DNA of 25,365 nt, taken from positions 1-25,365 of the IMG/VR virus record IMGVR_UViG_3300027808_000151; one strand, written 5' to 3'. This DNA is from a virus. Taxonomy: Duplodnaviria > Caudoviricetes. Made by a program: the position numbers and the translations under genes. This document shows positions 1-25,365 of this stretch, piece after piece (the stretch's first letter is position 1; each line of letters starts with the position of its first letter). The notes under the pieces are model-generated. The model was not told the origin of the DNA and did no database searches. It worked only from the letters and a program-made list of their open reading frames with translations.

Positions 1-2
1 GC

Positions 3-605
3 TGGTCTCTGCAAGCACTGGAAACCTGTCCCGGCTCTGTGTCGGCTTCAGGTGCTCTGGTTGACGCTTGCTCCGGATGCTACGCCACCACCGGATGCTA
101 CTCCTTCAAAGGCACTAAAGCAGTCCGCGCCGATAATAAGGCTGCATGGCAAGAGGCTGGCTGGGTTGACACCATGGTGGCTGCTCTCAAAAAGCAGAGC
201 TACTTCCGTTGGTTCGATTCTGGTGATATGTACTCCCTCTCCTTGGCTGTGAAAATGTACGAGGTTATGGCTGCCACTCCCCACGTCAAGCACTGGTTAC
301 CAACACGGATGTATAAATTCGCTAAGTTTAATGCCATACTGGCCAAGATGGAGGCACTGCCTAATGTCATGGTCCGTAGGTCCTCGGATGCTATTGACGG
401 TACATATACTGCTGGTGTGCATGGCTCCACAATTTTACCTGATGCTACCTCGGTGCCATCCGGTGTTACCTTATGCACCGCTTATGAGCATGGCGGTAAA
501 TGTAATGGCTGCCGCGCTTGCTATGACAAATCGGTGGAAGTGGTTGGTTATCCTGCACACGGCCGCAAAATGGCTAAGGTTATTCGGTTGGCAGTGGCTG
601 CTTAA
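3..605 (+). CDS. Gp88-like phage protein (Cys-rich, probable Fe-S/radical-SAM-like), 5'-truncated by the window
   Basis: Frame is open from base 3 (WSLQALETCPGSVSASG...). Motifs CxxCYA, YFRWFDSGD, HWLPTR and C-terminal C-x8-CxxCxxC are typical of Gp88-family proteins as I recall them. Confidence 0.75.
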   Translation, partial: WSLQALETCPGSVSASGALVDACSGCYATTGCYSFKGTKAVRADNKAAWQEAGWVDTMVAALKKQSYFRWFDSGDMYSLSLAVKMYEVMAATPHVKHWLPTRMYKFAKFNAILAKMEALPNVMVRRSSDAIDGTYTAGVHGSTILPDATSVPSGVTLCTAYEHGGKCNGCRACYDKSVEVVGYPAHGRKMAKVIRLAVAA

Positions 606-647
606 GGTTTTCGCTTCCCCCTTGAGGCTTGGCTGGATGGGGGGTTT

Positions 648-681
648 GGGACAGAGCTCTGGTGGCTCTGTCCCTTTTTTT
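648..681 (+). terminator. Rho-independent terminator of the Gp88-like gene
   Basis: Perfect 10-bp stem GGGACAGAGC/GCTCTGTCCC, 7-nt loop, followed by T7. Confidence 0.9.
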
Positions 682-758
682 ATGGCTCACTGGGGAGCAG
701 TAGCGGTGAGGGATGGGGGTACCGTAGGTAAGCGATTAGCAAAAAAAGCTGTACCAGG

Positions 759-986
759 TCAAACTCTTTTTTCCAATTTTTTATTTTCTGGGGCTCCCAA
801 TGGATCCACGAAATTTTTTTCAGGAGCCCCTACAAGGTTTTTTTGTTTTTCCAATATTTCATTGATTATGGCAATAGCTTTGTTTGCTTGACCTCTCGGG
901 TCATCAGTCGTATTGTATGATATTGGATACAATGCCTCCAGTACCAGTTTCAAATTGAAACGTTGCAGTGATTCTTCTGGTGTCAT
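759..986 (-). CDS. hypothetical protein (75 aa, duplicated GAPE motif at C-terminus)
   Basis: ATGA overlap with the upstream gene; last gene of the minus-strand block. Confidence 0.65.
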   Translation of the reverse strand: MTPEESLQRFNLKLVLEALYPISYNTTDDPRGQANKAIAIINEILEKQKNLVGAPEKNFVDPLGAPENKKLEKRV

Positions 987-1228
987 CCTTCAACTCCAAA
1001 ATGATGTTTAATTTCTTCCACACAGTCCCTACGAAAAGCATCTTCAATCTGGTCACGGTAGTCTTTATATCCAGGTGATAGCCCTTCTACAATACCAATA
1101 CATTTGAGAATAATCAACTCGGCGAATTTTTCTTGCAAGGGATCAGGAACAACGATAGTGGCATATTTGTTTTCTGCCTTAAATTCTTCTAAAGCCTGTT
1201 CAAAAAGTTCTTTAATTCGTTCGTTCAT
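983..1228 (-). CDS. hypothetical phage protein (MNERIKEL...KFAELI...IKHHFGVE type)
   Basis: Recurrent small phage-protein pattern. Start moved to the ATG at 1228. Confidence 0.75.
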   Translation of the reverse strand: MNERIKELFEQALEEFKAENKYATIVVPDPLQEKFAELIILKCIGIVEGLSPGYKDYRDQIEDAFRRDCVEEIKHHFGVEG

Positions 1229-1433
1229 CAAAGTAACCACTTTCATCTATAATTGTTTTCTCTATTACTACCATATCGCCATTTACTACAGCCGGTAAAG
1301 ATACTTTGACAATTGAACCGATACTTGATGACGAATCTACGGTCACGGTAACGTAGTCTGCTTCCGGATACTTATCACAAAATTGTTTGATTGCAATAAG
1401 GTCTTCTCTGTGTAATGATAATTTATTGTTCAT
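1212..1433 (-). CDS. hypothetical protein
   Basis: 73 aa, translationally coupled (ATGA) to the upstream ORF. Confidence 0.7.
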   Translation of the reverse strand: MNNKLSLHREDLIAIKQFCDKYPEADYVTVTVDSSSSIGSIVKVSLPAVVNGDMVVIEKTIIDESGYFDERTN

Positions 1434-1627
1434 GCTTCAATGTCCAGTTTGTTTCCTTTGGCTCTGATAGCCTTTATGAATGCTCTCTGTGTATAGATGT
1501 AATCAGCAATAGATTCAATGAACCGATTGTGTCTAGTATCTTCTCTTTTGGCCAAAGACTGTGCTTCTTTAGCTCTCATGTCGGATGGAAGAATAACTGG
1601 TTTACCTTCCGATGATGTGATTCTCAT
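1430..1627 (-). CDS. hypothetical protein
   Basis: 65 aa, ATGA overlaps on both sides. Confidence 0.65.
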   Translation of the reverse strand: MRITSSEGKPVILPSDMRAKEAQSLAKREDTRHNRFIESIADYIYTQRAFIKAIRAKGNKLDIEA

Positions 1628-2625
1628 TTTAATCGTATCAAGTTATCTCTAAAAATTTCCCATGCTTTTTGCCAGGACCATTTGTTTGAATGTATTATAA
1701 CATCTTTGCGGTCCAATGTCAAGCAGCAAGAGATAACATAGTTTAAGTCCTCACCAAGATAACCAGTTTTACCAATTTCTACCACATCTAACGGTCCGGT
1801 TACTGGGTACGCAGCTACTGGTGTACCGCAGGCCATGGCCTCAATCATAACGATACCGAACGTTTCCCACTTTGAAGGGAACACGAAAACATCTGCGTTT
1901 GCGTAATAGTATGCAAGTTCTTTGCCAGTCTTGAAACCAACGAACTCAACATCTGGATACTTTAAGGCTAACTCGGACATATATGGTCCATCGCCGACCA
2001 TGATTTTTCTGGCACCTGGATACTTTATCTTGCAGAAGTCATCGAGGTTCTTTTCTTTTGAAACTCTGGAAACACAAACAAGGGTGGGGCCTCCGGAAGC
2101 GCTTGCAAGGCGCTGTGAGTCATTAAATATATCTCTATCTACTCCACGAGTCCAAGGTAATATGTTTTGTTTGAACCCGTGGTTGTGTAAATCTTTGACC
2201 ATCGTTTCTGTTGTGGTCAAGACTTTACCTGAGTGTTTATGAAACCAACGGACGTATGCCCATGTTAGAAACTCAGGTATACCAAGTAACTTCTTTAAGC
2301 CCTCAGGAAACTTAGTATGATAAGCGGTATTGTAACGATAATCGCATAGTGAAAGATATTTTCTAGCCCACAGACCAAGAGGACCTTCTGTGGCGATGTG
2401 GATATAATCCGGATTGATCTCCTTAATCTTCTTGCCCAAGTTCCTCGGATAGGTAAGTTTGACTTCGTTGTAGCCAGGACAATCAATATAGCGGAACCAC
2501 CGGGGATCAAGCACCACAACGTTATAACCATCCAGAATCGCACACGCCTCAATGTTCTTGTAAGTTGTGACAACGCCATTGATTTGATCCGGTAAGTTAT
2601 CTGTTATAATTAATATTGTTTTCAT
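1624..2625 (-). CDS. GT4 (GT-B fold) glycosyltransferase, Agt-like diacylglycerol glycosyltransferase
   Basis: ITD..P.QINGVV, HIATEGPLG, YHTKFPE, RWFH, WTRGVD, RVSKEKN, VGDGP, ADVFVFPS.WETFGIVMIEAMACG.PV (E-x7-E motif). Confidence 0.9.
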   Translation of the reverse strand: MKTILIITDNLPDQINGVVTTYKNIEACAILDGYNVVVLDPRWFRYIDCPGYNEVKLTYPRNLGKKIKEINPDYIHIATEGPLGLWARKYLSLCDYRYNTAYHTKFPEGLKKLLGIPEFLTWAYVRWFHKHSGKVLTTTETMVKDLHNHGFKQNILPWTRGVDRDIFNDSQRLASASGGPTLVCVSRVSKEKNLDDFCKIKYPGARKIMVGDGPYMSELALKYPDVEFVGFKTGKELAYYYANADVFVFPSKWETFGIVMIEAMACGTPVAAYPVTGPLDVVEIGKTGYLGEDLNYVISCCLTLDRKDVIIHSNKWSWQKAWEIFRDNLIRLK

Positions 2626-2753
2626 TGTACTGCTTGTGTACGTTTTTTCTTCAAAGATTTTCTTAATGTTTTAAGCCAAAGCCGGCGTTCTTTGTTTTTA
2701 TCACCCTTCAGGATGGCCTTGTACATCTTTGTAATTAATTTGTTTACTTTCAT
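2622..2753 (-). CDS. 43-aa very basic helical peptide (not in ORF track)
   Basis: MKVNKLITKMYKAILKGDKNKERRLWLKTLRKSLKKKRTQAVQ*. AGGAG Shine-Dalgarno upstream; its TGA overlaps the GT start (ATGA). Confidence 0.65.
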   Translation of the reverse strand: MKVNKLITKMYKAILKGDKNKERRLWLKTLRKSLKKKRTQAVQ

Positions 2754-3507
2754 TATCACTCTCCTGTGTCCAAGTTATAATTTCCCAACGGCCGTCATGA
2801 TGTTCCACTAGTGCAGTACATGATTCAACCCAGTCGCCGTCATTCATATAGGTAACACCGTCTATTTCTTTTATCTCTGCATGGTGTATGTGTCCGCAAA
2901 TGACACCATCAAAACCACGTTTCTTACAATACTTAGTTAAGTTTTCTTCAAACTTAAAAATAAAATCTACTGCTTTTTTGACACGGTGCTTAAGAAACTG
3001 GCTAAGGCTAAAGTACCCAAAACCCATACGATGACGAATCCAATTAATCCTAGTATTGAGTCCAAGAATGAAATCATATGCTTTATCTCCTAAAAATGTT
3101 AACCACGGTGCAAGTCTTGTGATGCCGTCAAACATATCTCCGTGTACTACTAGATAGTGTTTACCATCTGCACCGATATGTTCTGTTTGATTGTGTATTT
3201 CGATTGAGCCAAAACTGAAACCATATGGTATCATTGGTCTTAAAAATTCATCGTGATTGCCTGCAATGAATATTACTTTGGTGCCACGTTTGGCATGACC
3301 TAATACTCTGCGTACCACATTAGTGTGGGATTGTTTCCAACGCCATTTGTTTTGTTGAATTTTCCATGCATCAATTATATCGCCAACTAGATATAATGTA
3401 TCACATGAATTGTTCTTCAAAAAATTATTGAGAGCCTCAGCTTTACAGTCTTTGGTTCCCAAATGGACATCGGAAATGAATATTGATCGGTATGTTTTTT
3501 TCTGCAT
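2701..3507 (-). CDS. plcP: calcineurin-like metallophosphoesterase, PlcP/LpxH2-type (putative phospholipase C)
   Basis: SDVHLG, GDIID, GNHD, HGD, CGHIH and NDGDWVESCTALVE motifs; sits next to an Agt-like GT as in bacterial plcP loci. Confidence 0.75.
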   Translation of the reverse strand: MQKKTYRSIFISDVHLGTKDCKAEALNNFLKNNSCDTLYLVGDIIDAWKIQQNKWRWKQSHTNVVRRVLGHAKRGTKVIFIAGNHDEFLRPMIPYGFSFGSIEIHNQTEHIGADGKHYLVVHGDMFDGITRLAPWLTFLGDKAYDFILGLNTRINWIRHRMGFGYFSLSQFLKHRVKKAVDFIFKFEENLTKYCKKRGFDGVICGHIHHAEIKEIDGVTYMNDGDWVESCTALVEHHDGRWEIITWTQESDNESKQINYKDVQGHPEG

Positions 3508-3531
3508 CCTATTATGTAGAAAATTAATTAA

Positions 3532-3549
3532 TTGTCACACCATTGTCAT
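3532..3549 (+). promoter_or_regulatory. Pho-box-like tandem repeat (7-4-7)
   Basis: TTGTCAC-ACCA-TTGTCAT versus consensus CTGTCAT-N4-CTGTCAY, 11-bp period, in the 45-bp gap upstream of plcP. Inverted relative to plcP. Confidence 0.55.
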
Positions 3550-3552
3550 CTA

Positions 3553-3840
3553 TTAAATCGTACCATCACTTTGGCCAGCACCTAAAACACAACCTGTTAC
3601 GGCATCATATTGTATTAATGTCCAAGTGCCTTTTTCTTTGTTCATAACAATTGAAATATAAGAACCTGATGCGGATTCTTTGCCAACCCATACCGGTACT
3701 TCACCAAGTTGTTTGAAAAGATATTCCATGAGGCTTTGGGCAGAAGAACAGTTCATCGGTTTGTTTAACTGAAATATCTTTTCTTGTGCAAATGTTGTCG
3801 TACTTAACAATAATGTTAAAGTAATGATTATTTTACGCAT
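3553..3840 (-). CDS. secreted/periplasmic hypothetical protein
   Basis: Signal-peptide-like N-terminus MRKIIITLTLLLSTTTFA; two Cys. Confidence 0.75.
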   Translation of the reverse strand: MRKIIITLTLLLSTTTFAQEKIFQLNKPMNCSSAQSLMEYLFKQLGEVPVWVGKESASGSYISIVMNKEKGTWTLIQYDAVTGCVLGAGQSDGTI

Positions 3841-3947
3841 TGTGGTTCCTCTAAGGTATTCATTGTTCGTTCATGGAGTTTATCCCATACATCTGGTTCT
3901 CCCCAGAAAAGGAAGAATAGTAAAAGAATAATAATAATCTCACGCAT
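3828..3947 (-). CDS. 39-aa single-TM membrane peptide (not in ORF track)
   Basis: MREIIIILLLFFLFWGEPDVWDKLHERTMNTLEEPQCVK*; fills the gap between its neighbours. Confidence 0.6.
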   Translation of the reverse strand: MREIIIILLLFFLFWGEPDVWDKLHERTMNTLEEPQCVK

Positions 3948-3949
3948 AA

Positions 3950-4759
3950 TTAAGTCAAGTATCGTATGATTATGATACCAGAACCACCTGCAAGATTTGC
4001 TGTAGCATTATTACCATGTCCGCCGGCACCGCCGCCAGTATTCGGTGCACCGGCAGTAGGCGTTCCGCCCGGACTACTGCCGCCACCACCCCAACCTCCG
4101 CCACCCAATGCTTGTGTAGTTTCACCGCCGCCTTGACCGTTTGTTCTGCCGGCACCGCCACCACCACCATAATAAGTTGAAGTGCCTGATATATCAAATG
4201 CACGGCCATTCCATCCATCTGCACCGGCACCACCACCTCTTGCAGCACTTAAGAAGTTGCCGCCTGTGCCACCAGCAGCACCAAAACCACCTGTTGAACT
4301 ACTTGGTTGTAGTGCTGCGCCGCCGACAGCATTTGAAGCACCACCGCCACCGCCAGAGCCGCCTGCAATACCTGGTTGACCATCGAATCCACCTTTGCCA
4401 CCACCAAGTGCAACAAAAGTTGATATTGAACTATTTTGTCCGTTAGCACCAGCAACACCTTGTCCTATTGATACAGAATAACTTCCAAATGTTAATAATT
4501 GTTCTGTTAAATATGCAACACCGCCGGCACCGCCACCACCTGTTGCATTACCACCGGTCACAGAACCTCCACCAGCACCAACTAACAATATATCAAATGT
4601 TTTACCTATATCTCTAAAAATCTGGAAAGTTCCATTTGATGTGAACGTATGTATGGTATAAAGTCCACTGGTGCTTACTATTCCACCATCAGCAAATTGT
4701 GATGATCCTATCCGTATACCACGGCCTAGTTGAATTCCTGATCCTATTGAGATGGGCAT
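3950..4759 (-). CDS. glycine-rich virion-associated protein (fibre/decoration-like)
   Basis: YTIHTFTS.GTF, LLVGAGGG, GGGG runs and GGSGIIIIRY end; late promoter upstream. Confidence 0.75.
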   Translation of the reverse strand: MPISIGSGIQLGRGIRIGSSQFADGGIVSTSGLYTIHTFTSNGTFQIFRDIGKTFDILLVGAGGGSVTGGNATGGGGAGGVAYLTEQLLTFGSYSVSIGQGVAGANGQNSSISTFVALGGGKGGFDGQPGIAGGSGGGGGASNAVGGAALQPSSSTGGFGAAGGTGGNFLSAARGGGAGADGWNGRAFDISGTSTYYGGGGGAGRTNGQGGGETTQALGGGGWGGGGSSPGGTPTAGAPNTGGGAGGHGNNATANLAGGSGIIIIRYLT

Positions 4760-4760
4760 A

Positions 4761-4904
4761 TTAAGTATTTAAATTAAGGTAATAGTATTTATACAGTCTC
4801 ACAAAATATGAGAATTGCATAGGTTCATGTTCGGGATCAGGTAACTTATCACCGAAATGAGATTTCATTTTCTCGTATAATTCTAAGGCTTGTTCATCAC
4901 TCAT
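4761..4904 (-). CDS. 47-aa hypothetical protein (not in ORF track)
   Basis: MSDEQALELYEKMKSHFGDKLPDPEHEPMQFSYFVRLYKYYYLNLNT*; abuts both neighbours. Confidence 0.65.
   Translation of the reverse strand: MSDEQALELYEKMKSHFGDKLPDPEHEPMQFSYFVRLYKYYYLNLNT
4786..4793 (-). promoter_or_regulatory. T4-type late promoter (gp55 sigma)
   Basis: Exact TATAAATA about 27 nt upstream of the Gly-rich gene start. Confidence 0.7.
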
Positions 4905-5183
4905 TTAATCTTCTTTGTAGATATTAGACCAAATTTTCAGTTTCTCTTTTTTGGCCTGTCTTGCTGCATTAATGTTACCATCAGAAATCATGCACTTCTC
5001 TACCATAATATCAATCATAGCAAGAAGGTCACCAACTTCTTCTTCCAAACTTTGCATGTTACTTTTATTTGTAACAGGATGTACAGAATCGAAACCGAAA
5101 CGGAAAATCTTAGAGATTGCCTGTGTCACCTCAGCACATTCTTCCTGTGTGATACAAAGAATCTCTTTGGTCTTTTTATCCAT
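4905..5183 (-). CDS. MazG-like NTP pyrophosphohydrolase
   Basis: QEECAEV...LEEEVGDLL acidic motifs; start set at MDKKTK. Confidence 0.75.
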   Translation of the reverse strand: MDKKTKEILCITQEECAEVTQAISKIFRFGFDSVHPVTNKSNMQSLEEEVGDLLAMIDIMVEKCMISDGNINAARQAKKEKLKIWSNIYKED

Positions 5184-5406
5184 TAATAACCTCATTCAAC
5201 AAAATTTGATTACCATCGGCACCTTGACACCAAGATTCTGCAAAATCTTCTGCTTCATTTATTCTCTGTAGTGTTGTTCTTTGCACCACACGGTTCTCAA
5301 CATATAGTGTTACTTCCCATATATCAAATTGCCGGTCAAGGCCTCTACTAAGTCTATTGATTGTGGCTTTTCTGCCATCACCATAATATTCTGAATGAAT
5401 TTCCAT
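5176..5406 (-). CDS. hypothetical protein
   Basis: 76 aa, AAGGAG RBS. Confidence 0.75.
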   Translation of the reverse strand: MEIHSEYYGDGRKATINRLSRGLDRQFDIWEVTLYVENRVVQRTTLQRINEAEDFAESWCQGADGNQILLNEVING

Positions 5407-5416
5407 AATTAACTCC

Positions 5417-7504
5417 TTATGTAATTAGTCCGATAAAACGATTCAGTACAACTCGGCTACTGTGTTTACCACTATTGTACTTTGTAAATGCAGAGGCAAT
5501 ACCTCTGAAGGTTGAGTTTTCTTTAACTTCAAAAGTAGAATCCTCATCTGTATCTAGGCCATTTGACCTCAAGATATAATATTCATCATATCCAGTATTT
5601 TCTAAAACAGCAAACTTTGATTTTTTAAAGTTTTCTTTCATTTCTTCGTGATTGGTTTGTTTTGGAAACCATTGATATACTTTACGATTAAAGTCTCTGC
5701 CATTAATAACATAGAAACCAATAACATTTGAACCAGTTCTGGATTTTAATAATCGAATAAAAGCACTTGTATATTCATCATGGTTCCTAGTATTATTAAT
5801 TTTTTCTTCATGTTTGGTAACAGGGTCACGTATAATCAATCTATCGCAATCCATTTTTACATCTTGTAGTCCATAATATGAATCTTTTTGATAATATCGA
5901 TTTGAATTGTTACTTTCACCATCTGTTAGAAAAATTGTATTGACAATCTGTAACTTGTTTTTCTTTTGAAACTCAGGAACAATAGTCATGGCATGAACGA
6001 TTGCTTGGTTCAGTGGTGTGCCTTGCATGTTCATCCAGTAAGGAAAATAACCACGAGTGCTACCTAGTCCAGCCAAGCAAACCAATGAAGAACATGCATA
6101 TGTAAATTCAGCACTAGACATTCTTGATGATAATAGATTCATCAAACCATATGGTCTGAAATAGATATCATTTTCTTTTTTAACTTGAGATGTTTCCTGT
6201 TCTCTATCTGTTTCTTCGATAAATGCATATACCTCATAGGGTATGTTTAATTTTTTACAAAACAATACCAAATTAATCAACTGTTTCATTGTATTGCCAA
6301 TATGGTCAATCATAGAACCAGACCAATCAAGAAACATAACAAGACCGTGTGACTTGCCACCAGGAACAACTGAGATTTTCTTAAAGATATCTTCATTGAA
6401 ACCGTAAGAGTAAATCTTACTCATATTCAGTTCACCGGTTTTGGCTGTTGTTGCACGTTTTAACTGGTCAGCATTTTTACGCATTTCAAATTCTTTAACA
6501 AGATAAGAAACGACCTTATTACTTTCATTTCGAATTTTAAGAAATGTTTCTGTTGAAGAACTGAAATTATCTTGTTTGTATCTTTTCCAAATTACTTTGT
6601 GGTCAACAACTTGTTTCGGATCAAAATGTGGAATATTTGCATATAAAATATTACCCACACTATTATCAAATAACTGTTTTTCATTTTCTTTATAAGATGC
6701 ATCAGTAAAAGAACGAATCTGGTCTTCCAGACTTACTTTTTTATCTTCTTTTTTCTTGTTGAACTTATCAGAATCACGTTCGTTGGCTTGAATATCTCCC
6801 TCGTCAATTTCATCACCATCTTCAAAAGTTTGTTCTTTTGAATTGCCTTGGTTATCAAAGTCAACTTCTTCATATTCAGGTTGATCTTCATCTTCACCAT
6901 CGTCACCGTTTTCGGCTTTGGCTTTGGTGCGCTTTTGTTCTTCTTCTTCTAATTTACGTTTCATGTATTCGATGATTCTTTTCGATACATCAATAACGTC
7001 ATCATAGGTTTCAGTTGTTTCAACTTCATTAAGTAAATTACGTTCTTCATCATTAAATTGAATACGTAATGCTGCACCACCTTTGCAGTGTAGATTAATA
7101 CGGTCAAGAAAATTCATCTTGTTGATATCCGTTCCTTTGATGCCAAAAAAATCTCTAGTCATAAGCTCACCATAAGCTTTAACAAAGGAGTTTTTAAGAC
7201 CTGGATATTTGTATTTAATTTTGCGTTCAATACGGGAATCTTCGACTACATTAGTCACATCCCGAATAACATTTTCTTCTTTTGCTTTCAACATACCTTC
7301 AATGGGTGTATATAAAGCATGGCCAACTTCGTGACCAGTAAACAAATCATAAAGAGCGCTGGAAATATTTTTATCTAAAACTGGAAGTGTCAAAATCCGG
7401 TTCTTAACATCAAAAGATGCTGTTTGTACCGGTCGTTGTTCGACAACAAGGTTTTCGGTCGCCATCAATTTGGCCAACAAAGATTTAGATTCGAGTAATT
7501 CCAT
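5417..7504 (-). CDS. CobT-like protein: HExxH metallopeptidase-like domain, acidic linker and vWA domain
   Basis: HEVGH...NVVEDSRIE; D/E-rich linker; MIDAS DWSGS, GTPL, FLTDGE. Confidence 0.8.
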   Translation of the reverse strand: MELLESKSLLAKLMATENLVVEQRPVQTASFDVKNRILTLPVLDKNISSALYDLFTGHEVGHALYTPIEGMLKAKEENVIRDVTNVVEDSRIERKIKYKYPGLKNSFVKAYGELMTRDFFGIKGTDINKMNFLDRINLHCKGGAALRIQFNDEERNLLNEVETTETYDDVIDVSKRIIEYMKRKLEEEEQKRTKAKAENGDDGEDEDQPEYEEVDFDNQGNSKEQTFEDGDEIDEGDIQANERDSDKFNKKKEDKKVSLEDQIRSFTDASYKENEKQLFDNSVGNILYANIPHFDPKQVVDHKVIWKRYKQDNFSSSTETFLKIRNESNKVVSYLVKEFEMRKNADQLKRATTAKTGELNMSKIYSYGFNEDIFKKISVVPGGKSHGLVMFLDWSGSMIDHIGNTMKQLINLVLFCKKLNIPYEVYAFIEETDREQETSQVKKENDIYFRPYGLMNLLSSRMSSAEFTYACSSLVCLAGLGSTRGYFPYWMNMQGTPLNQAIVHAMTIVPEFQKKNKLQIVNTIFLTDGESNNSNRYYQKDSYYGLQDVKMDCDRLIIRDPVTKHEEKINNTRNHDEYTSAFIRLLKSRTGSNVIGFYVINGRDFNRKVYQWFPKQTNHEEMKENFKKSKFAVLENTGYDEYYILRSNGLDTDEDSTFEVKENSTFRGIASAFTKYNSGKHSSRVVLNRFIGLIT

Positions 7505-7680
7505 TATTTTTTCTCGGTTACAATGATAATATTGCCTGTTGGTGTTTCTTCAACACTTAAATTTAACACGGTGCCTTCTTTCCAACCTGTTTCAGCAATA
7601 AATTCTTCAGGAAATTCTAAGATTGCATCACCAGTACCATCATTAGCTTCTTGCACTTGAATTATATAAGACTTACTCAT
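7504..7680 (-). CDS. AbrB/MazE/SpoVT-like DNA-binding protein (58 aa, not in ORF track)
   Basis: MSKSYIIQVQEANDGTGDAILEFPEEFIAETGWKEGTVLNLSVEE...; the P.E....GW..G..L signature; TAATG coupling to the next gene. Confidence 0.7.
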   Translation of the reverse strand: MSKSYIIQVQEANDGTGDAILEFPEEFIAETGWKEGTVLNLSVEETPTGNIIIVTEKK

Positions 7681-7819
7681 AGTATTCTTTCATCCGTTTG
7701 TACCAATCTTGGTCATTTTCGAATTGTGACATAACTGCCCATTGCCGAGTGACTTCATCTAAAGGTTTCCAATCAATCGGTTCTTGCGGTTCTTGTTTTG
7801 GCTCAGTATTTTGTGACAT
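7673..7819 (-). CDS. 48-aa hypothetical protein (not in ORF track)
   Basis: MSQNTEPKQEPQEPIDWKPLDEVTRQWAVMSQFENDQDWYKRMKEYYE*; AGGAG RBS. Confidence 0.6.
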   Translation of the reverse strand: MSQNTEPKQEPQEPIDWKPLDEVTRQWAVMSQFENDQDWYKRMKEYYE

Positions 7820-7973
7820 TTTTTGCTCCTAGCTCAGTGATTGACGACAAAATCGCTTTTTTAGCGTTTTTACGATCATATTTTACGACATTTCTGTGTT
7901 CTTGTACAGGTTTGATTGCAGTACGACATACCGGACGTTGCAATTTTACAACAAAACTCATTTTTTTACTCAT
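7803..7973 (-). CDS. 56-aa basic hypothetical protein (not in ORF track)
   Basis: MSKKMSFVVKLQRPVCRTAIKPVQEHRNVVKYDRK...; starts directly after the upstream stop, GAGG upstream. Confidence 0.55.
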   Translation of the reverse strand: MSKKMSFVVKLQRPVCRTAIKPVQEHRNVVKYDRKNAKKAILSSITELGAKNVTKY

Positions 7974-7974
7974 T

Positions 7975-8304
7975 TTAGCGCCTCATTTTTGAAATTTCTA
8001 CAGCTTCTTCACTGTTAAACACAGGTACAGCGTTTGATTTGTGCATTGTTGCAATTCCAATCACTTTTGTACCTGTATAAACCTTTGGTGTAGCTTTGGT
8101 TGCAACACCATTGCCTGTATTTAATGACGGATAACGCACGGTTTCACGGCCGGCAGGCGTTGTCAGCTTATATGTTAGTTGATTGCTTGTGGATTTGATT
8201 GGTTTTGATGTTTGGTGTGATTTCAACCACTCATCATACTGTTCACGCACGGATCTTGGTCCTAGTTTTTTCTTGGACCTTGCAGTTCGAACATATATCA
8301 TCAT
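7975..8304 (-). CDS. conserved T4-like phage hypothetical protein
   Basis: YTG...GIATMHKSNAVPVF motif; AGGAG RBS; first gene after a sigma70 promoter. Confidence 0.8.
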   Translation of the reverse strand: MMIYVRTARSKKKLGPRSVREQYDEWLKSHQTSKPIKSTSNQLTYKLTTPAGRETVRYPSLNTGNGVATKATPKVYTGTKVIGIATMHKSNAVPVFNSEEAVEISKMRR

Positions 8305-8328
8305 AAAAATCTCCTAAACAATGGTTGT

Positions 8329-8357
8329 ATTATACACCATATGATAGAGCTTGTCAA
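8329..8357 (-). promoter_or_regulatory. consensus sigma70 (early) promoter
   Basis: TTGACA-17 nt-TATAAT on the minus strand. Confidence 0.85.
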
Positions 8358-8361
8358 CAGC

Positions 8362-8383
8362 TGTGTTGTTAGTTTACAACACA
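8362..8383. repeat. inverted repeat just upstream of the -35 box
   Basis: TGTGTTGT-tagttt-ACAACACA. Confidence 0.65.
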
Positions 8384-8390
8384 AAATTAA

Positions 8391-8576
8391 TTAATATGTT
8401 TTACTTTTTTTTCTTGCGGATTTTTGATAATCTTCAGAACCTTGGAAATAATCATAATCTTCATAATTTGATTTTTTTCTTGAGGTTTTTTGCTGATTTT
8501 TTTTCTTTTTACTTGAATGAAATTCAAGTTCTTCTTCGTAGTCCGAATTACGAAATTTACCGAAAACTTTAGACAC
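8391..8576 (-). CDS. small basic hypothetical protein
   Basis: GTG start with GGAG upstream; K-rich. Confidence 0.65.
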   Translation of the reverse strand: MSKVFGKFRNSDYEEELEFHSSKKKKNQQKTSRKKSNYEDYDYFQGSEDYQKSARKKSKTY

Positions 8577-8581
8577 TTTAA

Positions 8582-8971
8582 TTAAACTCCTTGATTAATA
8601 ATTTCAAATGTTGTGAAAGTAATGCCACGAATACGTGATTCTGGCATATTCTGCATGTTCATCTCTGAAACATAGGTTATATTGGATACGGGATAACACA
8701 ATTTTATAAGTTTTAACAAATTACAGCATGTTCCATCGAAATCATTAAATGTAAACACTTCATCGACAAAAGGAAAACTTTCCACGACTTCTCTTCTTTG
8801 TGAAAAGTTGTTTCTGGCACCGGATCGACATAATTCCATATAAGAATCGGAATGTATGCCGACAACAAGCCAATCACACTTTGTTTTACAAGTTTTTAAT
8901 AATTTAAACTCATCATAAGATACAGGATCAAATTCACCAGATACGATAATGATGTTTTCTTTTTTTGTCAT
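8582..8971 (-). CDS. degenerate cytidylyltransferase-like (TagD/RfaE-like) protein
   Basis: IVSGEFDP, LVVGIHSD and VDEV are retained, but HxGH is replaced by SYDE. Confidence 0.7.
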   Translation of the reverse strand: MTKKENIIIVSGEFDPVSYDEFKLLKTCKTKCDWLVVGIHSDSYMELCRSGARNNFSQRREVVESFPFVDEVFTFNDFDGTCCNLLKLIKLCYPVSNITYVSEMNMQNMPESRIRGITFTTFEIINQGV

Positions 8972-9393
8972 GGCAACATGTCTGGAAATGCCTCTTTTAC
9001 AAATTTATAGTCTAACCCTTTTACTCCCAAATCTTTTTGGAAGATACCCAATAAAACTTCTGCTTCTCGTGGTTCAATCGATTCTAACATTTGAATTAAT
9101 AATTCATTTCTACGTTGTTCACTTAATTTTTCTGCGGTTGCATCACCATCCATGAACATATACATTTTACGTATTTGTCCATTAAGGCTATCATGCGTGA
9201 TGCCAGGTAACATATCCGTAGGAACTTTATAGTTCTCCGGCAACTCTTTAATTTTCCATTTAATTTTTGGATGATAAGCTAGCTTTAATACATCAACCAA
9301 TGTTTTTGAAAGATTTTTGGAAATTACATCCATTCTTTCTTTTTTGTTTTTTGCTAGTTCAAATTCATCAAAAACTTCATATAACGATTTCAT
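8968..9393 (-). CDS. conserved T4-like hypothetical protein downstream of rnh
   Basis: RRNELLIQMLESI.PREAEVLL...VKEAFP pattern; coupled to rnh. Confidence 0.8.
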   Translation of the reverse strand: MKSLYEVFDEFELAKNKKERMDVISKNLSKTLVDVLKLAYHPKIKWKIKELPENYKVPTDMLPGITHDSLNGQIRKMYMFMDGDATAEKLSEQRRNELLIQMLESIEPREAEVLLGIFQKDLGVKGLDYKFVKEAFPDMLP

Positions 9394-10256
9394 TAAAATT
9401 CCCCAATAACATCTATTAAACTTTTCAGTTTATTTGCAATCAAATAATCCAGTATTTTACCCTTAGGCGCTGGTTTGGTTTCTTCATAAGTATTTATAAT
9501 TTTATTTTGTATATCAATAGGTATGTTTCTCAAGTCAATCAATGTCTGGTTGCGTGAAAAACCGATACGTGCATTTTCATCATCATAATCACCATAGTTT
9601 TGTGACATAAATTTAGTGAGTTTGGCTTCTGTCATAACCTTTTGGCGGATTCCACGAACAAACGTGTCACTCGGTGAAAGTATGTTTGGAATACCATCAC
9701 CTTTGTCGCCAGTGATGATTTTATTTTTCAATTCATCCATTGGACTTTTGGAAATTAAGAATTTCTTTTGTGTTGGATTGTATTGTTTAATACTAAACTC
9801 ATTTCTACCATTATACATCTGTAATTGTAGAAAATCACCATCACTGGAAATTATTAGTATATTTTCATGCATAATGTGTCGTGGTACAAGTGTGCCAATA
9901 ATGTCATCAGCTTCTGCACCATCGACATCAATTACCTTGTATGGGAAATTATCTCTGAGTTCTTGTTTGAATTTTGAAAGCATATCAAAAATTAAATGCC
10001 AATCAAGTTCAGATTTCTCTCTAGTTTTTTTACGACCGGCCTTGTAGAAGGGAAAGAACTCCTTGCGCCAATAATTGCGGTTGTCAGCACACAACACAAC
10101 TTCGCCATATCCTTCACGGAAGTTCTTTAGGTGCGTCCTGATGATGTTCAGGATCATATGCCTTATAAGACCCTCTTCCAGTTTAACACCTTTTTGACTG
10201 GCAATTTGTGCCATTAGGCCTGACAACAATACTTGGTTAAGATCAACGAGAATCAT
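9393..10256 (-). CDS. rnh: T4-type RNase H (5'-3' exonuclease)
   Basis: MILVDLNQ, YWRK..FP.YKA.R, EADDIIG, ISSDGDFLQL, GDKGDGIPN. Confidence 0.95.
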   Translation of the reverse strand: MILVDLNQVLLSGLMAQIASQKGVKLEEGLIRHMILNIIRTHLKNFREGYGEVVLCADNRNYWRKEFFPFYKAGRKKTREKSELDWHLIFDMLSKFKQELRDNFPYKVIDVDGAEADDIIGTLVPRHIMHENILIISSDGDFLQLQMYNGRNEFSIKQYNPTQKKFLISKSPMDELKNKIITGDKGDGIPNILSPSDTFVRGIRQKVMTEAKLTKFMSQNYGDYDDENARIGFSRNQTLIDLRNIPIDIQNKIINTYEETKPAPKGKILDYLIANKLKSLIDVIGEF

Positions 10257-10282
10257 AATATACTTTTAGTTTAGATTTTACT

Positions 10283-10311
10283 ATTTTACATCATTGATTC
10301 GAATTTGTCAA
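10283..10311 (-). promoter_or_regulatory. sigma70-like promoter for rnh
   Basis: TTGACA-17 nt-TAAAAT at the end of the upstream gene. Confidence 0.7.
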
Positions 10312-10630
10312 CAGCATCATCTAGGAAATTATTTGAGGTTGTGGTTTTCTTTGCGACTAAACCGTACCACCCTTGTGGAATCAATTGCGATACGTATTCC
10401 CTAGGATCGGCAAAGATTGCATCAAATGTGTCCAGATGTTCTACTGTACCGTTTTCTTCGTTGCATTTAAACAACAAGATATGCCACCAAGACCCAATAA
10501 TATTACCTTCTATTGGTTGACCTGGAATTTTGTATTTATTTGTTACGATGTTGATACTATCTTCATCTTCCATTGGTAAAAAGAATAATGCATCAAATTC
10601 TTCACTAATGTCTTTCAAATAATCTAGCAT
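10286..10630 (-). CDS. hypothetical protein
   Basis: 114 aa, acidic, overlaps the GIY-YIG stop. Confidence 0.75.
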   Translation of the reverse strand: MLDYLKDISEEFDALFFLPMEDEDSINIVTNKYKIPGQPIEGNIIGSWWHILLFKCNEENGTVEHLDTFDAIFADPREYVSQLIPQGWYGLVAKKTTTSNNFLDDAVDKFESMM

Positions 10631-11037
10631 TGCAATCCTTTAATGTGTGATTTTCTTACTCTTACCATAATCCAAGAATTGTAATAGTCATCTGTTTCCA
10701 GAGCACCATTTACAAACTGTTCTTTTGCTTCAAGATAACCACACTCACCTTTGCTTTTGCATAAATGTATAATTTCTCGGCTAAACGAATCTAGTCCGTG
10801 TATTATAACATCTTTTTTTAATTCCTCGTTACTACCATAATAAGTTTGCCAGTCCGAGGAAACTTTGAAACGTTTCTTCTTACCTTTTACTTGTCTGGTT
10901 TTTGAGGAGTAAAAGAATTTCTTACCAATGTATTTTTTATTTGTTACATTGTTGGTTATAAGATACACGAATCCATAATACTCACCAATTAAATCTTCTG
11001 TAAAATCTTTATCTTTATGTATCCAGTTTAGTCCCAT
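10624..11037 (-). CDS. stand-alone GIY-YIG family nuclease (Seg-like catalytic domain)
   Basis: YGFVYLITN...KKYIGKK, YYGS, later E and N of the GIY-YIG core. Confidence 0.8.
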   Translation of the reverse strand: MGLNWIHKDKDFTEDLIGEYYGFVYLITNNVTNKKYIGKKFFYSSKTRQVKGKKKRFKVSSDWQTYYGSNEELKKDVIIHGLDSFSREIIHLCKSKGECGYLEAKEQFVNGALETDDYYNSWIMVRVRKSHIKGLQC

Positions 11038-11219
11038 TTTTCATTATCATCATTGAGTTCATCATCCTCTATATATTCTTCTTCGGATAATGAATCAATG
11101 GTTTCACCACAAAATGGGCAAAACTCGGGTAATTCTTCTGATACAAGTTCTTGCATATAAATTACATCATAGCTGGATTCACAACTACTACACTCTGCTG
11201 TTATTGTTTTTGTTGTCAT
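11028..11219 (-). CDS. small zinc-ribbon protein
   Basis: CSSC...CPFCG with acidic tail. Start moved to the ATG at 11219 (AAGGA RBS). Confidence 0.8.
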   Translation of the reverse strand: MTTKTITAECSSCESSYDVIYMQELVSEELPEFCPFCGETIDSLSEEEYIEDDELNDDNEKWD

Positions 11220-11229
11220 ATGTTTTCCT

Positions 11230-12216
11230 TTAGTTTGCCCACACATCACCCCAATTTCCAGACAATGCACCTTTTGCATAATCGGTTGCACGGTTCTCGA
11301 AAAAGTTTGTATGTGTTGGTGCGTTAATCATTTCCTCTACCCAAGGTAATGGATTTTTCTTCACTTTAAAAATGCCTTTAAGACCAAGAGATATGAGGCG
11401 TCTATCGGCAATATAACGAATATATTTTTTAACATCTTCACTAGAAAGTCCTTCCATAGCACCCATTGAAAAAGCAAGGTTGATAAATTTATCTTCTAGT
11501 TCAACCATTTTTTCTGCAATAGTATAGATACGACCTTTGAGTTCATCATTCCATATCTCTTTGTTTTCTTCTATATAGGTTCGGAATAATTTAATCATAG
11601 ACTCAGCATGTTGTGTTTCATCAACAATAGACCAAGTAACGATTTGTCCCATACCTTTCATTTTACCTGTACGTGGAAAGTTAAGCAACATAATGAAAGA
11701 AGAGAATAACTGCATACCTTCGGTGAAAGCACTGAACACGGCGATATGAGTTGCAGTTGAAGCTGCATTACCATTTTTAGAAGAAATGTCCAACACATAA
11801 TCGTGTTTGTCTTTCATTTCTTGATAGTCTGAAAATTGGTTGTATGTGGCTTCAGGTAAACCTAAAGTTTCAATTAAGTGACTGTAAGCAGCAACGTGTA
11901 ATGCTTCTCTTGCAGCAAAACCTAACAACATCATACGCACTTCTGGTTGTGGAAAATATGGCAAATAATTCTTAACATATCCACCAGCAACATCAATGTC
12001 GCCTTGTGTAAAGAAACGGAAGATGTGTGTTAGAAATTGTTTTTCTTCGGTTGTTAATTTCTTTTTCCAATCTTTAACATCTTCTGACATTGGAACTTCT
12101 GTATGCAACCAATGTGATTGTTCGTGTTTCAACCATGCATCATATGCCCAAGGATAATTGAAAGGTTTGAAACTGTTTCTTTCATCCGTAAGTTTAGATT
12201 CGATTTTCTTAATCAT
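11230..12216 (-). CDS. nrdB: class Ia ribonucleotide reductase beta subunit
   Basis: FFTQGDIDV, REALH..AY, TEG, DETQH, NFFE.RATDY; ATGA overlap with thioredoxin. Confidence 0.95.
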   Translation of the reverse strand: MIKKIESKLTDERNSFKPFNYPWAYDAWLKHEQSHWLHTEVPMSEDVKDWKKKLTTEEKQFLTHIFRFFTQGDIDVAGGYVKNYLPYFPQPEVRMMLLGFAAREALHVAAYSHLIETLGLPEATYNQFSDYQEMKDKHDYVLDISSKNGNAASTATHIAVFSAFTEGMQLFSSFIMLLNFPRTGKMKGMGQIVTWSIVDETQHAESMIKLFRTYIEENKEIWNDELKGRIYTIAEKMVELEDKFINLAFSMGAMEGLSSEDVKKYIRYIADRRLISLGLKGIFKVKKNPLPWVEEMINAPTHTNFFENRATDYAKGALSGNWGDVWAN

Positions 12217-12458
12217 ACTGTTGCCCACTCTTTTAATTCTGTGACGGTTTTGGATCCAACCAATCGGTTAACTTCGATGTTTTCATCCAACATCACTAAT
12301 GTTGGTACACCACGAATACCATATTCAACTGCAACGTCAGATTGAATATCAATGTCAATTACTTCAATTGGTAAACCGAGGTTTGCTTCTTCTAAACTCA
12401 TTGCTAATGATTTGCATGGCCCACACCATGACGCGGTAAATCTTAATATTTTTTTCAT
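12213..12458 (-). CDS. trxA: thioredoxin
   Basis: WCGPC active site and GVPTL cis-Pro motif. Confidence 0.93.
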   Translation of the reverse strand: MKKILRFTASWCGPCKSLAMSLEEANLGLPIEVIDIDIQSDVAVEYGIRGVPTLVMLDENIEVNRLVGSKTVTELKEWATV

Positions 12459-13105
12459 TTCTTTTCTTTCTTTTCTACTTGTTCGTACATTACTGTGTTT
12501 GTATCACCTAATGCCCATTTTGAATCCGTTTCGACCGACCATTTTTTCATGGCAACCTTAAAATCTGGCATCTTCAATTCTTTTGGATTGCTACTTGGCT
12601 CTAATACAATTAATCGATTATTTGGCTGAGCAGCAAACTGCCCATTATCACACATGATGAAATTATAAGACTTGTGGTCCTCGATATCTTCACTAAACCC
12701 TGTATCAAGTACGTTAAAATCAGGATGAGCAGAATCAACTGTAAACATATAAACACCATACTGCCAATCTCCATTCTTTAATTTAAATTTACACTTCATT
12801 GATTGTAACTGTGCTTTTTTAATAACAGTTATATCATATGATAAACAATCCCACAACTGGAGATAATCTAATGGTAGTGGTTCACCTTCAATTGGTTTCC
12901 AACAATATGCATGTAGAGGTAATTTATCATATAATGCACCATAATTGTTTAGATATGATTCAATACGAAATGCTTGACCTCTTAAAGATTTAATACTTAT
13001 CCACCAACAAGGTTCAAGTTCTCCATGACCTTTCTCAAAGTCATACAAAAATTCTTTACGAACAAAACATTTTATTGGTGGAAGATTAGCGACAATATGC
13101 GACAT
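12455..13105 (-). CDS. conserved phage hypothetical protein
   Basis: 216 aa; LQLWDC, EDHKS and GQFAAQPNNR motifs; coupled within the nrd operon. Confidence 0.8.
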   Translation of the reverse strand: MSHIVANLPPIKCFVRKEFLYDFEKGHGELEPCWWISIKSLRGQAFRIESYLNNYGALYDKLPLHAYCWKPIEGEPLPLDYLQLWDCLSYDITVIKKAQLQSMKCKFKLKNGDWQYGVYMFTVDSAHPDFNVLDTGFSEDIEDHKSYNFIMCDNGQFAAQPNNRLIVLEPSSNPKELKMPDFKVAMKKWSVETDSKWALGDTNTVMYEQVEKKEKK

Positions 13106-13108
13106 TTA

Positions 13109-13747
13109 TTATCTTTCCATTAATTCGTTTACAAACTCTAGTAGTTGTATGTGGTGTTTACCATTATGATACTTACCTTTCATCCAACTATAACTTTCAT
13201 ACCAATGTGATTGGCTTTCGGGATGACAACCAATCAGACCAATTCTACCTTGTATAATAGCCATCGGATCATCATTCATATACTTTGCAATGATATCATA
13301 CTGTCCTGGTCCAAATGCACACCCATCATAAAAGAACATGTTATCATCAATGCCATTCCATACGATAGGCATGTTCTTTGCATGGGGTCGCCGTGTATCT
13401 GTGTTTGGTCTTTTTATATATTGTTCAACTTCTACGTTGTCTAGTATATTGAGGTAGTGTTTACCTGCCCAATATGCACCCATACAAATACCAAGATAAT
13501 GCCCACCATTCTTCACAAATTCTTTTACACGATATGCATTGTAATTAAATAATCTATCATATGAATCAGAATCACCAAAGCCACCCGGTACAGCAATCAT
13601 TTGCACATCATCAAAGAAATCATCTTCTAGTTCATTCTTTGAAAATATTTTAAAATTATAGTGTGAACCTAAAGCCTTGATGATTCCATTACCACTTTGC
13701 ACTGAACATTTTGGATCATATATAAACAATGCTATAGTAGGTTTCAT
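13109..13747 (-). CDS. BPL_N-like class I glutamine-amidotransferase-fold protein
   Basis: AVPGG, GGHYLGICMGAY nucleophile elbow, HPE. Confidence 0.8.
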   Translation of the reverse strand: MKPTIALFIYDPKCSVQSGNGIIKALGSHYNFKIFSKNELEDDFFDDVQMIAVPGGFGDSDSYDRLFNYNAYRVKEFVKNGGHYLGICMGAYWAGKHYLNILDNVEVEQYIKRPNTDTRRPHAKNMPIVWNGIDDNMFFYDGCAFGPGQYDIIAKYMNDDPMAIIQGRIGLIGCHPESQSHWYESYSWMKGKYHNGKHHIQLLEFVNELMER

Positions 13748-15532
13748 TCAACCCTCACAGGCAATGCAATCATTTCCTTGTGCTACTTGAATCATGTCCA
13801 ATTCTTTAATTACTTGACGTTCAATTTTCTTAGAGACTTTATCTGCCTTACCAATCTTTTCTGAACGGCAATAGTAAAGTGTTTTCAATCCTTTTTTCCA
13901 TGCCATAAAATGAATTGCATGAATGTACTTGATATGTGCATCAGGACGGAAAAACAAATTTAATGATTGTGCTTGGTCGATATATTGTTGACGATCAGCA
14001 GCCAATTCAATAACCCATCGTTGGTCAATTTCCATGGATGTTTTGAATACTGCTTTTTGATTTTCATCAAGAATATTCAAATGTTGAACTGAACCATCAT
14101 TTGCAATAATTGATGACCAAACATCATTGTATTCTTCTTCTGTTTGTGTTAAACCTTTGATGATTCTATCCAACCAACGATTCTTGTTTAAGAATGCTCC
14201 TGAAAGAGTATCTTGGCGATAAGCATTAGCACGATAAGGTTCAACACTAGGGCTAGTGTTTCCCATAATAATGGATGATGAAGCATTTGGAGCAATAGCC
14301 ATCAGATGACTAAATCGCTGGCCAGTACCAACAGCATCAGGAGCTTCACCTCGTTCTTTTCCAAGAATTTGATTGGCTTCATCTAATTTTTCTCTTATGT
14401 GTTTGAAGATTTGATTATTTGAAACTTTTGCCATTACACCTTCAAATGCAATATTATTCTTCTGCAAGTAAGCGTGTAATCCTAAGGCACCAATGCCAAT
14501 AGAACGCTCACGGCTAGCAGAGTAAATAGCCCTGGAAATGGTATCAGGTGCATTAGTAATAAAATACTCCAGAACGTTATCGAGCATTTCAGCAACATCC
14601 CTAAGGAATAAAGGTTCATTCTTCCATTCATCATAGTACTCCAAATTTAAAGATGATAGGCAACACACAGCTGTTCTTTCTTCATTTGTTGGTAAAATGA
14701 TTTCTGAACAAAGATTTGATTGATGTACTTTCAATCCTTTATCTTTTAAAAATTGAGGTAACATTCTATTGCTTGTATCAATGTAGTGTATGTAAGGCTC
14801 GCCTGTGTGCATACGTAATTCTAATATTTGTTGCCATAAATGTTTAGCAGAAACCGTTTCACGAATTTCTTTTGATTTAGGATCAACTAAATTCCATGAA
14901 TCATCAGCTTCCGGATTCAACATGCAATTTTCAATCAACTGCATGAAATCATCGGTGATATTAATACCATGGTGTAGATTTAAACAACGCACATTGGGAT
15001 CACCCGTTGGCTTACGCATTTCTAAAAATGATATAATGTCGGGATGACTGATATCAAGATAAGCAGCATAACTTCCACGGCGAGTACGACCCTGACGGTA
15101 AGCAAGAGATGAAGCATCGTAAATTTTGAGGTGCGGCATAACACCAGTACTCTTGTCGTCTGCACTACGTATACCAAAGCCAATACCAACACCACCGCCA
15201 AGCATAGAAAGCCAATTAGTTTCGCTAAGATTATCAACTAGACCCTCCGCTGTATCTTCAATATAGTTAAGAAAGCATGAAATAGGCATGCCACGCTTAG
15301 AACGACCATAGCTAAGAATTGGAGTACTATAACTGAGCCAATGATTAGAGGCGTAATCGTAAAGGCGCTGAGAATGTTCAGTATTGCTTCCAAATGACGA
15401 TGATACATATGCAAACCTTTGTTGTGGTGATGTTTCATCATCACGCATGTAAGACTCTTGTAATCTTTTAATTCCTAATTCATCAAATAGTTTATCTTTT
15501 TCCAAGTCTATTTTGATACCCATATATTCCAT
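13748..15532 (-). CDS. nrdA: class Ia ribonucleotide reductase alpha subunit (short, no ATP cone)
   Basis: PISCF, SNLCSEI, APNASS, DQAQS, LYY, C-terminal CIAC. Confidence 0.95.
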   Translation of the reverse strand: MEYMGIKIDLEKDKLFDELGIKRLQESYMRDDETSPQQRFAYVSSSFGSNTEHSQRLYDYASNHWLSYSTPILSYGRSKRGMPISCFLNYIEDTAEGLVDNLSETNWLSMLGGGVGIGFGIRSADDKSTGVMPHLKIYDASSLAYRQGRTRRGSYAAYLDISHPDIISFLEMRKPTGDPNVRCLNLHHGINITDDFMQLIENCMLNPEADDSWNLVDPKSKEIRETVSAKHLWQQILELRMHTGEPYIHYIDTSNRMLPQFLKDKGLKVHQSNLCSEIILPTNEERTAVCCLSSLNLEYYDEWKNEPLFLRDVAEMLDNVLEYFITNAPDTISRAIYSASRERSIGIGALGLHAYLQKNNIAFEGVMAKVSNNQIFKHIREKLDEANQILGKERGEAPDAVGTGQRFSHLMAIAPNASSSIIMGNTSPSVEPYRANAYRQDTLSGAFLNKNRWLDRIIKGLTQTEEEYNDVWSSIIANDGSVQHLNILDENQKAVFKTSMEIDQRWVIELAADRQQYIDQAQSLNLFFRPDAHIKYIHAIHFMAWKKGLKTLYYCRSEKIGKADKVSKKIERQVIKELDMIQVAQGNDCIACEG

Positions 15533-15545
15533 ATTTTTTACCTTA

Positions 15546-16193
15546 TTATTTCGTTATAAATTCTTCTATCATCGGAAATACTGATTTAATTTGTTCTACG
15601 CAGGCCAATGCAATATCCTGATGTTCTTTTTGTGTACCATTTGCGCTACGGAGTTGTATATAGTGAACCCAAGAACGCAGCGTTCCGTTCATATACAATC
15701 GTGAACCTGTCATACCTTCTGGTAATACTGCTCTCGCTTGTTCCTTAGCAATACCATTGTTTATTGCCCATTGATACGTATCCAAAATTTCATCCATTAC
15801 TTGATGCTGTCTTTGTCTCCATGTTTCAGCAAGTTGAGTATCATCTGTCTCTATGCTATTCTGACGATTCTTAGTATCTTGTAATCTACATTCTTTTAAT
15901 TCAAATCCTAATTGAGTCGCTTCCGCATATCGTTGACTAAATTCCTGAAAGGAAAATGAACGATGCCTTAAAATCTGTCTTGCTATATCTCGTGTGGTGT
16001 CTATTTCTAAACATATGTTCACCATTTCAAGTGGCGACCAATGTTGGTTTTTGATAAGATACCGAACCAACTTTTCAGAAGTTTCAGTATTATTTTGATT
16101 TGCGGGATTTGAGACTCTGGCTGCAAATGCAACCTGTTCTAACAAATCTTTACCGTCTATACCCTGTGTGTATGATATCAATTTCACATTCAT
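15546..16193 (-). CDS. thyX: FAD-dependent thymidylate synthase
   Basis: HWSPLE and RHRSFSFQEFSQRY motifs. Confidence 0.95.
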   Translation of the reverse strand: MNVKLISYTQGIDGKDLLEQVAFAARVSNPANQNNTETSEKLVRYLIKNQHWSPLEMVNICLEIDTTRDIARQILRHRSFSFQEFSQRYAEATQLGFELKECRLQDTKNRQNSIETDDTQLAETWRQRQHQVMDEILDTYQWAINNGIAKEQARAVLPEGMTGSRLYMNGTLRSWVHYIQLRSANGTQKEHQDIALACVEQIKSVFPMIEEFITK

Positions 16194-16206
16194 AACAAAT
16201 CTCCAG

Positions 16207-17220
16207 TCAAGTCTTTTTCCAATTAATAAATTCCATCTTTGCTCTCAAATTCACAAAGGTATGTTTACTTATGATATCTTGTATTTCATCAGGTGAAAAA
16301 CCATTTAAAACCATATCATTTATATCTTTTTCTTCCATCATTTCTGGCCAGATTACTACATTGTAGTGTTCTTCAATGGCTTTGTCCATCTGGCTATGTA
16401 GTTCTTTGTTTCTTGGTTCATTATCATACACTAAAACAATCTTAGACTTATCAAAGTGCTTTGAAGCAGCCATTAAGTTTGAGTCCGCAGTCGCCACAGC
16501 GTTCTCTAGAAACATGGAGTCAATAGGACCTTCCACGACATAAATCATTTCTTCCTTATTGATCCTGTCAGTTCCGAATAACTTGTGGTTGTCTTTGTCT
16601 GTTTTTACGGTGATGTATCTCAGTTTAGATTCACCTAGTGCGCGACCTTGAAAAGCCACAAGGTTTTTATCTTCGTCATAGAACGGAATGACTAGTCTAG
16701 GGTCATCTTCCTTGAGACCTTCTTTTTCAATCTGAAGGGAGTCCACGAAACTCTTGAAATCTTCTGCAAAGTATAAATCCGAATGAAATCTCTCTGGTAT
16801 TTTACGTGACTTAACGTACACTTTAGCATAATGTTCTTCTGGTAAAGAGTTGATCGATGGTATAACCAGAGATTTCTTAAATTTAGGTGCTTCCGTTTTG
16901 ACTTCATCGAAAGTAGGTTTAACGTAATTGTCTCGTCCCTGTTCACCATTTTTGTATCTTTCAAGTGCATATTCTTTAACTAGGTTTGGATCAACCTTCT
17001 CCAGGAAATTATAAAAAGAAGTGGATGCACCACAGTTATGGCACATGTAGAAGTAATTGTTCTTTTTTTCGTAAACATAACCACGGGCTTTGGTTTTGTT
17101 CTTGCTTGAATCGCCACAGAGAGGACACCTGAAGTTATACAGGTTATCCTTTTTCTGTGTGAATTTTTGAAGCTTTGGAGATACCCTTAGTAAAAAGGTT
17201 CTATCAATGAAAACGGACAT
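16207..17220 (-). CDS. T4 gp61-like DNA primase
   Basis: RCPLCGDS...CHNCG zinc finger; TOPRIM VEGPIDS, YDNEPRN, KDINDM. Confidence 0.95.
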   Translation of the reverse strand: MSVFIDRTFLLRVSPKLQKFTQKKDNLYNFRCPLCGDSSKNKTKARGYVYEKKNNYFYMCHNCGASTSFYNFLEKVDPNLVKEYALERYKNGEQGRDNYVKPTFDEVKTEAPKFKKSLVIPSINSLPEEHYAKVYVKSRKIPERFHSDLYFAEDFKSFVDSLQIEKEGLKEDDPRLVIPFYDEDKNLVAFQGRALGESKLRYITVKTDKDNHKLFGTDRINKEEMIYVVEGPIDSMFLENAVATADSNLMAASKHFDKSKIVLVYDNEPRNKELHSQMDKAIEEHYNVVIWPEMMEEKDINDMVLNGFSPDEIQDIISKHTFVNLRAKMEFINWKKT

Positions 17221-17252
17221 AACAAAATGGTTTAGAGTTTACGAGAAACTCG

Positions 17253-17281
17253 ATTATACACCAATTAATGTAAAAATGCAA
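17253..17281 (-). promoter_or_regulatory. sigma70-like promoter for the primase-nrd operon
   Basis: TTGCAT-17 nt-TATAAT. Confidence 0.7.
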
Positions 17282-17570
17282 GTATTTTTTCTGCGTGACC
17301 GGAAAGTATTCCGGCAAATGCTACGGCACCGGCAACCATCCATACCATTTTTTGACGGATCTTTTCCAGATCACCTATTTTTTTGGCAAGTTCGGCATGT
17401 TGAGTGCATGATGCACTATACATTTCTTCCAATTTTTCTACCAAACTTTCCCGAGTTTTATCAAGACATTCATGCATGTCTTTAACATCAATTTTTAATT
17501 CATCCATTTTTTCATTAAGGTTCTCCACCTTAGTTTCAACAATACCGATTCTTTCGACTGTAGTTGCCAT
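17265..17570 (-). CDS. coiled-coil protein with C-terminal TM helix (XhlA/holin-like architecture)
   Basis: Heptad-rich N-terminus, hydrophobic MVWMVAGAVAFAGIL. Confidence 0.7.
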   Translation of the reverse strand: MATTVERIGIVETKVENLNEKMDELKIDVKDMHECLDKTRESLVEKLEEMYSASCTQHAELAKKIGDLEKIRQKMVWMVAGAVAFAGILSGHAEKILAFLH

Positions 17571-17596
17571 TTAGTTCTTTCTTGTAAGTTTAAACT

Positions 17597-17794
17597 TTAT
17601 TTTTTCACAGGTACTTCTGTACCTTCAAGTTTTTTATGAACTTTCATTTCTTTACAGTTTTGTTTTGGTTTGCCTGATTTGTCTTTAACAACTTGGCCTT
17701 GTTTGTCTTTTACATCAACACATACTTTAACTTTTTCTGCAGCTTGTGCAAACAATGATAGGCATAGGCCTGTAACTAATAGTAATTTTTTCAT
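17597..17794 (-). CDS. small secreted basic protein
   Basis: Signal peptide MKKLLLVTGLCLSLFAQA; Cys pair; AAGGA RBS. Confidence 0.7.
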   Translation of the reverse strand: MKKLLLVTGLCLSLFAQAAEKVKVCVDVKDKQGQVVKDKSGKPKQNCKEMKVHKKLEGTEVPVKK

Positions 17795-17814
17795 TTTATT
17801 TTCCTTTATATTTT

Positions 17815-18045
17815 TTACCAAGTGACTGCGCCGGTGGTTATTTTACGCAAAGCCATGTTAATTAAACTGAGTGCTACCATTTGGTATTCTACAGGTAATA
17901 CGAAACCATAACTGGCCTGTACGATAACAGCTACACCTGCAATAATGTTGGTCCAAAATGTTTTACTGTAGTACCACTTTTTACCTGTCATTTCTCCTTC
18001 AATGACTTCTGCTACTGCTTCGGAGATTTTTTGATTTGTTGCCAT
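17815..18045 (-). CDS. putative holin (2 TM)
   Basis: KKWYYSKTFW followed by two TM segments and INMALR.IT; lies in the lysis cluster. Confidence 0.6.
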   Translation of the reverse strand: MATNQKISEAVAEVIEGEMTGKKWYYSKTFWTNIIAGVAVIVQASYGFVLPVEYQMVALSLINMALRKITTGAVTW

Positions 18046-18053
18046 ATTAGTCC

Positions 18054-18545
18054 TTAGAGTTCTGGTTGTGGTGCTGGTGCTGGGGCAGGTTTTCCACCGA
18101 AGCCGGTAACGACTTGTGGTTGAGGTAAGCTTCCAAAGCCGCTTGCGCCAGAGCTTGTTGATGTTGTGGTGTTAATTGTTGGCGTTCCAAATCCTGTATT
18201 ACTACCAGAGCTTGTTGAAGTTGTTGTGTTTGGTGCATTTGGTGGTCCTGAAATGGTTGGAGGTTTATTTGCTGCTTCTAGTGCTTTTGCTCTTAAATCC
18301 TTATCATTACCAGCTAACATGATACCAGATAAAGTACCTGTTAAAAATGTTGCAATCGGAATAATCAATTCGAAAAACTTTTGGTCAATCGGAGAAATTG
18401 CATTTAATGGTTGCGTAACAAAAATGATGGAGTATAACACAACAAATACAATACCTGTTAATGTTAATGCCAAACAGATACCGATGAAAAATTTCAGTCG
18501 AGCCATCAACTGTTCTTCTGTATACATAAAATTATTATTTTCCAC
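18054..18545 (-). CDS. 2-TM membrane protein with P/T/S/G-rich tail (holin-like)
   Basis: GTG start with AAGGAG; two TM helices; low-complexity C-terminus. Confidence 0.7.
   Translation of the reverse strand: MENNNFMYTEEQLMARLKFFIGICLALTLTGIVFVVLYSIIFVTQPLNAISPIDQKFFELIIPIATFLTGTLSGIMLAGNDKDLRAKALEAANKPPTISGPPNAPNTTTSTSSGSNTGFGTPTINTTTSTSSGASGFGSLPQPQVVTGFGGKPAPAPAPQPEL
18148..18230. repeat. 26-nt imperfect direct repeat (NTTTSTSSG x2)
   Basis: ccagagcttgttgatgttgtggtgtt (18148-18173) and ccagagcttgttgaagttgttgtgtt (18205-18230). Confidence 0.75.
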
Positions 18546-18837
18546 AATTCGCTCCTTGTTGTGCTTGTTGGCATGATGGTGCCGTTGATTTTAATTGTTG
18601 TTCTGCTAATACATTTTGTGCTTCTTTAGGTGGACCCAATCTCGGATCTCTCTGACCTTTGAAGATGTGTTCGGGACATGTTCGTGTTACATCACACACT
18701 GGAAATTTGCAAAAATCTTCCTCCCAATTTTTTGGATCTTGGCATGGATAACGGAATCTGTCTCCACCAAAAAATGCTAATGTTAGTGGCAATATAATTA
18801 ATCCGAGTGCTACAAGAAATAGTTTTTTATCTTGCAT
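18535..18837 (-). CDS. single-TM Cys-rich protein in the lysis cassette
   Basis: N-terminal TM then DRFRYPCQDP..W....CK.P.C....TCP. Confidence 0.75.
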   Translation of the reverse strand: MQDKKLFLVALGLIILPLTLAFFGGDRFRYPCQDPKNWEEDFCKFPVCDVTRTCPEHIFKGQRDPRLGPPKEAQNVLAEQQLKSTAPSCQQAQQGANCGK

Positions 18838-18839
18838 AA

Positions 18840-19463
18840 TTATACTCCAAAAACATGAAGTGCGTGTTCATAGTGCTTAATGCGGTCTTCGAGACCAATA
18901 GTACCACCATTGATTCGTTTTGTTAATGTGACGATATCACCTTTGTCGGCCCATTGGTTTAAGTTATTTGTTTCCCAAAACCAACATGCGGATTGTGCTG
19001 CACCTTCAAATGTTGCTAGATATTCTGAAGCTTCTTCAACCGAAATACCAAGACTGCCGGCAAAGAATGTATAGTTGTCGCGGCCGGTCAATTGAATTAA
19101 ACCACGGCCGCAGAATTTATAACCATCACCCGTTTCAGGAGAACCATTACCCATGCGATTAGCGTAAACCAAATTAGCAATGGCTTCTTGTTTATTAGGC
19201 ATCGAGGCATACTTGTTGGCCATTTCGTCTGTTGGAAAATACTTTGGAAAAATTTTACGAAGTGTTGCGGCTTTGTAATTTAAATTTTCCTTAAGTACCA
19301 TAAAACCACCAGACTCATGAGCGCATTGTGCTATAAAAGCCGCCATTCTTTGTGGTGTATTGATTTCATAATCCGGAAACAAGATCGATAAGGCATTGTG
19401 CCAATGATCTAGATATGGGTTTTTTGGAAGTAATTGTTTTAATTGTTCTTTTGTCAGTTCCAT
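18840..19463 (-). CDS. GH19 chitinase-like endolysin
   Basis: FIAQCAHESGG, ENLNY, GRGLIQLTGRDNY, TKRINGG..GLEDR. Confidence 0.93.
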   Translation of the reverse strand: MELTKEQLKQLLPKNPYLDHWHNALSILFPDYEINTPQRMAAFIAQCAHESGGFMVLKENLNYKAATLRKIFPKYFPTDEMANKYASMPNKQEAIANLVYANRMGNGSPETGDGYKFCGRGLIQLTGRDNYTFFAGSLGISVEEASEYLATFEGAAQSACWFWETNNLNQWADKGDIVTLTKRINGGTIGLEDRIKHYEHALHVFGV

Positions 19464-19720
19464 TATTTTACACTTTCAAAAATATGTTTTTGTTTTTGAT
19501 ACCATTCAATCCATGCATCATTTTTCACCGCACATTCATAATACGTATTATAATTTATTGTGATAGTTTTACTTATATCACTAAGTTTAGAATCTTCTTG
19601 TAATTTTTGTAATTGTGGACATGAAGTCATTGCAATATTTCCAGGAGAATCTGGAAATTGTCTAGTGACTGGAACAGTGGTCGAACATCCAACAAGTAAT
19701 ACTAATAAGAGATATTTCAT
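19463..19720 (-). CDS. o-spanin (Rz1-like lipoprotein)
   Basis: Lipobox LVGC, Pro-rich segment, CP.L, NY..Y.EC. Confidence 0.8.
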   Translation of the reverse strand: MKYLLLVLLVGCSTTVPVTRQFPDSPGNIAMTSCPQLQKLQEDSKLSDISKTITINYNTYYECAVKNDAWIEWYQKQKHIFESVK

Positions 19721-20163
19721 TTTGGTGCCTCTGCTGCATCATTATGTGCCTTGATAAACTCTTTAGGTATCTCACAGACACCACCTGGAGCAAATTTTGT
19801 GTCATATTTGACCACTTCTCTATCCACGTATTTAACGATATCATCACCACGGGTTTTGATAATTTGTGTCTTGTTTACCACTTTTTCAACAATCTTTATA
19901 TTTTCTTCTTTAGATTGTATTTCTGATGCAGCAACTTTTTCTTCCATCTCTTTTACTCTGGCCTGCCATGATTCTTCATTTGATATTGCACCAGACATAT
20001 AAGTGCCTAATGCAATCAGGACAACAGAAACCGCTTGTATTGGTGTCCGATACACATATACAAGCGGTATAAATTTCATTACGTAAGTTGCTAACAGACC
20101 TAACAGACCTGCAAAAAATATTACGTAAAAAATCCAATTAGGTAACCATTGAAGAATCCACAT
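19717..20163 (-). CDS. i-spanin (Rz-like)
   Basis: N-terminal TM helices, coiled coil, C-terminal C.IP..F...HN.AA; ATGA-coupled to the o-spanin. Confidence 0.75.
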   Translation of the reverse strand: MWILQWLPNWIFYVIFFAGLLGLLATYVMKFIPLVYVYRTPIQAVSVVLIALGTYMSGAISNEESWQARVKEMEEKVAASEIQSKEENIKIVEKVVNKTQIIKTRGDDIVKYVDREVVKYDTKFAPGGVCEIPKEFIKAHNDAAEAPK

Positions 20164-20164
20164 A

Positions 20165-20803
20165 TTACATCTTTGGAGTTTTTCGTTTATAGAATGACAT
20201 TAATGGGTTTCTTTTTTTAGAAACACCTGGTTCTCCGGCCGTACCACCAGAACCTGCAATGTTGCCGGTACCTACAGCGTTAGTTGGTGCAGCTGACATA
20301 ACTTCTTCGGTAGCAACATTAATAGGTGCACCACGGCGCTCTGGATTAGGATCTTCTCTGCGTTTTCTTCTTGCTGCACTTGCACGACCTTCTTTGCCTA
20401 ATGCCTGTGCTTTTGATTGAGGCAAACATTTTGGTTTGCCTTCACCAGGTTCGCGAGCACAATCACCTTTAATGTTCCCCTTGGTGTCCATACGGACCCA
20501 TTTTTGTTTAAACCATTTTCTTAAATCTTCATTGATCCAATTGTCTGGAGTTTTTCCATGTTTAGACTTAAAATCATCATGTAATTCTTTACCTGTTATG
20601 TCATGATCTTTGGATATTCTCATCATCAATTTATTGATGGTTTCATAATCATGGTTATCCAATTGCTTTAAACCATTTTCCAGTTCTTTTACATGATCTT
20701 CTTTTCTGCAACTTCCTGGAGAAAAAGGTTCTTTACCTGGAACAGGTTTATGACCTGGCCAGCATCGACCTTTTTCCTCTAAGTATTCTTTGAATGTTTT
20801 CAT
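20165..20803 (-). CDS. putative internal head protein (modular)
   Basis: N-terminus MKTFKEYLEE resembles the T4 capsid-targeting sequence; basic modules end in xxE. Confidence 0.65.
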   Translation of the reverse strand: MKTFKEYLEEKGRCWPGHKPVPGKEPFSPGSCRKEDHVKELENGLKQLDNHDYETINKLMMRISKDHDITGKELHDDFKSKHGKTPDNWINEDLRKWFKQKWVRMDTKGNIKGDCAREPGEGKPKCLPQSKAQALGKEGRASAARRKRREDPNPERRGAPINVATEEVMSAAPTNAVGTGNIAGSGGTAGEPGVSKKRNPLMSFYKRKTPKM

Positions 20804-21186
20804 ATGTGTCTTAATATCTCTGCGACATTTATATCTAGTGGTATTTCCGATGATACTATAGTTTTTCCATTTATACCATAAACAAAATCAGGCATGATAT
20901 CCAAATAATCTAAAAAAGTTTTTAGAATATCATAATCACGAACATCAGTCTTATAGAACAATATTCTTGCGGTTGCTTCTGGACCAAAAACATTATTCAA
21001 TAAAATGATGTGGTTCATAATCAATCGTTCTTTGAGAGATTTAGTTATCTTGTATCTACGAAACAATCTTTTTAAGTATTTCGTTCTCTTGATATCTCCC
21101 TCAAATTCCGACATGATACAGTGTGGCGATGTATAGCATTTCATTGCATACATCATAAAATTATCTTCATTCAAATCATCAAACAT
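20800..21186 (-). CDS. conserved T4-superfamily hypothetical protein
   Basis: NF..YA.K.Y..P.C...EF..D.KR.KY.KRL...ERLI.NHII.L.NVFG pattern. Confidence 0.8.
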   Translation of the reverse strand: MFDDLNEDNFMMYAMKCYTSPHCIMSEFEGDIKRTKYLKRLFRRYKITKSLKERLIMNHIILLNNVFGPEATARILFYKTDVRDYDILKTFLDYLDIMPDFVYGINGKTIVSSEIPLDINVAEILRHI

Positions 21187-21189
21187 ATT

Positions 21190-21214
21190 AAAGAGGGGCC
21201 GAAGCCCCTTTTTT
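21190..21214 (-). terminator. cUUCGg-tetraloop terminator (possibly bidirectional)
   Basis: Minus strand AGGGGC-TTCG-GCCCCT-CTTT; T6 on the + side. Confidence 0.85.
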
Positions 21215-22076
21215 AATTATCAGGTAATACGAGATCGTCTGAACCATCACCAATTGGATTTGCTAAAGCGACCAATGTTTCATACTGTACACGACCAGCA
21301 CGACCACCACTACCAACAGTACGAAGCACCCAACCAGGCTGAGTAACTTGTGTACCACCAGCACCAGAACCAAGTGATGATACAGCAGTTGCTTGCTCAC
21401 CAGTTGCTTGAATCTCAAAGTACTGAGCATTGTTACCGGTACCAGAAATATCAACAGTAGCGCCGCCAGAAGTTGCTGATACTTTGAATGCGTTTGCAGT
21501 TAAACCAGAAGCTATAACATAGTATGTTGTGGTGGAAGTTAAACCAGTAGCTGAAGCACCACCACCATTGTTGTAAATAACTGCATCACCCGCTACTAAA
21601 CCGTGAGCAGTATAAGCGATAGTATCAGTACCTGTTGTAATAGCAGAAGTAGGAATGGTACGTATTGCTTTAGCAACAACAACAGTTGGTGCTGAAGTAT
21701 AACCCAGGCCTGTGGCGGTGACAGCAATTGAGGTAACTACTCCGCCAGCGATAGATGCAGTAGCTGCAGCAGTAGAACCACCACCGCCAGAGAATGTAAC
21801 TGCTGGTGCTTCTAGATAACGAGCACCACCAGTTGAAACTGATACTGCGGTTACGTTGTCACTACCAGCACCACTTTCAGTGCCATTTACCATAAACAAA
21901 CCAATTGTTTGATTAGTTGTATAAGCATTAGGACTTGTATTACCATAAAGTAATGCAACGTTTGCTGCGGTAGGTTCAGCCGCAACGGCTTTTACATCAG
22001 CGTGATTTACTATTGTAGAGTTAACGGCCCAGTATGGTGCGTTAGCTGCGTTATCGTTATTTCCCCAAGATGACAT
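21213..22076 (-). CDS. virion structural protein (fibre/decoration-like, A/T/G-rich)
   Basis: MSSWGNND N-terminus, two G..Y..AP.V repeats, HGL..GD.V.Y module, GWV.RTVG.GGRAGRVQYETLVA C-terminus; AAGGAG RBS, late promoter and own terminator. Confidence 0.75.
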   Translation of the reverse strand: MSSWGNNDNAANAPYWAVNSTIVNHADVKAVAAEPTAANVALLYGNTSPNAYTTNQTIGLFMVNGTESGAGSDNVTAVSVSTGGARYLEAPAVTFSGGGGSTAAATASIAGGVVTSIAVTATGLGYTSAPTVVVAKAIRTIPTSAITTGTDTIAYTAHGLVAGDAVIYNNGGGASATGLTSTTTYYVIASGLTANAFKVSATSGGATVDISGTGNNAQYFEIQATGEQATAVSSLGSGAGGTQVTQPGWVLRTVGSGGRAGRVQYETLVALANPIGDGSDDLVLPDN

Positions 22077-22108
22077 TTTATTCTCCTTTTAACCGAGGGT
22101 TATGTTAC

Positions 22109-22116
22109 TATTTATC
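22109..22116 (-). promoter_or_regulatory. T4-type late promoter variant
   Basis: GATAAATA (7/8 match to TATAAATA) about 33 nt upstream of the structural gene. Confidence 0.6.
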
Positions 22117-23377
22117 TTTTTCCAGAATCGGGTCTACTACGCATCTTCATCATAGGATCGATTTCGATGGTATCTCTCTTTTCACCAGTTAAGGTGGTGC
22201 CACCCGTCATAATTGCAGCGGCCTGTGGTTTCTCCATATTGGAATTATCTGTTGTTCTTTGGATTTTCGGTTTCTTACCATAGGTTGCAACAGACTTATC
22301 TTCCTTTTCGTGGTCATAAATCTCCTCTTTCATGCCTTTCCTTTTATAGATGGACTTAATGATTCGAGCAGACTTGGACATTTGAATTAGTTTCTTACCT
22401 TTATCTTTTGCTGCATCATCAGCTTTCTTTTGACGAGCCTGAATAGAGTTATTGTAATTTGGTTGATCCATAGGTTTAAATGATTCTATTTCTTCTTTTT
22501 GTACAGGCTTTTGTTCTGGTGCATATTTCTTTTTTAAATATTTGTCGACCTTACGAGCATATTCGTCTTTCACTTCCTCTTTTTGCACAGGCTTTTGTTC
22601 TGGTGGTTTCTTATTCAACAATTCGTTACCTAAACGCTCTTCACGTTCACGTTTCTCTTTGGCTTGTTGTAAGGCCTTGTACATACGAATAGAAGCTGAT
22701 GCAGCTTCATTAACATCTTCATTCTTACTGTTTAGATAGTTACCAACAGTATCAATATAGTCTGTTGCTAATGTTAATTTTGACTGAACCCATGCAGGTA
22801 GTTGTTTTTCATAGTCTGTACCAATGTAATCACGAACCATGTTTACGGCACGTTCCATTTGGTCCAACTGATTCAAAACCATACTACCTTCATCATCCAT
22901 CATTTGACCCATTGCAATCGCAATATGATTTTCATCAAGTTCAAGACCTTCTCTTAGTCTTGTCACAAAGGTATAGTCTTTCATTGTCAACACACCTTTT
23001 TTACGAATGTGTATTAACTTCTCAACAACCTTGTGCAAATCCATATCAGTCTTTGCATCTTCACGAGCATACTCCAACATACGAATCAACAATGGAATAT
23101 CAAACATGATAACATCCATCTTGTCAATTGCTTCTGTGATGGACTCTATCATGTGGTCTCTTTTCCACTTGATGAATTGTCCTGTCTTGGAATGCGAAAC
23201 CTTCTGGTCTTTTGTTGCAAATTCCGGATTAATACCTCTAGATTTCAAATAGGTGTTCAAAGCAGCATCTTCCGAAATGTTTGCTTTTGCAGACCACGGA
23301 TCTCTAGGATTGGTACCGAAAGTTGGCTTATCTGCGGTGCCTTTGACTATTGATTTTATTGTTTGCGCTTTGCTCAT
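22112..23377 (-). CDS. putative internal head/core protein (modular, Glu-delimited)
   Basis: 421 aa, highly charged, recurrent ISE/ITE/LDE/VNE/KEE junctions. Confidence 0.65.
   Translation of the reverse strand: MSKAQTIKSIVKGTADKPTFGTNPRDPWSAKANISEDAALNTYLKSRGINPEFATKDQKVSHSKTGQFIKWKRDHMIESITEAIDKMDVIMFDIPLLIRMLEYAREDAKTDMDLHKVVEKLIHIRKKGVLTMKDYTFVTRLREGLELDENHIAIAMGQMMDDEGSMVLNQLDQMERAVNMVRDYIGTDYEKQLPAWVQSKLTLATDYIDTVGNYLNSKNEDVNEAASASIRMYKALQQAKEKREREERLGNELLNKKPPEQKPVQKEEVKDEYARKVDKYLKKKYAPEQKPVQKEEIESFKPMDQPNYNNSIQARQKKADDAAKDKGKKLIQMSKSARIIKSIYKRKGMKEEIYDHEKEDKSVATYGKKPKIQRTTDNSNMEKPQAAAIMTGGTTLTGEKRDTIEIDPMMKMRSRPDSGKR
22490..22605. repeat. 32-nt direct repeat (30/32 identical) 84 nt apart, encoding PEQKPVQKEE
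   Basis: 22490-22521 and 22574-22605. Confidence 0.85.
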
Positions 23378-23385
23378 TTTTTACC

Positions 23386-23550
23386 TTATTCTGATGTGCC
23401 TGCTTTACCCATCATTTCATTCTTAACTCTTTTCAAAGATTTTTTGGCCAAGTATCTTGCGTGATTCAATGGCTTCAAATCTTCTGCATCATTGATGTTG
23501 GAGACAAAAGGTCCGTCTTCCTGACTGGTTGGTCCTTTTGCCTCAGTTAC
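23386..23550 (-). CDS. 54-aa C-terminal extension of 23547..24464 reached by -1 frameshift
   Basis: VTEAKGPTSQEDGPFVSNINDAEDLKPLNHARYLAKKSLKRVKNEMMGKAGTSE*. No own start or RBS; its stop overlaps the RBS (TAAGGT) of the next gene. Confidence 0.7.
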   Translation of the reverse strand, partial: VTEAKGPTSQEDGPFVSNINDAEDLKPLNHARYLAKKSLKRVKNEMMGKAGTSE

Positions 23551-23556
23551 TTTTTT
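23501..23556 (-). promoter_or_regulatory. putative programmed -1 ribosomal frameshift signal
   Basis: In-frame A AAA AAG heptamer (23556-23550), 5-nt spacer UAACU, then 11-bp stem GAGGCAAAAGG/CCUUUUGUCUC (one G-U pair). Confidence 0.7.
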
Positions 23557-24464
23557 TCTGTGTCCTGTTCTGGTGTGTCTTTTTGTTTAGAACCACCGTA
23601 ACGAGAACCTTGTTTAACGCCAGAACCACCATTTGGTTTTGGCTCCGCACGTTTCTTAACATCAGCCATCATTTCTTCCCAACCTTCTTTGAATTGACGG
23701 AGAGTTTTTGGTTGTCTTTCTTCTTTTGTTAAACGATCAACTGCTTTGTCAACATGGACTTTACGTTTACGTGCATCGGATTTGAACTTATCAGCAAGTG
23801 AAGTAGATGCATTTTTCATTGTATCGCTTCTTGCCTTGGATGCTTGATGTTCAAAATCACCTGCAATTTTACGAGAAATTGTAGAGTCGGCTGATGCTTT
23901 CTTAACATAAGAACCAAGAGTGCTTTTAGACAACTCATCAATTTGTTCAGATTCCTCTTGGACTTTGTTCTGCATCTTAGCTCTAATACCACTAATTGTG
24001 CTATTTGGTTTTAATGCGGCACCAGTATTTGTATCAAAATTCTTACGATCTTGTTGTTTTTGACCTGTAACAACATTACCACGATCTCTCAATTGGCCTA
24101 GTAGGCTTTCATCAACAACTTCTTCTTTCTTCATCTTGTCGTGAGCTTTACCCATGTTCTGTATGTCTTTGGCATTTTCTTTTGAACCAGACTGAGTTTT
24201 GCCCTTCATATATTCAGATTTTTTCTTATCCATGTAAGAACTTAATGTTGACTTAGACAACTCACCAAGTACTTCAACTGCTTCATCAACAGTTTCTTCT
24301 TCTTTGACAGTTTTCTTTTCACCACGAAGAATTTTAAAATCTTCTGGATCAACTTTGTTGTTTTTATTTTTATCAATTAAATGTTGATTGCCCTTGAGTG
24401 CTTCTTGTTGAAGAATTTCTTCAATTGCTGCAACCATGCTATCTTTTTTTCTTAGGTCTATCAT
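23547..24464 (-). CDS. putative internal head polyprotein
   Basis: GGAG RBS; repeated E-LSKSTL.SY modules, KEE/VDE/IDE junctions, EF-hand-like DKNKNNKVDPED. Confidence 0.75.
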   Translation of the reverse strand: MIDLRKKDSMVAAIEEILQQEALKGNQHLIDKNKNNKVDPEDFKILRGEKKTVKEEETVDEAVEVLGELSKSTLSSYMDKKKSEYMKGKTQSGSKENAKDIQNMGKAHDKMKKEEVVDESLLGQLRDRGNVVTGQKQQDRKNFDTNTGAALKPNSTISGIRAKMQNKVQEESEQIDELSKSTLGSYVKKASADSTISRKIAGDFEHQASKARSDTMKNASTSLADKFKSDARKRKVHVDKAVDRLTKEERQPKTLRQFKEGWEEMMADVKKRAEPKPNGGSGVKQGSRYGGSKQKDTPEQDTEKK

Positions 24465-24479
24465 TTTTGTTCTCCGTTT

Positions 24480-24785
24480 TTAGCAATTCCACTTGCGTAG
24501 TGATTTATTGATTCTTGAATCTGGATCCTTGGCGGTTGCCGCAGAAGTTAATCTCTTTTTCATTCCCGACATTCTAGCACAAAAGGATTTACGTCTATTT
24601 GCTGCCTTAGATCCAGGTTTTAATTTTGATGGTTTTGTTGTAACAGCCATCGACAATTTTGAACCAGGATTTTCTGCACGATAAGATGCAATACCTTTTC
24701 TATTTAAGCCACCATCTGGATTTTTTCCAGCAGAACGCTGCCATGCGGCAGTTTCTACCATGAATTCTTTAAAACTTTTTAACAT
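24480..24785 (-). CDS. basic phage protein (DUF6321-like) with capsid-targeting-like N-terminus
   Basis: Start moved to MLKSFKEFMVE; AAWQR..GKNP.GGLN.KG, RRKSFCARM.G and SRINKSLRKWNC (family recalled, not searched). Confidence 0.75.
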   Translation of the reverse strand: MLKSFKEFMVETAAWQRSAGKNPDGGLNRKGIASYRAENPGSKLSMAVTTKPSKLKPGSKAANRRKSFCARMSGMKKRLTSAATAKDPDSRINKSLRKWNC

Positions 24786-24981
24786 TTTTTGCTGCCTGTG
24801 CCATTGTTTCACCTTTAGCTTCTGCTGCTCCGCCGTGGCCAAAGTGTTTTTCTTTTTCAGCCTGGTCAGAATACTCTTTTGCTTTATTCATCAAATGAGC
24901 TTTTTGACGCTTCAATTCCTGAGCGTCATGTTGTTGTGTTACTGGTGTCGATTCTTTGACAAACTCTGTGAATTTTTTCAT
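24769..24981 (-). CDS. small putative internal head protein
   Basis: MKKFTEFVKE N-terminus; ATGA-coupled to the upstream gene. Confidence 0.7.
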   Translation of the reverse strand: MKKFTEFVKESTPVTQQHDAQELKRQKAHLMNKAKEYSDQAEKEKHFGHGGAAEAKGETMAQAAKNVKKF

Positions 24982-25364
24982 TTCTTTTTCTTCTTGTTAA
25001 AGTAACCCATCTTATCGTTTGGATTTTCCATTGGCTCTTTGTTTGTTGAACCACCTAAAACACCAGCTACTCCCATTTCGGAATCTGATGGATCATTAAA
25101 TGATTCTCTAAATCGTTTAAAATCGACTTGCTCTCTATATGTCACATCGCCAAGACCAGACATAGGGTATACTGTTCCCTGTTGGCGAGTATCAAATTCT
25201 TGGCTGATTCCGGAAACATTCCTCATTCTCTGACTAACAGTAGGAGAATCAACCAAGCCTTTTTTCTTTATTTTTTCTTTGTCTTTGCTGAAGTTGCTTT
25301 CTTTCGGGGCTGGGTAGACTTTAACTGTGGGGCCGGAGTCTTCGGTGTAGGTTCTGAAGGTGTA
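24978..25364 (-). CDS. hypothetical protein, 5'-truncated by the window
   Basis: Frame stays open upstream of the TTG at 25256 to the window edge (YTFRTYTEDSGPTVKVYPAPKESNFSKDKE...). Confidence 0.65.
   Translation of the reverse strand, partial: YTFRTYTEDSGPTVKVYPAPKESNFSKDKEKIKKKGLVDSPTVSQRMRNVSGISQEFDTRQQGTVYPMSGLGDVTYREQVDFKRFRESFNDPSDSEMGVAGVLGGSTNKEPMENPNDKMGYFNKKKKK
25268..25363 (-). CDS. overlapping alternative-frame ORF end (P/T/K-rich), 5'-truncated
   Basis: TPSEPTPKTPAPQLKSTQPRKKATSAKTKKK*; protein-like tail with many A/T-ending codons. Confidence 0.4.
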   Translation of the reverse strand, partial: TPSEPTPKTPAPQLKSTQPRKKATSAKTKKK

Positions 25365-25365
25365 A

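Follow-up and report, generated by a model that had tools for sequence, protein, structure and literature searches.

A candidate PlcP-Agt pathway for membrane lipid remodelling encoded by a freshwater T4-like phage

The window, as we refer to the whole 25,365-nt stretch of DNA analysed, is a virus fragment estimated to be 15% complete, and its source is a freshwater, T4-like phage. A T4-like context had been claimed in an earlier note on this DNA and was borne out by a gp61-type primase, nrdA/B, thyX, RNase H, and baseplate genes. The primase is at most 46% identical to those of cultured phages and NrdA at most 62%. As also claimed, two intact ORFs are co-oriented on the minus strand, one for a phosphoesterase (plcP) and one for a glycosyltransferase (agt). 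A small basic protein and a phosphate-starvation-type site accompany the pair. The earlier note missed both (ORF at 2622-2753, site at 3533-3549); its end coordinate, 3549, encloses the site without naming it. The features are as follows.

1624..2625, minus strand: Agt-family GT4 glycosyltransferase, 333 aa (Pfam, similarity to Agt1, tree)
1694..1722, minus strand: perfect sigma-70 promoter, TTGACA-17-TATAAT with TG, inside the agt 3' end (12/12 consensus)
2622..2753, minus strand: small lysine-rich ORF, 43 aa (net charge +14, two predicted amphipathic helices)
2701..3507, minus strand: PlcP-family metallophosphoesterase, 268 aa (family match, metal ligands, tree)
3513..3518, minus strand: TACATA, 5 nt before the plcP ATG, overlapping a sigma-70-like CATAAT
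3533..3549, plus strand: perfect Pho-box direct repeat, TGTCAC-N5-TGTCAT, inverted relative to plcP and 25-42 nt upstream of its start

The conserved small ORF shares the final 53 nt of plcP, read in a different frame, and fills the gap to agt, whose ATG overlaps the small-ORF stop (ATGA). A candidate non-phosphorus lipid synthase lies directly downstream of plcP. The promoter at 1694..1722, the best among 17 sigma-70 sites in 600-4900, likely drives small downstream ORFs and marks the downstream border of the cassette.

By sequence, ORF 2701-3507 is confirmed as a PlcP-family phosphoesterase. It has a Pfam Metallophos match (2e-12) and is 55% identical to PlcP of Pseudomonas aeruginosa (276 bits) and 49% to that of Sinorhizobium meliloti (247 bits), versus 24% over 125 aa to Escherichia coli LpxH (36 bits). 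The PlcP references, from strains HPA0698 and Ak57, respectively, were picked by gene context; we take the reference PlcP and Agt orthologues to be those numbered PA3219-PA3218 and SMc00171. Dimetal ligands with His where LpxH has Arg are an important criterion for PlcP. All of the ligand motifs DxH, GDxxD, GNHD, HGD, and GHxH are present, reading DVH, GDIID, GNHD, HGD, and GHIH in the translation, as is GDWVESCTA, all as previously claimed. His occupies the LpxH Arg site, and the proposed distinction from LpxH was confirmed in that the E. coli enzyme has GNRD in place of GNHD. Residues D13, H15, D43, D46, N84, H85, D86, H122, D124, H206, and H208 are invariant (123/123 viral and 108/108 bacterial sequences). 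In a quick IQ-TREE phylogeny of 85 rows, with a single LpxH outgroup on a long branch, the protein groups with PlcP, apart from LpxH. It belongs to a phage-only clade, which does not arise from within the Burkholderiales or Hyphomonadaceae that were sampled. Median dN/dS is 0.07 (80 unsaturated of 122 pairs), indicating purifying selection. No signal peptide is visible in the sequence, and the product is predicted to be a cytoplasmic phospholipase C. Characterised PlcPs share 46-51% full-length identity among themselves, according to passages of PMC8528852 and PMC9239053, and the phage identities of 55% and 49% are in keeping with this range. A single-sequence fold prediction gave a pLDDT of 43, too low for use.

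ORF 1624-2625 is likewise confirmed, at the level of sequence, as an Agt-family GT4, with a Pfam Glycos_transf_1 match (3e-25). Its best characterised match is P. aeruginosa Agt1 (37.7% over 332 aa, 229 bits), compared with 128 bits to Agt2 and 36 bits to WaaG. In a tree that comprised no SAR11 or Agrobacterium Agt sequences, it falls inside a 52-row group (support 99) that excludes the LPS transferases WaaG and WaaB. The viral Agts also form a phage-only clade, on a long stem and outside the Burkholderiales and Hyphomonadaceae sampled, and evolve under purifying selection (median dN/dS 0.19, 90 of 91 pairs). Two of the motifs reported earlier, HIATEGPLG and RWFH, are present; the third, given as PQ.NGVV, should read PDQINGVV. 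The product is predicted to be a UDP-sugar:diacylglycerol glycosyltransferase. Acceptor and donor residues listed for SAR11 Agt in part of PMC8231724 (His104, Arg163, Trp320, Gly16/82/85, Arg190, Lys195, Thr257, Phe258, Gly259, Glu264) have equivalents in the phage protein, set by motif and offset rather than by alignment to the SAR11 sequence. Specifically, His103, Arg160, Arg187, Lys192, Glu262, Trp318, and three Gly are conserved, and His103, Arg160, and Trp318, predicted to bind diacylglycerol, occur in 92, 91, and 92, respectively, of the 92 viral sequences.

The donor site differs. Position 254 is Glu in 90/92 viral Agts, with Asp retained by the other two members, versus Asp in 41/45 bacterial homologs; Ser186 also departs from the bacterial majority. 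The phage protein reads FPSKWETFG and SRVSKEKN and does not match the FPSxTDTFG (Asp256) and GRVAxEKN of SAR11 and Agrobacterium. Asp256Glu in SAR11 Agt removed >90% of activity (reported in part of PMC8231724), yet P. aeruginosa Agt2 has Glu at the catalytic Asp site and is active (passages of PMC8528852). Because an active enzyme also has Glu, Glu254 makes membership of the narrow SAR11/Agrobacterium subgroup less probable, rather than Agt-like working. UDP-glucose dehydrogenase, found in 2/3 complete relatives, was discarded as a clue to the sugar donor since the gene is too common.

The 43-aa ORF is coupled to plcP. Of 152 viral plcP loci, counted with the seeds and without de-duplication, 69 contain it according to an HMM built from 30 homologs (48 upstream and 21 downstream of plcP), and no locus lacking plcP gave a match. 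In the cellular-collection and reference loci it occurs in only 3/98, all phage-like contigs in MAGs. Against 12 homologs, differences by codon position number 107/76/157. There is no NCBIfam match, and a homolog search with the peptide returned four unnamed proteins. We infer that its product is a PlcP accessory.

The earlier note had proposed to check linkage of the two enzyme genes in related phages, and the pair proved tightly linked there (75/80 Agt-anchored viral loci, and 67/67 of those with at least 2.5 kb upstream). Anchoring on plcP, a glycosyltransferase lies within 2.6 kb downstream in 79/80 viral loci: 38 have Agt and 41 a GT2, never both, and in the sole exception the sequence ends 39 nt after plcP. 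The GT2 partner matched no family above cut-off. Desaturase genes are common neighbours (34 loci). A close plcP pattern occurs in an estimated ~1500 stretches of IMG/VR. We found no phage PlcP-Agt described in the literature, and records label the gene 'LpxH'.

The Pho box is the sole match in the window (chance mean 0.04; 4 of 100 shuffles had one) and fits the consensus CTGTCATNNNNCTGTCAT given in the part of PMC8528852 consulted. All 4 lineage relatives inspected retain an inverted repeat at this place, although it carries 1-2 mismatches and its flanks differ. Its orientation is opposite to plcP, as in 5 of the 73 relatives with a box; the other 68 have it on the same strand. TACATA would be a one-base variant of the T4-type late-promoter core TAAATA and would give a leaderless mRNA. 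Among 124 plcP starts, TAAATA stands 3-9 nt before the ATG in 70 and TACATA in 5, all of this lineage; TACATA is not enriched at that spot before other genes (1.2 vs 1.0 per position). The region can also be read as a sigma-70 site, GTGACA-16-CATAAT (10/12). Late promoters of the T4 type pair a TAAATA core 4-8 nt ahead of the start with gp55 in the genome, and Pfam and family scans found no gp55 in the window fragment.

The T4 late-promoter core of most relatives is preceded, at 11 or 22 nt, by a Pho-type repeat. Allowing at most one mismatch, with the fourth position widened after viewing plcP upstream regions, we found the repeat within 100 nt upstream of 73/121 plcP, 13/21 pstS, 6/6 phoX, and 64/2551 other genes; it was absent there from 48/121 plcP genes. 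An unanchored search for the repeat, 11 nt, and TAAATA (128 loci read) returned 46 sites before plcP and 44 before pstS, and the other loci include one Na/Pi cotransporter, one further phosphate-binding-type protein, and two porin-like genes. At a spacing of 11 nt ~540 stretches matched, against 55 at 16 nt. Membrane proteins with an ANDS motif behind five of the boxes have no Pfam or NCBIfam match (four of the longer proteins and one fragment in one check, two in another) and were not counted as phosphate genes. The inverted-box design was rejected as a general rule: plcP stands in 8/37 matches, all of the window's lineage. Predicted Pho boxes of one cyanophage proved unreliable on testing, according to part of PMC10976474. 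All 3 complete relatives have a gp55-like sigma factor, and a PhoB-type DNA-binding domain was found in 0/3. PhoB probably works via region 4 of sigma factors, a region missing from gp55, so that joining a PhoB site to a promoter of the gp55 type poses a mechanistic puzzle.

The best 80 genome matches, a set biased by seed patterns, are phage-like contigs in MAGs and then mostly Hyphomonadaceae; they do not single out a gene donor. In metatranscriptomes, 15 runs contain part of 1624-3560, and four were examined. Exact contigs from one run (X1) lie at 1915-2258, 2501-2841, and 3180-3855, but they are no proof of cassette expression because they are contigs only and the rest of 600-12000 is covered alike.

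Given the PlcP and Agt relatives, the small basic protein, and the Pho-type site, the phage likely remodels the host membrane, freeing phosphorus at low phosphate. We consider it fairly probable that the window encodes a phage PlcP-Agt pathway in which phospholipid head groups are stripped and sugar lipids refill the membrane, with the host phosphate-starvation regulator as the switch. Host PhoB, active at low phosphate, would bind the repeat, and its position 11 or 22 nt ahead of the late core in most relatives would imply mid-late expression of a leaderless mRNA. PlcP would cut phosphatidylglycerol and phosphatidylethanolamine to diacylglycerol and a phosphorylated head group, from which host enzymes could free phosphate. 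Via the GT4, glucose or glucuronate would be placed on diacylglycerol so that the membrane remains a bilayer. Phage DNA synthesis would draw on the phosphorus released, which by a rough estimate would suffice for 4-22 genomes of 170 kb in each small cell. The basic amphipathic peptide may aid PlcP at the anionic membrane, which is the weakest step. Of the three outcomes that the earlier note named as refuting its reading, none appeared as far as sequence can show: the phosphoesterase groups with PlcP, the glycosyltransferase with Agt, and the genes are linked. The phosphorus-mining idea in the earlier note is supported; it gains from Pho-type sites common to phage pstS and phoX and loses its argument from nearby nrdAB and thyX. 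Those genes (nrdB, nrdA, thyX at 11.2-16.2 kb) are 8-13 kb off in an ordinary T4 core block, so their position was rejected as support and is no evidence for a phosphorus link. Several observations were counted against the proposal. Lipids contain less phosphorus than the host chromosome and rRNA, and many candidate hosts already own the pathway (plcP in 91/101 genomes of the Polynucleobacter-labelled genus). Also counted were pstS in only 1/3 complete relatives, Glu254, the inverted box, TACATA, the sigma-70-like overlap, the plcP genes lacking a nearby box, the few plcP matches of the inverted design, the widened motif position, and the unreliable cyanophage boxes.

The benefit of the same chemistry could instead be a different charge of the envelope or a different display of receptors (superinfection exclusion, lysis timing, or protection from cationic peptides or grazers), with phosphorus gain incidental. 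Remodelling alters membrane proteins, possibly including phage receptors (part of PMC9804370), and polymyxin sensitivity (passages of PMC8528852); the late-type promoter geometry is also consistent with an envelope or lysis role, desaturase genes are neighbours in 34 loci, and 2/3 complete relatives lack pstS. We nonetheless judge this unlikely in view of a promoter design common almost only to phosphate-uptake genes and a glycosyltransferase that is exchangeable (GT4 or GT2) or, in the phage Mosig, absent beside plcP. Because of that exchangeability and absence, the conserved step is head-group removal, not a specific product. It is quite unlikely that PlcP is a phospholipase C while the phage GT4 has shifted in sugar donor, in acceptor (to LPS or a virion protein), or to a low level of activity. 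Both donor-binding motifs have changed across the clade (Ser186, Ser189, Lys190, Trp253, Glu254), and this, the long stem of the phage Agts, and the higher dN/dS of agt than plcP (0.19 vs 0.07) would fit such a shift. Opposing it are the acceptor residues His103, Arg160, and Trp318 noted above, known from the part of PMC8231724 consulted, the near-obligate placement of agt behind plcP, and Asp in two viral members.

Very unlikely, in our estimate, is that the window lineage is no longer phosphate-activated, its inverted box being mainly the sigma-70 -35 of an early promoter or a PhoB repression site. The 10/12 sigma-70 match, an orientation opposite to 68/73 boxes, and the lack of TACATA enrichment ahead of other genes speak for it. 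However, CATAAT ends 2-3 nt before the ATG, which leaves too little room for sigma-70 transcription to begin ahead of the codon. Furthermore, in lineage relatives both half-sites persist whereas the -35 at that place is poor (GTTACT), and the 17 sigma-70-like sites found compare with 12.3 by chance. Finally, database labels would make the phosphoesterase an LpxH feeding lipid A synthesis and the glycosyltransferase a modifier of LPS, a reading we hold to be extremely improbable. LpxH (E. coli b0524; PDB 5b49, 6ph9, 8qk2) shares the calcineurin-like fold family and metal ligands with phage PlcP, matches to LpxH structures are weak (E 1e-5), GenBank/RefSeq labels read 'UDP-2,3-diacylglucosamine hydrolase/diphosphatase', and PMC9611531 lists lpxH as a viral auxiliary gene. 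Against this, identity to LpxH is 21-24%, Arg stands at the site of phage His85, LpxH models score 41-50 bits versus cut-offs of 134-190, the LpxH branch lies ~10 substitutions per site from the PlcP group, and PlcP orthologues of P. aeruginosa and S. meliloti bear the same database label.

The PlcP-Agt pathway that we favour for the window has been demonstrated in bacteria (passages of PMC8528852), and lipid-renovation operons are described in P. aeruginosa (PA3219-PA3218), SAR11 HTCC7211, Methylosinus OB3b, and S. meliloti (SMc00171) in parts of PMC8528852, PMC4796936, PMC8231724, and PMC9239053. The phage resembles these in gene order (plcP then agt), in all metal ligands and the residues of the acceptor site, and in an upstream Pho-type site; identity to the P. 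aeruginosa pair is 55% for PlcP and 38% for Agt. Unlike them, it carries the pair on a lytic T4-like genome, in phage-only clades, with the extra 43-aa ORF, a Glu254/Ser186 donor site, and a predicted late-type leaderless promoter whose box is inverted in the window lineage; GT2 replaces Agt in about half of its relatives. Cyanomyoviruses are likewise T4-like phages with host phosphate-starvation sites over phosphorus-related genes (pstS of P-SSM2; DNA-replication genes of S-PM2d), according to parts of PMC10976474 and PMC3037559. Those genes import phosphate or raise replication, whereas the window genes would tap membrane-lipid phosphorus, and the passages of the two sources consulted describe no fixed 11/22-nt fusion of box and late core. 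Pelagibacter (SAR11) phage Mosig EXVC030M infects HTCC1062, a host without plcP (part of PMC4796936). Its Mosig_00120 (MT647606.1), annotated as UDP-2,3-diacylglucosamine hydrolase, is a PlcP-family protein 51% identical to that of the window and outside the window's phage clade in the tree. The gene is divergent from pstS; TAAATA precedes its ATG by 5 nt, and 22 nt upstream lies a degenerate repeat, which is the geometry described above. The genome has no Agt match and no small ORF. This cultured phage-host pair makes the phosphoesterase testable.

Viruses are known to meet phosphorus limitation by import (pstS, phoA/phoX) and by breaking down the host chromosome. If the proposal is true, a phage PlcP-glycosyltransferase cassette would tap a third phosphorus pool, the host membrane. 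Part of PMC9239053 proposes that bacterial phosphorus stress can be read from the plcP counts and glycolipid signals of lake metagenomes; given the ~1500 IMG/VR stretches with a plcP pattern, such markers could be partly viral. Viral 'lpxH' auxiliary-gene calls are probably mislabelled. More broadly, and tentatively, a large, old group of aquatic T4-like phages may mine host membrane phospholipid for phosphorus, combining a PlcP of its own with a small membrane-binding partner and a glycosyltransferase that is exchangeable and has a donor site peculiar to phages, all expressed from hybrid promoters at which host PhoB controls phage gp55; some of these phages may give remodelling to hosts that lack the pathway, as Mosig may to HTCC1062.

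The window is a 25-kb piece of a phage genome, and the virus record is an estimated 15% complete. Genes for primase, NrdA/B, ThyX, RNase H, and baseplate proteins bear out the T4-like phage setting proposed in an earlier note, and the motifs it listed for two minus-strand ORFs are present in both translations. The nearness of nrdAB and thyX, which it took as a phosphorus clue, is uninformative here, as these genes lie 8-13 kb off in an ordinary core block. Window positions 1-760 (GC up to 49%, a plus-strand GP88-family gene, a strong terminator at 648-674) contrast with the remaining window. A BPL_N/glutamine-amidotransferase-like gene (13109-13747, minus strand) adjoins nrdA; 67/157 cassette loci gathered contain a homolog, often adjoining plcP.

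Features of the plcP-glycosyltransferase (GT) cassette
1624-2625, minus strand: P0002, Agt-family GT4, intact ORF, 333 aa
2622-2753, minus strand: 43-codon ORF overlapping the plcP end, its own stop overlapping the agt start
2701-3507, minus strand: P0001, PlcP-family phosphoesterase, intact ORF, 268 aa
3533-3549, strand opposite to plcP: perfect Pho box (direct repeat TGTCAC-N5-TGTCAT), the sole one in the window (chance mean 0.04)

P0001 is 55% identical (276 bits) to PlcP of P. aeruginosa strain HPA0698, encoded in a plcP-GT operon, and 49% identical (247 bits) to the product of an S. meliloti Ak57 gene that adjoins AHL synthase and LuxR genes and that, going by gene numbering, we take to be SMc00171. 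Identity to the E. coli lpxH product is 24% over 125 aa (36 bits). P0001 scores far under the cut-offs of LpxH family models, has His85 at the position of the LpxH Arg, and falls among PlcPs in an 85-row tree from a quick search (a subset of viral and bacterial sequences, plus references), within a phage-only clade of 28 rows (support 96). These lines all agree with the earlier assignment to PlcP rather than LpxH. In the same tree, sampled Burkholderiales PlcPs form their own clade apart from the phage clade, the Pelagibacter phage Mosig and two further viral rows fall outside it, and a very long branch leads to LpxH. At the metal site, eleven residues show no variation across 123/123 distinct viral and 108/108 bacterial sequences, and plcP is under purifying selection (median dN/dS 0.07; 80/122 pairs unsaturated). 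The label "LpxH2" presumably denotes the same family as PlcP. Cyanophage S-SRM01 carries a divergent PlcP-like gene (L083:5998-6702; 37%, GNHE and GDWCDT) close to psbA; plcP is largely missing from cyanobacteria, according to PMC4796936.

P0002 groups as the note had it, with Agt: its best identity is to Agt1, the GT behind P. aeruginosa plcP (38% over 332 aa), followed by 28% to the GT beside plcR, which from its numbering we take to be Agt2. Similarity to the LPS enzymes WaaG/WaaB is only local. P0002 belongs to a phage-only clade of 22 rows (support 99) inside a 54-row Agt-like group, and agt is under purifying selection (median dN/dS 0.19; 90/91 pairs unsaturated). Among residues defined experimentally as required in SAR11 Agt (PMC8231724), viral Agts keep His103 (92/92), Arg160 (91/92), and Trp318 (92/92), along with the Gly sites, Arg187, Lys192, Thr255-Phe-Gly, and Glu262. 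The catalytic Asp site is Glu in 90/92 viral sequences versus Asp in 41/45 bacterial Agts, and the first donor motif opens with Ser in 78/92 versus Gly in 45/45. An Asp-to-Glu change cost the SAR11 enzyme >90% of its activity (PMC8231724); Agt2, with Glu at this site, produces glucuronosyl-DAG (PMC8528852).

Linkage in related phages, which the note proposed to survey, is evident. plcP seed patterns occur in an estimated 1500 IMG/VR stretches (599 confirmed) and the GT in 281; the best 80 of each were taken. plcP was present in 75/80 GT-anchored loci; four of the others end ≤68 nt from the GT start, and L163 has 1.6 kb without plcP. A GT was present in 79/80 plcP-anchored loci (≤2.6 kb downstream: Agt in 38, GT2 in 41, both in 0), a set that retains redundancy, counts a contig identical to the window, and includes one locus that is cut off. 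The pair moves as a cassette, given that its flanking genes vary widely between loci. Among cultured and deposited phages, five records match P0001 and no close match to P0002 was found. Several relatives have a RimK-type ATP-grasp gene between plcP and agt (e.g., L031:6898-7785; carried by 16 loci), and 34 cassette loci encode fatty-acid desaturases (e.g., L032:10095-10799; box upstream in 0/26). Contigs within bacterial MAGs (L167-L172; plcP 70-86% identical, some with phage-type neighbours) probably represent phage sequence that was binned with bacterial genomes.

A profile built on 30 homologs, drawn from the viral loci themselves, detected the 43-codon ORF on either side of plcP in 69/152 viral plcP loci and in no locus without plcP. 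Only 3 of 98 cellular-collection and reference loci have it, all phage-like contigs. Variation is greatest at third codon positions, and the computed product is strongly basic and amphipathic; we infer that it acts at the membrane next to PlcP. A 95-aa protein with a hydrophobic N-terminus (3553-3840, minus strand), encoded immediately upstream of the Pho box, belongs to a family seen again in 31 cassette loci (cluster 6).

With at most one mismatch, and with its fourth position relaxed to A/C once plcP upstream regions had been viewed, the Pho repeat lies ≤100 nt upstream of 73/121 distinct plcP, and of 13/21 pstS and 6/6 phoX, whose upstream regions were not used in shaping the motif, versus 64/2551 remaining genes. 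Most copies of the repeat have TAAATA 11 or 22 nt further on and, at plcP, an ATG a few bases beyond it. TAAATA matches the late promoter described for T4 and S-PM2 (PMC2984593), and is enriched 4-8 nt ahead of other genes in cassette loci (22 vs 5.5 per position). An unanchored scan for the repeat, 11 nt, and TAAATA covered 128 of an estimated 540 loci (48 with 300-nt flanks only); plcP lay downstream in 46 (ATG 4-8 nt on in 41), pstS in 44, other known clusters in 10, unmatched ORFs in 18, and no ORF in 10. A control with 16-nt spacing gave 55 matches. Among the unmatched ORFs are a Na/Pi cotransporter, a phosphate-binding-type protein, and a pair of porin-like genes. Unannotated genes behind this promoter are candidate new phosphate-regulon members: they encode an ANDS-motif membrane protein (L316, L327, L334, L358, L414), which may transport phosphate, and proteins of coiled-coil or acidic type (the L309 family, which is cluster 60, and cluster 19). 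Near-complete genomes of 356-367 kb are available for three relatives; all of them encode a protein like gp55, the T4-type late sigma factor, only one has pstS, and no PhoB-type domain was found in the three. In the window, TAAATA is scarcer than chance (15 vs 31.6 expected); perfect TATAAATA lies upstream of a glycine-rich tail-type gene (PF21722; 3950-4791, minus strand), and a second TAAATA is found 6 nt ahead of the ATG of this gene.

The genus of a Polynucleobacter-labelled MAG has plcP (~50%) in 91/101 genomes, and in 13 loci taken from it agt follows plcP in 13/13 and a Pho-type site is present in 11/13; in its order, 57/251 genomes have an Agt match. Candidate hosts of this kind possess the needed lipids and regulator; in trees the phage cassette genes lie outside their clade. 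Mosig was isolated on HTCC1062, which lacks plcP according to PMC4796936. The plcP of Mosig is divergent from pstS; TAAATA stands 5 nt ahead of its start codon, ATG, with a degenerate repeat another 22 nt upstream. TAAATA precedes 3/4 late Mosig genes and 0/3 others checked. The P0002 search found no Agt in Mosig.

We favour, as a fairly probable reading, a cassette switched by host PhoB. Phosphate starvation of the infected cell would turn it on; PlcP would split phospholipids into diacylglycerol and phosphorylated head groups; a sugar added by the GT would cap the diacylglycerol, and the freed phosphorus would support phage DNA synthesis. On assumed values for cell size and lipid packing, the membrane holds phosphorus for 4-22 genomes of 170 kb, the chromosome for 12-21, and rRNA for 13-40; the membrane is thus a useful pool, and larger ones exist.

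An envelope purpose instead of phosphorus supply seems unlikely, and a shifted GT function is less probable again. Lower still we place loss or reversal of phosphate control in the window lineage. Here the layout is an inverted box, 14 nt, TACATA, 4-5 nt, and ATG, kept in 5 loci; a scan for it found plcP downstream in 8/37 matches, all of this lineage. The box is inverted relative to that of most relatives and the site doubles as a sigma-70-like site, which both favour this alternative; for PhoB control the site offers a candidate Pho box, inverted with respect to plcP. Predicted phage Pho boxes can fail binding tests (PMC10976474). That the phosphoesterase is LpxH is highly improbable given the model scores and His85, and the database label "UDP-2,3-diacylglucosamine diphosphatase" is found on bacterial PlcPs too.

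A literature search thin on subscription journals found no account of PlcP, alone or paired with Agt, in a phage. The nearest trace is "lpxH" tabulated as a viral auxiliary gene in Lake Baikal (PMC9611531), and the accessible portion of the Melnitz/Mosig paper makes no mention of the Mosig plcP (PMC9004378). Judged by its sequences, the cassette is genuine and conserved, a viral version of a pathway known from bacteria, and its proposed PhoB-switched use would supply membrane phosphorus to phage DNA.
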